This document shows, piece by piece, positions 1 through 64,000 of a stretch of 64,000 nucleotides of DNA. How positions within the stretch are numbered: the first letter of the stretch is position 1; every line of letters starts with the position of its first letter. This DNA comes from a virus. A program made the position numbers and the translations under genes. The notes below the pieces were generated by a model. That model was not told where the DNA came from and made no database searches. It saw nothing but the letters and a program-made list of their open reading frames with translations. The stretch spans positions 420 to 64,419 of the IMG/VR virus record IMGVR_UViG_3300031949_000029. The stretch is one strand, 5' to 3'.

Positions 1-89
1 ATCACCATGGAGAAGCAGAACTGGAAGAAGGCTAGGCGAGAAGGGCAGGTAGAACTGAAACGAAAGCTAGAGCTAATCTACTGAGGGGG

Positions 90-338
90 TTGGAGATGCG
101 GGCTAGGATTCCCAGTGTTGTCCACTTCCCCTTTGGCTACCAAGTAAAGGTAAAGCAAGGGAGCCAGGCAGAGCTAGATAAGGTTCTGGGGGTGAAGGCA
201 GATGGCGGGTGGCGGGTAGATTTGCAGACGCTGTATCTGCTGAAAACCCTTGACAGAAGCCGCAAGCTACGTATCTTTGCTCATGAGCTTGTGCACGCGC
301 TCAATGACTGGACACATTGGCTGTTGGATCAAACCTAG
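90..338 (+). CDS. Small HEXXH-motif protein (putative zinc metallopeptidase)
   Basis: Motif IFAHELVHAL in an 82-aa ORF; follows the 3' end of an upstream ORF. Confidence 0.45.
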   Translation: MEMRARIPSVVHFPFGYQVKVKQGSQAELDKVLGVKADGGWRVDLQTLYLLKTLDRSRKLRIFAHELVHALNDWTHWLLDQT

Positions 339-346
339 GAGACCAA

Positions 347-1369
347 ATGAGGGTTGAAGAGAAGCACAGAGTAGCTTTGAAGCAGGCTGCCCGCGGTCAA
401 GAGAACGTGGTAGGGCTTGGCTTGGGCTTCAAGTACAAGCGTGGAGAGAAGACTGCAGAGATCGCGGTAGTGTACAACGTGCGGGAGAAGATCCATTCGC
501 TTGCACTGGCCAGCAAGCAACTGGTACCTAAGAGTGTTCTTGGGGTAGTTACAGACGTTCAGGAAGTGGGAAAGGTTAAGATCCTGACCAAGCAGGGCCC
601 GGTAGGGCCGGCTGAGATTACACAGCGCTTCCGGCCAGCACCAGGTGGGGTAAGTTGTGGCAATGAGGCTATTACCGCTGGGACCCTAGGAGTCTGGGTG
701 TTCAAGAATGGCACCCTAGCTATTCTGTCCAATAACCATGTCTTGGCCAATACCAATGAAGCATCGATTGGATCAGCAGTGTTGCAGCCTGGGACTTATG
801 ACGGAGGGACACTGGTCGACCGGATCGCTACCTTAAGTGAGTTCGTCACTATCAACTTTGGAGACGGTCCGGGTGGGGATCTGCCTCCAGGCTGCTTGGA
901 CATGATTAGCAACCTGTTAGGTGGCCTGTTTGGCGGTAAGAAGAAGACTTACGGGATTGTACAGCCTAATCCGAATGAAGTGGATTGTGCGCTGGCCCTA
1001 GTGGTGGATGCTAAGGACACTGATCTGACGATTCTGAGGGGGGTCGGAAGGCCATTGCGGGTGGCAAGTGCAGAGTTGGGAGATGCAGTAGAGAAGTGTG
1101 GCAGGACTACTGAGCTTAAGCGGGGGATAGTAGAGCAGGTAGACGTAGAAATCCAGGTTGACTATGGTGGACCAGTGGCCAGCTTTGCCAAGCAGCTGAT
1201 TATCAGGGGAGATGGTGGGGCAGAGTTTTCGGCTGGTGGTGATAGTGGTAGTGCGATTGTAAGATCTGAGGACCGTGCCCTGATAGGACTACTCTATGCG
1301 GGTGGCGAGGGGATTACAGTGGCCAACCGAGCAGAGCTGGTGCAAGGGTATCTAGGTTTCTCTTTGTGA
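347..1369 (+). CDS. Trypsin-like (S1) serine protease, Nal1-like
   Basis: Triad motifs ILSNNHV, VDCALA and GGDSGSAIV; AGGAG RBS before ATG at 347. Confidence 0.8.
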   Translation: MRVEEKHRVALKQAARGQENVVGLGLGFKYKRGEKTAEIAVVYNVREKIHSLALASKQLVPKSVLGVVTDVQEVGKVKILTKQGPVGPAEITQRFRPAPGGVSCGNEAITAGTLGVWVFKNGTLAILSNNHVLANTNEASIGSAVLQPGTYDGGTLVDRIATLSEFVTINFGDGPGGDLPPGCLDMISNLLGGLFGGKKKTYGIVQPNPNEVDCALALVVDAKDTDLTILRGVGRPLRVASAELGDAVEKCGRTTELKRGIVEQVDVEIQVDYGGPVASFAKQLIIRGDGGAEFSAGGDSGSAIVRSEDRALIGLLYAGGEGITVANRAELVQGYLGFSL

Positions 1370-1638
1370 CGATCCTGGAAGAGGCACAGCAGGCGGTTTA
1401 TGGAGCTAGGCAGGAAGCCTATGGGCACCCCTTCGACGACTTCAGCCGCACTGCCAAGATATGGTCGGCGATCCTGGGCGTGGAGGTTACTCCCGCCCAG
1501 GTCGCTCTGTGTATGGTAGGGGTGAAGATTAGCAGAGAGTGTAATAGGCCAGGCAGGGATAATCTGGTCGATGGGGCTGGGTACTGGGCTACGCTGGAGT
1601 TGGTGAGGATGGAGGAGGAGAAGATGGGCCTGCGGTAA
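1366..1638 (+). CDS. DUF6378-like phage protein
   Basis: Pattern YGHPFDDFSRTAKIWSAILG...VALCMVGVKISR...DNLVDGAGY. Confidence 0.65.
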   Translation: MTILEEAQQAVYGARQEAYGHPFDDFSRTAKIWSAILGVEVTPAQVALCMVGVKISRECNRPGRDNLVDGAGYWATLELVRMEEEKMGLR

Positions 1639-1751
1639 GTGGCTTGTTCCAGGGCCGTGCGTTGTGGATATCCTGTGCTGTTGGAAAAGTTCCTTCGAAT
1701 CGGATTGCGCGGTCGTCCAAGTAGACTAAAGTCGGCGGCTTCTTCCGGTAT

Positions 1752-1886
1752 CTAGTCATCCTCCTCCTCCTGGTTCTCGGCCTCGTAAGCGATGCAGTCG
1801 CAGCCAGCGATCTGGCATGCCGTCGAGCCGGGCAGCTTAGGGTCCCGCCCGTGCTCTTCGGGGGCGTGCCCGCAGTGACAGGTCAT
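1752..1886 (-). CDS. Small Cys/His-rich hypothetical protein
   Basis: MTCHCGHAPEEH...CQIAGCDC; GGAGG RBS upstream. Confidence 0.4.
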   Translation of the reverse strand: MTCHCGHAPEEHGRDPKLPGSTACQIAGCDCIAYEAENQEEEDD

Positions 1887-1935
1887 CCTCACCCTCCTTC
1901 CAGCTAGTCGTCCTGTGTCCACCGGCCTATTGGCT

Positions 1936-2142
1936 TCACACGCACTTTCTGCATGCCGTACAGGAGCACCCACAGCGGCCCACGGGCCTGCCGCGCCTGA
2001 ACTTCCAGTTGTCCCATGTGTTGATAGCGATGATGGTTAAGAAGAACACGCAGAAGATTCCACCAATTGTGGCCAGTATGTTGGTAAGAAAGCTCATGCC
2101 TTCTCCTCCACTCATACCCAGAACTCCAGCAACCACCACCAC
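1936..2142 (-). CDS. Small membrane protein with Cys-rich tail
   Basis: Hydrophobic stretch ILATIGGIFCVFFLTIIAI and CGCSCTACRKC tail. Confidence 0.35.
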   Translation of the reverse strand: MVVVAGVLGMSGGEGMSFLTNILATIGGIFCVFFLTIIAINTWDNWKFRRGRPVGRCGCSCTACRKCV

Positions 2143-2275
2143 AGGCCGATCCGCAGCAAAATGTCCATGGCATAACTGTCGGCGATTTCAACGCCAAGGC
2201 GACGCATACCCCGCGGCCTCCACGCCACGAACCAGTTTCGCCCGCCCCACGCCCCATTCCACCAGTGGTAGCCCT

Positions 2276-3058
2276 TCACCGCTTCTCCTTTTCGCCCCGG
2301 CAGGCGGCGAGGTGGGCCTCGATCAGACAAGACATCTGTGAAAGCTGGGGCGAGTGACCGCGCTCGCAGCGATGGTCTTCGGCTAGCTCATAGACGCGCG
2401 CCAGCAGCCGGTTTGCCTCCGCGAGCCTGACCACCACTCGCCCGTACTGCGCCCAACCCTGCCACTCGGCAAGCTTGGCCGCGGCTTGCTCGGCACGCTC
2501 CTTGAACGAGAAGGTCTTCGGCTCGCCGATCTCCTTGCAGTGGTGTGACCCGTAGGCACAGTGCTGAAGGTGGAGTGCCTGCGCTTCGGCGACCTGCCCC
2601 CGCAGGCTCTTGGCCTCGGCCTCGGCTGTCTCCATCCTGCACCGGCAGCAAAGAGTCTCGGGCCGACAATCCATCGAATGCGTGATCCCGAGGGCTACCT
2701 CGGCGGATAGGTTGCGGGCATCGTCTCGTTCGGTCTCTGCCCGCTTCGCCCTGTCCTCAGCCTGCTGCGCCAGCTTCAGGTACTCCTCTTGGCGCTCCTT
2801 GTGCACGTCCTTGGTGGCCCTGGCTTCGGCAAGCTGCGCCCGCAACCGAGCGATCTCGGCCTCGGCCGCCACGAGGCGACCGCCACGCTCAAGGACCCAC
2901 CGCTCGTAGCAGGTCTCCTCGATCAGCCGGGCGGCCGCGTGAAACAACGGTGTCTCAAGCTGTTCCTGAGTGAAGCTGTACCGCGCGGCCTGCGTTGCCA
3001 CATACAACTCCTCGGCCAGCTTCACCGCCCAATCGGCTGGCTTGGGCTGGGCGGTCAT
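2276..3058 (-). CDS. Hypothetical coiled-coil protein
   Basis: 260-aa ORF, Ala/Glu/Arg heptad-like; in a GC-rich patch. Confidence 0.55.
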   Translation of the reverse strand: MTAQPKPADWAVKLAEELYVATQAARYSFTQEQLETPLFHAAARLIEETCYERWVLERGGRLVAAEAEIARLRAQLAEARATKDVHKERQEEYLKLAQQAEDRAKRAETERDDARNLSAEVALGITHSMDCRPETLCCRCRMETAEAEAKSLRGQVAEAQALHLQHCAYGSHHCKEIGEPKTFSFKERAEQAAAKLAEWQGWAQYGRVVVRLAEANRLLARVYELAEDHRCERGHSPQLSQMSCLIEAHLAACRGEKEKR

Positions 3059-3179
3059 CGGCGGGCCTCTTTCGGATGCATGGTGTAGTGGTCAAAGCAG
3101 CACTGCCTGTACAGGCCACGCCAGGATGAGAGAAGGTGATAGCAGACAAAGCCAAGCACGAAACCGGAGACCATGCACG

Positions 3180-3617
3180 TCACTTCCCAACCTCCTCAGC
3201 CGCCGCGCGGAACGGGGCGCAGCGAGTGCAGCCGTACTCCCTCCGCGCTCCAACGATCAGTCTTCGGCCCCATGGATCGCCTGGATCGCCTGGCGTCGGG
3301 TCGGCCATATCACCGCACTCCGGGCACGCCGCCAGCATCTTCTGCACCGCCTCACTCACAGCTACCTTGACCGCCCCCTCGTGGACCACCGCCAGCCAGA
3401 GCTTGACCGCGGCCGGCGTAGCGGGGACAGCATCGACTGGCGTCAGAGTTTCCCACCACTCACGGTCCCTCTGTGCTACGGCATCCCTGGCATAGGCGAT
3501 GAGGGCTTGCTCAATATACTGTAGCCGTTGTTCCATCCACGTTGGCAACCCCGGATGTGGTATCAGGCCCAGCCACCCCGCTAGTACCACGGCGGCCTCC
3601 CGTGCGCTCTCGCTCAT
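3180..3617 (-). CDS. Hypothetical protein
   Basis: 145-aa ORF with two CxxC motifs; GAGG RBS. Confidence 0.5.
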   Translation of the reverse strand: MSESAREAAVVLAGWLGLIPHPGLPTWMEQRLQYIEQALIAYARDAVAQRDREWWETLTPVDAVPATPAAVKLWLAVVHEGAVKVAVSEAVQKMLAACPECGDMADPTPGDPGDPWGRRLIVGARREYGCTRCAPFRAAAEEVGK

Positions 3618-4119
3618 CTTACCACCTCAGCTTCCTTATCTCTACCAGCCACACGCGGTTAGCGGCCGTCATCGTACACCACACATTTGATGACTGTGCA
3701 TTCGTATGCTTGGGCGAGATGAATGTTCCCACCTAGGATCTTTTGGCAGTATGGACATCTGATGGCCACCACTACTGGAATCTCTACATTCCCCAGTGTG
3801 AGTCTCGGATCGGCTAAATCACGCGGCTGGTATATTGTCTTAGCGGCCACGCTTGGCCTCCTCACTGGCAATGTCGCGCAGAGCGCTTGCGATCTCGCGT
3901 GCGATGTAAGCTCGTTGATAACAGGTTGAACGCCAGTCTGGTGGTGCTGGTGGCTGAGCATCAGTCTTGTGTTTCTCGTGCCAGCATGCCTCGCGTTGGG
4001 CTACCCTTATCGCCCGCCGCAGGCCCAGCACGATCCCAGCTCGGAGACCCTCCTCATAGGCTTGGCTGAGCGTGGTGCTTATCTTCCAGACGTGTCCTCG
4101 TATGGTACGACTCATCCAC

Positions 4120-4494
4120 CTACCCCCCTCGCTTGATCTTCTTAACCACCCGCTGCTGCTTACCAAACTTAGTAGCCCTCTTATGGCTAGTCATGTATAA
4201 ATCTAGCCTCTTGCCTTTTATAGCGCGCCCCCGGTCCTGACACATGCGCTCCCCAATGCCACCGATCCACAGGATAGTGCCCAAGGGTAGCTGTGGTGGA
4301 CAAGCGATAGTCCAGTTGGCTCTGGGCTTGGCACCGCTCTTGGTCAGGCCATGGCGCGTGTTTGGGCCTACGCAGAGAAAGCAAGCACAGTAGGCTGTGA
4401 TGAGCCAAAGAGAGACTGGCAGCCTTGGCCTACTCTCGGCACTTCGGACAAGTGCTGTACCGGCAGAAGTCGAATGGATGATTGTGCTCCAGCT
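4120..4494 (-). CDS. 3D-domain protein (putative peptidoglycan lytic enzyme); start codon uncertain
   Basis: ITAYC...TKSG...TIACPPQLPLGT...CQDRGRAIKGKRLDLYM; the longer ORF overlaps tRNA-Gln. Confidence 0.7.
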   Translation of the reverse strand, partial: SWSTIIHSTSAGTALVRSAESRPRLPVSLWLITAYCACFLCVGPNTRHGLTKSGAKPRANWTIACPPQLPLGTILWIGGIGERMCQDRGRAIKGKRLDLYMTSHKRATKFGKQQRVVKKIKRGG

Positions 4495-4569
4495 TGGCAG
4501 GGAGAGGCAGAGTCGAACTGCCATCGGCAGGGTCAAAGCCTGCTGGCTTGCCTATTAGCCTATCCCCCT
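4495..4569 (-). tRNA. tRNA-Gln(TTG)
   Basis: Cloverleaf; anticodon loop CT-TTG-AC; encoded CCA. Confidence 0.92.
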
Positions 4570-4570
4570 G

Positions 4571-4644
4571 TGGAGATGAGGAGGGGAGTCGAACCCCTGT
4601 AACATGGGTTGCAGCCATGCGCTTCACCGTTCAGCCACCGCATC
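4571..4644 (-). tRNA. tRNA-Cys(GCA)
   Basis: Loop CT-GCA-AC; U73; CCA. Confidence 0.9.
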
Positions 4645-4869
4645 AGGTCTTTGCTTCAATGGCTCCATCCTAAACACTACCACTGAATCACAGTTGCAGT
4701 CTGGTAAAGCACAGGAAAGGCCAGTAAGTCTGTAGCGATAGCCAGAGGACAAATCTAGGATATCTGCCTCCCAGTTCAATCCACGACCAATCTTATCAGC
4801 GTCTTCACGGGACACGACAAGATTCAAGCGTGTGCCCGAGGCTGGATCCCTTGGCGTCAGAATCGGCAT
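4624..4869 (-). CDS. Hypothetical protein
   Basis: 81-aa ORF with AAGGAGG RBS. Confidence 0.45.
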   Translation of the reverse strand: MPILTPRDPASGTRLNLVVSREDADKIGRGLNWEADILDLSSGYRYRLTGLSCALPDCNCDSVVVFRMEPLKQRPDAVAER

Positions 4870-4888
4870 TGGCCTCCTTTAGTGTAAA

Positions 4889-4976
4889 TGGCGGCACCTG
4901 GAGGACTCGAACCCCTAGCCATCTCAGGCCACCCTGGTTTTCAAGACCAGTCGCCAGCCATTCAGCGGCAGGTGCC
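4889..4976 (-). tRNA. tRNA-Ser(TGA)
   Basis: Loop CT-TGA-AA; long variable arm; G73-CCA. Confidence 0.92.
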
Positions 4977-4981
4977 ATTAG

Positions 4982-5278
4982 TTAGTGTACCAGTTCTCCA
5001 TTTCTACTCTCGATTAGCAGCAGTTCAGCCTGGATTTCCGGGCGCTTGTTAAAGATGTAGTCTGCTAACTCTTTCTCTACTCCAGCCGACATCTTAACAG
5101 CCTCAGCGATCCGTTCATAGCCCTGTGACCTGGTAGCAGCCAAATAGAGTACAGCTACTAGTGCGGTCAACAACTCCGGGTTATCTGGCAGGATTCCTCG
5201 ACGGCAAAAGAAAAGGACCGTGTCAGCTGCCAGGTCCAGGCTGCGCTCCGTCCTTTCCTCCATTTCCTTCAGGTCCAT
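4982..5278 (-). CDS. Small helical hypothetical protein
   Basis: 98-aa ORF with RBS; see the paralog finding. Confidence 0.5.
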   Translation of the reverse strand: MDLKEMEERTERSLDLAADTVLFFCRRGILPDNPELLTALVAVLYLAATRSQGYERIAEAVKMSAGVEKELADYIFNKRPEIQAELLLIESRNGELVH

Positions 5279-5287
5279 CAGTCCCCC

Positions 5288-5770
5288 TCATCCAATTTTT
5301 CTGCTGATCAGTTTGCCTTGGGTCCGCACTAGATGGTCAGCACAATGAGAGGCAGCCCAGGCGTCTGGCTTGATCAAGACTTTGAAACCCTGGCTTACCA
5401 CTAGGCCGACCAGCTCCTGGATATACAGGCTGCTCTTGTGAGCCACCACCGGGTTAGCGTCGATGTGGATAGAGAGAGCCCCAGGAACAACTGACTCTAA
5501 CTCCATACCTAGAGCAACGGAGAGCCAGACCTCCCTAAATAGACGCTCTCGAAGGCTAGTGATGCGCGGAGTAATTTCTCGCCTATAAGCTGCACGTCCA
5601 CCTTTGCCAGGAGTCAAAACCGCTACCACAGTCACAAACTGAGTGTAGCGAGCTACTTGCAGAGAATCAGTGCCAACGTGGACGGCTTGGCCAGAGAGCG
5701 CAGCGACCCTAACAAACTCCCCGATGTCTGGGATCTTGATGCCCCCAAGGGTACGCCAGCTGCTGGTCAT
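5288..5770 (-). CDS. RNase H-like YkuK (DUF458) family protein
   Basis: HVGTDS...FVTVV...RERLFREVWLS...IHIDAN...IKPDAWAASHCAD. Confidence 0.8.
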   Translation of the reverse strand: MTSSWRTLGGIKIPDIGEFVRVAALSGQAVHVGTDSLQVARYTQFVTVVAVLTPGKGGRAAYRREITPRITSLRERLFREVWLSVALGMELESVVPGALSIHIDANPVVAHKSSLYIQELVGLVVSQGFKVLIKPDAWAASHCADHLVRTQGKLISRKIG

Positions 5771-5791
5771 TTAGCTGCCTTCATTAATAGA

Positions 5792-5886
5792 TGGCGGAGG
5801 GGGAGTGACTCGAACACTCGCGGCCAGGAGCACTGGCGTCAGAGGTTTAGCAGACCTCCGGGATCCCTACTCTCCCTTTCCCCTCC
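5792..5886 (-). tRNA. tRNA-Ser(GCT)
   Basis: Loop CT-GCT-AA; long variable arm; CCA. Confidence 0.88.
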
Positions 5887-5897
5887 TCAGCTAGGCA

Positions 5898-6152
5898 TCA
5901 ATTTCCTCGCATCTCAACTTCTCGATAGTTGCCTTGCCGAATGTTTTCTACGATGGATTTTAGCAAGGCTTGAACAGCCGTGGTCGACCAGTTATATCCA
6001 CCGAGTAAAGTGGAGATGCCAATGGTGGTCAGGGCTACCATGGTCAATGCGTCGGTTGGAATAGCGCCGCGTAGAAGCTCCGTGATCTGGACCTGGCGAG
6101 CGTTTAGCAGCTTGATCAGCTGCGGAAATGTCTTTATCTCCTGCTCATCCAT
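5898..6152 (-). CDS. Small helical hypothetical protein
   Basis: 84-aa ORF. Confidence 0.5.
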   Translation of the reverse strand: MDEQEIKTFPQLIKLLNARQVQITELLRGAIPTDALTMVALTTIGISTLLGGYNWSTTAVQALLKSIVENIRQGNYREVEMRGN

Positions 6153-6166
6153 AAGTATTACCTACC

Positions 6167-6310
6167 TTACCATCCGTTAATGTTCTTGGGTGGAGTAGCT
6201 CCCTTTGGCCCAATACTATGCTCGTTCAGTGGGTCCCCGCAGTTGGGATGCCATTTGCGGCCCTTACGCGCCTTCTTGGAGTTGGTGTAGCGTCTAGAAC
6301 GCGAGGTCAT
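6167..6310 (-). CDS. Small basic hypothetical protein (47 aa)
   Basis: GAGGAGG RBS then MTSRSRRYTNSKKARKGRKWHP...; below the ORF-track cutoff. Confidence 0.4.
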   Translation of the reverse strand: MTSRSRRYTNSKKARKGRKWHPNCGDPLNEHSIGPKGATPPKNINGW

Positions 6311-6326
6311 CAAGAGCCTCCTCAGA

Positions 6327-6400
6327 TGGTAGACCCGCTAGGATTCGAACCCAGATCTAGCACTAATAAGGTGCCAGCACTACCGTTGTGCTACGGGTCT
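6327..6400 (-). tRNA. tRNA-Ile(TAT)
   Basis: Cloverleaf; loop CT-TAT-TA; A73-CCA. Confidence 0.8.
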
Positions 6401-6401
6401 A

Positions 6402-6476
6402 TGGTGACGGGCCCTGGATTCGAACCAGGACGGCGAAGTTAGAAGCTTCGAAGGCTGTCCATTACCTCAGCCCGCC
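6402..6476 (-). tRNA. tRNA-Arg(TCT)
   Basis: Loop CT-TCT-AA; CCA. Confidence 0.9.
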
Positions 6477-6478
6477 AT

Positions 6479-6504
6479 TGGTACTCCCGGCTGGACTCGA
6501 ATCC
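6479..6504 (-). pseudogene. 3' fragment of a tRNA (T-loop, acceptor 3' strand, ACCA)
   Basis: GGATTCGAGTCCAGCCGGGAGTACCA with no 5' half. Confidence 0.7.
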
Positions 6505-6518
6505 TATCTGTGTTATCA

Positions 6519-6596
6519 TGGTCTCCGGGATGGGATTCGAACCCACATTCTTCCACTTACGGTACTCGACTTAGGAGATCGAGCCGATACCCGGAG
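6519..6596 (-). pseudogene. D-armless tRNA-like gene (Arg-CCT-like or degenerate Leu)
   Basis: Perfect acceptor CTCCGGG/CCCGGAG, T-arm, ACCA and anticodon hairpin; D-arm reduced to about 7 nt. Confidence 0.65.
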
Positions 6597-6603
6597 GTAT
6601 AAA

Positions 6604-7152
6604 GTGAACTGTATCGCATGTCAATGTCTGACGGATAATCCGAAATTCTGCTCACACTCGTGTGCGGCACGTGTCAATAACAGACTAGCCCCAAAAAAGG
6701 CAAGGAAACTACGCACTTGTAGAAGATGTAAACAGGACTTTTTACCTGCAGCAGGATCAACTGCCAAGACTTGTACGGCGTGCAAGAGACCACCTGGTCC
6801 TTGGCTTCATAGAACTATAGGTAATGTTCGCACAGCTATGGGGAATAAAGGCAAGCACCCATCTTGGATCCACGCATCAGTACGTTCGGCCGCTAGAAGG
6901 CAACATAGACGAGTAGATGACAGCTGTCAACGTTGTGGCTACTCTGTGCATGTTGAGATAGCGCACATCAAGCCTATCTCTGACTTCGCAGATGATGTTC
7001 CACTGAGTGTAGTCAATGCAGCGGAGAACATCTTGAAGCTCTGCCCAAACTGTCATTGGGAATTCGATCAGGGCTTGTGGCATCCACGGGAGCATTTAGT
7101 TTGTGCACTCTATCCAACAGCTCAGGCTGCCGTCAACACCTTCAGCTGCTAA
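6604..7152 (+). mobile_element. HNH (homing-type) endonuclease, antisense within the tRNA array
   Basis: CQRCG...VEIAHIKPIS...NILKLCPNCHWEFD; GGAGG RBS before GTG at 6604; N-terminal CxxC motifs. Confidence 0.85.
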
Positions 7153-7265
7153 CAATGAATCCCTAGCTTGCATTCGCTCAAGGATCACCAGGAATGCTTC
7201 TCTGGTCACCAGTCGCCTGTCTGGCCAGTAATAGTCGGATTGGTAGGCAGGAAGAGTGGGACGTA

Positions 7266-7340
7266 TGGTGGCCGAGCGGGGAGTCAAACCCCGACTGCCG
7301 GGTTCGTAGCCCGGCGGTCTGTTCATTAGCCTACTCGGCC
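7266..7340 (-). tRNA. tRNA-Arg(ACG)
   Basis: Loop CT-ACG-AA; CCA. Confidence 0.9.
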
Positions 7341-7398
7341 TGGGCTACATAGACATTGAGCTGACACTCACAGTGCGGACAAGTAAAGACGCTGAGCT

Positions 7399-7473
7399 TG
7401 GTCCCAGCGGGAGGGATCGAACCTCCGCCTGCGCCTTCGGAGGACGCTGTGCTGTCCGTTGCACCACGCTGGG
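7399..7473 (-). tRNA. tRNA-Arg(CCG)
   Basis: Loop CT-CCG-AA; CCA. Confidence 0.9.
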
Positions 7474-7596
7474 AGCGGCCACGGATCGCCAGGTACTTGA
7501 ACGTACTTCCACAGCTCAGACAGAGCGGGTACCATTTGCCAGCCGTGTATAGGCAGTATTCTACGCGCTCATGGCTACATCTGGGCGTGCTGTATT

Positions 7597-7671
7597 TGGT
7601 AGGGGAAGAGGGAGTTGAACCCTCATCCGGCGATTGAAAGCCGCCGATGCTTACCATTACACTATTCCCCC
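7597..7671 (-). tRNA. tRNA-Glu(TTC)
   Basis: Loop CT-TTC-AA; CCA. Confidence 0.9.
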
Positions 7672-7679
7672 ACGATTGC

Positions 7680-7964
7680 TCATTGCCGCCCCTTTGTAGT
7701 ATCCCACATCTCTTGAACCAGAGCCATGAACCGTGCTTGGACGTTCTCTCCAGTCATGTTGTATTTGAAGTTGGCCACGGCAGTTCCTAGCATGGTGTAG
7801 GTCAGTAGCATGGGGCCTAGCTTCTTAGGGATCCCAATGGCATGGAGAGAGTTGACTAGCTCTTCGGAAGCTGCCTCGACGTCTGCGGGTGTGATCGCCT
7901 GTGGGTCGTTATCCGTGTCTTCGTCATCTGGCGGTTCGAACATCCTGTCAATCCCATTAGCCAT
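7680..7964 (-). CDS. Small helical hypothetical protein
   Basis: 94-aa ORF with GGAGAGAG RBS. Confidence 0.5.
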   Translation of the reverse strand: MANGIDRMFEPPDDEDTDNDPQAITPADVEAASEELVNSLHAIGIPKKLGPMLLTYTMLGTAVANFKYNMTGENVQARFMALVQEMWDTTKGRQ

Positions 7965-7980
7965 AGACTACTCTCTCCTA

Positions 7981-8052
7981 TGGAGCTACCCCAGGGAATC
8001 GAACCCTGCCCTGCTGGATACAAGCCAGCTTGGCCTCCTTGGCCTGGGTAGC
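7981..8052 (-). tRNA. tRNA-Thr(TGT), compact D-arm
   Basis: Loop CT-TGT-AT; D-arm GGCC-AAGGA-GGCC; CCA. Confidence 0.8.
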
Positions 8053-8062
8053 TCAGCTACCT

Positions 8063-8341
8063 TCAGTGCTCTCTTGCTTCCTCTGAGACCAGGCAGTCAT
8101 CGATCAAGCTATTCAGCAGCACCTTGATCTGGCGCCTAGGGACGTGAAAATCGACCATTAGGGCTCCGACGCAAGTGGCCAAGAGCCCTATGATCATCTC
8201 AGGATCGCAGTCGATCTGGTGGGTGTTCAGCGCCACCAGAGCACGATCTGAAGCATCCTGGATAACTATCTGTATCTCAGCGCCCCCGAGGCCGTCGTTC
8301 AGATGAGTCACCTGGGTACTCGACAACACTTTGTCAGTCAA
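8063..8341 (-). CDS. Small hypothetical protein
   Basis: 92-aa ORF with GGGAG RBS. Confidence 0.5.
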   Translation of the reverse strand: MTDKVLSSTQVTHLNDGLGGAEIQIVIQDASDRALVALNTHQIDCDPEMIIGLLATCVGALMVDFHVPRRQIKVLLNSLIDDCLVSEEAREH

Positions 8342-8364
8342 TTCGAATCTCCCTTTGCTCCCTA

Positions 8365-8440
8365 TGGTGGACAGGTCAGGGATCGAACCTGATTCTACCG
8401 CTCTTCAGGCGGTCGCGATGACCACATTTGCTACCTGTCC
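8365..8440 (-). tRNA. tRNA-Phe(GAA)
   Basis: Loop CT-GAA-GA; CCA. Confidence 0.9.
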
Positions 8441-8456
8441 AGAGACTGCTTGTTTA

Positions 8457-8531
8457 TGGAGCTGCAGGAGGGAATCGAACCCTCGCTTGCGGTTTACGGG
8501 ACCGCTGGGCTACCTACTACCCCACCACAGC
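8457..8531 (-). tRNA. tRNA-Thr(CGT)
   Basis: Loop CC-CGT-AA; CCA. Confidence 0.85.
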
Positions 8532-8532
8532 T

Positions 8533-8606
8533 TGGTCCATCCCCAAGGACTTGAACCCTGATTTCCCGGTAATCGGCCGGGCGTCCTGCCGTTGGACGAG
8601 GGATGG
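8533..8606 (-). tRNA. tRNA-Ile(GAT)
   Basis: Loop CC-GAT-TA; A73-CCA. Confidence 0.8.
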
Positions 8607-8607
8607 G

Positions 8608-8772
8608 TTAGCGATTGGATCGCCTACGCTTCTCCTCTTCCTCCTGCTGTGCCAAGCGCGTCGCTTCCTTCTGCTCCTCTTCTAGCTCTCTCTGCTCTCG
8701 CTTACGCATCCGCTCTTCGAAGGCTTTGAACTTCTCCTCGTCGTCAGGGCCGATCTTGACTGTGTCAGACAT
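8608..8772 (-). CDS. Small charged coiled-coil protein (54 aa)
   Basis: AAGGAG RBS; MSDTVKIGPDDEEKFKAFEERMRKREQRE... Confidence 0.45.
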   Translation of the reverse strand: MSDTVKIGPDDEEKFKAFEERMRKREQRELEEEQKEATRLAQQEEEEKRRRSNR

Positions 8773-8784
8773 GAGCGCTCTCCT

Positions 8785-8859
8785 TGGTGGGCCTGGAGGG
8801 GGTCGAACCCTCGCCGTGCGAGTTAAAAGCCCGCTATGCTGCCATTACACTACAGGCCC
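8785..8859 (-). tRNA. tRNA-Lys(TTT)
   Basis: Loop CT-TTT-AA; CCA. Confidence 0.92.
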
Positions 8860-8969
8860 ATCGTCATCATCTAGTAAGGCTACCACAACATAGATAGCGC
8901 CCACTACGAAGTATGTAATCAGGCCAGCAGTAACCAACCAGTCTTTTGCCAGTTCCAGTCGCTCATTAT

Positions 8970-9158
8970 CTATCCTGCACAAGGGCACCAGAACAGATGC
9001 CCAGCTAGGACGCCAAAGAAGAATGGAATCACGGGCCAGCGTCTACTAGCCTTCCAGATCCCTTCACTGAGGGTGTCTCGATGCGTAAGCACGGCGAACA
9101 GGTCGTAGGCAACGACTAGAGCCAGCAGAACTAGTAGAGCAACACTAGTTAACTGCAT
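8970..9158 (-). CDS. Small two-TM membrane protein
   Basis: Two hydrophobic helices in 62 aa. Confidence 0.45.
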   Translation of the reverse strand: MQLTSVALLVLLALVVAYDLFAVLTHRDTLSEGIWKASRRWPVIPFFFGVLAGHLFWCPCAG

Positions 9159-9432
9159 GAGGAGTAACCTTTACATGAGCAGATACGCCACAACATGGGC
9201 AGTCAGGATACGCGGCCCGGAAGTCACTAACAAAGCTTTGAGCACGTGGATCGGTACCTGTAGTGAAGATCTGTAGATCGTGCCGGGTGCACCAGACTAC
9301 TAGCTCGTTAGCTGGTGACAGGCCGACCGAGAACCTGGCATATTCCATTGGAGAATTGGTTCCTGCTGTGCCGGCCTGGATTTCTTGAACACAGCTATGA
9401 CAATGCATGAACCGGTCAGTTGGGTTCTTCAT
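9145..9432 (-). CDS. Hypothetical protein
   Basis: 95-aa ORF overlapping its neighbours in operon style. Confidence 0.45.
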   Translation of the reverse strand: MKNPTDRFMHCHSCVQEIQAGTAGTNSPMEYARFSVGLSPANELVVWCTRHDLQIFTTGTDPRAQSFVSDFRAAYPDCPCCGVSAHVKVTPHAVN

Positions 9433-9730
9433 TGGAGGATCTCCTTGTAAGGTCGCCGGGAAGCACAGGTAACCCTACTATGACTCTGAACTGCGCCATG
9501 GCCTCGTTGGACTCAATTACGCTCTGCTCGGCGATTTCTAGAGGATCAGCGTCTTCTTTGGCTAGACAAGCTGTATGGACAATAGAAAGGGCCAAAGTAA
9601 GCCCTTCGATGTTGCCAGTGAGACGGCCTTGAAGGTAAGTAGGGCTGTCCCCAGGACTAAGCTTGTGCAGCTGCTGATTAATAGCACTACACAGCGCGGT
9701 TAAAGCAGTATGAACATGACTAAGTGCCAT
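9416..9730 (-). CDS. Hypothetical protein
   Basis: 104-aa ORF with AGGAG RBS. Confidence 0.45.
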   Translation of the reverse strand: MALSHVHTALTALCSAINQQLHKLSPGDSPTYLQGRLTGNIEGLTLALSIVHTACLAKEDADPLEIAEQSVIESNEAMAQFRVIVGLPVLPGDLTRRSSNEEPN

Positions 9731-9773
9731 CGGATCTCCTATAGTTGGCTGACAGGTCCTGCAGAGGACGTTG

Positions 9774-9846
9774 CTCAGGCGGTAGGAGTCGAACCTACAT
9801 CCTTCGCCTTAACAGGGCGCTGCTCAACCAATTGAGCTACACCTGA
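9774..9846 (-). tRNA. tRNA-Asn(GTT), CCA not encoded
   Basis: Loop CT-GTT-AA; ends G-CAA. Confidence 0.88.
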
Positions 9847-9887
9847 GCGACGCCTTCTGCGGCCAGTCCGCACCACCTCTATTCAGT

Positions 9888-9961
9888 TGGCCGAGGGACA
9901 GGGAGTTGAACCCTGATCGGCCGGGTCAGAGCCGGCTGCACTTCCATTGTGCTATCCCTCA
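9888..9961 (-). tRNA. tRNA-Gln(CTG)
   Basis: Loop CT-CTG-AC; CCA. Confidence 0.9.
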
Positions 9962-10219
9962 GTTGATCGTGTTCTTGAACACCGGGCGGAGACTGAACTT
10001 CTCGACACTGCTGATAGGGTGTAGATGCAGGACATCCTTGATGGCCTGCGGTACATAGCCTTGAGAAATCAGGGAGACAACTTTGTCCCTGGCCTTTTTG
10101 ATTCCTAGATAGGTCCCCTCCACGAAGTCGCTGCCTTCACTGAGGTCCACGTATAGCTCATAGTAGATCTCCTCAGCCTTTAGCGCCTGCTCTGGGTCAA
10201 TCTTAATGGCTGTTGCCAT
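9959..10219 (-). CDS. Hypothetical protein
   Basis: 86-aa ORF with AAGGAGGAG RBS. Confidence 0.5.
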   Translation of the reverse strand: MATAIKIDPEQALKAEEIYYELYVDLSEGSDFVEGTYLGIKKARDKVVSLISQGYVPQAIKDVLHLHPISSVEKFSLRPVFKNTIN

Positions 10220-10238
10220 TAGTTACTCCTCCTTAAAT

Positions 10239-10314
10239 TGGTTGGGGGCAAGGGAGTTGAACCCTCACTATGCGGTCCCAGGCCGCAGGTGCTGCCAGGT
10301 TACACCAACCCCCA
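10239..10314 (-). tRNA. tRNA-Pro(TGG)
   Basis: Loop CC-TGG-GA; CCA. Confidence 0.88.
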
Positions 10315-10315
10315 A

Positions 10316-10390
10316 TGGGGTGTCCGGGTGGATTTGAACCACACGCTTAGGGGGCCACAACCCCTCGGGCTTCCACTACCCCACGGACAC
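10316..10390 (-). tRNA. tRNA-His(GTG), no encoded G-1
   Basis: Loop TT-GTG-GC; C73-CCA; T at position -1. Confidence 0.85.
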
Positions 10391-10399
10391 ATCAGTTGC

Positions 10400-10672
10400 C
10401 TATTCTAGCTTGTTACTTAGCTCGGTCAACAGCTCCTTGCTTGCCTGATTGCTGAATGCCAGCATGAAGCCTATGCGTTCTGGGATTGTCAGCTTGCCAC
10501 ACTCTTCACAAGTGTAACCAGCTGTGGCCCAGGTGTTGGGAGTGTCACTAGTCTGCCTGGAGCCGCAGTGATCACAGGTGAACTTGACCCAGCATAGGGC
10601 GCCTTGGCCTATTAGTTTCTCGATCTTGGCTAGGGCCTCAGGGACTGGCAAGTCTTTGTGCTCTGGCTTCAC
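10400..10672 (-). CDS. Zinc-ribbon hypothetical protein
   Basis: CDHCG...CEECG; GTG start after GGAGA. Confidence 0.5.
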   Translation of the reverse strand: MKPEHKDLPVPEALAKIEKLIGQGALCWVKFTCDHCGSRQTSDTPNTWATAGYTCEECGKLTIPERIGFMLAFSNQASKELLTELSNKLE

Positions 10673-10693
10673 AGCTTCTCCTTTCCTGTCTGT

Positions 10694-10768
10694 TGGTACT
10701 CCCCGAAGGACTCGAACCTTCAACCCCCTGGGTGTAGGCCAGGTACTCTGCCATTGAGCTAGGGGAGT
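10694..10768 (-). tRNA. tRNA-Val(TAC)
   Basis: Loop CC-TAC-AC; CCA. Confidence 0.88.
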
Positions 10769-10769
10769 A

Positions 10770-10842
10770 TGGAAGCGGAGGAGGGAGTTGAACCCTCCCG
10801 CGATAGGGTATGAACCTACGCTGGCCTCCGGGCCTCCCCGCA
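10770..10842 (-). tRNA. tRNA with CAT anticodon (Met/fMet-like), atypical core
   Basis: Loop TT-CAT-AC; U1:U72 mismatch; 4-nt D-loop; U73-CCA. Confidence 0.7.
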
Positions 10843-10943
10843 ACAGGGTGAAGGCAACCCCTTACCTTCACCCACGACTCGACAGGTGCTCTTGCTAATG
10901 TTACTCCAGCAATAAAGCCCAGGAAAATTCCTGGGACTGCCGA

Positions 10944-11258
10944 TTAGGCTTTGGGCGGTAAGTGCTCGTCCGGCTTCTCCTCTTTTAGCTGGGCGGATCC
11001 CCACGGGGGATCGTAGTTCTTTTGGGCCTCGATCAGGAAGCGGGCTAGACGGTTATATTGGTCGATTCCTATAAGCCAGTCATAGCGATAGGCATGACGA
11101 GTCCATAGTAGGATTCCTATTAACGCCCCAGAGCCGACTAACTTCCAGCTCTGTATGGCCAGTAATAGAGCAGCTATACCGCCAATGGTGTTTGCCACAA
11201 TTTCCAGAGCATCCCAATTGGCCGATGGCTGCCTTAGCCACCTACTGAACTTGCTCAC
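10944..11258 (-). CDS. Membrane hypothetical protein
   Basis: Two hydrophobic segments in 104 aa. Confidence 0.45.
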   Translation of the reverse strand: MSKFSRWLRQPSANWDALEIVANTIGGIAALLLAIQSWKLVGSGALIGILLWTRHAYRYDWLIGIDQYNRLARFLIEAQKNYDPPWGSAQLKEEKPDEHLPPKA

Positions 11259-11281
11259 ATGCTTTCCTTTCCCTGATCAAA

Positions 11282-11356
11282 TGGTGGAGGCCGAGGGAAT
11301 CGAACCCTCACCTAGCGGGTGCAAACCGCTCGTGCTCCCTTTATCACTAGGCCCCC
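11282..11356 (-). tRNA. tRNA-Ala(TGC)
   Basis: Loop TT-TGC-AC; G3:U70; A73-CCA. Confidence 0.93.
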
Positions 11357-11625
11357 AGGGTGGGAGCGTCGTCAAGCTCCCTCGATACGGCTGGTTCCGG
11401 ATCCAGCAGCACCTTACGCCCTGCTATTTATGGACTGTTGACTAGACAGCCGCTGCGGGGATAGCTCCCCCTAGGGCCGGTATCCTCCCTTTAGAAGAGG
11501 GGGCATGTGGGGGGTATCCTACCCACAGTTAAGGCCATGCTTAGCCAGGCCCCCCGAAGGACTCGAACCTTCATCTCCGGCAGGCTCACTAGGTGCCCAG
11601 CAACGTTCTGGGTTCTAGAAAGCTT
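11357..11625 (-). ncRNA. Circularly permuted tRNA-like RNA (Yrl-like or two-piece tmRNA-like)
   Basis: Order: anticodon-stem strand GCCGG, T-arm GAAGG-TTCGAGT-CCTTC, GGGGGGC, 44-nt insert, GCCCCC, D-arm TTCT-AAAGGG-AGGA, CCGGC. Confidence 0.6.
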
Positions 11626-11631
11626 TCTGTT

Positions 11632-11705
11632 TGGCGGAGGCAGCGGGACTCGAACCCGCGCTACCAGGCTGACAACCAGGCGTCTTGCCGCTCGACTATG
11701 CCTCC
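11632..11705 (-). tRNA. tRNA-Asp(GTC)
   Basis: Loop TT-GTC-AG; G73-CCA. Confidence 0.88.
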
Positions 11706-11878
11706 CGGATGATTAGATTGACGGTACCGCAGTGGCCACACAGCAGTTTATACCGTGGGGACCGGTCATCGAACTTATCTGATCCACAAACGTAGCAGGT
11801 GAAGTATAGAAGCTTCACCAGTCTAGGTTCGCGGAGCCGACGAGTACGACGAGCATGACGGCGCTGTGGTCTAGACAT
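11696..11878 (-). CDS. Small zinc-ribbon protein
   Basis: CYVCG...CGHCG; basic N-terminus. Confidence 0.4.
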   Translation of the reverse strand: MSRPQRRHARRTRRLREPRLVKLLYFTCYVCGSDKFDDRSPRYKLLCGHCGTVNLIIREA

Positions 11879-11901
11879 TAATTAGCTGGCTCCCTGTTGA
11901 A

Positions 11902-11975
11902 TGGCCCAGCTGGGATTCGAACCCAGATTACCACAGCTCTTAAGGCTGGGCGCTGTGCCAGTTCGCTACTGGGCC
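11902..11975 (-). tRNA. tRNA-Leu(TAA), short variable region, CCA not encoded
   Basis: Loop CT-TAA-GA; A73. Confidence 0.82.
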
Positions 11976-11976
11976 A

Positions 11977-12053
11977 TGGTCCCGGCGAGAGGATTCGAAC
12001 CTCTATTAGACACTGGGTTTGAGCCAGCCGCTCTGCCATTTCGCCACGCCGGG
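11977..12053 (-). tRNA. tRNA-Leu(CAA), short variable region
   Basis: Loop CT-CAA-AC; A73-CCA. Confidence 0.85.
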
Positions 12054-12054
12054 T

Positions 12055-12131
12055 TGGTAGCCCCGAGGAGATTCGAACTCCCACTGTCATGCTTCTAAGG
12101 CACGTGCCTCCTGCCGTTGGGCTACGGGGCT
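12055..12131 (-). tRNA. tRNA-Leu(TAG), short variable region
   Basis: Loop CT-TAG-AA; A73-CCA. Confidence 0.88.
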
Positions 12132-12137
12132 ATAAGC

Positions 12138-12146
12138 ATCATATCA
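12138..12146 (-). promoter_or_regulatory. Candidate extended -10 promoter before the Leu tRNAs
   Basis: TGATATGAT (TGn-TATGAT) 6 nt upstream of tRNA-Leu(TAG). Confidence 0.4.
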
Positions 12147-12245
12147 GGATTGTGGTGGCTGGCGGAGAGTCAAGCAGCCCTATATCATCCCCACCCATTA
12201 CCGGCTGCCCGGCCACCGCATCCTTTCAGCTTTAGTCCTATCGAA

Positions 12246-12320
12246 TGGTGCAGGCACTGGGACTTGAACCCAGACCAGGCTGGTTAAGAGCCAGCTATGC
12301 TGCATTGACACCATGCCTGC
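12246..12320 (-). tRNA. tRNA-Lys(CTT)
   Basis: Loop CT-CTT-AA; CCA. Confidence 0.92.
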
Positions 12321-12321
12321 G

Positions 12322-12690
12322 TGGAGCCGGGACTTGCTGGTACTGCACGTGTCTTGATCGTCCCAGCAGTAGCCCGGCATGGAACCCCACGCACCGGGTA
12401 AGTCCAAGTGGTTAGCCAGTGCTTACCAACACCAGGCCACCTGGCGGTACGTGGGGGTGCGGCGGTACTGCCCGGCGAGCCTCTCCTGTCACCCAGAGAG
12501 CAGTGGGGGCCTTGAGGACTTGTTCCAGTCTATCTAGGGCGTCAACCGCCCATCCTCGTCATCCTCTGGATCTCGGCCATCGAGCCGGAGTTGCACCGGC
12601 ATGCCCAGGGGAGCGACCTTGCTGGGCAGCGGACAGAGCATGACCGTCGAGGGTCGAAGCTCCCTTCGAACCCCTCGACATGCCCTGTCA
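12322..12690 (-). ncRNA. Candidate large structured ncRNA ending in TCCA
   Basis: Several long helices, a T-loop-like hairpin, and a terminal GCCGGG/CCCGGC-T-CCA; no credible ORF. Confidence 0.6.
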
Positions 12691-12695
12691 TTTCT

Positions 12696-12770
12696 TGGAG
12701 CTGCGGAGTGGCTTCGAACCACTGTCTGCGCCGTACCAGGACGCTGCTCTTCCCATTGAGCTACCACAGC
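12696..12770 (-). tRNA. tRNA-Thr(GGT)
   Basis: Loop CT-GGT-AC; CCA. Confidence 0.9.
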
Positions 12771-12774
12771 AGTC

Positions 12775-12848
12775 TGGAGCGAGTGAGCGGACTCGAACCG
12801 CCGTCATCAGCTTGGAAGGCTGAGGCCCTACCATTGGACGACACTCGC
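12775..12848 (-). tRNA. tRNA-Gly(TCC)
   Basis: Loop CT-TCC-AA; U73-CCA. Confidence 0.93.
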
Positions 12849-12850
12849 TC

Positions 12851-12960
12851 TGTGGTGGCCAGACTCGACACTGGCTGTCCCGGCTGCGGGCTATGCGTGT
12901 AGAATATCTACACGATCCGCGACATGTCCCGCACCGCGTGTCCTTCCACGCCGCACCACA
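12851..12960 (-). ncRNA. tRNA-shaped RNA with an enlarged, branched anticodon domain
   Basis: Acceptor TGTGGTG/CACCACA; D-arm GCGTG-GAAGGA-CACGC; T-arm GCCAG-TGTCGAGT-CTGGC. Confidence 0.65.
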
Positions 12961-12970
12961 TTCGATCTAT

Positions 12971-13267
12971 GCCCTCAGTCCCTCAGTCCATCCATAACCC
13001 TACTGAGGACGACCAGGGTCCGCGCTCTGCGAGTGGATGGTCTCGCCAAAGCCGGTTGGGTGGAGGCCCTTAATGGGGACCGGCGGCTCCCCTACGCTTG
13101 TCGGGAGATTGGAGCGTGACTCTCCCATTGAGGGCTCAAGCGGAAGCCCTATCTATGGGGCGGTGGAGGGTAGAGAGAGCAGGTGTCACGTGTGCCGTAT
13201 ACCGGACGCTGCAGCGGCGGGCTGGCGGTGACACTGCATCTGCTCTGTTATTCCCCCCGGTGCCCCC
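12971..13267 (-). ncRNA. Candidate multi-pseudoknot ncRNA
   Basis: 5' long hairpin domain plus four H-type pseudoknot-compatible pairings (see finding). Confidence 0.65.
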
Positions 13268-13342
13268 TGGAGCGTGGAAGGGGATTCGAACCCCCGTCTC
13301 GGCCTTGGCAAGGCCGTGTGCTACCGGCTGCACCATCCGCGC
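13268..13342 (-). tRNA. tRNA-Gly(GCC)
   Basis: Loop TT-GCC-AA; U73-CCA. Confidence 0.92.
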
Positions 13343-13343
13343 A

Positions 13344-13414
13344 TGGAGGTAGAGCTTGAGAAGGGGAAGGGCTAGCCCACCACCGGCCCTGCGAAATTCT
13401 CTCCCTGCTCCACC
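13344..13414 (-). ncRNA. Rod-like hairpin RNA ending in TCCA
   Basis: GGTGGAGC/GCTCTACC-T-CCA; fills the slot between two tRNAs. Confidence 0.6.
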
Positions 13415-13417
13415 GTA

Positions 13418-13492
13418 TGGTAGCCCTGTCGGGATTCAAACCCGAGTCACATGGCTGAGAACCATGCATGCTAATCGCTGCACCACAGGGCC
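13418..13492 (-). tRNA. tRNA-Glu(CTC)
   Basis: Loop TT-CTC-AG; CCA. Confidence 0.88.
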
Positions 13493-13494
13493 AT

Positions 13495-13560
13495 TGGTGC
13501 TCGGGTTGCGTACCGAGCCCCCGTCTACGCTATGAAAAAATCATGCGGTCGGCGGGACGA
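13495..13560 (-). ncRNA. Two-hairpin RNA ending in an ACCA minihelix
   Basis: GCTCGG-TACGCAAC-CCGAGC-A-CCA preceded by a CCCGCC/GACGGG hairpin; 5' end uncertain. Confidence 0.5.
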
Positions 13561-13627
13561 AACTCTACCTTACCTTGTCAGGTATGAAGTTAGTCAGTTG
13601 TCAAAGAGCCATAGGCGCTGGGCCTGC

Positions 13628-13715
13628 TGGTGGGAAGCCAGGGGATCGAACCCTGCTGCTCACTGAGGAGGGGTGGTTTACAGCCACCTGCGAGACCCTT
13701 CTCGCCGAGCTTCCC
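13628..13715 (-). tRNA. tRNA-Tyr(GTA)
   Basis: Loop CT-GTA-AA; long variable arm; CCA. Confidence 0.9.
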
Positions 13716-13723
13716 AGAGACGG

Positions 13724-13729
13724 ATTATA
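13724..13729 (-). promoter_or_regulatory. Consensus -10 element upstream of tRNA-Tyr
   Basis: TATAAT 8 nt before the tRNA 5' end; no canonical -35 seen. Confidence 0.5.
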
Positions 13730-13747
13730 CTATGCCTACCTGCTTAC

Positions 13748-14407
13748 CTATGCCTGTCCTTTGTCTTCGGTGCCTGGGTCCTTAGGGTTCATGGTGATAC
13801 GCTGCAATGCTGAATAAGCCATGTGCACAGGGTCACCAGTGGCCCTAGTAGCTCCAATGTTGGCCGACAAGATGTCTATACTGGGTTTGACCGTAGCCGC
13901 GGTGTAGACAGCAGCTTGTTGCTTGGCAATTCCCAGTCCACCCGCTTCAGCAAAAGCATCCACGTTGGCTCCCAGATAGGTGAACTGCCAGCTGTAAACA
14001 TCACGCTGATGACTGATCATCTGAGCAACCTGGGCCCTGTTGTAGCGCGTGCTGGCGTTTTCCTGGCCATCAGTGATGATGATGAAGATGACTAGCTGGG
14101 GGCGCTGATCCTCAGGGGTGTTGCTCAAACGGCTGCCTACGCTATCGATGGTACGGCCGACAGCGTCCAGAAGGGCGGTCATGCCTCGAGGTTCTAGCCT
14201 GATTTCCGAGACTTCCTGGATCGGCTTGCTGCTAAACACCAACTCATAGATGTCGTCGAACTGGACGAGGGTCAGGTGGCATTCACCAGGAAGCTGCTGC
14301 TGATCAGCAGTGAGAGCCCTGAGGCCCCCTTCCATGTCTAAGCGGCAGCTTGACATCGAGCCGGAGCGGTCCAGCACGACAACTAGCTCAGTAAGGTTCT
14401 GCTTCAT
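13748..14407 (-). CDS. von Willebrand factor A (vWA) domain protein
   Basis: MIDAS motifs VVVLDRSGSM, GMTALLDA and IITDGQEN. Confidence 0.88.
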   Translation of the reverse strand: MKQNLTELVVVLDRSGSMSSCRLDMEGGLRALTADQQQLPGECHLTLVQFDDIYELVFSSKPIQEVSEIRLEPRGMTALLDAVGRTIDSVGSRLSNTPEDQRPQLVIFIIITDGQENASTRYNRAQVAQMISHQRDVYSWQFTYLGANVDAFAEAGGLGIAKQQAAVYTAATVKPSIDILSANIGATRATGDPVHMAYSALQRITMNPKDPGTEDKGQA

Positions 14408-14536
14408 ATAACTCCTTTAAGGTAATGTCACTAGAGCCCCACCCCGAGCTTCCGAGATGGGGCTCGGTTGCCTTTGAGGGAAACAGTTCTGGCAACCACA
14501 AGAGGTCCCGTGCTGCAAGCTTGGCATCACCCCCTT

Positions 14537-14611
14537 TGGCGACAGCGCCAGGATTTGAACCTGGACCCACGAGTTTTGGAGGCTCGGATGCTCCCGTTAC
14601 ACCACGCTGTC
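14537..14611 (-). tRNA. tRNA-Trp(CCA)
   Basis: Loop CT-CCA-AA; G73-CCA. Confidence 0.88.
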
Positions 14612-14621
14612 TGATTAGAAT

Positions 14622-15101
14622 CTAGGCTCTCTTCCGAGGCTTGGCAAGTGGAGATTTGCCCGAGCGTTTCCGCTTGGCTGCTGCCCTAGTGTCAGCAGCT
14701 TTGGTCTTAGGGCCAATGATCAGCATTTCGGAGGCGGTCCAGCCGAAGAAGGAAGGCGACGATGGTGGCCAGTCAGCACTCTGACTTCCATAAGCTCCAG
14801 TGCCTCGAAGCTTGATTTCTTTGATCACCCTGTTTGCTGCCACCGTTCCCTCTAGGTAGCGTAGAGCTGCCTTGTAGGTATTAAAGGTGTGGAAGCCGGG
14901 CTTGTAGCTACGCAGCTTTTTAAGCTGACTGGCATAGATCAGCTTGCTCCCCCTAGCTTTGATCCAGGTGTCGTATTTGTATGGCTTACCGGAATGATAT
15001 AACGGGGAGTCAAACGCATCATCTCCAATGGGTATCAGGATCTTCCAGGCCCTGGTGTCCCTAGGGATTGGTCCCTTTCTAATGACAAAGTACATGCACA
15101 T
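14622..15101 (-). CDS. Basic hypothetical protein
   Basis: 159-aa ORF with GAGGAGG RBS. Confidence 0.5.
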   Translation of the reverse strand: MCMYFVIRKGPIPRDTRAWKILIPIGDDAFDSPLYHSGKPYKYDTWIKARGSKLIYASQLKKLRSYKPGFHTFNTYKAALRYLEGTVAANRVIKEIKLRGTGAYGSQSADWPPSSPSFFGWTASEMLIIGPKTKAADTRAAAKRKRSGKSPLAKPRKRA

Positions 15102-15194
15102 TGCTACTTCCTCCTCAGGAGTCTCAAAGCGATGAAGGCTACTAGCCAGATCACTAGGAAGTCAGTTAGAAAGGCTATGCCGTGGACCACCAGC

Positions 15195-15398
15195 TTATCT
15201 CCAGCTCTCTGGCCAATCTAGATCGAGCCAGACGATAGTAAGAGCACAGGTCAAGCCTACCGCGACTGCCAGTGGAATCTGGACGCTCATGGAAGTGTCT
15301 TTGAAGAGAGATCCCAGGAGGGCACATATGGGAATGCAGATTGCGCTGCCAATTGACCACTGCCGCCATAACCGCCGCCAGCCATCATCATCTAGCAC
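15195..15398 (-). CDS. Small membrane protein
   Basis: Two hydrophobic helices; overlaps the end of the polymerase gene. Confidence 0.4.
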   Translation of the reverse strand: MLDDDGWRRLWRQWSIGSAICIPICALLGSLFKDTSMSVQIPLAVAVGLTCALTIVWLDLDWPESWR

Positions 15399-18300
15399 GC
15401 AATCTCCTCCATTTCTCCCCAGTTAGCTCCTAGCTTGGCGGCCACACCGATTTGTAGGTGTGTACCTAGCTTGGCTAGCTCCCCCACCATTGGCTGCTCC
15501 TCGATCGGCCTGGTCATGGCATTGACAACCTTGGCCAGCACCTTGTCGACTTCGCTCTTGTAGATCTCCAGCAACACCGAATCATGAACTAGGGCTCTGA
15601 ATGGTGTGACCTGGCCTTCCTGTAGAATACAGTTCTCCATGTCCAGGTCAGTCAGCTCCAGACAGCTCTCGTACAAGACACCAGCTGCAGTACTCTGTGG
15701 ATAGTAAGCAATACAGGACTTAGCATCAGCTCCTAGTGTCCATTCGCCGCGCTGTCCATCCCACTGATAAACTTCCCAGAACCAATGCTTGTAGTGGAAT
15801 GGATGGTCAGCTCCCCCCAAATACCCCATCTTCCAAGCCCGATCGCGCAGGGCCTGGTGCCAGGCAGGAAGCTTAGGGCATAGCTCGAACAGCAGCTTCT
15901 GGTTAGCCTCTGCACTAGCTACTGTAGGGAACAGCTCCGGGTAAGTCTTGTGGAGTCCTAGAGCGGTCATCCCATAGAGAGTATTCCCAGTGACGCTGAT
16001 CCGGTTCCTATGGCGTGTTAAGAAGTAGCTAGATGGGACGGTAACACAGTAGACAGGTCCGTCCCAAGGGACCAGCGTCTTGATAAGACAGCAAACCCGA
16101 GCTAGTTTTCGCTTGTTAAATGACAGCTTGTACAGAGGTAGCCTCTTACCTTCCCTTAGGTGCATCTGGAGTAGCGCCTGTATCCCTGCCAGATGTGCCA
16201 GTGTCTGTATCGCCTCTGCATTGGATTTGTTGGTCGTCATGTACCAGGACTGCTTACCATGTCGGTGTCCATCCCAGAAGGTGGTTTCATCGACTAAGGC
16301 ACGTTTCTGGCTGGCTGTCAGGACTAGCAGCTTATCCAGTACAAAAGTTTTGTCAGGCTCAGCTAGATAAGCCAGAGCCCTTGGTATGGAAGCTTTGCTA
16401 ATTCTGTAGTAAGTCCTGCCTGGGTAGTCTGGATATTCTCGTTTGGTGAAATCAGCGTGACAGGTCTGGAGAAGCAGCTCTAACCGCTTCTTCTTTCTAG
16501 ACCTCTTCAGACAGAAGCGCACTTTCTTTCTACTGAGATGACCATCTGCCTGGATTGCGGCAGCCAACTGTGGATAGACACCATCCTCAACGGGGCCTTG
16601 AAGTATGCCATTTATTGGAATCCGATCATGCTTCTTTAATGTGTCAGCCGTACGCTCTACAAGGACATTGTTAGTGATGGTAGCTAGTCTATGCCAAGGA
16701 GTCATCGTAGCTGACAAGCCACGACCTTCTAACCTGATCATCTCCCCTTGCCAGTCACGGTTGGTTATCCTAGAAGGTACGACAAACTCGATAGCCCCGT
16801 TAGACCATTGTGCCACCTGTGTTCCAGTCTGTAGCTGGTCCAAGCGCACCCAGCCCTGTGGCGTTAAAACCTCATGTGCGCCTGATAGGCATCCATAAAT
16901 CGTGCGCTTAGACTTATCTCGCTGAGCCCCAGCCCTTGCCTTAATCGCCTTCAATGCTTGTCTTAGCTCATCGTCCCCCCAGCCAGCGTCAACCCGCTCC
17001 CCCAGCACGTGTCCAGCGTGGTAATCGTGGATACCAAGCTTGGCTAGCCGAACGAAATCTGGGTCACCTAGGAACCAGCCAGTCTCTACAGCTTCGATTG
17101 CACTAAAATCGACCTCCAGCAGAACCATCCCAGGTCCTGCCACCAGTGCCCTTCTGAACTTGCTCTCCTTGTCGACATTCTGAAGGTTCGGGTTGACACA
17201 GCTGAGCCGCATTGTAGAGGGCCCATGGGTGAAAGTCGGGTGGAGTCTGCCATCTGCCCCCAGCCGCCTCTCGGTCCCTTCTACATAGGTTCCCAGGACC
17301 TTATCAACACGTCGGTAGTCTAGAACTAGCGGATACAACGGGTCCTTAGTGGTCTTGGCTAGCCTGGCTAGTGTTTGCTCATCAGTGCTATCCCTAGCTG
17401 TCTTCTTGGCCCTCCCAGGCTTATGTCTCTTATGCTTGATGTAGTTAAGTAGCTGATCTGGGCTGCCCAGATTGAATGGAAGCTGCCTATGATATCTGCT
17501 GGTCTGCTGCGACTCCTTCACTACCTTGGGCTTAAGCTCCTTACTGATTTTTCCTTTCTCATCCTTACAGCGGTGGGTCTTAGTTACATTCACTTCTCTA
17601 CATGTCAGGCATAGCTGGATCTCGACAAGCTCCAGCTTTTCTACGATCCCAGCCTCGCCAGCTGGTCTACGCGCTAGTGACGGCCCAAGAGGTTTTAGTG
17701 CTTCGTCAACTAGGTTCTGGGCCTTAGCAACCAGTACCAGCTTCTCACTAGCCAGTTCTTGACGGTAAGCAGCAAGCCCAGCTTTGTCCACCCCCAAGCC
17801 AGCGTCTTCGGCTGGCTTGAGCACTTGACTATCCAAGCAGTAAACATGGCGTTGGAAGGCTTCCCACTGACCTCCAGCTTGGAGGTCTCTAGTGATACCA
17901 AAAGCGCATCGCAGTGTCTGCACTGCGTCCACAGCAGCGTAGCGCCCAGGGTCAGTCCCGGATAAATGCTTCCAAGGTCCGTAGTCAGAGTAGAATGGCG
18001 CCACGAATCCAAGGCCGCGTGGTAGGTCTGATTGAAGCACGTGCCAGGCCCACATGAAATCAAGCACTCTCCCTGTGGAGGCGAAACCGGCTGCTCGTAG
18101 CCTTGGGATATCGTAACTAGCGTTCCAGTAACACTGAACTCCTTGGTGTCCAAGAAGTCTCCTAATTATCGCCAAATACTGGCCAGACCAAGGGACTGTC
18201 ACCCCCTGATCTGGGTGGTAAGCAAAGTTGATCCTGATGATCTCGCCGAAATCATCTGCTAGCTCATCTTCGGCCTGCCCAAGAATCTTGTCCTGGGTCT

Positions 18301-18964
18301 CAATGTCAACAGCAAGCCAGCAGTCTTCAGTGATCCTAGTGGCCCACTGCTCGAACCAGGACGGGCTGGGGTCTACTACCAGACTAGTCGGTGCCGGCCT
18401 AGGGTCACGTCCCCCGGCCACTTCAATCGCTTGCTTCAAATCCCAGCAGACCACTCCACTCAGCTTCTTGTTGCCTCTTAGTAGGTAAGCTGGGTGGAAG
18501 CTGGGTACTACCCAGAAGCGACCATGAGGTTCCAGTACCGGCTGGCCATGCCAGTTCTGCTGCTTGTGTCCTTTGCGGGGAAGTCCTAGAAGCTGGCGAG
18601 TGGCAGAACCTCCCAGGGCCACCACCGCTCTCCTGCCTTCACCTAAGGTCTTATCCAGATACTGCCTGCAGGTGGCCAGTGCTTGGTGTTCCCAAGGGGC
18701 GCCATCTAGCCAATCATTGGGTGGCTGACAGCGTACACAGTTGTCTACCCTGACTGCTGCCCGATCGAGGCCAACTTTGGTCAGTAAGCGGTTGAGCAAT
18801 TCTCCGCTAGGACCGACAAAAGGCTGGCCAGCCAAAGCCTCAGAGCGTCCTAGCGCCTCTCCTACAATCGCTAGCTCAGCTTGTACTGGACCTGAAGCTG
18901 GGGCATAACCTAGACCCCTGTCAAACAATACGCATCCGGCACATGTCGACGGCTTCTGAAGCAC
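15392..18964 (-). CDS. polA: Family A DNA polymerase with N-terminal family-4 uracil-DNA glycosylase, 3'-5' exonuclease and an intein
   Basis: UDG: CAGC, IVGEALG..E...PFVGPSG, FHPAYLLR. Exo: AVDIET, NASYD. Pol: RLSCVNPNLQN, EVDFSAIE, KRTIYG, VHDSV. Confidence 0.93.
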   Translation of the reverse strand: MLQKPSTCAGCVLFDRGLGYAPASGPVQAELAIVGEALGRSEALAGQPFVGPSGELLNRLLTKVGLDRAAVRVDNCVRCQPPNDWLDGAPWEHQALATCRQYLDKTLGEGRRAVVALGGSATRQLLGLPRKGHKQQNWHGQPVLEPHGRFWVVPSFHPAYLLRGNKKLSGVVCWDLKQAIEVAGGRDPRPAPTSLVVDPSPSWFEQWATRITEDCWLAVDIETQDKILGQAEDELADDFGEIIRINFAYHPDQGVTVPWSGQYLAIIRRLLGHQGVQCYWNASYDIPRLRAAGFASTGRVLDFMWAWHVLQSDLPRGLGFVAPFYSDYGPWKHLSGTDPGRYAAVDAVQTLRCAFGITRDLQAGGQWEAFQRHVYCLDSQVLKPAEDAGLGVDKAGLAAYRQELASEKLVLVAKAQNLVDEALKPLGPSLARRPAGEAGIVEKLELVEIQLCLTCREVNVTKTHRCKDEKGKISKELKPKVVKESQQTSRYHRQLPFNLGSPDQLLNYIKHKRHKPGRAKKTARDSTDEQTLARLAKTTKDPLYPLVLDYRRVDKVLGTYVEGTERRLGADGRLHPTFTHGPSTMRLSCVNPNLQNVDKESKFRRALVAGPGMVLLEVDFSAIEAVETGWFLGDPDFVRLAKLGIHDYHAGHVLGERVDAGWGDDELRQALKAIKARAGAQRDKSKRTIYGCLSGAHEVLTPQGWVRLDQLQTGTQVAQWSNGAIEFVVPSRITNRDWQGEMIRLEGRGLSATMTPWHRLATITNNVLVERTADTLKKHDRIPINGILQGPVEDGVYPQLAAAIQADGHLSRKKVRFCLKRSRKKKRLELLLQTCHADFTKREYPDYPGRTYYRISKASIPRALAYLAEPDKTFVLDKLLVLTASQKRALVDETTFWDGHRHGKQSWYMTTNKSNAEAIQTLAHLAGIQALLQMHLREGKRLPLYKLSFNKRKLARVCCLIKTLVPWDGPVYCVTVPSSYFLTRHRNRISVTGNTLYGMTALGLHKTYPELFPTVASAEANQKLLFELCPKLPAWHQALRDRAWKMGYLGGADHPFHYKHWFWEVYQWDGQRGEWTLGADAKSCIAYYPQSTAAGVLYESCLELTDLDMENCILQEGQVTPFRALVHDSVLLEIYKSEVDKVLAKVVNAMTRPIEEQPMVGELAKLGTHLQIGVAAKLGANWGEMEEIAC
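15983..16891 (-). mobile_element. Intein (303 aa) with LAGLIDADG-type endonuclease, in PolA motif B
   Basis: Begins CLSGAHEVLTPQGW, ends SVTGN with Thr at +1; AIQADG and TFWDG blocks; excision restores KRTIYG-TLYGM. Confidence 0.88.
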
Positions 18965-19172
18965 TGGGCCACTTCACTTGCAGTTTGTTAATTATTTTTA
19001 GCTCTTCCTGGTCCCCCAGCTCTTCCTGGTCCTCTAGTTTAGAACTGCCTTATCTGGATAATGCATAGCCAGTTCCACAACCTGGCTAAGCACCAGACCT
19101 TCCTTGAGCAGAAGTGTAATACCGCCATGCAGCAGCACTACTCCTTGCTCTAGCCGACTTCCCTCGTCCCCT

Positions 19173-19493
19173 TCATTCTTGCTGATCCACTCGACTTCCT
19201 CCCTGAACCTCTCCAGCCGGTCCAGGTTTGGCAGTCAACACCTCCTCTCCAGATTCGGACAGCAGCAGGATGCCGACTGCCCGGTTGCCTCGTGCCGAGA
19301 TGAGAGGAACAAAGCTGACATTACGCCCTGGCCTGACAAGCCTCAGCCCATCATCATCCAAGGCATCCCACAGCTTCGGATCTTCCAACATCGACTGATG
19401 GAAGAAATATTCCTTGTCACCTACTGCGATGTAACCAAAATTCTTGGCCTCCATCACAGCTGAAATCACACCGCCTAGCCTCCGTTCCTCCAT
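19173..19493 (-). CDS. Cold-shock-domain (OB-fold) protein
   Basis: RNP1/RNP2-like KNFGYI and EYFFHQS; ends RGNRAVGI. Confidence 0.75.
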   Translation of the reverse strand: MEERRLGGVISAVMEAKNFGYIAVGDKEYFFHQSMLEDPKLWDALDDDGLRLVRPGRNVSFVPLISARGNRAVGILLLSESGEEVLTAKPGPAGEVQGGSRVDQQE

Positions 19494-19509
19494 AAAGGTG
19501 ACCCCCTCC

Positions 19510-20148
19510 CTACTTCCTGATCCTGCGAATATCACCGAAGCAGCGGACGACAGCCCCACACGCACAGACGAATCTCTCATGGAAGACACCTGCTTCAGCT
19601 GGGATCAGCTTGACTGTAGCGCCATCAGCGCGAGGCTTCGACGGGATCCAGGTCTGATACCTTACGCCACAACCCTTCTTCCCTGGGATCCTCCCACTCT
19701 CGCCATAGACGTCGTTCCTGGGATCACAGAACCCAGACCAGTCATAGTCGGCGACGAAGGTCTTGTTGGGACCAAGCGAGTTCAGCTCTTCAGCGTACTC
19801 CTTGTTGTCGGTGAAAATCTTGGTAGAGCCCAGGACCTTGAGTAGAGTGCCGAAATCCGACACCAACTTGCCGTCCACTTCCCGCTCCACATTGGTCACT
19901 CTGGCCTTGACCCCCTGGCCAGTTTTCACTACGGTCAGCCCATTGGCATCCTCGAATACCACTGCAATCCGCTGGCCAACATCAGCAAGCACCGACTTGT
20001 AGCTCTTGCTTATATCAGCCGGCAGACGCAGTTCGTAGGCTCCGGGCTGTGGCAGAGGTTGACTAAATCCTCTGTTGTCTGGGATCTCCTGCGGATTGAC
20101 TGCTGGCAACTTGTCGGCGATCAGGTCTAGGTCATTGATATCAGGCAA
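19510..20148 (-). CDS. Hypothetical replication-module protein (possible ssDNA-binding protein)
   Basis: 212 aa between the CSD and SSAP-like genes; function inferred from position only. Confidence 0.45.
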   Translation of the reverse strand: MPDINDLDLIADKLPAVNPQEIPDNRGFSQPLPQPGAYELRLPADISKSYKSVLADVGQRIAVVFEDANGLTVVKTGQGVKARVTNVEREVDGKLVSDFGTLLKVLGSTKIFTDNKEYAEELNSLGPNKTFVADYDWSGFCDPRNDVYGESGRIPGKKGCGVRYQTWIPSKPRADGATVKLIPAEAGVFHERFVCACGAVVRCFGDIRRIRK

Positions 20149-20157
20149 TTTTCTCTC

Positions 20158-20877
20158 CTAGCGCGCTTTGGGTAGGTTGATCGGTGGGGTGGCCGGCGGG
20201 ATAACTGTCATGTTCCCGATGGCCGTTGAACTGCTGCCCGCCGATGGGAGGTCTGGGGCTAGAGACGACTGGGATGGGAAAAGGCGACGTTGGCCGCCGA
20301 CTATCTGGCTACCACCTGCTCCCACCTGTTCTCCTAACTCACTAATATCTGGCACTCCCAAGCCGCAGAGACCAAGTGTAGCACGGCGCTGAGCCCTGGT
20401 GTAGGACTTGGCGATCGCGATCCATAGGTTCTCTCCAGTCTGGTTCTCTATGCCAGCACCGCCCACTTCGATTAGTGAGCGCCCGTCCGGCAAACTAGCC
20501 TTGACCTTCACTATGTAGACATCTGGCCTGACCTGGTCTCCTAGCCTTAATGGTCCTTCTTCAAGAACTTCTATCGAGATCCTGTGGATCTCCCGAAGCT
20601 GATCGGCACAGCCAGCATTGGCGTACACTACGCGCTTTCCTTGCAGCGTGATCAAGTCAAAAGGCTTGGTCATCGGGTCCAGGCCACGCCGCTTGGCAAG
20701 CCAAAACAGATATTTGCTCGTCTGCTCTTGGGTCAGCTTCTGGACATCCATCTGAAGCAATTGGTCAACCGCTTCAGACTCTGCTGTCGTCAGCTTGCTT
20801 CCTGTACTAACCGTCACTGCCTGGACCGGTGCGTCCTCACCTTCCCTGATCTTCTCCTCCCCATTAGTCTTGGCCAT
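20158..20877 (-). CDS. Putative single-strand annealing protein (Rad52/ERF/RecT-like)
   Basis: LDPMTKPF...AIAKSYTRAQRRATLGLCGLG; next to an exonuclease. Confidence 0.55.
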   Translation of the reverse strand: MAKTNGEEKIREGEDAPVQAVTVSTGSKLTTAESEAVDQLLQMDVQKLTQEQTSKYLFWLAKRRGLDPMTKPFDLITLQGKRVVYANAGCADQLREIHRISIEVLEEGPLRLGDQVRPDVYIVKVKASLPDGRSLIEVGGAGIENQTGENLWIAIAKSYTRAQRRATLGLCGLGVPDISELGEQVGAGGSQIVGGQRRLFPSQSSLAPDLPSAGSSSTAIGNMTVIPPATPPINLPKAR

Positions 20878-21057
20878 CGGCCATTAGTCTCCTGTACTAT
20901 CGTCATTACCTGTTGTCTCTTCCTGGTCCTCTTCGGTTTTGGCCTGTGTGGTTGTGACTCTCTTGGCTCTGTCGCAGATCACTCATCGTCACCTTGGCCC
21001 AGATGACCAAGATCAGCATGGCACCGCCGAGTAAGCCAAGAGCGAAGCTGGCAGCTA

Positions 21058-21462
21058 TCATACGAACTTGACCTTAATCTTCTTTTTGGCAAACAGCTCT
21101 TTGACCATAGCCATCCGCTCGGGGAGTGTCATTCCTGCGTAGTCATTGGCTGCTATGAGACCGTCTGTGAGAGCGCTGTTAACAGTCTTACCAGAGGCGG
21201 ATTTGTGTATCAGCCAAGCAGCTTCTTTTGGGTATCCTTTGCTGCTGGTGGCTAGCATAAGCTTCAGCTCATCCGGACTACCTATCTTCAGCAGGTCATC
21301 AGCTGGGACCCCCAGGGCATTGAAATAGAACCCTAGACAGCACATCTTGCCTTTTGGGTTCCGCAGCATGGAGGCTTCTTGATAGTGTCTCTCACTCCCA
21401 TGCAGCCACGTTCTCAGCTTGATTACCAAGGTCCCCACTTTCCGCTTATCCCTTCTCTTCAT
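21058..21462 (-). CDS. Hypothetical protein
   Basis: 134 aa with MCCLG motif. Confidence 0.5.
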   Translation of the reverse strand: MKRRDKRKVGTLVIKLRTWLHGSERHYQEASMLRNPKGKMCCLGFYFNALGVPADDLLKIGSPDELKLMLATSSKGYPKEAAWLIHKSASGKTVNSALTDGLIAANDYAGMTLPERMAMVKELFAKKKIKVKFV

Positions 21463-22735
21463 CTCTACCTCCCGCTTCCAGCTCCGGATGCAATGGTTCC
21501 CGCTTCACGTACTTTCCACTGCCCAATGGATCTTTCCAGCCGACGCGCCTATGGCAAATATCGACAAACTGACAAGCTGAGCCATAGCTGTAACAGTTCC
21601 AGCTAGGTGGCGCCTCGTAGGCTAGGGCTCTCTGAAATCCTGCAGAATCCCACGGCTCCTTGTTTTGAGCCAGTCTCCAGAGCCTGTCGATCCATTGGTG
21701 CTCCTCCCCAACTAGGCCGGCTACGCAGGTATCGATCACTGCATCAGGTCTATTGAATGGTCCAGCCAGCATGAAGTGTTTGGCCAGTTCAACTTCGCCT
21801 AGTGCCCTGACCCAGTATTCAGAGTTCCCCATCTCGGGTGGCTTCTCACTAAACTCCGCCTCCCACACCGGGTCTTTGTCTACCCAGTATCCCTTCAGAT
21901 CCCAGCTAGTCTTGGGCATCACTGGTGGGTTTGGAGCAGCGATCTTGGCATAGCAAAGTAGGCTGTATTGTCTCTCCTGAGGACTCAGCCTGTCTCCTCT
22001 GCTAAACACGCCTCGCCCTCCTTTGAGCATTGCATGTACGTAGAACCCCTGCACACGCTCGCCAGTCCTGGCTTCTACTCCCAAGATTCCGCACGCAAAC
22101 TGGAGACTCGCTCGATACTGGTCAAAAGTAGCTTCACTGAAGCTCGCTGAGGTTTTGAAGTCATGGACAGTAAGGTCATGGGATTCTCTGTCCCTGGCTA
22201 CAAAATCCGGCTTAGCAATCAACACTACTCCTTTGCAGGCTCTAGTGTGCTGAGCGTGGTCTCCTGCTGGCCCTCCGCAGGTACAGCCCAGCACTACTTG
22301 CTCTTCACGTTCTACATCCAGAATCTCAAACCGCTCAGCGATCTTAGGGTAGATCTGAAGCACCCATCCCCAGAACAGCCCTTCTATCAGGCAGCATTGT
22401 TCACTTACCGTAAATAGGACGTCATGCTGGTCTGCGAAGCCACGCTCAGCGACCTCGGCTCGGTAAGCGGCAGTGGCCTTGGCTACTGCTTCCTTGGGCG
22501 CCATTCCCTTCAAAAACAATGCCAGAGCCTGATGCAGATAGGTTCCGGTGGCCAGTGGAAGTGCCAGACCCTTTCTCCTGATTCCTACTCCCTCGTAGTG
22601 ATACCCGAGGAACCTGGCCATCTGGCAGTCTGCAGTCCCTTTCTCGTACCTGGTACGGCTAGTAGGCCAAAGTGCCATTTGCCCTCTAAGGGCTCTAGAA
22701 TGCCCTAGGATCAATCGAAGCTCATCCTTAGCCAC
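21446..22735 (-). CDS. PD-(D/E)XK exonuclease (RecB/Cas4-like)
   Basis: LATGTYLHQAL, KPDFVARD, VHDFKTS; C-terminal C..Y...C.F...C. Confidence 0.8.
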   Translation of the reverse strand: MAKDELRLILGHSRALRGQMALWPTSRTRYEKGTADCQMARFLGYHYEGVGIRRKGLALPLATGTYLHQALALFLKGMAPKEAVAKATAAYRAEVAERGFADQHDVLFTVSEQCCLIEGLFWGWVLQIYPKIAERFEILDVEREEQVVLGCTCGGPAGDHAQHTRACKGVVLIAKPDFVARDRESHDLTVHDFKTSASFSEATFDQYRASLQFACGILGVEARTGERVQGFYVHAMLKGGRGVFSRGDRLSPQERQYSLLCYAKIAAPNPPVMPKTSWDLKGYWVDKDPVWEAEFSEKPPEMGNSEYWVRALGEVELAKHFMLAGPFNRPDAVIDTCVAGLVGEEHQWIDRLWRLAQNKEPWDSAGFQRALAYEAPPSWNCYSYGSACQFVDICHRRVGWKDPLGSGKYVKREPLHPELEAGGRDEEKG

Positions 22736-22783
22736 CGGGATCTACTGCGCTTTCTCAGGCCCGTCCTGAGCCTTCTAGCTGCC

Positions 22784-23017
22784 TTATTCCCCCCTTGCTG
22801 CCAGCATGAACGCCCGCACTGCTGCATCTGCCGCAATTACGGCTTTTCCCATGATCTGCACACGAGCGTCGTCCCCAGCGTAACGTAACTGCTCTTGGGC
22901 GCCTAGCGCAGTAGCCACCGGGATATAAACCTTAAGCCAGATCCGCTCTCGGACCATGGCCAGCTGGTCGTCTTCATAGCCGCCGAAATCCTCGGCGGCC
23001 CAGTCCCTGTAAGTCAT
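22784..23017 (-). CDS. Hypothetical protein
   Basis: 77 aa with GGAGG RBS. Confidence 0.45.
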   Translation of the reverse strand: MTYRDWAAEDFGGYEDDQLAMVRERIWLKVYIPVATALGAQEQLRYAGDDARVQIMGKAVIAADAAVRAFMLAARGE

Positions 23018-23036
23018 CGGAGCAAACCTCCCAACT

Positions 23037-23179
23037 TCTGGATCAAAGTGTCTGGATCACGGCCTGTACTATATATAGGGTTGATCCAGACCGGATCCGG
23101 CGGGGTTCCGTTCCCGCCAGGTTGCTGTTCGCTAAGCACTTACGGCAGCTCAGTTCTGGATCAAGGGGGGTGATCCAAG
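23037..23179. repeat. Iteron/operator-like repeats TCTGGATCA around an AT-rich core
   Basis: TCTGGATCA at 23037, 23051 and 23155; inverted TGATCCAGA at 23082 and TGATCCAAG at 23171; TACTATATATA at 23067. Confidence 0.55.
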
Positions 23180-24193
23180 ATCCCCTTGCTCCAAATCACT
23201 TACGAGCTTTAGGCGGCGCCGTTTTGCCGTCACTTCCGAGATTCCTAGGGCTGTAGCCAAGGCCCTGTCCTTGGCCCCAGCAGGCAGATCTCCAGGCAAG
23301 GTGTCTAGGATCTTTGCCACTGCAGACATCGCGTCTTCGCCGGTGTTGGTGATAATAGCGCCGCCCTCGTGGACGGTTAGCACTAGTTGATCCACTAGAT
23401 CAGACACCTGGCTTTTAGTATGCGTCAGCGTTATGTTTCTTGGGTACGCAGCTTTGACCCTGTTGACTCTATGTGAGACCCGGACTCCCACTGTTGCATG
23501 ATCAAGCCACGCCTGGGAGCCGCTAAATGACTCAGCCAGCATGGCTTCGGTCTGTTCTTCGCTGGCTACCGCTGGTGGACTAACCTTCCTGTCATGATGA
23601 ATAATCACGATGACCGCCTCTGGAAACATCCGCTTCAACACAGTGTAGGCTTTGTATGGCGAAGTGGCATTGATCATGTCTAGCTGTTGAATCGACCTCA
23701 AGGCGTCGACAAACACTGCCTTGAACGGATACCGACGTCTGACCCGTGCCAGGTTAGCCAGAATCGCTATGTCACCGGCGTTCTTAGGGTGGTCATCTAG
23801 CAGGTCAAAGTTGTTGTCGGTTCTGACTAGCCTAAGCATCTCAGGCGTTGGCCTGAACCGCTCGCCGATTGCTTGCATTCTAGCCCTGATGCCGGCTCTA
23901 GGGCTGTCCGCTTCAATGTACAACACCGGGGCCGGTTCACTAGCTTTTAGCCCAAACACTTGCCTGCCGGTAGCGATTGCACAGGCCATGGTGAAGGTCA
24001 AAGGTGTTTTGTAGGTTCCGAAGCGGCCATACAGCAGTACTATCCCGCTAGCCGGCACATATGGGTAGATCAGGAATGGGACTTGTTCGTCTTTCTCGGC
24101 CAGCAGCTCGTCGATTGAAACATCGAAGGGTTCAGCTACTGGTTCAACTGGTGGCTCAGCTTTCTTTTCCTGGGCCTGATCTTCGTTTGCTAT
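23150..24193 (-). CDS. AAA_25 / RepA-like helicase-type ATPase with C-terminal HTH; probable ATA start
   Basis: Walker A LYGRFGTYKT, LYIEAD, VFVDAL, IIHHDRK; AAGGAGG 6 nt before an in-frame ATA. Confidence 0.75.
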   Translation of the reverse strand: MANEDQAQEKKAEPPVEPVAEPFDVSIDELLAEKDEQVPFLIYPYVPASGIVLLYGRFGTYKTPLTFTMACAIATGRQVFGLKASEPAPVLYIEADSPRAGIRARMQAIGERFRPTPEMLRLVRTDNNFDLLDDHPKNAGDIAILANLARVRRRYPFKAVFVDALRSIQQLDMINATSPYKAYTVLKRMFPEAVIVIIHHDRKVSPPAVASEEQTEAMLAESFSGSQAWLDHATVGVRVSHRVNRVKAAYPRNITLTHTKSQVSDLVDQLVLTVHEGGAIITNTGEDAMSAVAKILDTLPGDLPAGAKDRALATALGISEVTAKRRRLKLVSDLEQGDLGSPPLIQN

Positions 24194-24225
24194 AGCTGGC
24201 CTCCTTTAGAACGCTAGCCTCTAGT

Positions 24226-24672
24226 TTACTTCGGCGCCGTACTCGCTCTCAAGGGGTCACCGGGGATCAGGGTCTGGGGCTTGGGCTGTGTTGCTCGTGG
24301 CTTCCCGTGAGCGAACCACCGGCTCTTGGGTAGGTTTCGGTAGTGACGGTTCCCACAGATCGGCTGGCAGAACATCGCGGTTCGGCGCTTGGCCAGGAAC
24401 TTCCGACTGCACTCCTTGTACTGACACTCCCTGGGAGTCAGCTTGTGGCGTTGGCGTCTGGTCTTGGGCGGCGACACTTTGATCTTGAGCGTCCTGGCCA
24501 CAGCTGTCTGTGGTGTCTTGGGCAACGCCGCTTGCCCCCTTACGATCGACACCGCAGTCTTGCCCAATGCCATTGCTTGTGTCATCAGGCGGTCGGTTAC
24601 GCGGGCCGTCAGATCCTGGGCCAGTTCCTCCGCCAGCCCGTCGATCAGCTTCTCGATCCTGTTCTTTCTCAT
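24226..24672 (-). CDS. CGNR-type zinc-finger protein
   Basis: CQYKECSRKF...FCQPICGNRHYR. Confidence 0.55.
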   Translation of the reverse strand: MRKNRIEKLIDGLAEELAQDLTARVTDRLMTQAMALGKTAVSIVRGQAALPKTPQTAVARTLKIKVSPPKTRRQRHKLTPRECQYKECSRKFLAKRRTAMFCQPICGNRHYRNLPKSRWFAHGKPRATQPKPQTLIPGDPLRASTAPK

Positions 24673-24875
24673 TGATTCTCCTTACTAGCGAATAGGGACT
24701 AATATTGGCAGGGCGCCTGGTACTCTCAAAAGCTACCGTTCGCCCCTCAACCGTGGTGAACTCGCGTCTGTCCTTAGCCACCGGCACGATCAACGCTCGA
24801 CAGTCGTTGACACGCTTGACACGCCAAAGCTCTCCACCGTCTTCGATCAGCTCGCCTGGCTGTAGACGCTTGGCC

Positions 24876-25301
24876 CTAATTCGGCGAAAGCCCTGTGTCA
24901 GAGGCACTGGTGATCTCCTTGGAATAAAGCCACTCAGGGCATTTGGGCCCCTGAATGATTTCTAGTAGCTTGACACTGCTACCGCCAACTGCCAGGTACT
25001 CTGCTTGGCTAAAACCGAGGTTCTTTCGGTAGGTCTCAACAGCCTTGGCAGTTACTAGCACGGCGATCTCTTCTGGCACATACGCTATGTCAGCAGGCGC
25101 TGTAGCCGAGAACCTGCGCTTCTGATCCTGACCACTCCATGGGTCATTGCCTGGATCCTCTGGGTCATGAATCCTGAGGCGCCCAGTGATCTTCCATGGC
25201 TCAGTATCAGTGTCCTTATGCAGGCAAATCATCAGGTCGCAGCCGGGACCTGCGGCCATCCAGATCCCGGCTATGTAGCTTTTTTCAGTTAGTTCGAGCA
25301 T
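24876..25301 (-). CDS. Hypothetical protein
   Basis: 141-aa ORF. Confidence 0.5.
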   Translation of the reverse strand: MLELTEKSYIAGIWMAAGPGCDLMICLHKDTDTEPWKITGRLRIHDPEDPGNDPWSGQDQKRRFSATAPADIAYVPEEIAVLVTAKAVETYRKNLGFSQAEYLAVGGSSVKLLEIIQGPKCPEWLYSKEITSASDTGLSPN

Positions 25302-25319
25302 AGCAGTGGTAACTTTCTT

Positions 25320-27014
25320 CTACTCGACTGCTGGTGCCTGCCCGTTCCCAGCGCCATGCTCATGGGCCGCCAGCAGTACCTCAGGAGCCTCATTTCGAAC
25401 CTTTATGACTCCTACCTCGATCCCCTTCACCAGCTCTTGGCCGATGATCCTAGCCCCCAGTTCCAGCTTGCTCTGGCTCGGCTTCGGCTTCCGGTTGATC
25501 AGTTCGAGCTGACGAGCCAGGGAGCGGGCAGCCCCAAGTAGATCTGCACTGGTCAGATTCAGCGCGACTGTCCCTGGTGCTGACCGCTTGATGGCCGACA
25601 GCTTGGCACGGTCCACGCAAGACCGGACCGCAGCTGGGTTGTAGCCGTCCAAAGCCTTTCCAACCGCTGTCAGATCGGTGTCGGGAGCGATCTGCGCGCC
25701 ACCGTAGAGCCGCAGGAGTTTCTGGGCTGCCACCTGATCTGGCGCTGTAATATGAATCATCACGTCGATTCGCCCGTTACGCAGCATCACTGGCTGGATC
25801 GCCTCGGCGTTGTTGCTGGTCAACACCACCATCACGTCCGCGCCCTTGGTCTCGATCCCATCCAGGATATTGAGGATCCGGTCCATTGCGGCATCCCGCT
25901 CACCCGATCCGATCCGGTCAATATCTTCGCAGAACAGCACTGCCGGCGCATACTGGACCGCGAACAGCATGGCCTCGTTGAAGTCTTTGATCTCTTTGAC
26001 GTAGATGACGGTGATGCCGTGGCGCGTTGCCTTCTTGGCAGCAACCATTGCGGCCAGGGTTTTGCCGGTTCCAGGCGGTCCTTCCAGCAGCACTCCCCAT
26101 TTGCCCGGAACCTCGTGAGCCTTCACGTCTTCTCGGCGCTCCAAGTGCGTGAAGAAATAGTTGTTGATCTCGAAGTCCACTGCCTCCGGGAAGACCAAGC
26201 CATCCTCAGCGACTGAGGCTACGTCGAGGAACTTGACCTCAGCCATTTGCAGCCGTTCTCCACCTTCATCGGTGAACTTGATCCCCACAGCCTGGCCTCG
26301 ATAGATCGACTGCTCCTTGATCCACAGCTTGATGTCGTCGGCGATGGCTTTCAGGGTAGGCTCGAACTTGCGCCTGATCGTGGCAGCCAGTACGAAGCAG
26401 AGCAGGCCACGTTGCTCAGTAGCACCACAGCTGATCTTCCCGTCGATCCCGGGCACCGAGAACTCTCCCCAGCAGATTTGGACGGTCTTTCCATAGCCTG
26501 ACTCGATGCTGATGATCTTGGGCTTGACTGACCCGAACCAGCTTTCTACCGGCTCGGCACTTGCCCAGCCGAAGCGAGCCTTCAGTACGTGCCCTAGTGC
26601 ATGAGCCCCGTCCCATGGAAAGCAGTTGATCGTCTCTTGGAACGTAACCACTTCCTCGTCGTATCTTTTCATCCGCTGGAGGCAATCGATCGCGTCATCC
26701 AGAGTGACCCCATCAGGGATCTGGAACTTGCCACCTCGGATGATCTCAGCCTGCAGCACCTTGGTTTTCTTGATAGCCGCCATGTCCTTGGGCTCCTTGG
26801 TAATGTCTTCCATCTTGGCTTCGGTCTGCTCTTCCTTGTCAGTAGATGCGGGGGTCCTGTAAAACTTACAGGTCTGGCATCGGCAACCAGAGTGATACTT
26901 AGAGCACAGCGAACAGGGGCAGTTGACACCGTCAATCTTAGGAGGAACAACTGGCAGCATCACCCCCAGGGCTAGTTGTTCGCAGCCGGCGCATTGGCAA
27001 CTCGTGCTCGCCAT
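25320..27014 (-). CDS. AAA+ ATPase (start may be the ATG at 26813)
   Basis: LLEGPPGTGKT, LFCEDID, VLTSN...MLRNGRID. Confidence 0.88.
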   Translation of the reverse strand: MASTSCQCAGCEQLALGVMLPVVPPKIDGVNCPCSLCSKYHSGCRCQTCKFYRTPASTDKEEQTEAKMEDITKEPKDMAAIKKTKVLQAEIIRGGKFQIPDGVTLDDAIDCLQRMKRYDEEVVTFQETINCFPWDGAHALGHVLKARFGWASAEPVESWFGSVKPKIISIESGYGKTVQICWGEFSVPGIDGKISCGATEQRGLLCFVLAATIRRKFEPTLKAIADDIKLWIKEQSIYRGQAVGIKFTDEGGERLQMAEVKFLDVASVAEDGLVFPEAVDFEINNYFFTHLERREDVKAHEVPGKWGVLLEGPPGTGKTLAAMVAAKKATRHGITVIYVKEIKDFNEAMLFAVQYAPAVLFCEDIDRIGSGERDAAMDRILNILDGIETKGADVMVVLTSNNAEAIQPVMLRNGRIDVMIHITAPDQVAAQKLLRLYGGAQIAPDTDLTAVGKALDGYNPAAVRSCVDRAKLSAIKRSAPGTVALNLTSADLLGAARSLARQLELINRKPKPSQSKLELGARIIGQELVKGIEVGVIKVRNEAPEVLLAAHEHGAGNGQAPAVE

Positions 27015-27017
27015 CTA

Positions 27018-27251
27018 CTAACTCTCCTTTCTCTTGTACTCCTGCTTCAAGATCTCGTAGCGGGCCAGGTCGTAGGCGGAGAGCGAACGGCCGGTCAGTG
27101 CTAGGCAAGTCAACCCAGTTACCATGGGATGGGGGTCCTTGAAGGCCGCTCCCAGCCTAAACATGGTATCGCCACGGCCAGGCTCCACCCAGCGAGTCCC
27201 CAGGGAATCCAGGAAGCGAGAGAGCAGTGTTGGGTAAACATGGGTGTTCAT
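27018..27251 (-). CDS. Hypothetical protein
   Basis: 77 aa; operon-style overlap. Confidence 0.4.
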   Translation of the reverse strand: MNTHVYPTLLSRFLDSLGTRWVEPGRGDTMFRLGAAFKDPHPMVTGLTCLALTGRSLSAYDLARYEILKQEYKRKES

Positions 27252-27444
27252 GGTTCTGCTTCTTTCTTTTCCTTCTTCCCTATCATTAGCTCAAATGGCC
27301 CTATGTCGATCCATAGCCAACAACATGGAGATGCCGGGCCATGCCAGTCGAGCCCCCACAACCTAGGATCCCAGGTGAACCCAAGCATGAGCAAGCCTAG
27401 ATGCAAGCAGGTTCCAGAATGGGTTCCATGCAGCCTGATCCAAC

Positions 27445-27768
27445 TCATGGCTCTAACCCTCTCCAACCCTCCTGCTCCTGACGCCTGAACCATTCGTCTA
27501 GGGTCTCGTTGCCGGCCAGCTTCCTGATTGTATCGGCCATCCACTGTTGCTGACGAGCATTGACAGCCTGACAGTGCCGCTTGTGGGAGCCCCTGGCTAC
27601 CCTAGGAATCTGAAGACTCAATGGATTCGGCTTGGCCTCGGAGTAGCCTTTGGGGGTTAGAGCATCGTTGAGCTTCCCCAAGACCCCCAGCTGGTCTTCC
27701 AGGCGTTCCAGCTTGGCCAACCTATCCATGAAACCAGTAGCCAGAACTACTTTGTCGAGTCTAGGCAT
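27445..27768 (-). CDS. Hypothetical protein
   Basis: 107-aa ORF. Confidence 0.4.
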   Translation of the reverse strand: MPRLDKVVLATGFMDRLAKLERLEDQLGVLGKLNDALTPKGYSEAKPNPLSLQIPRVARGSHKRHCQAVNARQQQWMADTIRKLAGNETLDEWFRRQEQEGWRGLEP

Positions 27769-27777
27769 CAGAGCCCC

Positions 27778-28173
27778 CTAGCAGTGGAACCGCAGCACAC
27801 AGATCTCCCGGCGTTGCGTATCGGAGTCGTAGTAGGCGTGCTTAAAGAACCGCCAAATGACTTCTCCGCGTGGGTTTTTCTTCGTCGGCCACTCGTACTT
27901 CGGCTCGTCTTTGAACCAGATAGCCTCCAGATTGTGATAGTCACAGAAGATCACCTGATCCTGGCAAGGGTCATTGTCGAGGGTTGTAACACTTACCTGG
28001 TGTTGTTTGAGTGGATAACCGCTGGGTGGAGTTACTGGTGGCGACTCTTCCTCTGGACAGCTACGAATGACCAGGCCAGCGTCAGGGGTGGTGTGGATCA
28101 GGCCGGCCAGCAGCCAACTTAATAGCAAGAGCATCCATAAAATCACCAATACCTTAGCTATCTTCCTCATCAT
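27778..28173 (-). CDS. Membrane-anchored hypothetical protein
   Basis: N-terminal TM helix; ATGA overlap with the upstream stop. Confidence 0.45.
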   Translation of the reverse strand: MMRKIAKVLVILWMLLLLSWLLAGLIHTTPDAGLVIRSCPEEESPPVTPPSGYPLKQHQVSVTTLDNDPCQDQVIFCDYHNLEAIWFKDEPKYEWPTKKNPRGEVIWRFFKHAYYDSDTQRREICVLRFHC

Positions 28174-28664
28174 CCTGTTCCTCCCTCCAGAGTTTTCATC
28201 ACTGCGGCCAATGCTTGTGCCAGACCCTGGCTCTGAGTCTCTTTGGCCAGCGCCTTGGCATCTACCCTGACACAGATCGAGCAGTACAGACGCCGTTTCA
28301 AACCATGCGGACAAGAATCCTTAGCCGGCTCACCTGTCTTGTTCAGGATCCTGGCTGGAGCTGGCGCTATGACCTGCTCTGGGTCTGGCGTCACTGGTAT
28401 ACCGTCGACCGGGTCTACTAGGCCATCCGGGCTGTCCACTGCCACCAGTTCTTCGGCTGCTGGGTATGCTTGCCACCAGGTACAATCACATGGAGCGGTC
28501 TGTTTGGGACAGTGCCGGATGCAGGGCTGCCCAGAACAACTACAATGTTTGCCTCTCCACTTGCCCATGCGTGGTTTAGCTGCTTGGTCTAGGGCTACCC
28601 TTAGCTCCTGTTCCAACCGCCACAGCAGTAACTTACCGTCATACTCGTCATACTCGGTTGTCAT
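28170..28664 (-). CDS. Cys-rich hypothetical protein
   Basis: CSCSGQPCIRHC and CPHG...CSIC motifs. Confidence 0.5.
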   Translation of the reverse strand: MTTEYDEYDGKLLLWRLEQELRVALDQAAKPRMGKWRGKHCSCSGQPCIRHCPKQTAPCDCTWWQAYPAAEELVAVDSPDGLVDPVDGIPVTPDPEQVIAPAPARILNKTGEPAKDSCPHGLKRRLYCSICVRVDAKALAKETQSQGLAQALAAVMKTLEGGTG

Positions 28665-28669
28665 TCCGC

Positions 28670-28990
28670 TTAGACTCCCTCAGGATCGCGCACTCCATCT
28701 AGGCAGGCATCCAAGATGGCGTCTTTGATCTTGGCTTCTTTTTTCTCCTTATCGCTCTGGGCTGCAGTGACGTCTCCTGCTTCTAGCAGGTTCTGGAGCA
28801 TCTCCTTGAACAGATCCCAGCGGTCTGTTCCTTGGGCCGAGATCATGGACATGCCCAGTGCTACCATTGACACCATGGTCAAGCCGTCCGCCTTGATCCC
28901 TAGCACATCCAGAGCCTTCATGATGTCTTTGCCTCTGGCATAGACGTTGTCCATGGCCTGGTCAACAGCCGCATCGTTTGCCTGTTCCAT
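28670..28990 (-). CDS. Small helical hypothetical protein
   Basis: 106 aa; see the paralog finding. Confidence 0.5.
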   Translation of the reverse strand: MEQANDAAVDQAMDNVYARGKDIMKALDVLGIKADGLTMVSMVALGMSMISAQGTDRWDLFKEMLQNLLEAGDVTAAQSDKEKKEAKIKDAILDACLDGVRDPEGV

Positions 28991-29158
28991 CTCTTTCTTC
29001 TCCTTGGATCAGCAGGGCCAGTTCCTCGGACTCCTCGCGCTCGGCCTGAGCGATGGCTTCCAGTAGCGAGCGTCGGCCGTATAGGGGCAAGCGTCCGGTG
29101 TCAGACCCGGCGATAACCGCCTTGGCAGCAGCCAGTAGCCGCCGCGCCGTGGCGGGGG

Positions 29159-29635
29159 TCACGAGACCGGCTCCAGCCAATCCGGCCGGTACTCACGAAC
29201 CCACGCCTCAATGTTGACCACCGCGCGGTGGATCTGCTCGCATTGCCAGACCACATACTCGGAGCGGATCACGGCGACGAATGCTTCGACCGCGGCCGTC
29301 ATGGCCGGCGTGATCTCGCTCGGATCGTCACCGCCCCCGTATTCCTCGTCGAGGTCTTCCAAGACCCGCTCCAGGATCGTCGCGGGGTCGGGGTAGCCTG
29401 CGTCCAGCCTCCGCCGCGTGTAGCCGTAGACCGTGATGGCGTCGCCGAACGCCTCCTTGAGCGTGACGAGCACGTCGCACCTTGCCGAGAGTCGGCCGTT
29501 GAAGTAGCTCTCGATCGCCTCGTCCGGCTCGCTGTCGCTCAGCGTCTCGGCCGCGTCATTGCAGGAGTAGAGGTCGCAGGCCCAGAAGCCTTCCGCGTCG
29601 CCCTTCGGGTGTTGGTACAGTTGTCGTGTGTTCAT
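29159..29635 (-). CDS. Acidic hypothetical protein
   Basis: ATGA overlap at 29632-29635; GC-rich patch. Confidence 0.5.
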   Translation of the reverse strand: MNTRQLYQHPKGDAEGFWACDLYSCNDAAETLSDSEPDEAIESYFNGRLSARCDVLVTLKEAFGDAITVYGYTRRRLDAGYPDPATILERVLEDLDEEYGGGDDPSEITPAMTAAVEAFVAVIRSEYVVWQCEQIHRAVVNIEAWVREYRPDWLEPVS

Positions 29636-29919
29636 CGTGTCCTTCTTACCTGCTGGAGATTGTGGCGCGCGACGAAGCCTCCTGCCACAAGAACGGCCCC
29701 ACGCAGGACCCACGGGGCGCACTTCGACCGCCGCTGGAGCCTAGTATCGATATAGGTGAGCGCTGCGGCGCTGGCTATGTGCGATCCGATCATGACCGCG
29801 CGGTTCCGCATGAGCGGATTCGCCTCGATGACGCCCGGCTGGCGTCGAGCGTAGAGTGTTGACCCGGCGTCCGCACCCAGGCTCAGCGAGTAGATCAGAA
29901 TCGGCGTAGCAATGCTCAT
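29632..29919 (-). CDS. Membrane hypothetical protein
   Basis: Hydrophobic segments; EANPLM motif. Confidence 0.45.
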   Translation of the reverse strand: MSIATPILIYSLSLGADAGSTLYARRQPGVIEANPLMRNRAVMIGSHIASAAALTYIDTRLQRRSKCAPWVLRGAVLVAGGFVARHNLQQVRRTR

Positions 29920-30116
29920 CAGCTTGTCTCCTCAGGCGCTTTGTACTGATCTAGATGGTCCAGTGCCTTCCAGACCACAGAACGTACCCAAGAACTGCTA
30001 TGTTGCCCTAGGATGCTAAAGGCCCTGATACAGTGAAGCAGTACAGGATCCGGTGTGCTGTCCTCTAGCTGCTGGGCCAACCGCTGCACCTGGGCAGCCA
30101 AATGGCTAGGTGTCAT
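29919..30116 (-). CDS. Hypothetical protein
   Basis: 65 aa; overlapping starts and stops. Confidence 0.4.
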   Translation of the reverse strand: MTPSHLAAQVQRLAQQLEDSTPDPVLLHCIRAFSILGQHSSSWVRSVVWKALDHLDQYKAPEETS

Positions 30117-30748
30117 CGGACTTCCATGGCCTGCCTCGCGAGGGAGAGCAAGTCAAGTGTGTAATTACTTTTCCTAGCCTTCACCACCGCCGCCTTCACC
30201 ACCGCCGCGGCAGCCCACGCCGCCGCCGCCACGGCATCGCCTGCCGCGTGGGCTGCGGCAGCCCACGCCGCCGCCCACGCTGCCACCCTGGCCGCCGTCG
30301 CCGGCCTGGCTGCCAGCGCCCCAGCTGCCGATCTGTCTGTACCAGCAAGCCAGTCGTCGGCCCAACGCTGCCACGTCTTATCCCGCCAGACTTCCTTGGC
30401 AACTAGGATTCCATAGGCGGTTGTGTTCACCGGCGACAATTTCGGCAACTCAATCATGCGTACCGTAGTCAAGGTCTTCGCTCCCGACTTGAGTTGTCCC
30501 TCATGCTTTACCACTTCCCCGACCAGCACCTCCCATCCCAAAGGCTTTAAGTAGTTTGCGTGGATTGGGTTGTGCAGCACCGCGAGCAGAGGATCAGCAT
30601 AGTAGTGTATCCAGCCACTTGTGCAAAGCGGTAGCTCCCCAGGCTCGGCGGTATGCGTGACTCCCTCGCCCCATAGCAGCCCGCCGTAGCTCTTGTGGTC
30701 CTGATCAGTCAACTTGCAGAGCATCGTTACCTCCTCCAGGGTTTGCAC
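30113..30748 (-). CDS. Phage protein with Ala/Trp-rich repeats
   Basis: CTSGWIH N-terminal domain and AAWAAAWAAAA repeats. Confidence 0.6.
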   Translation of the reverse strand: MQTLEEVTMLCKLTDQDHKSYGGLLWGEGVTHTAEPGELPLCTSGWIHYYADPLLAVLHNPIHANYLKPLGWEVLVGEVVKHEGQLKSGAKTLTTVRMIELPKLSPVNTTAYGILVAKEVWRDKTWQRWADDWLAGTDRSAAGALAARPATAARVAAWAAAWAAAAHAAGDAVAAAAWAAAAVVKAAVVKARKSNYTLDLLSLARQAMEVR

Positions 30749-31083
30749 TCCGGGGTTGCTAGTGCTATTGCTCTTCCTCCTTTAGAATCGTGACCCGCTC
30801 GAACGCTTGGCGAGAGCCATTGATCGAAAACCCCTGCTCGGCCACGCGAGTCATGGCCCGTTGCGCTTCTGCCCAATCCGTGTACGGCCCCACAGTCGTG
30901 CGCCCCTCGCGATACTCCGACGCGGTCACAACCGCAAACTGCATCATCTTTTCTTGCTCCATTCCGCAGCCCGACACAGGCTGCTGAACCCCAGCAGAAA
31001 CCTGGGCGTGGTCCGAAGCCCTACCAGCCTCCGCATGTCCTGACACCAAAAGCTACCTGAGATCATCGGCTTCTCCTTTATTC

Positions 31084-31404
31084 CTACTCCTGAATCTCTG
31101 GCGCCCTAGCCATGTCGGCTCGACGCTTCTCTGCTTGGCTCTCCAGGGTCTTCACAGTAGCCAGGTCCACGCCGGCCGGCAAGAGCACCTTGAGAACCAA
31201 GGCTTGAAAGAACTTCCAAGCTCCCGGGAGCTTTACCGTATTGCTAGCAACCAGGTTGATGCTGTAGGAGACCAGCGCACAAGCCACAAAGGTTGACGAC
31301 TTGACACCAGCCGCTATTAGGATTCCTTGGAGCCTCTGCCCTTCAAGCATGATCTCCTTGAGAAGCTCCTGGTCCATCCCGTCCAATGGATTGTCGGTTT
31401 CCAT
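31084..31404 (-). CDS. Small helical hypothetical protein
   Basis: 106 aa with AGGAG RBS. Confidence 0.5.
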   Translation of the reverse strand: METDNPLDGMDQELLKEIMLEGQRLQGILIAAGVKSSTFVACALVSYSINLVASNTVKLPGAWKFFQALVLKVLLPAGVDLATVKTLESQAEKRRADMARAPEIQE

Positions 31405-31418
31405 CTCGCTTCTCCTTG

Positions 31419-31652
31419 TCAGAGTGTGATATCGCTGTCGGCTACTCCGGCTACCGCCGGCCCCATGAATCTGTAGTACCAGGTCCCTGTGAGCTGGCTG
31501 AGCCAGAACTCATGGTAGATCCCGAAACCTGGCTCCAGGATCTCTGGGTCTGGCATGAACACCCGGTTGGCGGCGACAAATACTGAAGGCCGAGAACGTT
31601 TGACCATCGGCATGCGCTGGTATGTTGCTGCTCCTAGCTCGCCAATTCCCAT
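31419..31652 (-). CDS. Hypothetical protein
   Basis: GAGGAG RBS before the ATG at 31652. Confidence 0.45.
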   Translation of the reverse strand: MGIGELGAATYQRMPMVKRSRPSVFVAANRVFMPDPEILEPGFGIYHEFWLSQLTGTWYYRFMGPAVAGVADSDITL

Positions 31653-31923
31653 CTCCTCTTCTCCTTGTCCTAAGGCCGATCCAGATTGAAAGCCCCTTGG
31701 GGGTCCCGCCGGCCGGCCGGCGGTCGCCCCGCGTCCGGGTCTCGGGCAAATTTCCCGGTCCCGCCCCCTGCCCACCATGCTCATTTAGCTGGGTCGGGCG
31801 GGCTCTGGTCACCAACCGATGCGCGGACTATCAGAACGGGCCCTATGCTTCATTCGATCCGACTGCCCCAGGCCCTGGGGGATCCGTACCGAAAGCCCGG
31901 GGGCCGCCAGAATGAAGGGGGGT

Positions 31924-31943
31924 GAGAGAGAGAGAGAGAGAGA
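31924..31943. repeat. (GA)10 microsatellite
   Basis: Ten perfect GA units in a non-coding region. Confidence 0.9.
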
Positions 31944-32082
31944 CAACCGAGCACTGGCAGGCTGCAGCAGATAGCTAGTCATAGAAACTAGCACGTCAGG
32001 TGCTGAAGGTGGCCCCAGGAAAAGTGCCCGGGTGGGGGGCCTCTCCCGGTGGTGGGGGTAGGGATAGATTGCCGACTGCGCC

Positions 32083-32123
32083 AAGACAAAGCAAAAGAGG
32101 CTAGCTGTCCGAGCCTAGCCTCT
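32083..32123 (-). terminator. Probable intrinsic terminator
   Basis: AGAGGCTA/TAGCCTCT stem followed by TTTGCTTTGTCTT. Confidence 0.55.
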
Positions 32124-32531
32124 GAACGGCTCACGCTACGTCTAGCTTTGGCTTACTGAGCCTTTGTCTTCTTTGGTCTGCCAGGCCCACCAGGATGCCG
32201 CTTGCGCGGCCACCGCGGGTCCGGCTTTGGCTGAAGCAAGTTGATGCGGATCATCCTCTGCTACCTCCCTAGCGTCGCGCAGTCAACGCACTCCACGCCG
32301 CGCTGCCACGTCATCTGGTGGCACAACGCGCACCAGCGATAGCACGCGCCGCACAGGACAGCCAGGTTCACCTCTAGGTCCCTGGCCCTGAGCGCGGTCT
32401 CGGTGGCATACGCGCCCACGGGAGGCGCGGGACGGGCCGGTCTGGGGGCGAGTAGGTTCAAGTGCATCATGGTCTACCTCACAAGCAAACGGGGGGCAGG
32501 TTGCCCCACCCCCCTGGTTAGGTCGAGGTAG

Positions 32532-32864
32532 CTACTTCGCGCGGCTGGCCAGCGCGGCGACGGCCTTGACCACGCTCGGCTCCACGATGCTGATGTAGGC
32601 GTCGAGAGCGATGCTGCGCCACTTGTCGGGACCGTCGAAGACGATGAACAGCCGGCCGTTGTCACCGGCTTGCAGCTTGACCGCGACGGTCTTGGTCGAT
32701 CCCTCGTGCTGCATCGGGATGGACGTGGAGCCGTCCTCCACGTCGTGGTAGGCGCCCTTGCGCCCGGCCCGGCCCTTGGGCGCGGCCGTCACGCCGCCAC
32801 CCTGGAGCGCCTTGGCCAACTCGGCCAACTGCAGGAGACCTGCCAACGGGTTGTTGCTTCCCAT
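32532..32864 (-). CDS. Hypothetical protein
   Basis: 110 aa; GC-rich codon usage. Confidence 0.55.
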   Translation of the reverse strand: MGSNNPLAGLLQLAELAKALQGGGVTAAPKGRAGRKGAYHDVEDGSTSIPMQHEGSTKTVAVKLQAGDNGRLFIVFDGPDKWRSIALDAYISIVEPSVVKAVAALASRAK

Positions 32865-33129
32865 CTTACCCTCTTACCGGAACCGTGTCGGCCCCATGCC
32901 GGCATCGCCCGGGTTTCCTACACTGCGTAGGTATCTCGGGCATCGCGCCCGAATACGAGAGGACAGCGCGTGGGCTCATCCCATGCGCACCCAGGCTGTG
33001 CCATAGGCCCCCATCCCATGATGCGCGGATAGGCTGCGAGGTCGAATGACTACGAGGTCAGTTGGGATCAGATCAGAGCGGCTACAAGCCGGGCATTATG
33101 CCTAGATGACATAACATTTCTTATCGGAC

Positions 33130-33573
33130 CTAGGCGAGCTTCCCGATTGGCTCCACTTTAGCCTCGATCAGCCTCAACATCTGCCCTGCTTCCTTGTCCA
33201 GCTGAGCCAACAGCTCTTCCTTGGTGACCCTGATGTCCAGCTTGTCATTAAGTGCCCCTTCGACCTTGAGCACCAGCTCTAAAGCCTTTAGTTCTGTGGT
33301 GCTTGCATCCCGTTCGCCACGGGCGACCCCAGCAAGCAATTCTAAAGCTTCCTCCTGCCCCATTTTCTTGGCTTCATGCTGCTTAAGTTTCCACGCTGCA
33401 ATGACATCGGCCAGTGCATGCTTGAGACGGGAGCCAGCAACGCGGCACGAGTGAGCGTTGCCCATTCCGGCAATCTGTGCGGCCTTGGTACCATCACCTG
33501 CTGCCTCACCGACATATGCATCTAACCAGGCGCGGCGCTTTGGAGTAAGACGGAGTTTCTTCACTTCGGCCAT
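33130..33573 (-). CDS. terS: Terminase small subunit
   Basis: LTPKRRAWLDAYV...DGTKAAQIAG...CRVAGSRL HTH pattern; next to TerL. Confidence 0.7.
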   Translation of the reverse strand: MAEVKKLRLTPKRRAWLDAYVGEAAGDGTKAAQIAGMGNAHSCRVAGSRLKHALADVIAAWKLKQHEAKKMGQEEALELLAGVARGERDASTTELKALELVLKVEGALNDKLDIRVTKEELLAQLDKEAGQMLRLIEAKVEPIGKLA

Positions 33574-33621
33574 GCAGTCAGCCTAACATGACTTGCAAGT
33601 GCAGTGGGTTGCGGGTGTAGG

Positions 33622-35259
33622 ATGAAGGCTATGGCTAAGCTACCGACCCTCACTGAGCTGCTACGTGATCCAGCGCAACGAGCCAGGCTGACTCCTCCAC
33701 AGCTAATGCAGGTGCTAGCTCAGGTCAGAGACCTGAAGCAGCAGCTAGAGGTAGGACAGCGTGATCCATGGGCTGCGGGGCCGGCTGCCATGGCAGCACA
33801 TTTTAGTAGGGGGCGCTGGGAGCATGCTCCACATTTGACCCTACTGAATGGCCGTGCACTGGAGCTAGATACAGGCCGGCTACCTAGAGTCTTGGTCTCG
33901 ATGCCTCCGCGTCATGGAAAATCAGAACTCATGAGTGTCTGGACACCATTTTGGCTCCTTGTGCGCAACCCGGAGCGCCGAATTATTCTGGCTAGCTATG
34001 AGGCAACGTTTGCCGCCAAGTGGGGTAGAAGGGTCAGAGACCTGGTGATTCAGCATGGTAAAGAGTTAGGGCTAGTGCTTAGTGGGGCTAAGATCCCGGC
34101 AGCAGATAACTGGGAGCTTCAATCTGGTGGCGGCATGATGACGGCTGGTGTGGGCGGGCCGCTGACTGGAAAAGGTGCTGACATACTTATCATCGACGAT
34201 GCAGTGAAGAATGACGAAGAGGCTAGCAGCGGGGTCTATCGGGACAAAACCTGGGATTGGTTCCAGAGTACGGCGTTCACTCGGCTAGAACCAGGCGGCA
34301 TGGTGGTTATTATTGGAACCCGCTGGCACCAAGACGATTTGATCGGCAGACTTGATTTGTTCAGTCAGACGGGTGAAGGTCTGGAATGGGATGTGGTGAA
34401 GTTACCAGCACTAGCAGAAGCTGGCGATATCTTGGGCAGAGAGCTTGGAGAGGCACTATGGGCCAAGCGATATGACGAGAGAAAGCTAGCTGAGATTAAG
34501 AAGAGCCTAGGGCCTTATGCATTTGGGGCGTTGTACCAGCAGAACCCGACTCCAGAAGAAGGCGGAGCGATCAAGCGGGCTTGGTGGAAGTTCTACATGA
34601 CTCCGCCAGCCGAGTTTGACCAAGTGATACAGAGCTGGGACTTAAGCTTCAAGGATATCAAGAAAGCTGATTATACGGTGGGGCAAGTGTGGGGTAGGCG
34701 AGGCGCTGAGTTTTGGTTGCTGCACCAGACCAGGGGGCGCATGGATGCTCCTGAGATGATCGCTGCCCTGCGCAATCTATGGAGACTGTACCCTAAGGGT
34801 GTAGCTAAGCTGGTTGAGGATAAAGCTAATGGACCAGCTTTGATTGCTCTGCTGAGCAAAGAGGTACCAGGGATTATTCCGGTCAAAGTGCAAGCCAGCA
34901 AGGACGCCAGACTAAGTGCCGCTGTGCCGCCGATTGCGGCAGGCAATGTCTATCTGCCTGTTCCTGAACGGGCTCCATGGGTTACTGAGCTGGTGGAGGA
35001 GTGTGCAGCATTTCCTAATGGCACTTATGATGACCAGGTAGATGCTCTGAGCCAGGCTATCAATTTTATGCTGCCTGGTGGCTGGGCCTCGATTGGGCGA
35101 AGCTGGAGAGAAGCCAAGCTAGGCCCACCGCCTAAAGACTTCATCGAGCAGCAGAATAGAGAGTTGCATACTGGATTGAGGAAACGTATGCAGATGCAAG
35201 AGTTGCAGCGTCGACATGATACTCTTGTCAAGCCAGCACGTATGCTAGGAGGTTGGTAA
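33622..35259 (+). CDS. terL: Terminase large subunit
   Basis: MPPRHGKS Walker A, LIIDD Walker B, nuclease motifs SWD...D and DDQVDALSQA. Confidence 0.95.
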   Translation: MKAMAKLPTLTELLRDPAQRARLTPPQLMQVLAQVRDLKQQLEVGQRDPWAAGPAAMAAHFSRGRWEHAPHLTLLNGRALELDTGRLPRVLVSMPPRHGKSELMSVWTPFWLLVRNPERRIILASYEATFAAKWGRRVRDLVIQHGKELGLVLSGAKIPAADNWELQSGGGMMTAGVGGPLTGKGADILIIDDAVKNDEEASSGVYRDKTWDWFQSTAFTRLEPGGMVVIIGTRWHQDDLIGRLDLFSQTGEGLEWDVVKLPALAEAGDILGRELGEALWAKRYDERKLAEIKKSLGPYAFGALYQQNPTPEEGGAIKRAWWKFYMTPPAEFDQVIQSWDLSFKDIKKADYTVGQVWGRRGAEFWLLHQTRGRMDAPEMIAALRNLWRLYPKGVAKLVEDKANGPALIALLSKEVPGIIPVKVQASKDARLSAAVPPIAAGNVYLPVPERAPWVTELVEECAAFPNGTYDDQVDALSQAINFMLPGGWASIGRSWREAKLGPPPKDFIEQQNRELHTGLRKRMQMQELQRRHDTLVKPARMLGGW

Positions 35260-35558
35260 TGTGGGGATTTGGGATCAGGAGACTACTGCTAGACGAGAAT
35301 ATGCGGCTAAGGGCTGAGTTGCATGATTTGCAGGCCGAGTATCGGGAGGCTAAGCGGGTGTGGGCGATTGAGCAACAGAGCTTGCTAGATCGTGTAATGG
35401 TGCTGGTCGATCCTACTGGTCTGCGGGAGCTACGCCGCTTGCCAGCGACTGTGCCAGTGCAAGTAAAGCGTAGTCTGACGCCGATTGAATGGAATCCCGA
35501 GCCAGAGCCTGAGTACAAGCATATCGAGCCACTGACTAAGCGGCCGAAAGAAAGCTAA
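35253..35558 (+). CDS. Hypothetical coiled-coil protein
   Basis: 101 aa between TerL and portal. Confidence 0.5.
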   Translation: MVMWGFGIRRLLLDENMRLRAELHDLQAEYREAKRVWAIEQQSLLDRVMVLVDPTGLRELRRLPATVPVQVKRSLTPIEWNPEPEPEYKHIEPLTKRPKES

Positions 35559-35572
35559 GAGGTCACTGAGTC

Positions 35573-38326
35573 ATGACTGACGATCAGACTAGGCAGTTCA
35601 AGTTCCCTGATATTGAGGCAGAGCCTAGTGAGACTCTAGCCTATCGAGATCGCTGGTTTGCCTATGAGAGTACGGCCCGTAGCTACTGGCTGCAGCGGGT
35701 GGCCATGAATCTCAGCTATGAGGCTGGAGATCAGTGGAAAGAGTTGGATCGCCCAGCTTTGGTAGACGGGGTGCGTGGATTTGCTTTGCGCCGTGCCAGG
35801 GGAATGGGTGGGACAGGCAGAAATAACTTGCCTAAGCCGGTGGCCAACTACATTAGTAGTGCGGCTGAAGTAGAGATCAGCAGTTTGGGTAAGCGAGAGC
35901 TGACCGCTAATGTGATCAGCTTGAGTCGAGATCCTAGGCATGAGGCTGCAGCTAAGGTAGCTAAAGAGATCCTGGAGCACCGGCTACAAGAAATGCACTG
36001 GCCCGAGCTTAGGGAAGAGGCGATTTTCTTGTTCGTCGTGACAGGCACCGCGATTATCAAGACTTGGTGGGATGAGGAGTATACCGAGATGACGCCGGTA
36101 GGATCGGCGGAAGCAGTTGGGTGCCCTCAATGTGGCATGTCAATGGCTAGTGCCAAGATTCCTGCTACCCAGGTCGAGTTGGTCACCGCTAACAGAGCAA
36201 GTATCAAGGACGTGCCGATTGAGGCCCCAGATGCAGAAGACCAGGTGGAGCTGACTGGCTGTCCTAAATGTGAAGGGCAGATGCTGGAACCTTACCAGGT
36301 AGGCGAAGATGAGTATGCTGGCCAAGACATGTTTGGTAGGCCCATGGCTGATCTAGTGCCTAAGGGTAATACTGCTATGGAGGTGGTTAGCCCGTTTGAC
36401 GTGTTCCCCGAGAACGCTGGTTATGACGTGGACCCGCGCAAGATGCGGATTTACGGACAATGCACACCCCGCTCCATGGACTGGATCGAAGAGAGATATC
36501 CATTGTTCATGGACAAGCTACACCCTGAAGACCCTACAGTCATGATGCGTCAGCATCCTTTGTTGGGTGAGTATGGGTTTTGGGGTAGGTTCAACCCAAT
36601 GCTAGACGCTGGAATCTACGCTGATTACGCTAGAGTTTTCGAGTTGCACTCAGACAAAACCTATAGATTTCCTGAAGGTAGGTCTCTGGTAGTTATCAAT
36701 GATGAGGTAGTAGAGAACGGGCCATTGTATAGGACTGTAGAGACTGCTCATGGTTCTCTGAGTGTTCCTCGCGTTAAGTACCATACAGGGCGTTTTAAGG
36801 CTAAGCACAGGCAGTTCGCTGGCCAGGGAGCTATAGACAACCTGATCAGCCCGCAGAACAGGTTGAATGGAATGGACGCTCAGGCGATCGGTGTCATGGA
36901 GCGGTTCGGTACTCCTAATCTCTTGTTCACTGAAGGGATGAATGTGGAAGGCCCTGAGTGGGATGAGAACTATGGGATCGGGATGTTTTTGCGTTACACA
37001 GCTGATCCTGTAGCTGGGCCTGGTGCTAAGCCTGAGGTTTTCCCGCCCTATCCACCTTCGCTTGCTGGACAGATCGAGCAGCGCTCAATGGCCATCCAAG
37101 ACATCAAGCAGATTAGTGGCCCTCAAGATATCGAGATCGGTGAGGCACCCAAGAATATTAGCACTACGAGTGGTTTGCAGCTTCTAGGAGAACAGGCTGA
37201 GAGGCGTAGGGCAGCTAGAGAACGTGCCCTAATTACGATGTTTGAGCAGGCTTGGCAGCATACGTTAAGGCTGATTTGGACTCTGCGCTCTGACCCTGAC
37301 ACTTATGAAGTCGAGACTGGGGACGGTGGTTGGGAGGCCAAGGAGTATACCAGGGATATGATCGCTGGCCAGACCAAGGTGAAGGTTGAGAAGCAGGCGT
37401 ATATTGACAAGAGTTTGTGGCAAAGGGAAGGGGTTAGAGAAGCCCAGGCAGACCAGCTTTATAGGCTAGATAGTCAGGCTGCGATCAAGAAGCTTCTGGA
37501 ATACAGAGGGTTGCCCACTGATGTAAATGAAGACCTGAACAGGCAGGTGGATCTAGCTAACCAGGCATGGGTGGATTTTGTAGATGAAGCCAAGCTACCC
37601 ACTGTCGATGAGAATATTGACGACCCGCAGATCAGGTTTCAGGTCTTGGGAACAAGACTACTAAGTGACGAGGGTCAGCGCCTGATGGAAGCTAATGGCT
37701 GGACCCAGACTAGGAAGCAGCTATCAGGCTGGGAGATGGACCTAGATCTGATGCTGGCTAAAGAGGAAGAAGTATTGTTGTTCTATGGCGGTAGGCTAGG
37801 TGAGGCCAATGCAACACAAATGTACGCTGAAGCGACGAAAGGCTACTTGGTGCAGAAGGCTCAGTACGAGCAGGCACAAGATCAGATTACACAGGGCGTA
37901 GAGCAGACAGGTGTGGCACCAGACCCAATGACGATGGCTCAGCCGCCTATGCCGCCCCCAGCTCCGATTTTCCCCCCTGCTGCACTCGAAGACAAGATCA
38001 TGTTGATTTGGCAAGGTAGGCTGCAACAGGCAGAACCGTTGGCAGAGCCGATGCAGGCTAGCCCATTGGAGACACCAGAGCAGGCAGCAGCTAAGGTCCA
38101 GAGCTTCATGCAGTTTATGGCTGTGGTCATGGCTTATAAGGTGATGGCTAGAAGAGCGTTGCAAGCTATGCAGGCTGGAGTACCAGGATTGGCTGCGCCT
38201 GGCCAAGGTGGAGAGGGTCAAGAGATTCCGCCCGGCCAAGACTTTAATCATCCGGCAGCAGGTAAGAACCCACCGACACCTGAGAAGCCTTCACCGGCTC
38301 CGGGGGTGAAGGGTGGGAAGAATTAA
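35573..38326 (+). CDS. Portal protein with CxxC insertion
   Basis: 917 aa after TerL; pattern PKPVANYI...FVVTGTAIIKTWWD...VVSPFDVFP. Confidence 0.75.
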   Translation: MTDDQTRQFKFPDIEAEPSETLAYRDRWFAYESTARSYWLQRVAMNLSYEAGDQWKELDRPALVDGVRGFALRRARGMGGTGRNNLPKPVANYISSAAEVEISSLGKRELTANVISLSRDPRHEAAAKVAKEILEHRLQEMHWPELREEAIFLFVVTGTAIIKTWWDEEYTEMTPVGSAEAVGCPQCGMSMASAKIPATQVELVTANRASIKDVPIEAPDAEDQVELTGCPKCEGQMLEPYQVGEDEYAGQDMFGRPMADLVPKGNTAMEVVSPFDVFPENAGYDVDPRKMRIYGQCTPRSMDWIEERYPLFMDKLHPEDPTVMMRQHPLLGEYGFWGRFNPMLDAGIYADYARVFELHSDKTYRFPEGRSLVVINDEVVENGPLYRTVETAHGSLSVPRVKYHTGRFKAKHRQFAGQGAIDNLISPQNRLNGMDAQAIGVMERFGTPNLLFTEGMNVEGPEWDENYGIGMFLRYTADPVAGPGAKPEVFPPYPPSLAGQIEQRSMAIQDIKQISGPQDIEIGEAPKNISTTSGLQLLGEQAERRRAARERALITMFEQAWQHTLRLIWTLRSDPDTYEVETGDGGWEAKEYTRDMIAGQTKVKVEKQAYIDKSLWQREGVREAQADQLYRLDSQAAIKKLLEYRGLPTDVNEDLNRQVDLANQAWVDFVDEAKLPTVDENIDDPQIRFQVLGTRLLSDEGQRLMEANGWTQTRKQLSGWEMDLDLMLAKEEEVLLFYGGRLGEANATQMYAEATKGYLVQKAQYEQAQDQITQGVEQTGVAPDPMTMAQPPMPPPAPIFPPAALEDKIMLIWQGRLQQAEPLAEPMQASPLETPEQAAAKVQSFMQFMAVVMAYKVMARRALQAMQAGVPGLAAPGQGGEGQEIPPGQDFNHPAAGKNPPTPEKPSPAPGVKGGKN

Positions 38327-38342
38327 CAGACTAGGGGGAGAC

Positions 38343-38558
38343 ATGCCTAAGAAGAAGCCATATGGACAGGCTGACGCTATTGAGGCCAGTTATAGCATTG
38401 GTAACCAGACTGAGACCAAGGCTGAACGTGAAGCTAGAGAAGATTTTGAGCGGAAGCAAGAACGAAGGCGTAGAGACATGCGGCGGGGTGGTGAACGCTA
38501 TGGGCCTGGCTGGCGCGCTAGGGAACGCGGCGGAGCTAGTGGTGAGGGGACCAGCTAA
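38343..38558 (+). CDS. Small charged protein (QADAIE motif)
   Basis: GGAG RBS; ATG at 38343. Confidence 0.45.
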   Translation: MPKKKPYGQADAIEASYSIGNQTETKAEREAREDFERKQERRRRDMRRGGERYGPGWRARERGGASGEGTS

Positions 38559-38758
38559 TGCCTAAGTTTCTAGAGCAAAAACTCAAGAAGAAGTACGGGG
38601 CCGAGAGTGATGTCCCCTACAAGATCATGAACAAGATGGGTTTTATGCATGGCAACAAGGAGACCGCCAAGGGCAAGGCAGCAGGCAAGAAGCATGCTGC
38701 GAAGAACAAGCGTGGCAAGAAGTCCAAGGCGACCATGCAGGCTGACGCGATTGAGTAG
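38558..38758 (+). CDS. Small basic protein (C-terminal QADAIE)
   Basis: MPKFLEQKLKKKYG...NKETAKG. Confidence 0.55.
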   Translation: MPKFLEQKLKKKYGAESDVPYKIMNKMGFMHGNKETAKGKAAGKKHAAKNKRGKKSKATMQADAIE

Positions 38759-38773
38759 CTAGGGGGTGATGTA

Positions 38774-39112
38774 ATGGCTGGTAAGCAGAAGCGCTATGAC
38801 GATGATTACCTGGAAGAGGAGATAGAGGGGCCGGGGGGCAAGATTCAGTACAAGAATGTCCGGACTGGCGGAGTTAGTGATAGTCCACATGTGCCCAAGG
38901 CTGCCACGGCTGGTGTAGTTAGGTCTAAGGGTACTAGCTATATAGACCCGGTGACCCATACTATGACGGGGACCAGCAAGAATACCGAGGAGAAAACAAC
39001 GACTGCTGGCGGGCTAGAGGGTGGTGGGGTTGTAGCGGCTGCTGCCAAGGCCAGAGCCCAGCGTCAGGCCGAAGCAATCGAAGAGGAAAAGAAAAAGAAG
39101 AAGCAGGAGTAA
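38774..39112 (+). CDS. Small protein (QAEAIE motif)
   Basis: 112 aa in the head module. Confidence 0.5.
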   Translation: MAGKQKRYDDDYLEEEIEGPGGKIQYKNVRTGGVSDSPHVPKAATAGVVRSKGTSYIDPVTHTMTGTSKNTEEKTTTAGGLEGGGVVAAAAKARAQRQAEAIEEEKKKKKQE

Positions 39113-39116
39113 CTAG

Positions 39117-39308
39117 ATGAGTCAGAGAGCATTGCCGTGCAGAACACGCGGCTGTCAGGGTGTGGCTAAGACTCCAAAGGGGCTGCCTATGCTGGTTGGG
39201 CAGATGTCTAGCTCCCCCCTGATCTATAAGTGTCGAGGCTGCGGGATGTCTTACCGGTTGCATTCGAAGGATTACAACAGGCTGCCAGCACTTGACAACA
39301 CCGGGTAG
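39117..39308 (+). CDS. Small zinc-binding protein
   Basis: CRTRGC...CRGC. Confidence 0.4.
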   Translation: MSQRALPCRTRGCQGVAKTPKGLPMLVGQMSSSPLIYKCRGCGMSYRLHSKDYNRLPALDNTG

Positions 39309-39322
39309 TTTTCCCGTACACT
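39292..39322 (+). promoter_or_regulatory. Possible sigma70-like promoter upstream of scaffold/capsid
   Basis: TTGACA...TACACT, but with a 19-nt spacer. Confidence 0.35.
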
Positions 39323-39364
39323 ACTGATTGCACGTGGGCCTACCCCACAGATGCAGGAGTTTAG

Positions 39365-40441
39365 ATGGGTGATGATGCGGTTGATGTAGATGATGTGCCT
39401 GTAGGCGAAGAGGCAGTTGAAGAGGCTGCCAAGGAGACTACCTCCACCGAAGCAGAAGAGTCGGAGTCTGCTGAGGATGTCAAAGAGACCGACGAAGAGC
39501 AGGAAGCTGCAGGGCTGTCGCCAGAGCTAAAGAAGCTGATTGACGCTAAGTACGGCGGTAATCAGGCGAAGTTCTTGCAGGGGCTTTATGAGGGCTGGAA
39601 TGGGACCTCGAAGTTGGCAGAGCGGTTGGAATCGCTTGAAACCATGCTTCGAGAACGCGATGAGCAGGTTGACGCAGTAGATGAGCCTGACTTCGAGTCC
39701 AACCACCCAGAGCTGTCCTGGCTCAAAGAACAGACCACTGCTTTGGACACCTCGATTGAGCATGAGCAGGGACGTTCGAATGCTTTGCTTGGTGAGTTGA
39801 GTGCGCTGAACCTGAAGGTTGCAAAGCTAGAAGGGGAAGCAAGCCGGGCCATGGACGACGACAAGGACCGGCTGGAAGATCGGATCGAGCGGCTTAAGGA
39901 ACAGGCGACAGCGAAAGCTGAGCGCTGGATGGAGCTGAAAGGGAAGATCGAAGAGTTTAATCAGCAAAAGAAAGCTCTAGGTCGGAGAGTTCAGCAGGCC
40001 GAACGTGAGATCGAAGGTGCCAAGGCGCAACACAAGAAGGCTCAGGTAGAAGACAGGGCAAAGAAAACGGAGTGGAGGTCGGATTTCTTCGGTGCTGCTC
40101 TGGGAGAGGCCAAAGAGTATGGTCTTGAACCAGACAGCGAGATCTACGCGGACATGCTGGAGACGGTGCGTGCAAGGGCTAGTTTGTTCTTGCGCTCCCT
40201 GGGACCAGATGGAGCCGAGCAGGATCTTCAGGCGTTGGCCAAGGAACTGTGTAAACAGTATGCCAAGGTTCATAGCTTGACCAAGAAGGCCAAGGCTGCA
40301 CAAGTGGGGCGAGAGAAGCTTCAAGGTGCGACTAAGCCACCCGTTAAGACCGCTACTGGCTCTACTGGGCAAACGAGCCCTAAGGGGCAGAAGTTAACTG
40401 CCGATTTCGTGAGAAAGCGTGCAGCGCAACTCCTAGGGTAA
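39365..40441 (+). CDS. Putative capsid scaffolding protein
   Basis: Acidic N-terminus and long coiled coil directly before the capsid gene. Confidence 0.6.
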   Translation: MGDDAVDVDDVPVGEEAVEEAAKETTSTEAEESESAEDVKETDEEQEAAGLSPELKKLIDAKYGGNQAKFLQGLYEGWNGTSKLAERLESLETMLRERDEQVDAVDEPDFESNHPELSWLKEQTTALDTSIEHEQGRSNALLGELSALNLKVAKLEGEASRAMDDDKDRLEDRIERLKEQATAKAERWMELKGKIEEFNQQKKALGRRVQQAEREIEGAKAQHKKAQVEDRAKKTEWRSDFFGAALGEAKEYGLEPDSEIYADMLETVRARASLFLRSLGPDGAEQDLQALAKELCKQYAKVHSLTKKAKAAQVGREKLQGATKPPVKTATGSTGQTSPKGQKLTADFVRKRAAQLLG

Positions 40442-40453
40442 AGAGGTAGTCAA

Positions 40454-41812
40454 ATGGAGTCATTTAACCGCAAGTCACTGCTTCAAAGGCTTGGTGACGG
40501 TGAGCTGATCGAAGCTGAGTTGCTGCAGGGTGGAGTAGACGGGGCGTTCGCCGATGCGACTGACGGGTTGAAGAATGTGTACGGGACCAAGGAGATCGAG
40601 GCTATGCTCAATGAAGAGCAGGTTTTCGTTCCTTGGTTGAAGAGAGCTGTGCCTGCTGGGGCCCAGCGGTTTAGCGAAGGTATCGTGAAGTTTGGTGCCA
40701 ACCTGAACCCACCACAGAACGTAGGTATGTTGCGTGATATGCAGACCTTGCCACCTGCCAAGGACAGGACTCAGAAGCAGTTCACGCTGACCCCTGAGAT
40801 CTTTGCCGGTTCGTTCACTATCGGCTGGACACTGAAGGCGGCGGGCGGAAGCAACAAGAGCGCATTCAACGGTGGGGAGTTGAACCGCAGAACTCAGGAG
40901 ACCTTGACTGACCTGGGCAAGTTCCGTGAGAGCACCTATGTAGGTACTCATGGCACTGGACGCAGGGCTAGAGTCGAGTCGGATGGTTCCAACACCTTTG
41001 TGGCTGATGACCCTGAGCGTACTACGCTGCTGAGGGAAAACTATTACATCACCGTCCGGACAACTGATGGTGGTGCTGGCGTGCGTGACTCTTGCGACTT
41101 CCGTAAGATCACAGCCATCAACCATGATACCTACACCGTGACCTATGATGGCGCTGATCAGACGTTGGTTGCTGGTGACCATGTGCACGTGGTTAATGCG
41201 TTGACGCAGACGATCACGGCCCCGAATGGCCTGCGTGGAATCGTCGACGACGGGACCCTCTTGGATACTTTCCAGGGGCTAAGCCGTACCACTTATCCCA
41301 AGCTGAAGAGCAACTTGGCTGGAAACAGTGGCACCTTGCGTAATCTGACTGAGCAGATCCTGATCAACGCCTGCCATAAGCAGCGCGCACGGTCTGGTAA
41401 GCGCGTGACGGACGCATGGACGAGTCCTGGACAGGCAGCTAAGTATGTAGAGTTTGTGGCGCCTGACCGTAGGTACAATGTGAGTGGTAAGGGGATCCAG
41501 GGGATGAGCACTGGCTACACTGAAGAGTCGTTGCAGCATGTGTACCCAGGCGGACAGTTCAACTTGCGGATCAGCTATGATCTAGTGCCTAGGGAGATCT
41601 TCCTGGTGAATTCAGGAACCTTCTTCCACTATGTAGCTGCTGACATGAACTGGATGGACGAGGGCAGTCTGCTAAGGCTGATCCCAGCCAGCTCAACGTT
41701 TGTGTCTGGCTACCTGGCATACCTAGCTAGCATTGAGAACATCGGCAATGACATGCCGATTGGCAACACGGTGATCCGTGACCTCAAGGACGCAGTGCTG
41801 GGTGATGCATAA
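40454..41812 (+). CDS. Major capsid protein
   Basis: 452 aa after the scaffold; capsid-like segments NGLRGIVDDGT...FQGLSRTTYP. Confidence 0.75.
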   Translation: MESFNRKSLLQRLGDGELIEAELLQGGVDGAFADATDGLKNVYGTKEIEAMLNEEQVFVPWLKRAVPAGAQRFSEGIVKFGANLNPPQNVGMLRDMQTLPPAKDRTQKQFTLTPEIFAGSFTIGWTLKAAGGSNKSAFNGGELNRRTQETLTDLGKFRESTYVGTHGTGRRARVESDGSNTFVADDPERTTLLRENYYITVRTTDGGAGVRDSCDFRKITAINHDTYTVTYDGADQTLVAGDHVHVVNALTQTITAPNGLRGIVDDGTLLDTFQGLSRTTYPKLKSNLAGNSGTLRNLTEQILINACHKQRARSGKRVTDAWTSPGQAAKYVEFVAPDRRYNVSGKGIQGMSTGYTEESLQHVYPGGQFNLRISYDLVPREIFLVNSGTFFHYVAADMNWMDEGSLLRLIPASSTFVSGYLAYLASIENIGNDMPIGNTVIRDLKDAVLGDA

Positions 41813-41880
41813 GGTTCTGGACGGTAAGTAACTATCAGGGGTGGGGCCTAAGAACCTCACCCCAGATCTGAGGGTGAAAG

Positions 41881-42519
41881 ATGGCGATTGTTAGTCATAG
41901 CATTGACTTTACACAGGGTGCTTTAGGTCCTGGAGTCAACGGGAATACCCAGACTGGTTATAATCTGGATCTCCAGACTGGGTCAGGCAACAAGCCGATT
42001 AGGTTGAATAGCAGGAGTACGGCCGAGACCAGTGGTTCATTGATTGGGTTGCAGTGCAAGCCAAGCGGTGCAGGTGGATCAGCTTCGACAGCTAGTGTAA
42101 AAGGTGCGGAGTTTAGTCCTAGGATCGCTAGTGGAACTGCGGGTGGCGACCTGATCGGGGGAAGTTTCGATCCGATTCTGCAGGGGTCAGGTACTGGGGA
42201 TCTGAGCGGGGTTGTGCGGGCTCTAGAGCTAACTATCACGGATGGTAACGCTGGCGTCAGAACAATCACTGGGAAGTCGGCGGCTTTGAGGATCTGGTCA
42301 CAGTTGACCAGCAAGACCTTTACTAACGGACTGTTCCCGATTCAGGTGGATACGGGTGGTGGTTTGGCTTGGAGCGGCTGTCTCGATTTGCCGAATGACG
42401 GGGCAGTGGCGTCTAAGGCGGATGCGGGAGAGAACATACCAACTGGGGTGACTGAGTATTTCAGGGTCAATGTCGGTGGCGTGCAATACCGTTGCCCGCT
42501 GTATCACATCACTAACTAA
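41881..42519 (+). CDS. Putative virion protein
   Basis: Gly/Ser/Thr-rich; follows the capsid gene. Confidence 0.45.
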   Translation: MAIVSHSIDFTQGALGPGVNGNTQTGYNLDLQTGSGNKPIRLNSRSTAETSGSLIGLQCKPSGAGGSASTASVKGAEFSPRIASGTAGGDLIGGSFDPILQGSGTGDLSGVVRALELTITDGNAGVRTITGKSAALRIWSQLTSKTFTNGLFPIQVDTGGGLAWSGCLDLPNDGAVASKADAGENIPTGVTEYFRVNVGGVQYRCPLYHITN

Positions 42520-42528
42520 GGGGGATGT

Positions 42529-42735
42529 GTGAGACTACTGGTTCTCGCTAAGCGGGACGAGGTTCTGAAGCAGCTGGAGGAGGAAAAGGCTACATTGCAA
42601 GCCTGCCTGGGGGCACTCCAGGCATTAGACCAATTGCTAGAGGAGGATGCTAGTGGCTCAGGAGTTGCAGGCGCTGTTGACCGCGGCAGAACAGCAGAAG
42701 GTACAGCAGGTATCGACGGTTCAGAGGCCGATTAG
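42529..42735 (+). CDS. Small coiled-coil protein
   Basis: 68 aa with RBS. Confidence 0.4.
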   Translation: MRLLVLAKRDEVLKQLEEEKATLQACLGALQALDQLLEEDASGSGVAGAVDRGRTAEGTAGIDGSEAD

Positions 42736-43363
42736 GGACAGCTTTCATACGGCGCCTGGCTGGCGAGACGTGGGGATGGAGATTAGCTGTGTCCCAGACG
42801 CGGTGTACCCGTGGGGAGCAGCTGAGCTGAAGCAGATCTGGGCCTGGGATCCAGGGGTAGTGCCCCTCTGGGTCCGTTGGGCCTTTTTGAAGGCAGCAGA
42901 CGAGGGAGGGGGGCTAGTAGTGTTTAGAAGGCATGCGATTGGCCGCCATGTGAAGAATCCACATGGGGATATGACGTTGCATAACGTCCAGATGCCTAGC
43001 ATGCCTTGTCAAGGGGTGAAGTTCGAGCGCCCTAATCAAATAGAGTTGATCCTGATGGGGGAGACCTTGGGTGACGTACCTGGGGAATTCTTGCCTTGGG
43101 GGCCATGGCTAGTGCAGAAGCTTCGGACCTTATATCGGGAGCTACATCCAAAGGAGCTTAAGCGAGAGCTATTGGATGTGCCTTGGGAGGCTGCGGCCAG
43201 AAGGAAACAGCAGGCTAGGGCGGAAGATGCTTACAGAAAGCGAGACCTAGACCGATATATCACGAGAAAGCTAAAAGACGTCAGTGAGATCGAGGCCAGG
43301 GAATGGTTCCTTGGTGACCTAGCTGATGGACTACCTACCAGCAAAAGGGCATGGAGTATTTAA
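42647..43363 (+). CDS. Hypothetical protein (morphogenesis module)
   Basis: 238-aa ORF. Confidence 0.5.
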   Translation: MLVAQELQALLTAAEQQKVQQVSTVQRPIRDSFHTAPGWRDVGMEISCVPDAVYPWGAAELKQIWAWDPGVVPLWVRWAFLKAADEGGGLVVFRRHAIGRHVKNPHGDMTLHNVQMPSMPCQGVKFERPNQIELILMGETLGDVPGEFLPWGPWLVQKLRTLYRELHPKELKRELLDVPWEAAARRKQQARAEDAYRKRDLDRYITRKLKDVSEIEAREWFLGDLADGLPTSKRAWSI

Positions 43364-44202
43364 TGAGCAGACAGGCGTCGATTCTGCAGCGGTTCGTAAC
43401 TGAGCCAAGGAAATTCGTGTTGTTCAATCCTACTGAGCGCCCGATCAAGCTGATGTGGCATGGAGAGACTAGAACGGTGCCGCCGAGCTACTCGGCGCAA
43501 GAGCCACACCCAAAGTACGCTGACGTGGCGCATAGTGCTAGCTATGAAGGGGAAGACACTTTGATCCCTGGGAGCCTAGAGATCTCGGATGTTTACCAGG
43601 AAGACGAGCAGGGGCAGCTGGTTAGAGTCTGGGATGCGGAGCAGGCTGTGGTTCACTGGCTAGGGATTAATACCAGGACTGGGACTGCAGTTGGGGGTTA
43701 TGCGCAGCGGGGCCTTAGCTTACTGTCAGAGGCTCCGACGCGGCAGGAAGTTCTAGATATTCTGCGGGAGAGCCGGGACAGGGCTATGAATTGGGAAGTT
43801 AGCAGTGCCCGGCTGGTAATTGCTGAGATGGATGCTCGCAATGAGGCTAGGCGTAGAGCTGGCATGCCTGAGATTCCTGGAGGCAATGATTACAGTCAAG
43901 CTATAGCGATCCTGGCGGCCTACAATGAACAGCAGCGTGAAGTGGCTAGGCGAGTGGTAGCTGAGTACACAGCACCGGTATCGGTAGCTCCACAGAAGGT
44001 AGCTCAAGTGTTTGCCGCCGCTGAAGCACCAGAGGAGGAAGAGGTAGTGATTCCGGAGGAGGATGCTAGTGGCAACGAGGATGTACCTGAACAGATTCCG
44101 CTGAGTCTTCAAGACAGTGGGATGCTGGCTGCTAAGGCTGAAGCCCTGTTGAATCCGCCCAGCTTGGCAGACAAGTTTCATGGACAACCGAAGAGAAGGT
44201 AA
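43351..44202 (+). CDS. Hypothetical protein (morphogenesis module)
   Basis: 283-aa ORF. Confidence 0.55.
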   Translation: MEYLMSRQASILQRFVTEPRKFVLFNPTERPIKLMWHGETRTVPPSYSAQEPHPKYADVAHSASYEGEDTLIPGSLEISDVYQEDEQGQLVRVWDAEQAVVHWLGINTRTGTAVGGYAQRGLSLLSEAPTRQEVLDILRESRDRAMNWEVSSARLVIAEMDARNEARRRAGMPEIPGGNDYSQAIAILAAYNEQQREVARRVVAEYTAPVSVAPQKVAQVFAAAEAPEEEEVVIPEEDASGNEDVPEQIPLSLQDSGMLAAKAEALLNPPSLADKFHGQPKRR

Positions 44203-44205
44203 CTG

Positions 44206-44883
44206 ATGGAAGCCGACGTGATGCTAAATACGGCTGGGAGCTATACCGAATGGATAGACCCGACCGATGCAGATTATACAGCTCGGCGCCTCTACTGGTT
44301 GCAGCTTCTCCAGGAAGTCTTCGATGAGGTCTGGAACTATAGGCCCTGGCCCTGGAAGCTGCGTAATGACCAGATAACGGTTCCGCTAGCAGATGGCTTT
44401 GAGCCGATGCCTGAGGATTACCAAGAGTTAGGTGAGCAAGGCGGGGTGTATTTAGTGGGTAGTGCTGATGGCTGGCCCTTGGAGGAAGTTTCGCCGCAGC
44501 AGATTCAAGGAGAGAGAGCTAGTGGAGCCGGAGCTACGAGCACACCTGACCACTTTGCTATCTTTGGGTTTGACGTTGCCACTGGACTTCCTCTGATCCA
44601 GCTGCCACCATTAGGTTCAGCAGTCAACCTGGACATCTGGTTCTATGCAAACCCTACGCTCTTGGTAGATGACTCTACCTCGTCTGGATTGACTGATATC
44701 CCGCTGGCTTATCATCAGACTGTGCTGCTGGCCGGGCTGGTGGCTAAGCTTAGAAGGAACAAGGGGGACGACCGAGACTGGCAAGCGCTGTTTGATAAGG
44801 GCCTCGCTTGGATGGTCACTCGGGAGAAGCCACGCAAGAACACACCAAGATCGATGCCCCGTAGTATGATTGGGCAATGGTAG
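44206..44883 (+). CDS. Putative head-tail adaptor
   Basis: Helical N- and C-termini around a beta core (WNYRPWPW...DIPLAYHQTVL); position in module. Confidence 0.5.
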   Translation: MEADVMLNTAGSYTEWIDPTDADYTARRLYWLQLLQEVFDEVWNYRPWPWKLRNDQITVPLADGFEPMPEDYQELGEQGGVYLVGSADGWPLEEVSPQQIQGERASGAGATSTPDHFAIFGFDVATGLPLIQLPPLGSAVNLDIWFYANPTLLVDDSTSSGLTDIPLAYHQTVLLAGLVAKLRRNKGDDRDWQALFDKGLAWMVTREKPRKNTPRSMPRSMIGQW

Positions 44884-44893
44884 GAGGTTGGGA

Positions 44894-45661
44894 ATGATGA
44901 ACAGATTGCTCAAGCTGGGGTTGGCTTTGGTATTGGCCATGGCCCCAGTGGTTCATGCTGACGAGGCCAACGTAGCTAGCTTCTTCTCTGCCTTCGACAT
45001 CGAAGCTACCTCGGTCACTTACTTTAGGCTGGTTGGGGAAGGTGGCAATCCTTTTGGACCACCTATCGTAGGCACTTCCAGGATTGAGACTAGTGGTTCT
45101 AGTGCTACGGTGACGGCGGTGACTGTAGGTTCCCTGCCCTTTGCTGACTTGGATAAGGGTGCTGTGATCTCGGTAACCAAGCCTGACGGGACCACTGATG
45201 TAAGGACGGTGGTGGCTAAGGCCAGTGGTGACTCGATTACGGTAGGGGTCGCGGTCGACTGGGACGTGGATGGTGGGTATAACTTCGGATTCAAGATATT
45301 GCAGAGTGGGACAGCCGCTACGGACGGCTGGATCAACGTGGCTGGGGCCTCTGAGGTTGAGGTAGTGTGGCAGTTTGATACTGATAATCTGACCTATGTG
45401 GAGTTCGTGCTTGAGGGCCTAGATGAGGTGGCAGGGAGCGAGCCACAGAATGTACATCCTGGGGACGCTGGCACCAGCACTAATTGCCCTGGTGGGACCT
45501 TTGATACTGGGTACTGCAAGTACACGACGGCAGGCAGGGCCAGCAGGACCAAGATTCTAGTTGGCTCTAAGTACAGCAAGTTGCGTGTTGGGGCTCTGAT
45601 CAATACAGACGGGGGAGCACAGTCAGTGACTGCTTATGTCAAGGTTATTCAGTGGAGGTAG
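44894..45661 (+). CDS. Putative virion protein
   Basis: Signal-like N-terminus; beta-rich body. Confidence 0.45.
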   Translation: MMNRLLKLGLALVLAMAPVVHADEANVASFFSAFDIEATSVTYFRLVGEGGNPFGPPIVGTSRIETSGSSATVTAVTVGSLPFADLDKGAVISVTKPDGTTDVRTVVAKASGDSITVGVAVDWDVDGGYNFGFKILQSGTAATDGWINVAGASEVEVVWQFDTDNLTYVEFVLEGLDEVAGSEPQNVHPGDAGTSTNCPGGTFDTGYCKYTTAGRASRTKILVGSKYSKLRVGALINTDGGAQSVTAYVKVIQWR

Positions 45662-45662
45662 T

Positions 45663-45830
45663 GTGAGACAGCTGATCAAGCCTTTTCTGGCTGGGGTAGG
45701 CGGAGTTCTGACTGCCTACCTAGTGCTGACTGCTTATAACGATCATGTGGTCCTGTGGAATATTGCACGGGCTCTGGATGCGGCCCGTCAGCAGCAGGTC
45801 AAGACGCCACCTGCTGAGGGAGGGAAGTAA
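45663..45830 (+). CDS. Small membrane protein
   Basis: One TM helix. Confidence 0.35.
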   Translation: MRQLIKPFLAGVGGVLTAYLVLTAYNDHVVLWNIARALDAARQQQVKTPPAEGGK

Positions 45831-46973
45831 ATGAAAAATCGGTGGCTGGGGGTAGTGCTGGGGGTGGTGGTGGGGTATGCCCTAGCACCCCAGCTGCCTA
45901 GAGTCTTGGCCGATGTAATCAGGGCTAGTGGGGCGGTAGGGCCTGGAGCGGGTGGTGGTGGTGGTGGTGATGGTGCAGCTACTTCAATCACAGTTGGAAC
46001 CACTACGATTACTAGCGGCACAGCGACCCGTGTCCTGTTCGATAGTGCTGGGGTGATAGGTGAGGATGCTGATTTTACATTTCTCACTGACACACTGACG
46101 GTCACTAAGCTAGCTAATGTCACGGTGCCTACCGGAGGTGCGGTCAGGACAGGAACTACCGCTTCTGATACGCTGCTGCTTCAGGCGTACGACACCGATA
46201 CCGGACCGGCCTATACGACATTCGGGACGCTCACGGCTGGGACCGCGCCGAGCCTTTCATTTGGTACGACATCGTTTACTGGTGAAACTACACTCGCCGG
46301 CGGAGCAATCCTGAACACACAGGGTGTGACGAACTCGACGCTAAATGGCTCGCTCATATTGTTTACTACCGCCGACGGACTGATCTCGTCCCATGTCACA
46401 GCGATAACTCCGGATGTTCCGGCGTTTATGACAGGGACGATTTCAAACGCCTTTCACATCTTCGAGTTCGGCGATATCGCCTTTGACTTCACTAACGCTC
46501 TCTGCGGCACTGCGGCTTGCATCAACCCGCAGTTCATCGTTCATGACAAAGATCAGAACACAACCGACTATCAGAGCCTTGGACTCTCCGGGCTGACTGG
46601 CAAGTTCACCACCACGCTGGTGTCCACCGTAGCGACAGCCGTTGTGGAGATCCCAGTAGCGGCTGAAGCGAGCACGTCCGGCGAGCTGCTCTACACGGTT
46701 CACGCGACCGATGGGGCGACGCCGCAGACGAGATCGGGGCGTGTGATTTTCAACGCGAACAATGATGGCGGCACGGAAACCTGCGTGCTCGGGACACCGG
46801 AGGAGCTGGACAACACTCCCACGGGCACGTTAACCGCGACCATCTCCTGTGTTGTGGGCCTAACCAACGTCGTGCGGTTGGCCATCGCGGCAGACTCCTC
46901 GCTCGCAGAGACCACGCTCGAGGCCTACGGAACGCTGATCCTCGTCGGCGCTGGCGAGCCGTTGCCTCAGTAG
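45831..46973 (+). CDS. Putative tail/fibre protein
   Basis: Thr/Gly-rich; composition shifts in the 3' half. Confidence 0.5.
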   Translation: MKNRWLGVVLGVVVGYALAPQLPRVLADVIRASGAVGPGAGGGGGGDGAATSITVGTTTITSGTATRVLFDSAGVIGEDADFTFLTDTLTVTKLANVTVPTGGAVRTGTTASDTLLLQAYDTDTGPAYTTFGTLTAGTAPSLSFGTTSFTGETTLAGGAILNTQGVTNSTLNGSLILFTTADGLISSHVTAITPDVPAFMTGTISNAFHIFEFGDIAFDFTNALCGTAACINPQFIVHDKDQNTTDYQSLGLSGLTGKFTTTLVSTVATAVVEIPVAAEASTSGELLYTVHATDGATPQTRSGRVIFNANNDGGTETCVLGTPEELDNTPTGTLTATISCVVGLTNVVRLAIAADSSLAETTLEAYGTLILVGAGEPLPQ

Positions 46974-46990
46974 GGGTAGAAGGTGTAGTA

Positions 46991-47341
46991 GTGGTGGGCT
47001 ATTGGTTGCTCTCTGTCCTCGATAAGATTGCAGCCAGCCTAGTTATTGCGGCACTGGGTGCTGTTCTAAAGTTCATTCATGGCTACCTGACTCGGCAAGC
47101 TCGGCTGGAGCAGAGTCTAGTGAAACTTGCCGATCTGTTCAGACGCCAAGCTGATATGCAGCATCGGCTAGCGTATCAGTTGAGAACTACTAGAGAGCAC
47201 TTCGGATTAGAAAGTGTAGGAATCCGAGACGTAGAGCGTGACATTAGACCCCTGCGCAATGTATTCTGGGCACCAGCACAAAGTAATGTGGCTGAGAACA
47301 GAGGAACCCCAGTGCCGGAGCGTATCCTCGATGGAGTCTAA
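46991..47341 (+). CDS. Putative holin-like membrane protein
   Basis: N-terminal TM segment then coiled coil. Confidence 0.35.
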   Translation: MVGYWLLSVLDKIAASLVIAALGAVLKFIHGYLTRQARLEQSLVKLADLFRRQADMQHRLAYQLRTTREHFGLESVGIRDVERDIRPLRNVFWAPAQSNVAENRGTPVPERILDGV

Positions 47342-47344
47342 GGG

Positions 47345-47635
47345 ATGGGTACAGAAGAGCCTAGCTGTAATGGCGCCATGCGAAAAGAGCTGGACTCTTT
47401 GCATAAGCGTGTCGAAGAGATCTACGAGCAGCTGAATGACAGGGTAGACCGCGTGGAAGCTAAAGTGGTTGATGTAGCGTCGGCGGTACGCGATTTGGTG
47501 GACAATGTAATCCAGGTCCAGATCGTGCTTCCAATGCTTCACCAGGGCAGACAGCTGACGAAGCTGACTGAACTTGTAGAGGGGTTGGATAATCGGCTTG
47601 ATGTGGTGTTGAGACGCGAGGATCTCCATGACTAG
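47345..47635 (+). CDS. Coiled-coil hypothetical protein
   Basis: Heptad pattern. Confidence 0.4.
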   Translation: MGTEEPSCNGAMRKELDSLHKRVEEIYEQLNDRVDRVEAKVVDVASAVRDLVDNVIQVQIVLPMLHQGRQLTKLTELVEGLDNRLDVVLRREDLHD

Positions 47636-48269
47636 CCCTGGCCGGGTGAGCCTACTGCTAGCTTTGATGTCTTTATATTCCTGCTTACTAGTGTTCGGAG
47701 GGGAAGCTATAGATATCTTTACGGTCCAGCTAAGCACCACTGGTGACTTCTGTCATGCCTGCCCCGTGGGGCCAAGAGAAGCATTAACAGCTTTACACTG
47801 TGTATCTCGGCGTGTAGATAGTGGTGACCGCCTGTTCTATAGCACGACCTGGTCCATGCTAGGCGGGTCAGCTGGATCAGCTATACCAATAGCATTCGAC
47901 ACGCGCAGGGATCTAGCGGTGCTGAAGTCTGATACAGACTTTGGTGGCTGGAACAGGCTGGCTCAGAAACAGCCGGTGGTAGGAGACCGGGTGTCGGTGG
48001 GTAGCTATCTCTGGGACAAGTGGATGAAGCCTGTGTTGGTCTGGACCACACTCAAGACAGTGATAGCAGGGAACCTGGTGTATGACAAGAATCCAGGTGG
48101 GGGATCATCTGGTAGCTGTGTGTTTGCCGAGAGCGGCGAGGTAATCGGGATCAACTATGGCTGGGTCGAGCCTACTGAAGGTAAGCCTATTGGGCTTGGG
48201 AACGCGGTGACACCCCCATGGTTTCCGATTCCTACACGCTACGTGATTGAGCTGGAGTGGAAGCAGTGA
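47628..48269 (+). CDS. Secreted trypsin-like serine protease
   Basis: Signal-like N-terminus; ALTALHCV, RDLAVLK, GGGSSGSCVF. Confidence 0.78.
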   Translation: MTSPGRVSLLLALMSLYSCLLVFGGEAIDIFTVQLSTTGDFCHACPVGPREALTALHCVSRRVDSGDRLFYSTTWSMLGGSAGSAIPIAFDTRRDLAVLKSDTDFGGWNRLAQKQPVVGDRVSVGSYLWDKWMKPVLVWTTLKTVIAGNLVYDKNPGGGSSGSCVFAESGEVIGINYGWVEPTEGKPIGLGNAVTPPWFPIPTRYVIELEWKQ

Positions 48270-48649
48270 GGATTTTGCCTGGTGTGGACAGTGCTGGGGT
48301 GCACCCTGGACTATGGGTCGCTCTTGGCGTTATAGGGCAGCTTCATAAGGAAGCCACTAGCGCTGAGATGGTAGTGACTAGCTTGCGGCGACCGTTTATT
48401 CCTGGGAAGGTAAGCAAGCATGCCCCAGAGCCAGGACTATTGGCATCGGCTGCTGACATCAGGCGTTGGGCGTTGGATGCCAAAGGGCTAAGTGTAGGAT
48501 TCTGCAAGGATTTGCAGGTTAGGTTTGGGAGCTGGCTAGGGGTTGTCCTGGAACCTGATTGGCTGACTCAAGAAGAGCAGGCTAAGTTTGGTACAACTGG
48601 GCCTCATATCCATGTACAGCTGCGAAATCTAGAGATCCCACCACTCTAG
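48257..48649 (+). CDS. Peptidase M15-like zinc peptidase (endolysin candidate)
   Basis: SKH...AADIR and C-terminal PHIHVQ (LAS-type ligands). Confidence 0.65.
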   Translation: MEAVRILPGVDSAGVHPGLWVALGVIGQLHKEATSAEMVVTSLRRPFIPGKVSKHAPEPGLLASAADIRRWALDAKGLSVGFCKDLQVRFGSWLGVVLEPDWLTQEEQAKFGTTGPHIHVQLRNLEIPPL

Positions 48650-48710
48650 GAGCCAGTCTAGGGTATACTTCCCGATGCAGGGGCTGACCCTGCTGGTAGC
48701 GGGGGTGCGG

Positions 48711-49712
48711 ATGCGTCTATGGGTGGGCTTGCTGGTCGGGGTCATGTTGGGGTGCGGTGGCGGACCGACGCCTCCAACACCTAGCCCAAGCCCACCACCG
48801 ACGCCAGCACCGACGCCCACGCCAACTCCAGAACCCCTAAGCCCACTACACATTGTTGAGAACCAGTTTTTCGACCTGGCTGGGCGTGTCGTTGAGCTGA
48901 AGTTGGTAGCTGGATGCTGTGGGCTGGAGACCGAGCCAGGAGATCGAGGTAAAGATTGGGGCTGGCCATGGGCGGATAGAGAGTTTGCTCGGCAACTAGC
49001 AGCTGCCGGAGCCAATGCAGTAGTAATCCGGCTAGGCCCTACCAAGACTGAGTCTGAAGGTGAAGTCTTTGCCACCTATGAGACGGTAGATGGTAAAGCG
49101 GATTTGGACCGCTTCTACTCTAGAGGCTGGGCTGAGCTAGCGAGCTTGGTTGCTTACTACAATAGCTTAGGAATCAGGCCAGTGGTGGATCTTATTGACT
49201 GTTGGAGCATGGCCCAGAGCAGCTATCCGCATCCATGGAGAAGGGGCGAAAACGTCCAGGGATTCGATGGCGGGCGCTGTGACATTACGACGCACGGTCC
49301 TCATCGCTACGCCGAGGAGTTTCTGAGGCAGGCAGTGCGGGTGCTTGGGAAATATGCTGTTCTCTGGACTCTAGGTAACGAAGCTTGGAAGTGCCCAAGC
49401 CGAATACAGTGGGTTCAGGGCATGTACGATATCATTCGGGACGAGGAGAGGGCACAAGGGTATGTGGTGCAGCCGATTGGGGTGAATACACAGGACGATC
49501 GGACCGAAGTGGTTGGAGACTTTGTGGACAGACACCAGGAGCAAGCCTGGGCCTGTCGAGATAAGCCCTGTGGGGTCACTGAGTACAGCACGATCACCGC
49601 CGATGAATTCTGTAGAGAGTATAGAAGGGCTGTTGAAGGAGGTGGGTTCTTCGGCCTGTGGCCAGGCGAGATGCCGACTGGGGAGTTTGAGCGGGCACTG
49701 ACCTGCTTCTAG
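48711..49712 (+). CDS. Lipoprotein glycoside hydrolase (clan GH-A / GH5-like)
   Basis: Lipobox VMLG-C, Pro/Thr linker, TLGNEAW acid/base and VTEY nucleophile motifs. Confidence 0.6.
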   Translation: MRLWVGLLVGVMLGCGGGPTPPTPSPSPPPTPAPTPTPTPEPLSPLHIVENQFFDLAGRVVELKLVAGCCGLETEPGDRGKDWGWPWADREFARQLAAAGANAVVIRLGPTKTESEGEVFATYETVDGKADLDRFYSRGWAELASLVAYYNSLGIRPVVDLIDCWSMAQSSYPHPWRRGENVQGFDGGRCDITTHGPHRYAEEFLRQAVRVLGKYAVLWTLGNEAWKCPSRIQWVQGMYDIIRDEERAQGYVVQPIGVNTQDDRTEVVGDFVDRHQEQAWACRDKPCGVTEYSTITADEFCREYRRAVEGGGFFGLWPGEMPTGEFERALTCF

Positions 49713-49721
49713 GAGTAACAA

Positions 49722-50045
49722 ATGGGGCTATTCAATAGGCGGTTTGGTGGGCTGCTAGGCTGGGCGTTGGACCTAGTGGCTAAGGCTTTTGGCAAACTAG
49801 TCAATGGGCAGCCGTTCTTCAGTAAGTACAAGGGGCCGATTGGCGGTGTGTTTCTGGCTGCATGGGCTTGGTCTTGGTATCAGGGTTGTCCTGATTTGCT
49901 CTGGGGTGCTGTTGACATAGACAAGTACACCTGGTTTCACTGTGACCAGTTCAAGAGCATCCTGTCGCATCTGGGGGCATTCTTGGTAGGCGCTGGTGTC
50001 CTTGAATCCGATAACTTCAAGAAGAATGGGAATGGCAACAAGTAA
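49722..50045 (+). CDS. Holin-like membrane protein
   Basis: Hydrophobic segments and a basic C-terminus. Confidence 0.4.
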   Translation: MGLFNRRFGGLLGWALDLVAKAFGKLVNGQPFFSKYKGPIGGVFLAAWAWSWYQGCPDLLWGAVDIDKYTWFHCDQFKSILSHLGAFLVGAGVLESDNFKKNGNGNK

Positions 50046-51267
50046 GGATCCTGGGTCTCCATTCAGGCGATTCGAATTCAGGCGTGGGACCGGTCAGTTT
50101 CCTGGGTGGACGGGAATGGAGCGTGACGCGGATCCTGGCTCGATCCCTGCCCACGCACCTAGGATGATCTTGAACGCAGTGCATCGAAGTGGCCAGCTTA
50201 TTAGTGCTCCTGGCCAAAGTCTGGTGACGCCTAGCTCACTACAAGCTGCCACAGCACACGTGAGACATGTCGTGGATCATCAACCAAAGCCAACTAAGAA
50301 CTATGTGGTGTTCGACGGGTGCCCAGGAGTAAGTAGTGGCGTTGGGTTCAGCATTGGGTCAATTGACCACGAGCAGAGCCCTTATTTCCAGAACTACAAT
50401 TACTACCCAGCTGCTGCAAGCTCTATCGTGATGGGCAAACTTGGCGGCGTGGTGCTGTTCAATGCCGATAATGTGTTGAAGCAGTTGGTGGTGATTCCAG
50501 TGCCCTTCGGGGACACCGCGATCAACTTGGGAGGAGCGACAGATCGTGTGCTTCATACCTATACAGGCTTCACTAGTATATCGGCGATTAGCCAAGATTT
50601 TGATGGAAAAGCAGCAGTGGGTCTAGATGCGGGAGCTGGAGCGTCAGCTATCTGGATCTGGGACGGGTCTGGGACACAGGCCGATTTGGCGGGGATCAAC
50701 GTGCCTCAGGGCTTTGGGAACTTCAGGGAAGTGCTGGTAGCAGGGTTCTCAGTGGCGACTGGCCATATTAGATATCGCGCTATCGGTGATCCGCCTGGGG
50801 CCTGGACGACACAGGCTGCTGCTGGCGCCGGAATGTCCAAGAAAGGGGTCAGTTACAAGGATGGGTTCTACTTTGGTGACGGGGACAGGAACGTATGGAA
50901 GTGGACAGGCCCTGGTGGGACGCTGACAGCCTTTAAGACTTTCGGGGTAGGGGCAGTGGTCACTGACGTAGCTACCTTCAATGGTTATCTGTATGTGATC
51001 TATACGCTGGCTTCTGCTGCTCTCGTTGCCCGCTATGATAACTCTAGCTGGGTCGATGTTCATAAGAGTCTGACGGCTCAGATTGCTACGATTACCGCTG
51101 GCAAGACGATTGTAGAGTACAGGGGTGGCTTGCATGTGGGAGCGATCAGATCCAGCGGAGCCAGAATCTACTCTAGCCCAGGGACAGCGACCGATGGGAC
51201 TTGGACTGAAACCATACCAGCAGGAGCGAGTGAAGCGGCTGACGTGCTTGGGTTCATGGTGAACTAA
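50032..51267 (+). CDS. Putative tail (beta-propeller-like) protein
   Basis: Repeating beta/Trp pattern; tail module position. Confidence 0.45.
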   Translation: MATSKDPGSPFRRFEFRRGTGQFPGWTGMERDADPGSIPAHAPRMILNAVHRSGQLISAPGQSLVTPSSLQAATAHVRHVVDHQPKPTKNYVVFDGCPGVSSGVGFSIGSIDHEQSPYFQNYNYYPAAASSIVMGKLGGVVLFNADNVLKQLVVIPVPFGDTAINLGGATDRVLHTYTGFTSISAISQDFDGKAAVGLDAGAGASAIWIWDGSGTQADLAGINVPQGFGNFREVLVAGFSVATGHIRYRAIGDPPGAWTTQAAAGAGMSKKGVSYKDGFYFGDGDRNVWKWTGPGGTLTAFKTFGVGAVVTDVATFNGYLYVIYTLASAALVARYDNSSWVDVHKSLTAQIATITAGKTIVEYRGGLHVGAIRSSGARIYSSPGTATDGTWTETIPAGASEAADVLGFMVN

Positions 51268-53036
51268 TGCGAATTGGGGTCACACTGGCAGATGGAGCCT
51301 CGGTTGGAGTAGATGGGAAGATCTATCGATGGTCCGCTGTTGCTAGTGTAGCTGCTGACTTTGTCGAGATCCCTTTGTCAAGCGGTGTTAATGGAATCGA
51401 TGGTCAGTATAGCTCTGATGCTTATCAGGGTAGGTTGTATGTGCTTGGGCACTCTGACAATATTTTGATCGATGAACATTTTAGGGCACTGAAGCAAGGG
51501 CTGCCAGTTCCAGCCTTGAAACCTGTGATTGCGGCTGGGTCTGGAACAGGGATTACTGCTACCGCTATAGTCGGTTACGTCAGCTATTTTGATTCCGCAA
51601 CTGGAGAGCGCTCTAGTTTGTCGGAAGCTAGTAACTCACTCTCTATCACTAACAAAGACATCGTATGGACCAATCTATCTACTACAGCGCCTGACACAAG
51701 GGTGACCGACATCGAGCTATGGCGAGAGGTAGATGGTGGTGACATCAGGTTTGTGGCTCGGCGCAATCTTGGAATCAGTACAGTGACTGAGAACGTGGCG
51801 ACACTGGCTCTGGGAGAGGTAGCTCCAGACCCATTTACACGCTTTCCACGCTGCATGATCAACAGGATGTATCACGATCGGCAGTGGATGGCTGGGGATT
51901 TGGAAAACCCAGATGTAGTTTATGGATCAGAGCTATTCTTTCCTGAGCGTTATGGGGGGCTGAATTTTAGGACTCTGCATGGAGAGCCTGTGGTGGGGCT
52001 AGGCAGGATTCGGGACCTGCTGTTTGTGGCTTGCCCAGACAGCAGCTACGTGATTCAGGGTTATGTCGAGGATGATTTGACCTTGCAGCTTAGTGACGCT
52101 GAGCTAGGAGCAGTCAACCACAATGGGATTCGCTCTATCCGAGGCAACCTGTGGATCCCTAATAACAAATCGATCTTCGTGTTCAACGGGGCCTGGCATG
52201 ATGCAATGCCAGAAGGGCACGAAGAGTGGCGCCGAGAGATGTCTAGGGATCCTGGGCTATTTGAGAAAGGGTACGGTGAGTACGACCCAGTCAAAGACAC
52301 CTACACGTTCAAGGTTAATAGCCAGAACGCACTAGACTTGCTGGTGCTGAATACTGGAGACGTACCGAATCCTAGTGGCGTGACTCTCAGGACTTTCGGA
52401 TGGAGAGCAGACGTGAGTGGAGTCCAAAGTACCTTGGGAGGAGCCTTGTCGCCCCCACAATGGAGCTTCGTGGCTAGAGGGCGTCGAGATGAATGTGCAG
52501 GGCTGGTCAGCTTGCCTAGCGGACGCCACTTCGAAGTTCTGACAGGGAGCAATGACGGGAAGATTAGACTTGAAAATGACTGGGATGATGCAGCAGATAA
52601 CAGTGATGGGTATGGAAAGCCATTCGCAGTAAGGACTGGGTGCCTGTTGATGGGCGATCCAGGTGGGAACCCTGAGGATGGCGGCAAGACGTTCCACAGG
52701 CTGATCAGCTATGTGGAGGCAGAGAATAGCAGCTGGCAGGTTAGGGCTTATGCAGGAGACGAGGAGACGTGGCAGCAAAAATGGGATAGCCCTGCAATTT
52801 TCGTCAATACACGAGCTGCCAGTCTTAAGACTTATCAGGTAACTGGCAGCACTGACGTTCTAACTGCAGTGCCGGCATCGGTACATACCGATGAGGCGAA
52901 AGTGTCGGGGCGCGGGTTGACTTACATGATCTGGGCACTCAATGCGAAGGTAGTGAAGTTTAGGGGATTTGGCGGAAGCCTTGGACCTGGGCCAGCTCTA
53001 CGTGGCTATTCGGCTAGGACGCCCGAGGAGCTGTAG
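51267..53036 (+). CDS. Putative tail hub/nozzle (P22 gp10 / T7 tubular B-like) protein
   Basis: 589 aa with DNPDVVYGSE...FPE propeller-type segment; precedes ejection-type genes. Confidence 0.5.
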   Translation: MRIGVTLADGASVGVDGKIYRWSAVASVAADFVEIPLSSGVNGIDGQYSSDAYQGRLYVLGHSDNILIDEHFRALKQGLPVPALKPVIAAGSGTGITATAIVGYVSYFDSATGERSSLSEASNSLSITNKDIVWTNLSTTAPDTRVTDIELWREVDGGDIRFVARRNLGISTVTENVATLALGEVAPDPFTRFPRCMINRMYHDRQWMAGDLENPDVVYGSELFFPERYGGLNFRTLHGEPVVGLGRIRDLLFVACPDSSYVIQGYVEDDLTLQLSDAELGAVNHNGIRSIRGNLWIPNNKSIFVFNGAWHDAMPEGHEEWRREMSRDPGLFEKGYGEYDPVKDTYTFKVNSQNALDLLVLNTGDVPNPSGVTLRTFGWRADVSGVQSTLGGALSPPQWSFVARGRRDECAGLVSLPSGRHFEVLTGSNDGKIRLENDWDDAADNSDGYGKPFAVRTGCLLMGDPGGNPEDGGKTFHRLISYVEAENSSWQVRAYAGDEETWQQKWDSPAIFVNTRAASLKTYQVTGSTDVLTAVPASVHTDEAKVSGRGLTYMIWALNAKVVKFRGFGGSLGPGPALRGYSARTPEEL

Positions 53037-53065
53037 GTGTATACTCGGTAGGGGGTTAGGGTTGA

Positions 53066-53887
53066 ATGACTGGATATCGCGGGCTGGACCCACTAGCTGG
53101 CGGATTGGCAGTCCCACCTACGTGGAATCCGGGGTCAACTTCTGTGCCAGCTGTACGTTCTAGCGGGAGGTCAAATATGGCGGGTGGAATAGGCGGAGCA
53201 CAAGGACAAAGTAATGCGCTCAGGGATGTTTCTAGACCTACAGGCGCTGCTAATTTCCAGGCGTTAGGGATTTCTGATGGCCGTCCGCCTATGGGGGGCG
53301 GGGCTGGTTATCAAGCTAGTAGTTTTACGCCCTCCCCATTGCCAGCCTTCCCTAGCTTCAACTTTCAGGCCCCCTCTGTTAGTCAGTCGGCCCCAGTCCA
53401 GATGAACACTAACGTAGCTCCACATCCTGAGCTGATGCAGACTTTGGGCAGTATTAGGGATTACAGGGGACAGATGGGAGCTGGCTCTGATGTCGACGCT
53501 ATCAATGCGATGCAGCGGCAGCGGGATTATGCGAGTGGACAGGCTAAGGAGGCGAGTGCTAGTGCGGGGTCTAGGGGGTTTGCGCCCGGGACTGGCGTTA
53601 ATGCTTTGATGCAAGAGCGGGCAAGGCGCGCGGGAACACAGGCAGCTGGGAATGTCAATGCAGCCAGTGTCAGTGATGCTAGGAACAAGCAGTTGAGTGC
53701 ATTGGGGCTAGAGAGCGGGGCAGCAGGGAATGTGGCACAAAATCAGCTGGGGGCTGGGCAGCTAGCTGTTGGCCAGTACAGTGCACAGACCAGCGCCAAT
53801 AATGCTGCAGCCCAACTTCAGGCTCTGCAGAACAAGCAACAGACCGACGTGATGATGAGCCTGATGAACATGTACACTGGAGCTTAA
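53066..53887 (+). CDS. Putative DNA ejection/pilot protein
   Basis: Gly/Ala/Gln/Asn-rich low complexity. Confidence 0.5.
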   Translation: MTGYRGLDPLAGGLAVPPTWNPGSTSVPAVRSSGRSNMAGGIGGAQGQSNALRDVSRPTGAANFQALGISDGRPPMGGGAGYQASSFTPSPLPAFPSFNFQAPSVSQSAPVQMNTNVAPHPELMQTLGSIRDYRGQMGAGSDVDAINAMQRQRDYASGQAKEASASAGSRGFAPGTGVNALMQERARRAGTQAAGNVNAASVSDARNKQLSALGLESGAAGNVAQNQLGAGQLAVGQYSAQTSANNAAAQLQALQNKQQTDVMMSLMNMYTGA

Positions 53888-53888
53888 G

Positions 53889-54518
53889 ATGGCAGATAAC
53901 AGGGTCGGATATAGCGGCGGAAACATGAACGTGTCGACCAGCGCGCCTGGAATGCAGGTGGCCCCAGGGTCATTCGATCAGATTGGTGCCTTGCTAGCTC
54001 CCCTAATGGCCTACAAGCAGCAGAAGATGCAGATGGATTTGGCAGCCCAGCAACAGGCGATGGAGTTTGCTAGACAAGATCAGGCGCTTAGAGCGCAGCA
54101 ACAGCAGCAGGCCACAGCAGATATGCGGAGCGCTAGGGTGGGTCGGCAGTCATCTGGCGAGCAGGCTATGGCACTAGGGCCACAGCAGTGGGGTGGCGGT
54201 GGAGGAGAAGACTTGGTGCCTGAGATGGCCAGCATCGGGAAGTATGGATACTTTGGACAGACCGGGGTGCCCAACATGGGAGCTAGTACGGCTGCAACAG
54301 GTAGGATGATCCCAAGGTCGCAGGCCGCTGGGCCAGGAGCCTCTAGCTTTGGTTATGCAGGAACACCATCAGCAGCAGGACTTCAGGCATCAACGCTAGG
54401 AGCTACTGGTGGGTACTTTAGTGCTCCTGGTTCTCAGGGGCAAAGCATGGCAGAGCGGAATCCGATCCGAGGTGAGGAGCCTGAGCAACCAGAGAAGCAG
54501 CAGAGTGGGAGGAGGTAA
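53889..54518 (+). CDS. Putative ejection protein
   Basis: Gln/Ala/Gly/Met-rich. Confidence 0.45.
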   Translation: MADNRVGYSGGNMNVSTSAPGMQVAPGSFDQIGALLAPLMAYKQQKMQMDLAAQQQAMEFARQDQALRAQQQQQATADMRSARVGRQSSGEQAMALGPQQWGGGGGEDLVPEMASIGKYGYFGQTGVPNMGASTAATGRMIPRSQAAGPGASSFGYAGTPSAAGLQASTLGATGGYFSAPGSQGQSMAERNPIRGEEPEQPEKQQSGRR

Positions 54519-54520
54519 GC

Positions 54521-55642
54521 ATGGCACTTGACCCTTATCAGGAGGCATATTATAGAGCCTATAAGCCTGAGGAGCCTGTGGTAGAGACTGTGGATCCTAG
54601 GCTGGCTATAGCAGCTAGAGAGCTACTACAGAGAGCACAGATGCCGCAGGAGATTAACCAGCTTTTGAACCCAACTACACCTCAAGACTTCTCTGGACTA
54701 GAGACTTCTGGTCGACGCCTTGGTGCCTTGGCAGCGCTTCCGTTTGTAGGCCCCATTGGTTCTACTGCTATTTTAGGGGGGCCCGGCAAAGCTGGGGCAA
54801 CAATTGGAGCTGGTGCCAGGGCTTTTGGAGCTGGGATCGCTGGACTAGAGCAGCTAGGTGAGCAGGCGATCCAGGCAATGCAGGCTCCTATGACTGAAGC
54901 TGTGCGTGGGTATTATGGGGTTCCAAAGGTTTATCCACCAGCCCCACCTGCTACGGCTGGAGCGGTACCCAGCGCGACTACGTCTCCACGTCCTGTAGCA
55001 CCTATCCCAGTGACAGCAGGAACACCAGGATTCGAGCAGATCCAGCAGGAGCTGGACAGAAAGCTGACTGAGAATCAGAGACAGGCTTCTCTGGATGACA
55101 TCCAGTTCTCGGTTGGTAAAGGACAGCCAATGAAGAGTTATCTTAGGACTGGAGTTAGCCCTGAGGAACAGGCATTGATCGCTGCTGGTGGACTAGGACA
55201 GATCGAAGAGGCACCAGGATTTACGAAGAGTTTCCAGCCTAGTCCTGGTGGGGGCGGGGTATCAATGTTGACCCCAACTGCTGATCAGGCTGCTCAGCTC
55301 AGGCAGAAGGACTTGGTTCGAGATCTGACTACTAAGAAGCTGGAGCTTGAGATGGCTAGGGCCAGTATGACGCCTCAGCAGGTGGCCCAGTTGGCGCAGA
55401 AGCAAACTATGAGTCCAGTGGAGCAGGCTATTCAGGCCAAGGCGTTCCAGGATTATAGGGTGGCACAGAGAAAGGGAGCAGCACAGCTAGCACAACTTGA
55501 GTCCGTGAATCTGCCAGAGCAGCAAAAGGCCGATAAGCGCAGAGAGATCAGGGAACAGCTGCAAAATGAACTGGATAATGCACTGGCTCTAAGAAGAGGA
55601 ACACCGAGCAAGGCTTTTGGCGACCAGAGCCTGATCCAGTAG
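54521..55642 (+). CDS. Putative ejection protein
   Basis: 373 aa, helical, Gln-rich. Confidence 0.45.
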   Translation: MALDPYQEAYYRAYKPEEPVVETVDPRLAIAARELLQRAQMPQEINQLLNPTTPQDFSGLETSGRRLGALAALPFVGPIGSTAILGGPGKAGATIGAGARAFGAGIAGLEQLGEQAIQAMQAPMTEAVRGYYGVPKVYPPAPPATAGAVPSATTSPRPVAPIPVTAGTPGFEQIQQELDRKLTENQRQASLDDIQFSVGKGQPMKSYLRTGVSPEEQALIAAGGLGQIEEAPGFTKSFQPSPGGGGVSMLTPTADQAAQLRQKDLVRDLTTKKLELEMARASMTPQQVAQLAQKQTMSPVEQAIQAKAFQDYRVAQRKGAAQLAQLESVNLPEQQKADKRREIREQLQNELDNALALRRGTPSKAFGDQSLIQ

Positions 55643-55650
55643 GAATCTAG

Positions 55651-58600
55651 ATGGCCAAGACCACTTACGACCAGATGATCGATGAGATTCTGGCCGGAGG
55701 CTACGTAGCACCCGAAGACCTGATGTCGGCCTTGGAAGACGAGGACCAGGATATTCCAGTGCCTCCATTGGATTTGACACCTGCTCAGGAACCGAGAAAG
55801 CGGGGGGTTCTGGAGAGAATTGGGGAGAAGTTGCGGCCAGTGCAGGCGGTGGTAAATGCACCTGGGGCGACAACAGGCAGGTTGGCGGGGGCCTTGATGC
55901 CCGAAGCCTATAACAGGGCTTGGGCAGAGAACTTACAGGCTCCAGATGAGACACAGACTGGCTGGGAGACGGTGGCCAAGGCCCCGGGGGCAGGGCAGAC
56001 GGCAGCAGAGGCCCTATTCGGGGACACGACAGGCAGTCCTTGGAAGCAAACAGCTAAGGCTGCGACTGGGATTGTGGGGGACATTCTAACTGACCCTTTG
56101 ACCTATGTGCCACCGCTAGCAGTTGGAAAGAGGCTGGCTGGAGTGGCTGGTGGGGCCAGGATGCTAGGAACAGCACTGAAGGGAGAACGGCTGCCACTGG
56201 AAATTGCTACAGCATTAGGCAGAGAAGGGCTAGCGACGGCTAAGCCATTAGAGCTGGCGGCCCGTGGTGCGTCACAGGTCCTAGCTAGTCCGCTAGCTGG
56301 TATTGCCTACACGCCTGAGATCTTGCGAGGGATAGGTGGGGGGTTGGGCAATGCATGGGAACAGGCTAAGCAGGGGGATATTTCGGGGGCGGCAGCAGGT
56401 GGGACTCAGAGCCTGTTGATGGCTGGGATCGCTGGCCTGATTGGGCATGGGATCTGGTCAGAGAGGCAGGGAGCACAGGTTTTGGCGGCTGCGGCCAGGG
56501 AGCGGGCTACAGGGAGAGTGACGCCGCCGGCTGGAGCACTAGTGACGCCTCCAACAGCTGCGCCCCCACCACCTCCAGCAGCTGCACCACGCAGTACCCC
56601 TGGAGGCATGATCCCAGAGCCGATCAGGCCGGAGGGGGAGGGCTGGGGACCGCCAACTAGACCTGATCTGGGGCCGCCGATCCCGCTGGAACCTCCACCT
56701 GGCTGGGTTCCACCGGCCGTTGAGGCGCTGGTGACACCTGAGGCTGCTCCAACTAGACCAGCAGTTCAGGAATTTGTCCCTAGTCCAGAGCCCACACCTG
56801 CTCCGCCACCGGCAATAGTTCCTGAGGGGACCGTTGCTGTGGAGGTGGCTCCAGGGCAGTTTAGGCAGGCTGAGGCGGCACCAGCCAGAGCTGCTGAATC
56901 GGTAGTTCTGCCCGAAGCCCTTGTGGCAGCTCCAGAAGCCCCAAGACGGGTTGAGGCTGCTCCGATGGCTGAGGAGCCAGGGCAGGTCGCTCCAGTTCTG
57001 CCTGAGGCCGCACAGGCCCCCCAAATAGACATCCCAGCGGCCATTCGAGATGCCCTGGCCACCAATCCTTGGCTGACCGCTGACCGCCTGGCCCGGACTC
57101 CTGCCATGAAGGCCCTGTTTCCTGGAAAGAGCCGGGAGAAGATCGCTGTTGAGATCCGGAAGGTCAGGTCACAAGCGGCATTGGAGCGTGCTGCCTCGAT
57201 GGCTTCTCTGGAGGAAGCGCCAGTAGAGGCTCCGGCGGCTCCCGTTGCCCAACAGACTGCTCCCGAGATTATTGCTCAGCGGCTAGTCACTGAGAGACCA
57301 GATAGCTGGAAAGGAAGATGGCCACCTGATCCTAAGTCCTCAGCGGCTGTGAATATCCTAGCAGGCCACTTGATGACTGGAACCCATATGGGTAGACGAG
57401 AAGCTACCAGGTTGATCAGAACTGCGCTGGCTGCTGGCTATAAAGCACCACCAGCTGAAGAGGCTGCGGCAGCTGCTGCTAAGGAGCTAACACCTGTTCT
57501 GAAGGACGAGAAGGCGGCAGTAGCAGCTAAGCGCAAGCTGGACCGGGCCAAAGCTGCTCTTGAGAAGGGTCGTGAGCTGACTAAGGCCCAAGTCACTGAG
57601 GTGGAGCGCTTGGCGGCTAAGGATCCGGCCAAACTGACCGAAGCTGACCGGGCTAGGCTCGATGAGCTAGGCGGTGGGTTGGCGGGAGTTAAGGCAGAGG
57701 CTAGGGCTGTCGAAGCTAAGCAGGTACTGGAACCTGTCGAGGAAGCCGCTGTTACACCTGGACTAGTTAAGGTCGAGGAACTGCATGTTCCAGAAGACGT
57801 AAAGGAGCTTGGGGCATACACAGATCACGTCAGGAGCCTTGGTGATCTTGAGGGATCGGTTGAAGCAAGCCGCCTAGCTGATCATCCGGATGAACTTGGC
57901 AGGTTGGCAGACCAGCTTGAGGCTATGGGGATCCGTGGCTTCAACCAGGACGACAAGCGGTACAGAGGGATGCAGGGCAGACGCCTGCTTGCTCAGGACG
58001 CGATTAAGGCCCTGAAGCGGACCAATGTGACTGAGCTTAGAAAGCCGGTGAAAGAGCTGACTGCCCTAGTTGGCGGAGAGAAGTCTACTTTGGCTACCGA
58101 GATTACTGGGGCTGAGGCGGGGGCACAGGGATTGAGTCCTCAGAAGGCACCGACACCAGCTAAGGCTGAAGACCAGGTAGCTGTGGTCATCGAGCAGTTG
58201 AAGCAGGCACAGGAGACTAGGCTGAAGTTGCTAGGAAAGCAAGGAGCTGAACCAACTGAAGCTATGGTGATCAGTAGGGTAGGCGAGGGTGGATTGCCTA
58301 ATCCTGTCGAGTGGCTGCGGAACAAGACCGGCAAGAATTTGATGGATCTGAAGCCAGAAGCCAGGAGGAAGGCTCAGGCTGACTGGCTGAAGGAGATGAA
58401 GGGAAGACTAGCTGCAGAGGGGGAGAAGAAGGGGCCAAAGTTACCACCTGCTACTGCTGACTTCCTCGGCCTCTCTCAAGCCTGGGAAGCAGTGAAGTTG
58501 GCCTTCAAGGGCACCAAGACAGCTGATGGGCGTACCGCTGATGAGGCCATGCAGGAGTCCCTAAAAATGCTGAAGAAGGCTGCTAGGGAAGTTCCACCTA

Positions 58601-61065
58601 AGCCTGCTTCAGCTGAGGTTCTGAAGGCGGCGACTGGGCAAATCAACCGGGGGATTGACGTTGAGAAGGCTGGACCGCAAGAGAAGCATGAGATGTTTGT
58701 TCGGCTATCCAAGCTGGATGACTTCGACGAGGAGGAGAAGCAGTTGTATGGGACCTTGGCACAGGCTTTGAATCCTGCGTTGAGCAGGTCAATCAGGCAG
58801 TCAACTTTGAGTCAGCAGGTCGACGCCCTACGATTGATCTCTGAACATGATGACGCTGAGCTGGCCAAGATGGGAGCGATGCCAAGTACCGTGGACGCGC
58901 TGCGAAGAGTTACTGCTGCTAGGATCAGAGATATCAACGGTGCAAAGACTGCGTTGCTCCAGGCAGGGATGGTAAGTGGCGAGAAGGAACGTACTGCTGC
59001 CATTGACATGGCGTCTGGCAAGCTACTAGACGCCACTGCGCGCTGGAACCTGGTTGCCCATTCCTTGGCCAACAAACGGACCAATGTGGCTAGGACCATG
59101 GCCATGCTCCGCCATGGCTATGAAGCTGCTGATGTAACTCTGAGCCAGCGCGGCCAGATTATGAGTAGGATGCGGGCGGCGGGAATGTCTAAGCCGGTTA
59201 TAGAGAAGGCCATGGCGATATTGGCTAAGGGAGATGTAGAAAGCTTGCGGGAGTTTATTCGTAAGGCCACTGATCCGGATTGGCTGGACAAAGTCCTGTT
59301 CTGGTGGAAGGCTGGGCTCATTGGGCCTACTGCTCTCGTAGCCAACACGGTAGGCAATGTGACGCTAGCTGGCATTACTGATATAGCCAACATGGTAGTG
59401 GCACCCGGCATCGAGGGAATTCTGGCTAAGGCTCAAGGGCGCAAGCGGGAGCGGTTCTTTGGGGAGACTACTGCTAGGCTTGCTGGTTACAAGGCGGTCT
59501 GGGGCGGGCCAGATGGTGCGTTGACTGTGTTGGTCCGAGATGTCTTGGGCAGTCTGAACATAATAAACCCTAAGGTTATAGAGGCTCCGTTTGGTGGAGA
59601 GGGGCTAGCTGATATCCGGCAGCCTGCGATTGGGGGGAAAGCTGGCGAACGCATCGCCTGGTCTTTCAAGATTCTTAGTGCTTTCGACAACTTCAACAAG
59701 AAAATGCGTGCAGGCCAAGAGCTGTATGCACAGATTTACAGGCTACATAGATATTCAGGTGGGTCCCATGAGAAGGCCCTGGCCGGATTCGTGAAAGATG
59801 CGCAAGGTGCATTGGAAGTGCTGAAGGCTGGGCCGAAATCGGAGCAGTGGAAGCATTTGAAGGGGATCCTGGAGTCGGTCAAGCAGCATTATGACCGGGA
59901 CACTCTGCAGGCTCCTTTGAAGGGGATCGCGCAGGCTGTTAACACTGGAGTCATGAATAATCGAGGCTGGCAGTTCCTGGTGCCCTTCACTAAGACTCCA
60001 GCCAACAGCATCATCGAGACGCTGATGATGACGCCGGTTGGGTTTGCGGCGGCTCTACGGAAGCTACACAAGGGAGAGCTGCGGGGTGGTGATCTGGCCG
60101 AGGAGCTTGCTAAGCCGGTGCTAGGATCGACGATTGCTATGGGGATCGGACTTATGGCTGCTGAGGGGTTGATTACGGGAGGCGGTGACCCTGATTGGCG
60201 GAAGCAACAGGCTTTGGAGGAGACAGGCTGGCAGCCTTATAGTGTGAAGATTGGGGACCAATATGTAAGCTATGCGAGGGTGCAGCCACTGGCTGGTGTG
60301 GTAGGCATGGTGGCCGACATGATTGAGGGGTACAACCAGGGTGAATTTAACACTCCTACCAAAGCTGCTGTGCGTGTGAGTGCTAGCATCGGGGAGAACA
60401 TTACTAATCAGACATTTTTGAGCGGGCTACAGGGGTTCTTTACGGCGTGGTCTGATCCAGTTCGCTACGGGGAACGGTTGGCTAAGCAGTTGACTGGGTC
60501 AGTGGTGCCGAATGTGATTGCCAAGACTGCCCAAGTTTTCGACCCGGCTTTTAGAGAGACCAAGGGGAGTCTGACGGCTGCCTTGATGGCTAGGATTCCT
60601 GGGTTCTCGACGACACTGCCTGCTCAGCGCACACCAACTGGAGCTGAGCGGGAGCGCCCTGGGTCTGCATTAGAGCGGTTTGCCAGCCCATTCGCTCGTA
60701 CTGAGGTCAAGGAGGGAGATAATTCGGATGTGGCCAGGGAGATGTACATGGTAGGCAAGGTTCCTGCCAAAGCTCCTCAGTTCATCACTGTGCCCCGCTA
60801 TGGCAAGGTCACTCTAGCACCCGGAGAAGTAGAAGAATTCCAGCGTGCCCACGAACTAGCGACCAAGCGAATGGCTAGAATCATCAAGGATCCTACTTAT
60901 CTGGCTCTCCCACTCAATGACGATGATGCGGCAGCCAAGGGACGAATTGGTAGCAAGACCCGCTATGATGTGATTGAGAATGTGTACAGGAAGTTTAGGC
61001 AAGAGGCCAGGCGGAAGCTAGTTAAGCGGGTTTATACGAGGGCACGTAGAGAGAAGGTGGCCTAG
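55651..61065 (+). CDS. Large internal virion/ejection protein (LPD38-like C-terminus)
   Basis: 1804 aa; FLVPFTKTPAN and GWQPYSVKIGDQYVSY..VQP C-terminal pattern. Confidence 0.55.
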   Translation: MAKTTYDQMIDEILAGGYVAPEDLMSALEDEDQDIPVPPLDLTPAQEPRKRGVLERIGEKLRPVQAVVNAPGATTGRLAGALMPEAYNRAWAENLQAPDETQTGWETVAKAPGAGQTAAEALFGDTTGSPWKQTAKAATGIVGDILTDPLTYVPPLAVGKRLAGVAGGARMLGTALKGERLPLEIATALGREGLATAKPLELAARGASQVLASPLAGIAYTPEILRGIGGGLGNAWEQAKQGDISGAAAGGTQSLLMAGIAGLIGHGIWSERQGAQVLAAAARERATGRVTPPAGALVTPPTAAPPPPPAAAPRSTPGGMIPEPIRPEGEGWGPPTRPDLGPPIPLEPPPGWVPPAVEALVTPEAAPTRPAVQEFVPSPEPTPAPPPAIVPEGTVAVEVAPGQFRQAEAAPARAAESVVLPEALVAAPEAPRRVEAAPMAEEPGQVAPVLPEAAQAPQIDIPAAIRDALATNPWLTADRLARTPAMKALFPGKSREKIAVEIRKVRSQAALERAASMASLEEAPVEAPAAPVAQQTAPEIIAQRLVTERPDSWKGRWPPDPKSSAAVNILAGHLMTGTHMGRREATRLIRTALAAGYKAPPAEEAAAAAAKELTPVLKDEKAAVAAKRKLDRAKAALEKGRELTKAQVTEVERLAAKDPAKLTEADRARLDELGGGLAGVKAEARAVEAKQVLEPVEEAAVTPGLVKVEELHVPEDVKELGAYTDHVRSLGDLEGSVEASRLADHPDELGRLADQLEAMGIRGFNQDDKRYRGMQGRRLLAQDAIKALKRTNVTELRKPVKELTALVGGEKSTLATEITGAEAGAQGLSPQKAPTPAKAEDQVAVVIEQLKQAQETRLKLLGKQGAEPTEAMVISRVGEGGLPNPVEWLRNKTGKNLMDLKPEARRKAQADWLKEMKGRLAAEGEKKGPKLPPATADFLGLSQAWEAVKLAFKGTKTADGRTADEAMQESLKMLKKAAREVPPKPASAEVLKAATGQINRGIDVEKAGPQEKHEMFVRLSKLDDFDEEEKQLYGTLAQALNPALSRSIRQSTLSQQVDALRLISEHDDAELAKMGAMPSTVDALRRVTAARIRDINGAKTALLQAGMVSGEKERTAAIDMASGKLLDATARWNLVAHSLANKRTNVARTMAMLRHGYEAADVTLSQRGQIMSRMRAAGMSKPVIEKAMAILAKGDVESLREFIRKATDPDWLDKVLFWWKAGLIGPTALVANTVGNVTLAGITDIANMVVAPGIEGILAKAQGRKRERFFGETTARLAGYKAVWGGPDGALTVLVRDVLGSLNIINPKVIEAPFGGEGLADIRQPAIGGKAGERIAWSFKILSAFDNFNKKMRAGQELYAQIYRLHRYSGGSHEKALAGFVKDAQGALEVLKAGPKSEQWKHLKGILESVKQHYDRDTLQAPLKGIAQAVNTGVMNNRGWQFLVPFTKTPANSIIETLMMTPVGFAAALRKLHKGELRGGDLAEELAKPVLGSTIAMGIGLMAAEGLITGGGDPDWRKQQALEETGWQPYSVKIGDQYVSYARVQPLAGVVGMVADMIEGYNQGEFNTPTKAAVRVSASIGENITNQTFLSGLQGFFTAWSDPVRYGERLAKQLTGSVVPNVIAKTAQVFDPAFRETKGSLTAALMARIPGFSTTLPAQRTPTGAERERPGSALERFASPFARTEVKEGDNSDVAREMYMVGKVPAKAPQFITVPRYGKVTLAPGEVEEFQRAHELATKRMARIIKDPTYLALPLNDDDAAAKGRIGSKTRYDVIENVYRKFRQEARRKLVKRVYTRARREKVA

Positions 61066-62192
61066 TGTACGCAGGGCAGCGGAGCGGTAGGCGGATCCGG
61101 TTGATTGGCCGGTCATGGAACGACGTGACCAGAGAGCTAGAGGACCGTCTGAATGCTGACCTAGATGCCAATGCTCCTGGTTCAGTGCCCTCTGGGGCCT
61201 TCACTGGGGCTCTACCACCGGTTGTGGAGAATAACACTGGGCTTGGTGGGGTGGTGGGTAATCCCTCGAATGGTTGGCTGCCTGGGGACTCTAATTATAT
61301 TGTGAAGCGTTATGTCAGAGCCTATCAGGACGGCCTGGAGATCGGGACCAGGAATGCTTACAACTTTGCTGATGGCCTGGTGGTTACAGACGAAGGCGGG
61401 ACTCTAGATCGGATCAAGGTGTCCGCTGCCAACCTGGGGGCCGCTGATTTGGGTGAGGTCACCGAGTTGTGTCGTGCCTCTTGGCATCTGGATGAGACAA
61501 GCGGTGTGCGCTACGACAGCATCGGCAAGAGCCACATGACGGACGACGGGATCGCTGGTGTTGTGGCTGGCCAGATCGGAAACGCCGCAGACTTCAACGG
61601 TACAGCCAAGCACCTGTTCACGGCCAACAACAGCGTACTCGACATCGGGGACCAAAGCATGACGCTGGCGGCCTGGTACAAACCGCACGCGCATCCTGTT
61701 GGTGACCAATACCGGATCGTGGGAACTGACAATGGCGGGGTTGGATTCTGGCTGTGGCACACCAACTTTCTGCCGAATGAAAACATCGCTCTGTACTGGC
61801 ACGGGGTTGCAGTGGCGGCCGGCACCTTGTACCTCAACATCGAGCTTGACGTGTGGTATCTGATCGTGGCGTGGCGGGATAAGGACGCCGGTGAGATCGG
61901 GATCGCGGCGTACAGCCAGCGGGTGATTGACACGTTTGGGGACTTCTATAACGGGTACGTGTACACAGACGTAGACGCGACTGGGGCTGCGACCGGACAG
62001 CCGTTCGAGATCGGAGCGGCGGCGGGCAAGTACATCAACGGGTCGGTGGACGCGGTGCACTTTTTCCCCGGCGTCGTGCTCACGCGCGCCCAGCGGAATC
62101 TGCTGTGGAATGGTGGCCTGGGGCGGCAGCTTGCGATCCCGGCGTATGTTGAGGACGTAGAAGTTCTTACCAGACAAATGGCGCTGCTATGA
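61065..62192 (+). CDS. Tail protein with LamG/concanavalin A-like domain
   Basis: SWHLDETSG...MTLAAWYK...WYLIVAW...GSVDAVHFF. Confidence 0.7.
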   Translation: MYAGQRSGRRIRLIGRSWNDVTRELEDRLNADLDANAPGSVPSGAFTGALPPVVENNTGLGGVVGNPSNGWLPGDSNYIVKRYVRAYQDGLEIGTRNAYNFADGLVVTDEGGTLDRIKVSAANLGAADLGEVTELCRASWHLDETSGVRYDSIGKSHMTDDGIAGVVAGQIGNAADFNGTAKHLFTANNSVLDIGDQSMTLAAWYKPHAHPVGDQYRIVGTDNGGVGFWLWHTNFLPNENIALYWHGVAVAAGTLYLNIELDVWYLIVAWRDKDAGEIGIAAYSQRVIDTFGDFYNGYVYTDVDATGAATGQPFEIGAAAGKYINGSVDAVHFFPGVVLTRAQRNLLWNGGLGRQLAIPAYVEDVEVLTRQMALL

Positions 62193-62506
62193 TCCTTGCA
62201 GGCTCGCTCGCTGACAGCCAGTTGCCAGCCGCGAAAGGCACGCTCTATGCGGTGCCAACGGCAACCGAGGCGTTCGGAATCGAGATCCACTTGACTGCCA
62301 CGGGTGCGGCCGTGAGATCCGTCAACATCTACGTGAAGCGCTCCGGATCAAGTAGCCGCCGAGTGATACCCAAGGACCTCTTGATGAATCCGAATGACAA
62401 CGCGGTCAAGACGATCCGGTCGTTGAGCGCTGGGGATCTGATTGAAGGAGATGCCACGGCTGCGACGGAAGTGGACTTCACGATCACTGGGGATCTCCGT
62501 ACATGA
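62189..62506 (+). CDS. Small virion protein
   Basis: TLYAVP...LSAGDLI...VDFTITG pattern. Confidence 0.5.
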   Translation: MILAGSLADSQLPAAKGTLYAVPTATEAFGIEIHLTATGAAVRSVNIYVKRSGSSSRRVIPKDLLMNPNDNAVKTIRSLSAGDLIEGDATAATEVDFTITGDLRT

Positions 62507-63525
62507 GCCTGAAAGTCTACGATACGCGCGGCCGGCTTAAGATCGCCGCTCCGACCCAGGACATTCACGGGCGCTTCGGTGAAGTCTCTCAGGTCCGTGA
62601 ACTGCTGACGGCTGAACCCTACCGTGTGGCCGGGGCGATCTTCGTTGGAACAACCATCGACAGCCTCTTCTGGACAGCGGCAGCAAGCGGGGCCGGGGCG
62701 GCAAATACTCAGGCAACCGGGCTGATCAGCAGCACATCTGGCACCGCCAACAGTGGCTATGCTCAGGTGCAGAGCGCAATGCTTGGGCGCTTCATGTTCG
62801 CCCATCCGCTCCTGCTAAGGCTGGCCGGGCGCATCACTGAGGCGGTTGTGGCGCTCAACACGCGCCGCTGGGGTGTGTTCACGACTACGGTCACTCCGAC
62901 ACCGACTGATGGATTCTACTTCGAGCAGAGCGCTGCTGGCGTGCTGTCTGTGGTATGCAGCAATGGAGGCACCCCTCAATCTGTGGCCTCGGGCAGTTTC
63001 AATGGTGAGGTGTCGGCCTACACGCTCAACACCAACGTTCACGCTTTCGAGATCCACTACTTTGTGATGCAGGTGCAGTTCTTCATCGACAACGTTCTGA
63101 TCCACACGTTCACACCGACCACAGTGAACCTAACTGGTGATTACAATCTACCGATTTCCTGGAACTCAGTGAACGGTGGGGCCGGCATAACGTCTGGCGT
63201 ATTCGAGTGCTGGGCCGCAATGACGAAGCGCATGGGTCGGGACACAACTCAGCCGTCCAGTGGCCGGCAGGTCGGAATCGGGACGCTGGTCCTAAAGCGT
63301 GGCCCAGGGTCGCTACACACGGTCAACTTGTCGGCGATCAGCAACAACGCGGTGGTCACGTTGTACGACAACATGGCGGCATCGGGGACCGTAATCTGGA
63401 GCAGCGGAGCGCTCGCAGCGAACAGCCTGCCGTTCGACATTGACCTGCACGACGTGCCTTTTTCAACTGGGTTGACAGTGGATATCACAGTAGCGGCAGC
63501 CACCGTGGTTGTCGTCTATGAGTAA
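62503..63525 (+). CDS. Putative tail protein
   Basis: 340 aa; beta-rich lectin-like core. Confidence 0.5.
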   Translation: MSLKVYDTRGRLKIAAPTQDIHGRFGEVSQVRELLTAEPYRVAGAIFVGTTIDSLFWTAAASGAGAANTQATGLISSTSGTANSGYAQVQSAMLGRFMFAHPLLLRLAGRITEAVVALNTRRWGVFTTTVTPTPTDGFYFEQSAAGVLSVVCSNGGTPQSVASGSFNGEVSAYTLNTNVHAFEIHYFVMQVQFFIDNVLIHTFTPTTVNLTGDYNLPISWNSVNGGAGITSGVFECWAAMTKRMGRDTTQPSSGRQVGIGTLVLKRGPGSLHTVNLSAISNNAVVTLYDNMAASGTVIWSSGALAANSLPFDIDLHDVPFSTGLTVDITVAAATVVVVYE

Positions 63526-63540
63526 TCAAAGGGGGTATTA

Positions 63541-63972
63541 ATGGCCGTTTTCAACAAGTACCAAGACTTCGTAGAGCAGCTGGGCAAGGGCGTACATCAG
63601 CTCCATGCTGCTGGGCACACGCTCAAGATCGCGCTCACGAACACTGCCCCCAATGCGGCAACCCATACCGTTCGGGCTGACATCACAGAACTGGCTAGCG
63701 GGAACGGCTACACACAGAACGCCGCCGGGCTTGACATCCAGAACGATTACACCGAGAGCGGCGGCACTGGCACACTGACTGGCACAGACGTGGTGATTAC
63801 GGCATCCGGTGGGACCGTTGGGCCTTTCCGATATGTGGTGCTCTTCAATGATACGCCAGCCGCGCCGGTAGACCCAGTGGTCGGCTGGTGGGATTACGGC
63901 TCTTCAATCACACGCCAAGATACTGAGACTTTCACCACAGACTTTGGTGTCTCGGTTACGACGTTCGCATGA
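63541..63972 (+). CDS. Conserved phage tail-associated protein
   Basis: FNKYQDFVE...LKIALTNTAP...GPFRYVVLFND...WWDYGSSIT. Confidence 0.6.
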   Translation: MAVFNKYQDFVEQLGKGVHQLHAAGHTLKIALTNTAPNAATHTVRADITELASGNGYTQNAAGLDIQNDYTESGGTGTLTGTDVVITASGGTVGPFRYVVLFNDTPAAPVDPVVGWWDYGSSITRQDTETFTTDFGVSVTTFA

Positions 63973-64000
63973 GGTCTACCATGAACATCCTCAGCAGCCG

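Follow-up and report, generated by a model that had tools for sequence, protein, structure and literature searches.

A sealed, anticodon-less permuted tRNA-like element in a phage tRNA array probably encodes a tRNA decoy

We found, in a 64,000-nt stretch of viral DNA (positions 420 to 64,419 of IMG/VR record IMGVR_UViG_3300031949_000029; hereafter, the window), an element on the minus strand between the genes for tRNA-Asp and tRNA-Ala in which the parts of a tRNA body follow one another in circularly permuted order. The element lies in a co-oriented tRNA array, its stems are conserved through compensatory changes in related phages, and it carries no Ro60-type features. We consider it fairly probable that the element encodes a small non-coding RNA with the body of a tRNA in permuted, sealed and anticodon-less form, namely, a tRNA mimic without a Ro60 handle. 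Since related phages keep the same shape, we regard it as a real RNA rather than a broken tRNA, and we infer that it probably serves as a tRNA decoy. Its structure is best read as the stand-alone tRNA-like "head" of YrlA-type Y RNAs, without the "handle" that binds Ro60.

The window covers nearly the whole of a 64,976-bp record that is 88% complete and has a G+C content of about 55%. Its DNA was found in one sequencing run only, a soil DNA metagenome that is probably its own source, and it codes for a T4-type terminase and a P22-like portal. ARAGORN detected 32 tRNA genes on the minus strand between 4495 and 14611, which serve all 20 amino acids and encode the CCA end in 30 cases. Both neighbors of the element, tRNA-Asp(GTC) upstream (11632-11705, minus strand) and tRNA-Ala(TGC) downstream (11282-11356, minus strand), were called by ARAGORN and by Rfam, and the same two genes flank the copies in the related contigs L028 and L044. 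The gap between them is 275 nt long in the window, and no local promoter or terminator was found for the window element.

The core of the element spans 11581-11476 on the minus strand, with the 3′ half of a tRNA placed before the 5′ half. Read from 5′ to 3′, it begins with the 3′ strand of the anticodon stem (GCCGG, 11577-11581), which forms 5/5 pairs with 11476-11480 and covaries in eight copies, followed by a 4-nt variable loop (AGAT, 11573-11576; RGAT in four other copies), a T arm (GAAGG-TTCGAGT-CCTTC, 11556-11572) with a perfect 5-bp stem, a G53-C61 pair and the loop TTCGAGT, and the 3′ strand of the acceptor (GGGGGGC, 11549-11555). A 44-nt insert (11505-11548), predicted by folding to form the two small hairpins GGCTA/TGGCC and TGTGGG/CCCACA, seals the acceptor end and leads to the acceptor 5′ strand (GCCCCCT, 11498-11504), which forms 7 bp with its partner, six of them G-C and one G-U. 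The linker C and the D arm TTCT-AAAGGG-AGGA come next (11483-11497); the 4-bp stem of this arm contains one G-U pair and covaries, and its loop carries GG. The core closes with a TA linker and the 5′ strand of the anticodon stem (CCGGC, 11476-11482), as seen by direct reading and by covariation. Both ends of the RNA lie at the foot of the anticodon stem, which leaves no anticodon loop, and the variable insert that caps the acceptor leaves no free CCA end. The acceptor 3′ strand is followed by CTGG, not by CCA, and the acceptor opens with the pairs G1-C72, C2-G71 and C3-G70. The first-pass annotation had proposed a permuted tRNA-like RNA of YrlA topology, without CCA or G3:U70, from the same series of motifs; direct reading recovered all of them in place, and the topology was borne out by the motifs, the fold and the homologues.

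The minimum free energy fold of the isolated 124 nt is the permuted cloverleaf, at -50 kcal/mol. Within a 186-nt context, the folding energy is unremarkable (z = -0.73). A strict descriptor that demands the T arm, a 7-bp acceptor, the D arm and a 5-bp anticodon stem in permuted order matched the element alone on both strands of the window, and only two T arms of the window lie outside called tRNAs, that of the element being one. When the flanks were shuffled around a fixed T arm, the full structure arose, under loose rules, in 8 of 4000 shuffles. Neither ARAGORN nor Rfam called a tRNA here, and a canonical tRNA was rejected on that ground; ARAGORN accepted the element as a canonical tRNA, with a 7-bp acceptor stem, only after its halves had been re-ordered in silico and joined by a filler loop, as it did for all six copies tested. 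The tRNA-Glu likeness that had been suggested for the 5′ half was not supported; its best match within the phage is tRNA-Ile(GAT). The strings UC, (T/G)TCT and AGGA-TA are common to the 5′ halves of the window and L044 copies, and they may resemble the D arm of E. coli tRNA-Glu. An attP or integration site was also considered and rejected, as there is no integrase and the 5′ half would stay unexplained.

Relatives were reached through the family-A DNA polymerase of the window (15392-18964, minus strand), which has an N-terminal UDG-like domain and an intein-like insert and is about 300 aa longer than relatives that lack the insert. Such UDG-PolA polymerases are widespread among soil and metagenome phage contigs of about 60-70 kb, and many with 40-58% identity were found in metagenome assemblies, the contigs of which were examined. 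Other baits yielded no relatives: no hits came from a blastn search with the gap in 50,697 phage records, from the terminase or from a D-arm 19-mer, the neighboring 104-aa protein P0002 was an orphan, and four PolA relatives in IMG/VR were without tRNA arrays. An exact 24-mer covering the T arm and acceptor matched only two tRNA 3′-end fragments in IMG/VR, which read as tRNA-Lys(CTT) and are probably attachment sites.

The architecture of the element is not a one-off: it recurs in phages whose UDG-PolA is 48-55% identical to that of the window, several of which have a syntenic tRNA array downstream of the polymerase. Three copies lie in the same tRNA-Asp/tRNA-Ala gap, those of the window, of L044 (and L043) and of L028. 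The L028 copy fills a gap of 108 nt, starting 2 nt after tRNA-Asp and ending 8 nt before tRNA-Ala, and consists of GACGG, AGAT, CTAGG-TTCGATT-CCTAG, CAGCCCC, 34 nt of insert, GCGGCTG, TA, a D arm, A and CCGTC. In the L044 copy, which is the closest to that of the window, TCAGG, AGAT and CCGGG-TTCGAGT-CCCGG precede a 6-bp acceptor capped by a UUCG tetraloop, and TC, GTCT...AGGA, TA and CCTGA follow. Full copies occupy other array slots in L031 (15951-16052), L040 (16648-16736) and L045 (9205-9296); L029 has a partial copy, and an unrelated 107-kb phage contig, L019, has an analogous element. The L040 copy is preceded by a 12/12 sigma-70 promoter (TTGACA-18-TATAAT) that stops 10 nt short of the anticodon-stem strand, and 7 nt separate the end of this copy from tRNA-His. 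The L028 and L044 copies were found by synteny and the T-arm motif, several others by a descriptor with obligatory pairing. Run with filters off, a covariance model that used only the window copy also detected L031 (E = 3.6e-6), L028 (0.037) and L029 (0.09), while the single-sequence model with default filters missed true homologues.

The first-pass annotation had named beforehand, as the observation that would count against it, a lack of compensatory conservation in the T arm, the D arm and GCCGG/CCGGC; this conservation is present. Since MAFFT misaligned the 3′ halves of six copies, the sequences were aligned by structure, by hand in Python. In this alignment, 162 of 167 stem cells pair across eight copies, part of which stems from ascertainment because several copies were found with the pairing-requiring descriptor, compared with 59% when the 5′ strand of one member was set against the 3′ strand of another. 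Changes on both sides were seen in 18/21 pairs, in a set of eight sequences, too few to test covariation formally. Taken by themselves, the three syntenic orthologues gave 60/62 pairing cells, with 13/21 pairs varying on both sides. Every position of the acceptor covaries, and pairs 1-3 of the T stem vary on both sides. G-U pairs are seen only when the element is read on this strand, an indication that its RNA has the same sense as the tRNAs. Kept among the unpaired bases are the TTCGA of the T loop, the GG of the D loop, mostly TA at positions 8-9, and the RGAT variable loop, which is replaced by AGATT in L029, AGCC in L045 and ACGT in L019; AGAT or GGAT accounts for 7 of the 86 four-nt variable loops listed among 207 array tRNAs. 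By contrast with these kept features, the inserts have no common sequence and range from 4 nt (UUCG, L044) to 44 nt (window), with 8, 10, 24, 29, 34 and 39 nt in the others. NCCA follows the acceptor strand in three of the eight elements, versus an encoded CCA in 203/207 array tRNAs, and no two copies agree in their acceptor and discriminator bases, so the elements have no common charging identity.

Beyond the anticodon stem, the sequence appears to leave the functional RNA. The CCTAG/CTAGG outer helix that had been described in the window exists as sequence (11589-11593 and 11470-11474, minus strand), but it is not conserved in homologues and is built on CTAG, which is indeed over-represented in the window (377 sites observed vs 242 expected, 1.55-fold). 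Its 5′ arm is competed for by an upstream hairpin and its 3′ arm overlaps a GGGGA-GCTA-TCCCC hairpin, and both arms are probably outside the functional RNA. No counterpart of the helix exists in L028, L040 or L044; the flanks of L028 and L040 are tight, and those of L044 do not pair, all of which indicates that the RNA ends at the anticodon stem. The CUA triplet that had been read as a possible anticodon is dropped for the same reason, as nothing is conserved beyond this stem.

Based on these data, we provide a putative mode of action for the element. It would be transcribed together with the tRNA array and released by the enzymes that mature its neighbors, with RNase P cutting at the tRNA downstream and the 3′ end of the upstream tRNA being trimmed. 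The RNA would then adopt the L-shape of tRNA through contacts between the T loop and the D loop, for which G53-C61, U54-A58, the D-loop GG and A15-U48 are available, and would serve as a decoy or tether by occupying a factor that recognizes the body or the elbow of tRNAs. Because the RNA appears to be neither chargeable nor decoding, occupying such a factor is how it would act, and this role is purely inferred. The most likely partner would be a host tRNA-directed defense or toxin enzyme, or a tRNA-processing or tRNA-modifying enzyme. A phage RNA ligase or CCA-adding enzyme was rejected as a partner, since neither is encoded in the window; with 88% of the genome recovered, the gene for a partner might be in the remainder. 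The UUCG-sealed copy of L044 argues for the closed form as the one that selection maintains. Nevertheless, with its 7-bp acceptor and 44-nt insert, the window copy could be opened by RNase P, and therefore the sealed form may not be the final one.

The nearest alternative is that the element is a true YrlA Y RNA, which would use a Ro60/Rsr protein from the host or from the unsampled part of the phage genome and would tether it to an exoribonuclease such as PNPase. Like the YrlA Y RNAs (RF02553; PMC4201824; bioRxiv 10.1101/312249), the element has a permuted tRNA-like module made of a T arm, an acceptor-like stem capped by a loop whose size varies and a D arm, it keeps the bases for tRNA tertiary contacts, and it ends on the anticodon-stem side. 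Y RNAs are also known from phages (PMC12135203), and the window copy alone has a short outer helix. Moreover, L033, whose PolA is 55% identical, encodes a bona fide Ro60 (gene 13002-14636; TROVE 179 bits, vWA_Ro60 191 bits) in the equivalent region, downstream of its polymerase, so a Ro60 system is within reach of this phage group. However, the Ro60-binding motif of YrlA, GNCGAA(N0-1)G or CGAA near the 5′ end (PMC4201824; PMC12135203), is absent from the whole 275-nt gap both as GNCGAA and as CGAA, and the outer helix measures only 5 bp. A conserved basal stem that could carry a Ro60 site was not found, and L028, L040 and L044 have neither room for nor a counterpart of it. The absence of a Ro60/TROVE gene, noted earlier for the window, holds for the whole 64,976-bp record (88% complete), which is also free of DUF2828, and no Pfam TROVE occurs among the genes listed at the L028, L031 and L040 loci. 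The Rfam YrlA model (RF02553) found its Bxz1 control with 32.5 bits and E = 3.4e-5, below the 69-bit gathering score, but returned no match on 11350-11640 at E <= 10; no other Rfam family matched this interval at that threshold, in line with the earlier view that the element fits no known family cleanly.

Other differences concern the YrlA body itself. Unlike in YrlA, the sequences of the D and T stems covary freely rather than being conserved, and the element, which has no adjoining Ro60 gene, sits inside a tRNA array as a unit. The YrlA of M. smegmatis shares the full 7-bp acceptor stem on a tRNA-like body (PMC4201824), but it is bound by Rsr and encoded beside rsr, and the closest homologue of our element, L044, has a 6-bp stem sealed by a tetraloop instead. 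The vWA protein near the element is not Ro60-like; a split Ro60 that takes its vWA domain from this protein (P0003, 13748-14407) was rejected, since P0003 is a generic vWA protein with no specific similarity. Overall, we regard a Ro60-dependent Y RNA as unlikely. A match of the Rfam YrlA model in L033 turned out to be an artefact of tandem tRNAs. Upstream of the L033 Ro60 gene lie a tRNA with a 67-nt insertion in the anticodon loop (12577-12709; Rfam tRNA, 55.8 bits) and, at 12717-12988, an RNA of about 270 nt with tRNA-like ends (GGTGCCT...GGGCACC-ACCA) that no tool named.

It is also conceivable, although quite unlikely in our view, that the sealed transcript is a precursor, which RNase P would cut and which would become a two-piece tRNA-like RNA after trimming of the insert and addition of CCA. 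In M. smegmatis, YrlA is cleaved by RNase P and then receives CCA, and Chen et al. identified the 7-bp stem as the determinant of this cleavage (PMC4201824). Correspondingly, a 7-bp acceptor is stacked on a 5-bp T stem in 7/8 copies, including that of the window, and TCCA, i.e., a discriminator base and CCA, opens the insert in L031, L045 and L019. However, the closest homologue, L044/L043 in the same slot, has a 6-bp stem and a UUCG loop, with no leader to cut. CCA is absent in five of the eight copies, the acceptor and discriminator are too variable for a common charging identity, and the window encodes no CCA-adding enzyme of its own.

A very improbable reading is that of a non-functional remnant, in which deletions in the array removed the outer halves of two tandem tRNA copies and kept the 3′ half of the first and the 5′ half of the second. 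Tandem tRNAs do give such a pattern, as in the tRNA-Pro pair of L019 and the tRNA-Ser pair of L035/L036, and Chen 2014 warned of it (PMC4201824). Recombination in the array has occurred as well, since 21 nt, comprising the T arm and flanking bases, are identical between the element and tRNA-Val(TAC) of the window, and L031 has a decayed copy in its Asp/Ala slot (17088-17180) with a weak T arm and a broken acceptor and D arm. Yet phages with only 48-55% PolA identity retain all four stems and identical break points, with both sides changed in 18/21 pairs; the outer halves are gone without a trace; CCA has been lost while the stems are still perfect; and no tRNA of the window has an acceptor or anticodon stem that matches those of the element. 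Judged by this sequence conservation, the remnant reading is largely refuted.

In the permuted tRNA genes of Cyanidioschyzon merolae and in two-piece tmRNAs, the 3′ half lies upstream of the 5′ half and a segment intervenes at the acceptor end, and their mature products, with a free CCA, decode as tRNAs or encode a tag as tmRNAs. That our element is such a gene, for example for a CUA amber reader, or a two-piece tmRNA, is hardly credible: it shares their permuted order, the 3′ tails of L028 and L040 (8 and 7 nt) are about the length of an anticodon loop, and L031 encodes an RNA ligase, but sequence conservation stops at the anticodon stem, the flanks of L028, L040 and L044 would yield no U33/R37 loop, the window has no RNA ligase, its long ORFs are intact under table 11 and thus give no sign of TAG recoding, ARAGORN called no tmRNA in it, and the element lacks an anticodon loop, G3:U70 and alanine identity, a conserved CCA and a credible tag frame.

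We therefore return to the sealed, anticodon-less mimic. As a tentative proposal, possible rather than probable, the tRNA arrays of soil phages may hold a Ro60-independent class of such mimics, together with sister genes that have a complete anticodon hairpin, which would act alone as decoys for host defense enzymes directed at tRNAs or as hijackers of enzymes that handle tRNAs. If this class is real, the tRNA-like "head" of the Y RNAs would be an autonomous functional module. The element separates this head from the Ro60-binding handle, and a clade in which one member has Ro60 and others do not offers a natural system for seeking the factor that binds the head; Wang et al. suggested that an unknown factor does so. 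Our literature search found no paper that describes permuted tRNA mimics standing alone, without a handle, in the tRNA arrays of phages. These arrays are usually read as tRNA sets for codon supply or against defense, and a conserved array member that can probably neither be charged nor decode would mean that they also encode tRNA-shaped RNAs with another job. The tRNA cluster of phage T4 encodes small stable non-tRNA RNAs, species 1 and 2, which are processed with the cluster; they resemble our element as non-tRNA RNAs in a phage tRNA cluster, but they are not known to be permuted, sealed tRNA bodies. Such elements also confuse annotation: the "tmRNA" that ARAGORN reported in L028 (15562-15812, tag APKQEVCPTAMAPAAVV) spans from tRNA-Asp to tRNA-Ala across the L028 copy and is an artefact of it.

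The candidate sister genes form a second permuted tRNA-like type, with a T arm, a 7-bp acceptor closed by a loop of 6-8 nt, a D arm and a complete anticodon-type hairpin, the break lying in the variable region (L029 13855-13935, L031 15796-15880 and L045 9041-9115). The loops are CTTAGGA and CTTCGAA in L029 and L045, and if RNase P opens these RNAs, they could be two-piece tRNAs with an anticodon. At 13700-14420 in L029, the motif AGCACTG, a few bases and G-TTACATGC are repeated before each small RNA module, and a spacer containing CGACTTC is repeated after each; these repeats look like a phage-specific promoter or processing signal. The Asp/Ala slot itself turns over between phages, and in L042 (10020-10352) it contains an HNH-endonuclease-like ORF.

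Several further features of the arrays were observed. Between tRNA-Leu and tRNA-Asp, the window encodes a 60-aa zinc-ribbon ORF with two CxxC pairs (11699-11878, minus strand), the stop codon of which overlaps the 5′ end of tRNA-Asp. At 6519-6600 (minus strand) lies a tRNA-like gene that was called by neither ARAGORN nor Rfam, with a 7-bp acceptor (CTCCGGG/CCCGGAG), a T arm, an encoded CCA, an anticodon hairpin loop CTCCTAA (CCT, Arg) and a long variable region but no normal D arm; TTGACA-N17-TATACC lies directly upstream, and related arrays have a tRNA-Arg(CCT) in the equivalent region. A PF04308 "RNaseH_like" (YkuK-type) gene, 58-69% identical, marks the distal end of the arrays (window 5288-5770, minus strand; L028 21477-21953; L031 from 22343; L040 19541-19999; L034-L038). 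A plausible one-piece tmRNA with the tag ADYALPQAA was seen in a related array, at 6709-7012 of L037/L038. Additionally, a stand-alone vWA/MIDAS protein of about 220 aa lies in or beside the tRNA arrays of several unrelated phages (window 13748-14407, minus strand; L031 20404-21075; L025 13663-14334; L019; L011), and its homologues with a named source are from Planctomycetota (Limnoglobus, Gemmata and Pirellulaceae).

Follow-up and report, generated by a model that had tools for sequence, protein, structure and literature searches.

The tRNA cluster of phage T4 encodes RNAC and RNAD (species 1 and 2 RNAs), two small non-tRNA RNAs that lie among its tRNA genes on the same strand, derive from transcripts of the tRNA region and have roles that are still unknown (PMC3014915, PMC9697503). 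In plant mitochondria, non-decoding tRNA-like structures called t-elements have been proposed to serve as cut guides for RNase P and RNase Z, which set the ends of adjacent RNAs in this way (Forner et al. 2007, PMC1920247). Phage tRNA arrays themselves are discussed as counter-measures to host defences that target tRNAs (PMC10264068).

Non-tRNA RNAs interleaved in phage arrays have been unexplained since T4 RNAC/RNAD, and the locus described here is one more example. Its source is an uncultivated soil phage, an IMG/VR contig of about 65 kb (IMGVR_UViG_3300031949_000029). The record is linear, 64,976 bp long and 88% complete according to CheckV, and the window, by which we mean the whole 64,000-nt stretch of DNA that was analysed, corresponds to its positions 420-64419. 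An earlier note on this DNA had described about 370 nt between two tRNA genes as a single multi-helix RNA.

Genomic context of the 375-nt gap

ARAGORN identified 32 tRNA genes between 4495 and 14611, on the minus strand throughout and mostly with an encoded CCA. Rfam at the gathering score, run over the whole window, confirmed 25 of the 32 and detected no other family. The genes flanking the array are on the minus strand, the same as the 32 tRNAs, and small minus-strand ORFs are interleaved with the tRNAs. The gap studied here is located at 12321-12695 on the minus strand, spans 375 nt from tRNA-Thr(GGT) to tRNA-Lys(CTT), and agrees with the coordinates and neighbours reported earlier. Its nucleotides are numbered so that element nt i is window position 12696 minus i, and its GC content exceeds the genome mean. 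The locus comprises the following features:

12246..12320, minus strand: tRNA-Lys(CTT), downstream neighbour (ARAGORN; Rfam tRNA 53 bits)
12696..12770, minus strand: tRNA-Thr(GGT), upstream neighbour, with encoded CCA (ARAGORN; Rfam tRNA 59 bits)
14619..14647, minus strand: sigma-70-like promoter match just upstream of tRNA-Trp (consensus match only)
15392-18964, minus strand: UDG-PolA fusion gene, upstream of the array (1190 aa)

The match at 14619..14647 was the sole sigma-70-like match near the head of the array and is a possible operon promoter. Within the 375-nt element, no promoter-like or terminator-like sites were matched.

Two further observations were made around the array. The UDG-PolA fusion protein has 1190 aa, compared with about 860-950 aa in most relatives, and its best alignments cover about 58%, which indicates a large insertion of roughly 250-300 aa. 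The inserted part could be an intein; an intein Pfam domain is found in the relative P0052. At 6519-6596 (minus strand) we found a 78-nt tRNA-like gene that was missed by ARAGORN and by Rfam at the gathering score, at the position where relatives have tRNA-Arg(CCT). Its acceptor stem (CUCCGGG/CCCGGAG) and its anticodon stem are each 7 bp long, and the anticodon loop CUCCUAA contains CCU (Arg). A D arm is missing, the variable region is long, the T arm (GUGGG-UUCGAAU-CCCAU) is normal, and A-CCA follows. The 3' end of the gap that contains this gene, a little downstream of it, has a blastn match near L054:18876-18951 (Rfam tRNA 34.6 bits).

Known RNA families and coding potential

Rfam was run on the window at the gathering score, on 12100-12900 and on the element alone at E<=10, and on seven related loci. 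No match beyond noise was obtained in the element at the gathering score or at E<=10, which bore out the earlier statement that the cores of known RNAs are absent, and the seven related loci yielded only tRNAs plus noise far below the gathering score. The best sub-gathering scores for the element alone were MIR528 (17 bits), Xoo8, che1, Twister-sister (14.6 bits) and Tymo_tRNA-like (12.6 bits); several of these noise alignments, including the last two, run through the hairpin GCCGG-UGCAACU-CCGGC.

Individual candidates were also rejected. For tRNA (RF00005, at least 29 bits), there was no match in 12321-12695 at E<=10, and ARAGORN made no call at default or 80% settings, with or without introns. 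For tmRNA (RF00023, clan CL00001), there was no match at E<=10, and ARAGORN -m found none in the window at 80%; at 70% it made a single wrong-strand call that overran the flanking tRNAs. Nor does the layout match a tmRNA, whose ends would pair into an acceptor stem with G3-U70, with a T arm immediately preceding the 3' strand and a terminal ACCA: in the element, the T-arm-like hairpin lies in the interior, at nt 96-112 of 375, and the RNA closes with a rod that folds on itself. The Tymovirus tRNA-like structure (RF00233), for which the gathering score is 40, reached 12.6 bits (E 3.6), with its pseudoknot linker absent from the alignment. RNase P RNA, SRP RNA, 6S, cobalamin riboswitch, group I/II introns and GOLLD/ROOL went unmatched by Rfam, both across the window at the gathering score and within the element at E<=10. 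The sole match to YrlA / Y RNA (RF02553), with 16.3 bits against 69, was on the flanking tRNAs at 12746-12806, and no TROVE (Ro60) gene was matched in the 64,976-bp record (estimated 88% complete). In a contig with a polymerase 55% identical to that of this phage, a Ro60 orthologue (TROVE + vWA_Ro60) is located between two tRNA-Met genes (L051:13002-14636).

No conserved ORF was found inside the element. The tblastn comparison of its internal frames with seven related arrays gave no match, and matches below E 0.01 came only from frames overlapping the flanking tRNAs.

Stable folding is confined to three rods

All helices quoted in the earlier note are present in the sequence, on the minus strand. 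The whole gap folds with an MFE of -173.9 kcal/mol (z -2.86, 0 of 100 dinucleotide shuffles as good), and its opposite strand with -167.4 kcal/mol (z -2.32). The fold signal is local and differs widely between the parts of the element, which we divided as follows:

M1, 12632..12689, minus strand (nt 7-64): 58-nt rod of 24 bp (10+8+6) with a GGAG loop; MFE -36.5 kcal/mol, z -7.45
M2a, 12567..12627, minus strand (nt 69-129): hairpin, T-arm-like hairpin, mini hairpin and A-UCCA; z -0.65
M2b, 12458..12566, minus strand (nt 130-238): 109-nt GC-rich middle; z +0.33, 125 of 200 shuffles fold as well
M3, 12380..12457, minus strand (nt 239-316): 78-nt rod of 12+8+8 bp; MFE -43.5 kcal/mol, z -3.93, 0 of 200 shuffles as stable
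M4, 12322..12378, minus strand (nt 318-374): 57-nt rod of 6+2+6 bp with a loop of about 20 nt; MFE -24.1 kcal/mol, z -2.72

M1 begins 6 nt past the CCA of tRNA-Thr, is followed by neither CCA nor a U-run, and was matched in stability by 0 of 200 shuffles, with pair probabilities of 0.86-0.97. M2a is ordered as GCCCAG/CUGGGC, AU, GCCGG-UGCAACU-CCGGC (12584-12600), a 4-bp mini hairpin and A-UCCA, which abuts the next helix directly. M2b contains the small hairpins GGGCG/CGCCC and CUCUC/GAGAG, of which only the 5-bp GGGCG hairpin is of high probability, and has no CCA tail. In M3, the outer 12-bp helix is followed by UU-CCA, and a single U separates M3 from M4. A three-way junction, read earlier from an 11-bp helix enclosing CCAGG/CCUGG and GGUAAG/CUUACC, was not favoured in this region, reaching -32.5 kcal/mol compared with -43.5 kcal/mol for a continuous 28-bp rod. 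For M4, 3 of 200 shuffles were as stable and pair probabilities were 0.96-0.99. Its end, ...GGC-U-CCA, is followed by one C and then by G1 of tRNA-Lys, so the terminal rod does end in T-CCA 1 nt before that tRNA, as had been noted.

In these models, structure beyond composition is limited to the three rods M1, M3 and M4, and the central ~175 nt are predicted to fold like shuffles. In a GC-corrected scan of 6392 80-nt minus-strand windows, M3 ranked 2nd and M1 5th, and the middle was average. Pair probabilities above 0.6 were seen only in M1, the 5-bp GGGCG hairpin, M3 and M4, and no confident long-range pairing was predicted in the 375 nt. The minus-strand fold is stronger than the plus-strand fold through 12 G-U pairs in the element: M1, with one G-U pair, folds with -36.5 on the minus strand versus -31.1 kcal/mol on the plus strand, and M3, with five, with -43.5 versus -37.3 kcal/mol. 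The better folding of M1 and M3 as minus-strand RNA points to structure at the RNA level, on the tRNA strand. The reading of the earlier note is thus partly borne out: within a tRNA operon lies non-coding RNA structure that is strand-specific and belongs to no known family. The question raised there, whether one RNA or several are made, was apt, and a single multi-helix RNA of about 370 nt is not supported, given the missing long-range pairs, the shuffle-like centre and modules with N-CCA tails of their own in tRNA register. Elsewhere in the contig, repeats of the element or antisense targets were limited to 11-13-mers, at chance level.

tRNA-like features of the middle

Comparisons with tRNAs suggest where part of the middle may have come from. 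The loop-plus-stem GGUGCAACUCC of M2a is one base off GGUUCAACUCC, the T arm of four array tRNAs. MAGs of Verrucomicrobiota and Planctomycetota have a tRNA-Met(CAU) whose T arm differs from the T-arm-like hairpin of M2a by one nucleotide. Including the preceding CCCUGGG, 27 of 30 nt agree between M2a and the MAG tRNA-Met, and a collinear AGCAAGG block is also common to both; ahead of the T arm, the two are not significantly alike (z about 1.7). The MAG genes were found with a two-hairpin pattern derived from the copy of this motif in the relative L028, so the match is partly by construction. For the hairpin preceding the T-arm-like hairpin, the best of about 100 tRNAs was the T-arm region of the phage's own tRNA-Tyr (z 4.2). 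M2a cannot be arranged as a cloverleaf, and its acceptor strands do not pair. In M3 and M4, UA can be read right after a 7-nt acceptor-like strand. M2a is probably a tRNA relic or mimic; the likenesses moderately support a tRNA origin of M2a and weakly support one of M3 and M4.

The hairpin GCCGG-UGCAACU-CCGGC, or its loop variant UGGAACU, recurs in metagenome and genome contigs (L081, L090 and L065), in contexts that we take to resemble cobalamin riboswitches (GGGAGAAUCUGGGAAGCCGGUG.AACUCCGGCACAGG...). The rest of the cobalamin riboswitch core is absent from the element. This hairpin is a common T-loop module, diagnostic of no single family.

CCA tails in tRNA register

The spacing between array tRNAs, which carry CCA, is often 0-1 nt, and the tails of M3 and M4 sit 1 nt before the next element. 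Inside the element, three of the nine CCA triplets stand right after helices (nt 127, 314 and 372), an argument that is post hoc. We also counted gaps in seven syntenic arrays (window, L028, L029, L052, L053, L054 and L055), with internal positions as background. CCA was located 0-5 nt before the next tRNA in 18 of 77 gaps of at least 40 nt versus a background of 11% (p 0.0016), and a closing helix of at least 6 bp preceded the discriminator in 12 of these 18 versus 37% of internal CCAs (p 0.011). Some of the CCA-ended gaps are cryptic tRNAs that Rfam detects and ARAGORN misses, and others are plain rods. CCA-ended non-tRNA elements are a clade-wide habit. Within the element, M3 has two unpaired bases before CCA, not one, and both M3 and M4 are without a T loop.

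One of the plain rods is in the window itself, at 13344-13414 (minus strand). It is 71 nt long with an 8-bp closing helix, fills nearly all of the 75-nt gap between tRNA-Glu(CTC) and tRNA-Gly(GCC), and is built like M3 and M4, with a terminal U-CCA that leaves 1 nt to the following tRNA.

The same slot in related phages

The closest polymerase among 5.8 billion proteins was 58% identical, which indicates a phage without a near relative on record. Contigs with polymerases 48-54% identical fell into two groups, an arrayless one (L026, L030 and L051, the last with two tRNA-Met genes and a Ro60 gene) and an array-bearing one. The array order Trp-Tyr-Gly-Thr(ggt)-Lys(ctt)-Leu... is common to six relatives, in which the length of the slot between Thr(ggt) and Lys(ctt) varies strongly:

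Window: 375 nt
L028: 212 nt
L029: 92 nt
L053: at least 147 nt (contig end)
L052: 7 nt
L054: 2 nt
L055: 1 nt

The slot is thus empty (1, 2 and 7 nt) in three of the six syntenic relatives, and the other three hold inserts unrelated to that of the window. No homologue of the 375 nt was found with nhmmer and blastn against all fetched loci, and blastn against 50,697 phage records matched only the flanking tRNAs. An all-against-all blastn of 101 array gaps, which readily linked coding gaps and one cryptic tRNA between phages, found no partner for the 375-nt gap.

In pattern scans of IMG/VR, the two-hairpin pattern had 0 matches, and a 16-mer from the D arm of tRNA-Lys had 19 chance matches, none of them inside a tRNA. 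A metagenome scan with a 34-base tRNA-Lys pattern had 0 matches. Two-hairpin scans of genomes and metagenomes, with a pattern that fits the L028 copy (linker 1-2 nt) and not the window copy (3 nt), yielded mainly a single conserved coding motif, which its translation suggests to be glutamate synthase, together with a few tRNA-Met genes and a few others. IMG/VR loci reached via the polymerase had no arrays near the gene, and those reached via a VWA-like protein had unrelated arrays.

A 27-nt two-hairpin motif, CCCAG...CUGGG + GCCGG-U..AACU-CCGGC, is common to M2a and the L028 insert. The L028 gap was the best match among about 70 gaps (z 4.0), and 2 of 100 shuffles reached its score. This motif is the sole apparent trace of homology for the element, and since its stems are identical in the window and L028, it offers no covariation. 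Within the reach of these comparisons no structural conservation emerged, an outcome that the earlier note took as speaking against its reading: three of the six syntenic relatives are without an insert, the inserts of the others are unrelated and nothing could be aligned for covariation. With no polymerase more than 58% identical, even the nearest relatives are far off, so the missing conservation is weak evidence against function.

The L028 insert (14093-14296) is 204 nt long, and its first nine bases pair with the nine that follow a T-arm-like hairpin (loop UAAAACU). The resulting 9-bp acceptor-like stem is followed by U-CCA, 1 nt before tRNA-Lys, and the fold z is only -1.3. From its sequence, the insert reads as some 125 nt of body set in a tRNA-like frame. 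We rejected it as a tmRNA, given the G-U at position 6, the U discriminator, an ARAGORN call only at 80% and an atypical 31-residue tag. T-arm-bearing inserts occur in L028 and L053, and L029 possibly contains a degenerate one. Elsewhere in the L028 array, ARAGORN at default reported a 'tmRNA' with the tag APKQEVCPTAMAPAAVV* at 15562-15812, which spans tRNA-Asp to tRNA-Ala; two tRNAs together with an insert probably produced this call as an artefact.

Discussion

A single Thr/Lys slot in this clade of ~65-kb soil phages is thus empty in some members and holds different T-arm-bearing or CCA-ended inserts in others. The pattern would fit rapid birth and death of tRNA-derived modules, and it argues against reading helix-rich array spacers as single large ncRNAs. 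We propose, with moderate confidence, that the 375 nt are a lineage-specific, modular, non-coding insert in a polycistronic tRNA operon that is cut up together with the tRNAs. It most likely consists of four or five independent modules, not one RNA machine. The data show the anatomy of the sequence, the local folding signal, its strand bias, the absence of the insert from relatives and the lack of a known family or ORF. That the modules are tRNA-derived or tRNA-mimicking is our inference, as are transcription and the cleavage sites.

In the proposed arrangement, M1 would be a 24-bp rod and M2b about 110 nt of ordinary GC-rich filler. M2a would be a decayed or remodelled tRNA, made up of an anticodon- or variable-arm-like hairpin, a T-arm-like hairpin, a mini hairpin and AUCCA. 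M3 and M4 would be rods with N(N)-CCA, placed 1 nt before the next element as array tRNAs are. Transcription of the minus strand would yield the insert along with the tRNAs, and RNase P would then cut at the 5' side of tRNA-Lys and probably also before M4 and M3, because a 12-bp helix with 3' NCCA is reportedly a minimal RNase P substrate, a result ascribed to McClain, Guerrier-Takada and Altman in 1987; 12 bp is the length of the tRNA acceptor plus T-stem stack. Exonucleases would trim the pieces back to CCA, leaving small CCA-ended pieces that, being self-folded, would not disturb the folding and processing of the neighbouring tRNAs. The model offers no explanation for M1, which has no CCA tail.

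Several other explanations were weighed against this one. The insert may instead be functionless debris, which we consider possible although clearly less probable: a decayed tRNA slot whose GC-rich hairpins arose by drift or small inverted duplications, whose RNA is excised and degraded, and whose CCA tails and T-arm-like hairpin would be relics rather than signals. Such decay would account for the presence or absence of the slot's content and its complete sequence turnover among relatives, as well as for a middle no more structured than shuffles and the lack of covariation and of any homologue in the searches above. It does not predict that M1 and M3 are among the top five of 6392 80-nt windows and strand-specific. 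The enrichment, over seven arrays, of CCA tails placed exactly in tRNA register also speaks against it. Precursors of the T4 tRNA cluster, like T7 early RNA, are split by RNase III, and here too a long tRNA precursor could be split by this enzyme at the rods, chiefly at M1 (24 bp) and M3 (28 bp). Rods of at least two helical turns with small internal loops would suit this enzyme, no U-run follows them, so they are not terminators, and M1 without its CCA tail, otherwise unexplained, would find a role. We nevertheless regard cleavage by RNase III as unlikely, since relatives process the same tRNA pair with 1-7 nt spacing and without the rods.

One structured ncRNA of about 370 nt with a dedicated function, as envisaged in the earlier note, could draw on the overall z of -2.86, the absence of an ORF and of a known family in the tests above, and a GC content above the genome mean. 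It is nonetheless improbable in our view, because there are no confident long-range pairs, the central ~175 nt behave like shuffles, N-CCA tails in tRNA register lie inside the element, half of the syntenic relatives have an empty slot, and phage records, IMG/VR, fetched relatives and pattern scans yielded no homologue. A small protein gene is the explanation to which we give the least credence and is very improbable. A 49-codon ATG frame does exist at 12542-12691 (minus strand) and other array gaps hold small conserved ORFs, but this frame runs through the M1 rod, the internal frames had no tblastn match in seven arrays, and the coding gaps of the same arrays are readily found by blastn, unlike the 375-nt gap.

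Within the modular model that we prefer, a more speculative and rather unlikely extension is that M2a, M3 and M4 are separate CCA-ended RNAs that act as fast-evolving acceptor-end decoys for host factors that attack or process tRNA 3' ends. Their targets may be acceptor-end modifying or cleaving toxins, or RNase P and the CCA-adding enzyme. If this were true, the tRNA-slot hairpins that are enriched in this soil-phage clade would form a counter-defence layer and would not be spacers. By itself, the element is poorly conserved and its interest is limited.

Comparison with known systems

M3 and M4 partly resemble the acceptor/T-arm minihelices used as model substrates of RNase P and the CCA-adding enzyme: M3 has an uninterrupted 12-bp helix followed by single-stranded NN-CCA, and M4 is an 8+6-bp rod with N-CCA. 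Unlike these substrates, both are without the 7-nt T loop, M3 has two bases before CCA, and the rods extend well beyond 12 bp. Against the features of a minihelix mimic, M4 has N-CCA but its helix is interrupted and its loop has 20 nt.

M2a recalls the Tymovirus tRNA-like structure (RF00233) in its order of a hairpin, a T arm with the identical loop UGCAACU, a 3' hairpin and A-xCCA (cmscan 12.6 bits, E 3.6). It differs in that the 7-nt linker of the acceptor pseudoknot is missing, and it belongs to a DNA phage and not to the 3' end of a plant RNA virus. With decayed tRNAs in arrays M2a shares a T-arm hairpin that is one substitution off, CCCUGGG, the AGCAAGG block and a downstream CCA; unlike them it has no cloverleaf, its acceptor strands are unpaired, and its similarity outside the T arm is not significant.

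Two systems remain for the element as a whole. The t-elements punctuate organelle mRNAs, whereas the element sits between genuine phage tRNAs. Compared with T4 RNAC/RNAD, it has no sequence similarity (blastn against 50,697 phage records gave only tRNA matches), and it is a string of modules in one slot, unconserved within its own clade. As a sequence it is a member of no family, and by analogy it appears to resemble the T4 RNAC/RNAD kind: like those RNAs, it lies among phage tRNA genes and on their strand, and it folds in a strand-specific manner.

Follow-up and report, generated by a model that had tools for sequence, protein, structure and literature searches.

The window, the 64,000-nt stretch of DNA analysed here, represents nearly the whole of a 64,976-nt IMG/VR phage contig with an estimated completeness of 88 %, and its protein genes include a UDG-polA fusion gene, a terminase and a P22-like portal. 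ARAGORN identified 32 tRNA genes between positions 4495 and 14611, all on the minus strand, and Rfam added one further tRNA at 6596-6519, giving an array of 33 tRNAs, 31 of which encode their CCA. The gaps between adjacent tRNAs are mostly 0-1 nt, with two exceptions of 4 and 16 nt. A PF04308 gene (YkuK-like, RNase H fold; Pfam match) was found among the tRNA-Ser genes of the array.

Three further elements, designated (i), (ii) and (iii), are interspersed with these tRNAs. The initial annotation had described them as non-tRNA hairpins that end in N-CCA and occupy tRNA slots, and all three were confirmed on the minus strand at the coordinates given below, together with the true tRNAs beside them:

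12246-12320, minus strand, tRNA-Lys(CTT), the downstream neighbour of (i) (ARAGORN)
12322-12378, minus strand, element (i), a 57-nt hairpin ending U-CCA, 1 nt (C) before tRNA-Lys(CTT)
13268-13342, minus strand, tRNA-Gly(GCC), the downstream neighbour of (ii) (ARAGORN)
13344-13414, minus strand, element (ii), a 71-nt tRNA-sized RNA ending U-CCA, in the slot between tRNA-Glu(CTC) and tRNA-Gly(GCC)
13418-13492, minus strand, tRNA-Glu(CTC), between (iii) and (ii), relocated relative to all related arrays
13495-13518, minus strand, element (iii), a 24-nt microhelix ending A-CCA, 2 nt before tRNA-Glu(CTC)

In each element, a stable helix with G as its first base is followed by a single unpaired base and CCA, and a true tRNA begins after another 1-2 nt; (ii) additionally lies 3 nt from the tRNA-Glu(CTC) upstream of it and 1 nt from the tRNA-Gly(GCC) downstream. 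All three have an overhanging 3' N-CCA and a 5' flank that is not paired; position +1 is G throughout, and the base at -1 is U in (i), C in (ii) and G in (iii). The acceptor-like helices end in 6, 8 and 6 perfect pairs, and the discriminator bases are U, U and A, respectively. Because the tRNAs of the window are mostly 0-1 nt apart and nearly all encode CCA, the spacing from helix to tRNA in the elements is that of real tRNA junctions. In (i), GCCGGG pairs with CCCGGC and the pairing extends into an interrupted 14-bp helix (dG -24.1 kcal/mol, z -2.7), with an alternative 8-bp pairing partner at 12367-12360. The terminal helix of (ii) comprises 8 bp (GGTGGAGC/GCTCTACC, one G-U pair), and as a whole molecule (ii) folds unremarkably (z -0.5 versus shuffles). 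In (iii), a 6-bp stem closes an 8-nt loop (z -4.35).

ARAGORN found no tRNA in the elements in its standard, relaxed or mitochondrial modes, and Rfam returned no family match for (i)-(iii), RF00005 included, at E<=10 even with a search space of 75-140 nt. The parts of a cloverleaf (D-arm, anticodon arm and T-arm/T-loop) are absent in all three. Sequence, folds, Rfam and ARAGORN thus agree with the anatomy first proposed, namely tRNA-like spacing and a helix resembling an acceptor stem, with a single discriminator base and CCA encoded after it, but no cloverleaf. A tmRNA was likewise not found, either by ARAGORN or as a tmRNA-family match on the elements in Rfam, and G3:U70 is absent in all three; the 3:70 pair is C3:G70 in (i), U3:A70 in (ii), where the wobble sits at 4:69 (G4:U69), and U3:A70 in (iii). 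Recent copying from array tRNAs was rejected as an origin, since the element interiors were no more similar to 101 tRNAs (from the window and two related arrays) than shuffled interiors were, and membership of a repeat family was rejected by a repeat-family search. No sigma-70-type promoter or terminator was found at the elements. RNase P RNA was considered as a candidate for the long spacers and rejected, there being no RF00010 match in the window.

Motifs with a stem of at least 6 bp followed by N-CCA are common genome-wide (142 on this strand), and ordinary GC-rich hairpins might simply happen to precede CCA beside tRNAs. The overall fold of (ii), no better than shuffles, would fit such an explanation, as would the fact that the pattern was chosen after inspection of the sequence. 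The numbers beside tRNAs argue otherwise. A stem-N-CCA ends 0-3 nt before the tRNA at 3 of the 25 eligible tRNAs, i.e. those with a non-tRNA upstream flank, against a chance expectation of 0.14-0.18 under positional nulls and 0.15 under dinucleotide shuffles of the flanks, and none of 2000 shuffles reached three. Furthermore, approximately 5 of 11 non-coding spacers end with CCA 0-2 nt from the next tRNA, and a stem of at least 6 bp is present in three of these five, a count that, with the CCA positions treated as fixed, has a probability of about 0.005 as estimated from the genome-wide motif rate. On these figures, we consider coincidence highly improbable.

Related arrays were found via homologues of the PF04308 gene and then compared by tRNA order. 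The same order was present in phage contigs L032, L088, L090, L091 and L094, and partly in bacterial contigs L089 and L092. It runs Trp, Gly, Tyr, Gly, Thr, Lys, Leu..., Asp, Ala, Glu, Met, Val, His, Pro, and continues Gln, Asn, Lys, Ile, Thr, Phe, Thr, Glu, four Arg, Ile, Ser, the PF04308 gene, Ser, Cys and Gln. Nearly all tRNAs of the relatives encode CCA, and their junctions are mostly 1-10 nt. Long tRNA arrays spread through horizontal transfer (PMC8421152) and, judged by its tRNA order, the window cluster is a member of a widespread, horizontally moving family of such arrays. Other routes to relatives were less productive. A DNA search of cultured phages gave matches at the level of tRNAs only, and a 159-aa neighbouring ORF had no relatives. 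The polA relatives (IMG/VR, JGI metagenomes) displayed 42-54 % identity; two complete genomes among them were without any tRNA, and tRNAs were found only in L026, which carries two plus a Met-like tRNA. A search with the polA C-terminus found no close relative and led to L094. The vWA gene is widespread, its matches reaching at most 57 % identity across most of the gene and up to 62 % across a part, and did not serve as a marker of relatives; its best named matches are planctomycete proteins.

Element (i) forms the 3' end of a longer stretch of DNA gained between tRNA-Thr(GGT) and tRNA-Lys(CTT), in which the following features were recognized:

12321-12695, minus strand, 375-nt non-coding insert from tRNA-Thr(GGT) to tRNA-Lys(CTT), its 3' end being element (i)
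12380-12456, minus strand, H2, a 72-nt rod-like hairpin followed by UU-CCA, then 1 nt and element (i)
12583-12599, minus strand, T-arm-like hairpin of 5 bp with a 7-nt loop, preceded by a CCCAG/CTGGG hairpin

The gap between these two tRNAs is 1-2 nt in L032, L088, L090 and L094, 212 nt in L091 and 375 nt in the window; L091 also has the window's polA-Trp-Tyr-spacer-Gly(GCC) layout. The window insert folds as a series of independent hairpins (z -2.9), of which (i) is the terminal one, and H2 (z -4.2) is a near-miss of the helix-N-CCA pattern. The L091 insert folds as one large tRNA-like RNA in which a 9-bp helix joins both ends and a T-arm-like hairpin lies beside the 3' strand, and it ends U-CCA-U directly before tRNA-Lys. 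The possibility that the L091 insert arose from a MITE-like element, with inverted repeats at its ends and a duplicated target site, was considered and rejected, as its 5-nt repeat does not immediately flank the 9-bp terminal pairing on the left. Two adjacent hairpins, the CCCAG/CTGGG hairpin and the T-arm-like hairpin (12599-12583 in the window), are common to both inserts, and their local alignment gave a z of 4.3 (0 of 300 shuffles), so the two inserts appear to be homologous in part. Both end helix-U-CCA-N, the helix partner being long-range in L091 and local in the window.

For (ii) and (iii), the comparison centres on tRNA-Glu(CTC). In every relative this tRNA follows tRNA-Ala and is mostly succeeded by an atypical Met-like tRNA, whereas in the window it has moved between tRNA-Tyr and tRNA-Gly(GCC), with (iii) on one side of it and (ii) on the other. 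The spacer in which it landed is homologous across the relatives, with the CTTTGACAACTGA motif in the window and L091 and variants of it in L032, L088 and L090; in the relatives it runs directly into tRNA-Gly(GCC) or tRNA-Tyr with no hairpin. An exact 22-mer of tRNA-Glu had no match, and a 16-mer of the shared spacer motif returned chance matches and L032's own contig only. One further feature is located upstream of the relocated tRNA:

13560-13569, minus strand, distal 10-nt strand able to pair with the 3' strand of (ii)

This strand (13569-13560) has the potential to form 10 bp with the 3' strand of (ii). It also repeats the 5' strand of (ii), imperfectly and in direct orientation, 155 nt upstream of it. 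The repeat and its pairing could be a footprint of the relocation of tRNA-Glu.

The seven related arrays contain no homologue of (ii) or (iii). The comparison of arrays shows the elements to be lineage-specific add-ons, all three of them at sites of sequence gain relative to the relatives. Conservation of the N-CCA end, a check named in the initial annotation, was seen in one place, the L091 slot corresponding to (i), where U-CCA-N is kept, and not for (ii) and (iii). Even at the (i) slot U-CCA-N may be inherited rather than selected, because the ancestral Thr/Lys junction read T-CCA followed by 1-2 nt. The L091 parallel is the only evidence of conservation, and it is ambiguous.

A mark of rearrangement lies elsewhere in the window's array:

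6477-6518, minus strand, tRNA 3'-half scar comprising T-arm, acceptor 3' strand and ACCA, 2 nt before tRNA-Arg(TCT)

The scar matches the 3' end of tRNA-Val (family D10) at 88 % identity and shows that rearrangement relics are present in the window array. The elements might themselves be neutral scars of this sort, their N-CCA-N being leftovers or short duplications of tRNA 3' ends at tRNA-tRNA junctions entered by foreign segments or by the relocated tRNA-Glu, and their helices by-products without a role, for example from inverted duplications. We regard this as possible but rather unlikely. The unambiguous scar at 6518-6477 makes it conceivable, and several properties of the elements accord with it: the final 6 nt of (i), GCTCCA, are the same as the end of the upstream tRNA-Thr, and the final 5 nt of (iii), CACCA, the same as the end of the upstream tRNA-Tyr; the T-CCA already present at the relatives' Thr/Lys junction may account for U-CCA-N; (ii) and (iii) flank a relocated tRNA, with the 5' strand of (ii) imperfectly repeated upstream; and the elements are absent from the seven related arrays. 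A displaced tRNA 3' end, however, leaves the perfectly complementary 5' strands unexplained, and the occurrence of stems of at least 6 bp in three of five CCA-ended spacers is, at the estimated probability given above, unlikely under neutrality. Element (ii) has a perfect 8-bp helix around an interior without similarity to tRNA, which neutral decay would not yield, and the L091 insert also places a helix directly before U-CCA using a different pairing partner.

CCA-ended inserts are not confined to these three sites. A second one in L091, 117 nt long, separates Arg(CCG) from Arg(ACG), and at the same slot the window has a 58-nt insert with a CCA flush with the tRNA and no helix. In L033, another relative, 1 nt separates a 68-nt element (GGGGAC...GTCCCC-U-CCA) from the tRNA-Pro upstream of it and 4 nt from the tRNA-Gly(GCC) downstream, and the element had no match to the tRNA model. 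Homology between (ii) and this 68-nt element was rejected, their alignment being at random level. A non-decoding tRNA look-alike belongs to the array as well, the same element being found between tRNA-Asp and tRNA-Ala in L032, L090 and L091. The arrays of L033 and L034 additionally encode an RNase P RNA of class A in minimised form (166.9 bits), in which the conserved core and the GGU motif are present. The array-borne RNase P RNA of L033 points to processing by RNase P as a pressure point in these arrays.

The initial annotation had proposed that the elements are aminoacyl carriers, decoys for anti-tRNA defences or stringent-response modulators, and none of these roles gained support, there being no G3:U70 and no anticodon. 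Minihelices can be aminoacylated in vitro, and free minihelix RNAs acting in trans, either as aminoacylated carriers or as decoys for acceptor-end enzymes or toxins, would share the acceptor-like helix, the N-CCA end and the G1:C72 pair of the elements. In (i), G1-C2 and U73 occur as in the phage's own Gly and Thr tRNAs, and the look-alike between tRNA-Asp and tRNA-Ala in three relatives would suggest that the lineage maintains such RNAs. The decoy targets named for this explanation are nucleotidyltransferase toxins of the AbiEii/MenT type and CCA-adding or CCA-trimming enzymes. GlyRS and ThrRS recognise their tRNAs chiefly by the anticodon, and no element has one; the AlaRS-type G3:U70 is missing, (ii) having G4:U69 instead; (iii) is only 6 bp long; (ii) and (iii) are not conserved; and no sequence or loop motif is common to all three, hence there is no hint of a shared partner. 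We judge a carrier or decoy role unlikely. The more elaborate proposal that CCA-ended helices and anticodon-less look-alikes together constitute an acceptor-end decoy toolkit protecting the phage's 33 tRNAs strikes us as quite unlikely; the targets proposed for such a toolkit are abortive-infection toxins of the AbiEii/MenT type, CCA-trimming nucleases and toxins that cleave the acceptor stem.

The explanation we prefer, and hold with moderate confidence, is that the elements are tRNA-end mimics, that is, tRNA-like termini of non-tRNA inserts that keep the junction processable by RNase P and 3' exonucleases. Recognition by bacterial RNase P relies on the acceptor/T-stem helix together with base pairing to the 3' RCCA; simple hairpins that carry a 3' RCCA are cleaved too, as are naturally occurring RNAs other than tRNAs, some of them from phages (PMC11143913). 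In E. coli, RNase P on its own separates polycistronic tRNAs that lie close together (PMC2190699), and directly linked tRNA arrays have been matured by RNase P in vitro (PMC12381190). The window array would be transcribed as long precursors, in which host RNase P would release each downstream tRNA at its 5' end and leave helix-N-CCA plus 1-2 nt on the fragment upstream; 3' exonucleases would then trim the leftover 1-2 nt to a protected, exonuclease-resistant tRNA-like end. In the case of (ii), RNase P probably also cuts at the element's own G+1 through contact with the helix and RCCA, a cut that would give tRNA-Glu its free 3' end. The N-CCA-N itself probably came, by inheritance or duplication, from the tRNA junction that the insert entered, and the paired end would keep that junction processable. 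The elements have no decoding function, there is no sign that they are charged, and a role in processing explains the same anatomy with fewer assumptions than carrier, decoy or stringent-response roles.

Several observations weigh against this processing reading. The elements are dispensable for array function, because the closest arrays work without them, and a CCA end is not required for a tolerable junction, because other structured spacers, e.g. that at 12851-12960, adjoin tRNAs without one; the RNA in that spacer is 110 nt long and tRNA-shaped. A 5' cut at (i) and (iii) is needed for no tRNA, because both follow long spacers and not tRNAs. The 6-bp length of (iii) and its G at -1 count against the processing reading, as does the lack of homologues of (ii) and (iii), which means that these two offer no covariation and no sign of purifying selection. 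As it stands, the case for the elements is anatomical, and two of the three are without conservation.

If the elements do act as processing-compatible ends, a rule for long phage tRNA arrays would follow, whereby inserts survive when they end like a tRNA, and genome-encoded helix-NCCA substrates would join the short list of non-tRNA targets of RNase P. The mobile array family to which the window belongs, with its many non-canonical CCA-ended RNAs and, in one relative, an RNase P RNA of its own, is in any case a good system in which to study the processing of polycistronic tRNA precursors.

Non-tRNA RNAs in the slots of a phage tRNA cluster have a precedent in T4, and the initial annotation was right to invoke it: rnaD (species 2) and rnaC (species 1) lie in the tRNA cluster of the T4 record after tRNA-Arg. 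The spacing there is 1 nt from tRNA-Arg to rnaD and 6 nt from rnaD to rnaC, compared to element gaps of 1-3 nt. The A encoded just after T4 rnaD completes an ACCA end, and a canonical T-arm is part of rnaC. Unlike the elements, however, rnaD and rnaC are 119 and 139 nt in length, adopt other folds with no predicted terminal 5'/3' helix, and are located at the end of the cluster instead of immediately before tRNAs. The elements have no sequence similarity to rnaC or rnaD, BLAST matching only the T-loops of the window's true tRNAs. The window's cluster is itself a long tRNA array of the kind that packs up to approximately 35 tRNA genes in conserved order and occurs in unrelated phages and bacterial contigs, in agreement with the horizontally spreading arrays of PMC8421152; the published descriptions consulted cover the tRNAs and their regulation, and not CCA-ended non-tRNA inserts.

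Plant mitochondrial t-elements and mascRNA, which belong to longer transcripts, mimic tRNAs without decoding: they attract the enzymes that process tRNA ends, and the ends of the RNA are set in this way (PMC1920247; Rfam RF01684). They retain a T-arm or a cloverleaf-like fold and have no encoded CCA, in both respects unlike the elements, and RF01684 gave sub-threshold matches on the window's true tRNAs only and none on the elements. The hairpin substrates of bacterial RNase P, among them the model substrates AT1 and pMini3bp and the natural pre-4.5S RNA, phage M3 RNA and P1/P7 C4 antisense RNA, differ in that none is described as lying within a tRNA array and abutting the following tRNA, and in that the elements are candidate substrates, of which (i) and (ii) have U as discriminator and which possess no T-loop for docking with the specificity domain. 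Their layout is nonetheless common to the elements: these substrates combine a helix and a single-stranded 5' flank with a 3' RCCA, the pairing partner of the GGU in RNase P RNA (PMC11143913).

The tRNA cluster of the window (4495-14611) is a member of a conserved, mobile long tRNA array. Its tRNA gene order recurs in unrelated phages (contigs L032, L088, L090, L091 and L094) and in bacterial contigs (L089 and L092), and in every case, the window included, the tRNA-Ser genes are adjoined by a gene of the PF04308 family (YkuK/DUF458, RNase H fold), the product of which may have a tRNA-related role:

Window 5288-5770, PF04308 gene, next to tRNA-Ser genes

Encoded CCA was absent from only two of the 33 window tRNAs, tRNA-Asn(GTT) at 9773-9846 and tRNA-Leu(TAA) at 11901-11976. 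Conserved across relatives, beside tRNA-Val or after tRNA-Glu(CTC), was a Met-like (CAT) tRNA that is atypical and scores weakly against the tRNA model:

Window 10770-10842, atypical Met-like (CAT) tRNA
L026:2683-2755, the same, in the contig of a polA relative with few tRNAs
L094:16001-16089, the same, in a phage contig

Additional CCA-ended RNAs were identified in two of the related contigs:

L091:2617-2820, large tRNA-like RNA of ~204 nt in the Thr(GGT)/Lys(CTT) slot
L091:8507-8621, large tRNA-like RNA of ~115 nt in the Arg(CCG)/Arg(ACG) slot
L033:16538-16605, 68-nt element with a U-CCA end, between tRNA-Pro(TGG) and tRNA-Gly(GCC)

In both L091 RNAs the terminal helix is acceptor-like and a hairpin resembles a T-arm, whilst the L033 element gave no match to the tRNA model. 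The latter occupies a position analogous to that of element (ii), the N-CCA helix preceding tRNA-Gly(GCC) in the window, but the two sequences are not alignable. Within the window, the 375-nt insert after tRNA-Thr(GGT) holds two long near-perfect hairpins (12380-12456 and 12632-12689). Between the first of them (72 nt, z -4.2) and element (i), the N-CCA helix preceding tRNA-Lys(CTT), lie UU-CCA and then 1 nt. In its mitochondrial mode ARAGORN wrongly called this first hairpin a tRNA. A tRNA-shaped RNA of 110 nt without CCA was also present at 12851-12960, 2 nt upstream of tRNA-Gly(TCC), comprising a 7-bp acceptor helix, a T-arm with an 8-nt loop and a branched middle (fold z-score -2.7).

Upstream of tRNA-Gly(GCC), a spacer motif containing TTGACA was conserved, with one form common to the window and L032 (TGGCTCTTTGACAACT) and another shared with L091 (CTTTGACAACTGA):

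Window 13598-13613, conserved spacer motif
L091:2027-2039, conserved spacer motif
L032 about 5385-5400, conserved spacer motif

The motif-tRNA distance in relatives does not fit a sigma-70 promoter, however.

One clear and one possible trace of rearrangement were noted. Directly after a tRNA detected by Rfam only (6519-6596, 30.1 bits) comes a rearrangement scar, a duplicate of a tRNA 3' half (6477-6518; T-arm, acceptor 3' strand and ACCA) similar to the tRNA-Val 3' end. The block of tRNA-Glu(CTC) and its preceding N-CCA helix, element (iii), is bracketed by an imperfect 8-nt direct repeat (13560-13569 versus 13407-13414), which may be the footprint of tRNA-Glu(CTC) relocation; the distal copy (13560-13569) can also pair over 10 bp with element (ii), at its 3' strand.

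The phage tRNA array of L033 also carries an RNase P RNA gene (11798-12085), with tRNA-Val 5 nt before it and tRNA-Arg flush, and the same gene is present in L034. A full-text literature search found no published description of a phage-encoded RNase P RNA. The 288-nt L033 RNA (RF00010, 166.9 bits, E 3.7e-54) is a minimised RNase P RNA of the bacterial class A type that keeps the conserved core and the GGU motif.

Follow-up and report, generated by a model that had tools for sequence, protein, structure and literature searches.

A G+C-rich non-coding insert with pseudoknot-compatible pairings between two glycine tRNA genes of a soil phage

A 419-nt gap in a phage tRNA array

We analysed a 64,000-nt stretch of DNA (hereafter the window) that makes up nearly the whole of a 64,976-bp IMG/VR virus record from a soil metagenome, 88% complete according to CheckV. 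The source is an uncultivated soil phage. ARAGORN identified 32 tRNA genes between 4495 and 14611, all on the minus strand, and a sigma-70-like consensus match is located just upstream of the first tRNA of this array. The array neighbours a UDG-PolA polymerase gene (15392-18964, minus strand), which encodes 1190 aa compared with about 860-1000 aa in most relatives; since its best BLAST alignments cover only about 58%, an inserted segment is suggested. An intein-splicing Pfam match was also seen in the product of one relative. Within the array, two glycine tRNA genes are separated by a gap of 419 nt (12849-13267), the first 297 nt of which (12971-13267) are the element investigated here. The gap and its flanks contain the following features.

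13268-13342, minus strand: tRNA-Gly(GCC) with encoded CCA, the upstream flank of the gap (ARAGORN; Rfam tRNA model, 63.7 bits)
12851-12960, minus strand: tRNA-shaped cloverleaf that completes the gap (MFE fold)
12775-12848, minus strand: tRNA-Gly(UCC), the downstream flank of the gap (ARAGORN and Rfam)

The first-pass annotation had placed a non-coding RNA of about 300 nt immediately after the CCA of tRNA-Gly(GCC). The start was correctly placed, as the CCA ends at 13268 and the G at 13267 comes next. The 297-nt boundary at the other side proved arbitrary, because the gap runs on for 122 nt into the tRNA-shaped cloverleaf, which ends it just before tRNA-Gly(UCC). The spacing to the flanking tRNAs is 0 and 2 nt, and no promoter-like or terminator-like site was found within the gap. 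The G+C content of the element is 64%, compared with 56% for the genome; at 0.64 it ranks among the top 5% of windows of 300 nt and comes near the mean of the tRNA genes, 0.615. Among the 20 spacers of the array, the element and the Thr-Lys spacer have the highest G+C. Long-range pairing between these two was not above shuffles (P 0.27), and a search for internal duplication in the window found none.

The region had further been described as lacking any ORF with a ribosome-binding site that would explain it, which agrees with our analysis: no coding signature and no credible ORF were found. G+C by codon position is 0.63/0.62/0.63 in the element, whichever frame is read, versus 0.62/0.44/0.55 in the polymerase gene, and four other genes show a periodicity like that of the polymerase gene. 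The presence of a 42-aa ORF on the minus strand and of 64-84 aa ORFs on the plus strand could point to a gene for a small protein, intact or decayed, on one strand or the other. We consider it very unlikely in view of the missing codon-position periodicity. Furthermore, the 42-aa ORF, the longest minus-strand ORF wholly inside the gap, is not preceded by a Shine-Dalgarno match, and six-frame tblastn of the element against 27 related loci gave nothing below E 0.1. The gap 12849-13267 is non-coding.

Predicted pairings and their frequency by chance

Every pairing listed for the element in the first-pass annotation, including four pseudoknot-compatible ones, is present in the sequence of the minus strand. 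They fall into six parts, all on that strand.

13156-13267, minus strand: 5' rod with helices of 5, 6, 7 and 7 bp and a small three-way tip (MFE -50.2 kcal/mol)
13131-13150, minus strand: AGGGCT/AGCCCT hairpin of 6 bp with an 8-nt loop (hairpin count and MFE fold)
13094-13127, minus strand: PK1 candidate, stem of 6-7 bp and 12-nt loop (hairpin 13102-13127)
13051-13092, minus strand: PK2 candidate, 5-bp stem GGGGA/TCCCC (hairpin 13075-13092)
12988-13046, minus strand: PK3 candidate, 5-bp stem GCGAG/CTCGC (hairpin 13029-13046)
12973-13020, minus strand: PK4 candidate, 6-bp stem with one G-U pair (hairpin 12996-13020)

The four helices at the 5' side belong to a single imperfect hairpin of 112 nt (13156-13267), and the MFE fold contains the same structure. 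Downstream of it, each candidate pseudoknot combines a hairpin with a complement to its loop. The PK1 loop sequence ACGCT is complementary to AGCGT at 13094-13098, with 4 loop bases between the pairing strand and the stem. In PK2, the loop sequence GCCGG adjoins the 3' stem strand and has its complement CCGGC at 13051-13055. The PK3 loop sequence CCATCCA is complementary to TGGATGG at 12988-12994; 6 of these 7 pairs were recovered by a second-layer fold of the 185-nt stretch (-4.6 kcal/mol, P 0.025). For PK4, CCTCAGT in the loop is complementary to ACTGAGG at 12981-12987, of which a tandem second copy lies at 12973-12979. Read from the sequence, the junction between the loop strand and the 3' stem strand is 0 nt in PK2, PK3 and PK4 and 4 nt in PK1, so that three of the four candidates (PK2, PK3 and PK4) are laid out like classic H-type knots.

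The candidates PK3 and PK4 are interlocked: the downstream partner of PK3 sits in the third loop of PK4, and the two thus cannot both be simple H-type knots. In their predicted form, they must either compete or need a more complex knot. ViennaRNA drew the PK4 loop pairing as an ordinary extended hairpin, which leaves UGGAUGG in a loop from which it could kiss the PK3 loop. The interlock and the alternative PK4 hairpin together make the fold ambiguous even on paper.

We compared these structures with dinucleotide-shuffled sequence and with the rest of the window. For nested MFE, the 297 nt gave z -1.27 on the minus strand, with 17/200 shuffles as good, and z -1.75 on the plus strand; the z of the 419-nt gap was -1.20. 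The rod was more stable than any shuffle (z -2.92, 0/200 as stable), and values of z <= -2.9 were reached by 2.2% of 1142 non-overlapping 112-nt windows on both strands, so the rod is good and not exceptional. The pseudoknot stretch alone gave z -0.6 to 0. As a crude pseudoknot-aware proxy, a two-layer fold was used, in which the unpaired bases of the MFE structure are folded a second time. Its total z was -0.9 for the 297 nt, -1.15 for the 185-nt stretch and -2.4 for the 419-nt gap.

Loop-to-downstream pairing was assessed by counting hairpins whose loop has a complement of at least 5 nt within 60 nt downstream, a statistic designed after the claim was seen and hence post hoc. The element contains 7, versus 2.5 in 1000 dinucleotide shuffles (P 0.019), an excess of about three-fold, and it holds 2 loop complements of at least 7 nt (P 0.017 versus shuffles). 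This count places the element in the top 0.6-0.7% of all 297-nt windows on both strands and makes it the third-best region, behind 30000-30500 and 32700-33000. The pairings are therefore enriched over dinucleotide shuffles, a comparison proposed in the first-pass annotation, but they do not stand out from the genomic background, in which two regions score higher. We regard the excess of pairing and folding as modest; the test was post hoc, its outcome varies with the boundaries chosen, and a pairing excess of this size can be met in a 64-kb scan.

The two regions with the highest counts of loop-to-downstream complements in the window both score on the minus strand. Region 30000-30500 overlaps an ORF (30113-30748), and its part 30241-30352 is 77% G+C. 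The most structured non-tRNA 112-nt window in the scan, with z -5.75, was 47489-47600 on the plus strand, located at the overlap of two opposed ORFs (47207-47740, minus; 47628-48269, plus).

The cloverleaf at the end of the gap (12851-12960) has a perfect 7-bp acceptor stem, a D-like arm and a T-like arm with an 8-nt loop, and it has no CCA. At the anticodon position it carries a long arm with a 37-nt hairpin insert. The 122-nt stretch containing it (12849-12970) gave z -2.52, with 2/200 shuffles as stable. ARAGORN made no call on it even with introns allowed, and Rfam gave no match at E up to 10. From its predicted fold, the cloverleaf resembles a tRNA gene that has ceased to be recognisable to tRNA detectors.

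In a related phage contig (L074, 12577-12709), a comparable RNA with a 67-nt insert in the anticodon loop is still scored as a tRNA. The surrounding region of that contig (12500-14760) contains a full Ro60 ortholog of 544 aa, with TROVE and Ro60-type vWA domains, between tRNA-Met genes. Three features lie upstream of this gene: the insert-bearing tRNA, a YrlA match of low score (27 bits, E 0.0055), and some 270 nt that terminate in a T-arm and ACCA. The region may be a phage Ro/Y-RNA module. The array in the window has a stand-alone vWA gene (13748-14407) only, with no TROVE gene. The gap resembles Y RNAs (YrlA, with Ro60/Rsr) in that tRNA-like modules are fused to stems. The Ro60 ortholog and tRNA-like RNAs occur together in L074, whereas no TROVE/Ro60 match was found in the 64,976-bp record (88% complete) and the YrlA model did not match the element.

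Known RNA families and related phages

The first-pass annotation had been unable to assign the element to a known family, and the Rfam covariance models bear this out. At gathering score, Rfam 15 found only tRNAs in the whole window. At E up to 10, no match above 17 bits fell within 12849-13267 when 12700-13500 was searched with families including GOLLD, ROOL, the tmRNA forms, HDV-like, hammerhead and twister ribozymes, 6S, RNase P and YrlA.

Two kinds of known RNA were examined further. Theta ribozymes are minimal HDV-like ribozymes that occur mostly in gut phages and have their cleavage-site G at the 3' ends of phage tRNAs (PMC10879173). The first base of the element is likewise a G adjoining the 3' end of a phage tRNA, as G13267 follows the CCA, and its serial candidate pseudoknots and nearby tRNA-like module are reminiscent of tmRNA. 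A rescue RNA of the tmRNA kind is nonetheless highly improbable, as is a self-cleaving HDV-like theta ribozyme generating the tRNA-Gly(GCC) 3' end. We ran a permissive HDV-like descriptor (P1 6-7 bp, P3 3 bp, L3 5-10 nt, J1/2 up to 30 nt) at all 32 tRNA 3' ends; within 5 nt either side of the tRNA-Gly(GCC) end it gave 0 matches, and thus no P1/P3/P1.1/P2 fold. The nested double pseudoknot of theta ribozymes, with the catalytic C at the start of J4/2, was not found in the element. Furthermore, theta ribozymes are 50-70 nt long and lie mostly after tRNAs without an encoded CCA (PMC10879173).

In tmRNA, an acceptor/T-arm frame encloses the knots, whereas the 5' end of the element pairs within the rod and not with the 3' end. 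Three-frame translation revealed no tag with a resume codon and a hydrophobic degradation end, and the sole candidate ends in GRPQ. At default thresholds, ARAGORN found no tmRNA in the window, and with introns and relaxed thresholds it found no extra tRNA. A permuted tmRNA with a 31-aa tag ending in GRPQ was printed at 80% thresholds only; we consider this call an artefact, assembled from arms that belong to the two real Gly tRNA genes.

We also compared the array with those of related phages. The UDG-PolA gene has hundreds of relatives, the best with 58% identity. Four of them (L022, L025, L026 and L075) have arrays downstream of the same gene with largely the same tRNA order, and the nearest relatives have a polymerase identity of 48-58%. 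The order of genes around the glycine tRNAs, with spacers in nt, is given below.

Window: Tyr - 135 - Glu(CUC) - 75 - Gly(GCC) - 419 - Gly(UCC) - 4 - Thr
L022: Gly(GCC) - 28 - Gly(UCC) - 297 - Thr
L026: Gly(GCC) - Tyr - Gly(UCC) - 4 - Thr
L025: Tyr - 109 - Gly(UCC) - ORFs - Thr, with no Gly(GCC) gene
L075: Tyr - 227 - Gly(UCC) - 0 - Thr, the 227 nt being unrelated to the element

At the syntenic position, the element is absent from all four relatives. Their spacers showed no likeness to it by local alignment, nhmmer, tblastn or covariance models of the rod and the hairpin chain. When all spacers were compared against each other, the best z of the element was 1.2, the lowest of the 20 window spacers, whereas 8 of the 20 reached z of at least 5 to some relative's spacer, four of these being short and non-coding. 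Since these eight spacers are alignable, conservation is detectable at this distance, and the element does not show it. On the other hand, a polymerase identity of only 48-58% means that absence from these relatives leaves room for a young functional RNA. The Gly(UCC)-Thr spacer of L022 was considered as a counterpart on account of its identical length of 297 nt and was rejected, as it has no similarity to the element in sequence or predicted fold.

Several other spacers of the array were found to share blocks with relatives. The neighbouring G+C-rich Thr-Lys spacer is somewhat conserved, unlike the element: the window (12321-12695) and L022 (14086-14297) have a 25-nt block in common (alignment z 5), which contains a T-loop-like hairpin with the stem GCCGG/CCGGC. 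A T-arm-like block, AGGTTCGAnTCCT with flanks, is common to the Asp-Ala spacers of the window (11357-11631), L022 (15562-15812) and L025; in this slot of L022, ARAGORN calls a tmRNA with a tag ending in PAAVV. After tRNA-Tyr, the 13-nt motif CTTTGACAACTGA occurs in the window (about 13540-13560, minus strand), in L022 (13505-13517) and in L075 (8443-8455), and the alignment of these spacers across the three genomes has z 7.6. The motif contains TTGACA and could, judged by its letters, be the -35 box of an internal promoter or a processing signal. The Glu(CUC)-Gly(GCC) spacer (13343-13417, minus strand; 75 nt) forms a tRNA-sized hairpin, has CTCCA as the last five bases before a 2-nt gap, and reaches z 5.0 to a spacer of L075.

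Wider searches for homologues of the element were likewise negative. Neither blastn in distant mode against 50,697 phage records, nor a search of IMG/VR with five element-derived patterns and a tRNA-Gly(UCC) anchor, nor a search of JGI metagenomes with two patterns gave a match. No homologue was found by nhmmer (--max, filters off) against all fetched loci, and nhmmer, six-frame tblastn and single-sequence covariance models detected nothing similar in 17 sources; the models of the rod (R1) and of the hairpin chain (R2) found only themselves. Because the nearest named homologues of the array's vWA gene are in Gemmatimonadota and Planctomycetota, 401 genomes of each (802 sampled) were searched by BLAST, which returned only chance matches of 20-40 nt. 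The Gemmatimonadota sample includes one unpublished genome, G160, which contributes to this negative tally only. No variants were seen in the run from which the record derives, and a second soil run had only tRNA pieces in common with the window.

Interpretation of the insert

Non-tRNA RNAs encoded among tRNA genes have precedents. RNAC and RNAD lie in the tRNA cluster of phage T4. These RNAs (species 1 and 2) are non-tRNA RNAs among phage tRNA genes with unknown function (PMC9697503). The element is like them in being non-tRNA, encoded among phage tRNA genes and, as we envisage it, released with them. They are stable transcripts conserved in T4-like phages, whereas the element is a putative RNA that had no homologue in our searches; it also has no sequence similarity to RNAC or RNAD, as no match was obtained in the phage records. 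GOLLD and ROOL are phage and prophage RNAs with many pseudoknots that are often found near tRNA islands (PMC12286853). With a length of 500-800 nt or more, both are widely conserved and represented by Rfam models, whereas the element comprises 300-420 nt and was matched by neither model at E up to 10.

A further parallel is one of layout. The 3' ends of tobamoviruses, which are located in the 3' UTR of a eukaryotic plus-strand RNA virus, consist of an upstream pseudoknot domain followed by a tRNA-like structure that is aminoacylated. The gap has the same order of serial pseudoknots, here candidates, and a tRNA-shaped domain. This is an analogy of layout only, and the cloverleaf of the gap, unlike the tobamovirus end, is without CCA and lies inside the tRNA array of a DNA phage.

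We put the chances at about even that the element is a lineage-specific passenger spacer without selected pseudoknots. The four loop-to-downstream pairings are best read as real complementarities that are the occasional product of a 64% G+C stretch of this length and have not been selected. The 419-nt G+C-rich non-coding insert, carried by this phage lineage only, would be co-transcribed in the long precursor of the 32-tRNA array. It would probably be released by host RNase P at the 5' end of tRNA-Gly(UCC) and by 3'-end enzymes at tRNA-Gly(GCC). Once freed, it would fold locally into the 112-nt rod, several small hairpins and the tRNA-shaped cloverleaf and would then be degraded, presumably with no sequence-specific job. 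Its origin is probably array turnover, and captured or decayed tRNA-like DNA is a possible source because the adjacent cloverleaf suggests so. Several observations argue against a passenger spacer. A drifting spacer in a 56% G+C phage is not expected to keep a value of 0.64, which could reflect selection for structure or else a recent origin by capture of G+C-rich DNA. In addition, hardly any shuffle matches the stability of the rod or of the cloverleaf, the loop-to-downstream pairings are enriched (P about 0.02), the two-layer fold of the 419-nt gap has a total z of -2.4, and the tight abutment to the tRNAs is like that of processed stable RNAs in phage tRNA clusters.

The same observations speak for a structured RNA that is genuine and specific to this lineage, about 300-410 nt long and released by RNase P and 3'-end enzymes, which we regard as possible but clearly less probable than a passenger spacer. 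In it, the rod would be followed by serial pseudoknots, H-type or kissing, and then by a tRNA-like 3' domain; the stable product would act, for example, as a tRNA mimic or decoy or as a nuclease-resistant scaffold. The G+C content at the level of tRNA, the stability of the rod (z -2.9) and the cloverleaf (z -2.5), the pairing excess, the two-layer result and the exact abutment to tRNA ends are all consistent with such an RNA, as are the H-type geometry read for PK2-PK4 and the precedent of RNAC/RNAD (PMC9697503) and GOLLD/ROOL (PMC12286853) in phage tRNA clusters. It is weakened by the lack of a homologue in any collection searched, by the absence of a copy from four syntenic relatives despite the conservation of other spacers, and by an element-wide MFE that is not significant. 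Moreover, the pseudoknot part alone does not exceed shuffles (z -0.6 to 0), the pairing statistic is post hoc and exceeded by other regions of the window, and PK3 and PK4 exclude each other as simple H-type knots. We think it unlikely that all 419 nt of the gap make up a single phage RNA, cut from the array by the enzymes that process tRNAs, in which the rod and a chain of pseudoknots (H-type or kissing) would precede a tRNA-shaped 3' domain lacking CCA.

Long imperfect intergenic hairpins are RNase III sites in the early transcripts of phage T7 and in rRNA operons. The rod could by analogy be the only functional part, a hairpin for double-strand-specific (RNase III-type) processing or for insulation at which the precursor is split after tRNA-Gly(GCC), with the rest being spacer. 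It is the sole part of the 297 nt that is clearly better than shuffles, and its stacked pairs, about 25 in number and interrupted by internal loops, make up a long imperfect helix exactly at the tRNA boundary. We nevertheless judge this quite unlikely: an equal z is found in 2.2% of arbitrary 112-nt windows, with the rod covariance model, neither the relatives nor other parts of the window yielded a counterpart, and tRNA arrays need no such site for processing.

Taken together, the non-coding insert itself is real, and we found no sign that selection maintains the four candidate pseudoknots. The case is cautionary: in a G+C-rich spacer, loop pairings found by hand, four of them here, do not suffice as evidence, even together with an attractive rod and a start exactly at a tRNA end. 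Alone among the spacers of the array, the element left no trace in relatives. If the 419-nt RNA were true, it would be the equivalent, in a bacterial virus, of those plant RNA virus ends that combine pseudoknots with a tRNA-like structure or, alternatively, a tag-less tmRNA-like scaffold, young and confined to a single phage lineage. The functions of non-tRNA RNAs in phage tRNA clusters are largely unknown, and if the fold is real, the insert would be a new multi-pseudoknot RNA with a tRNA-like end among the few such RNAs.
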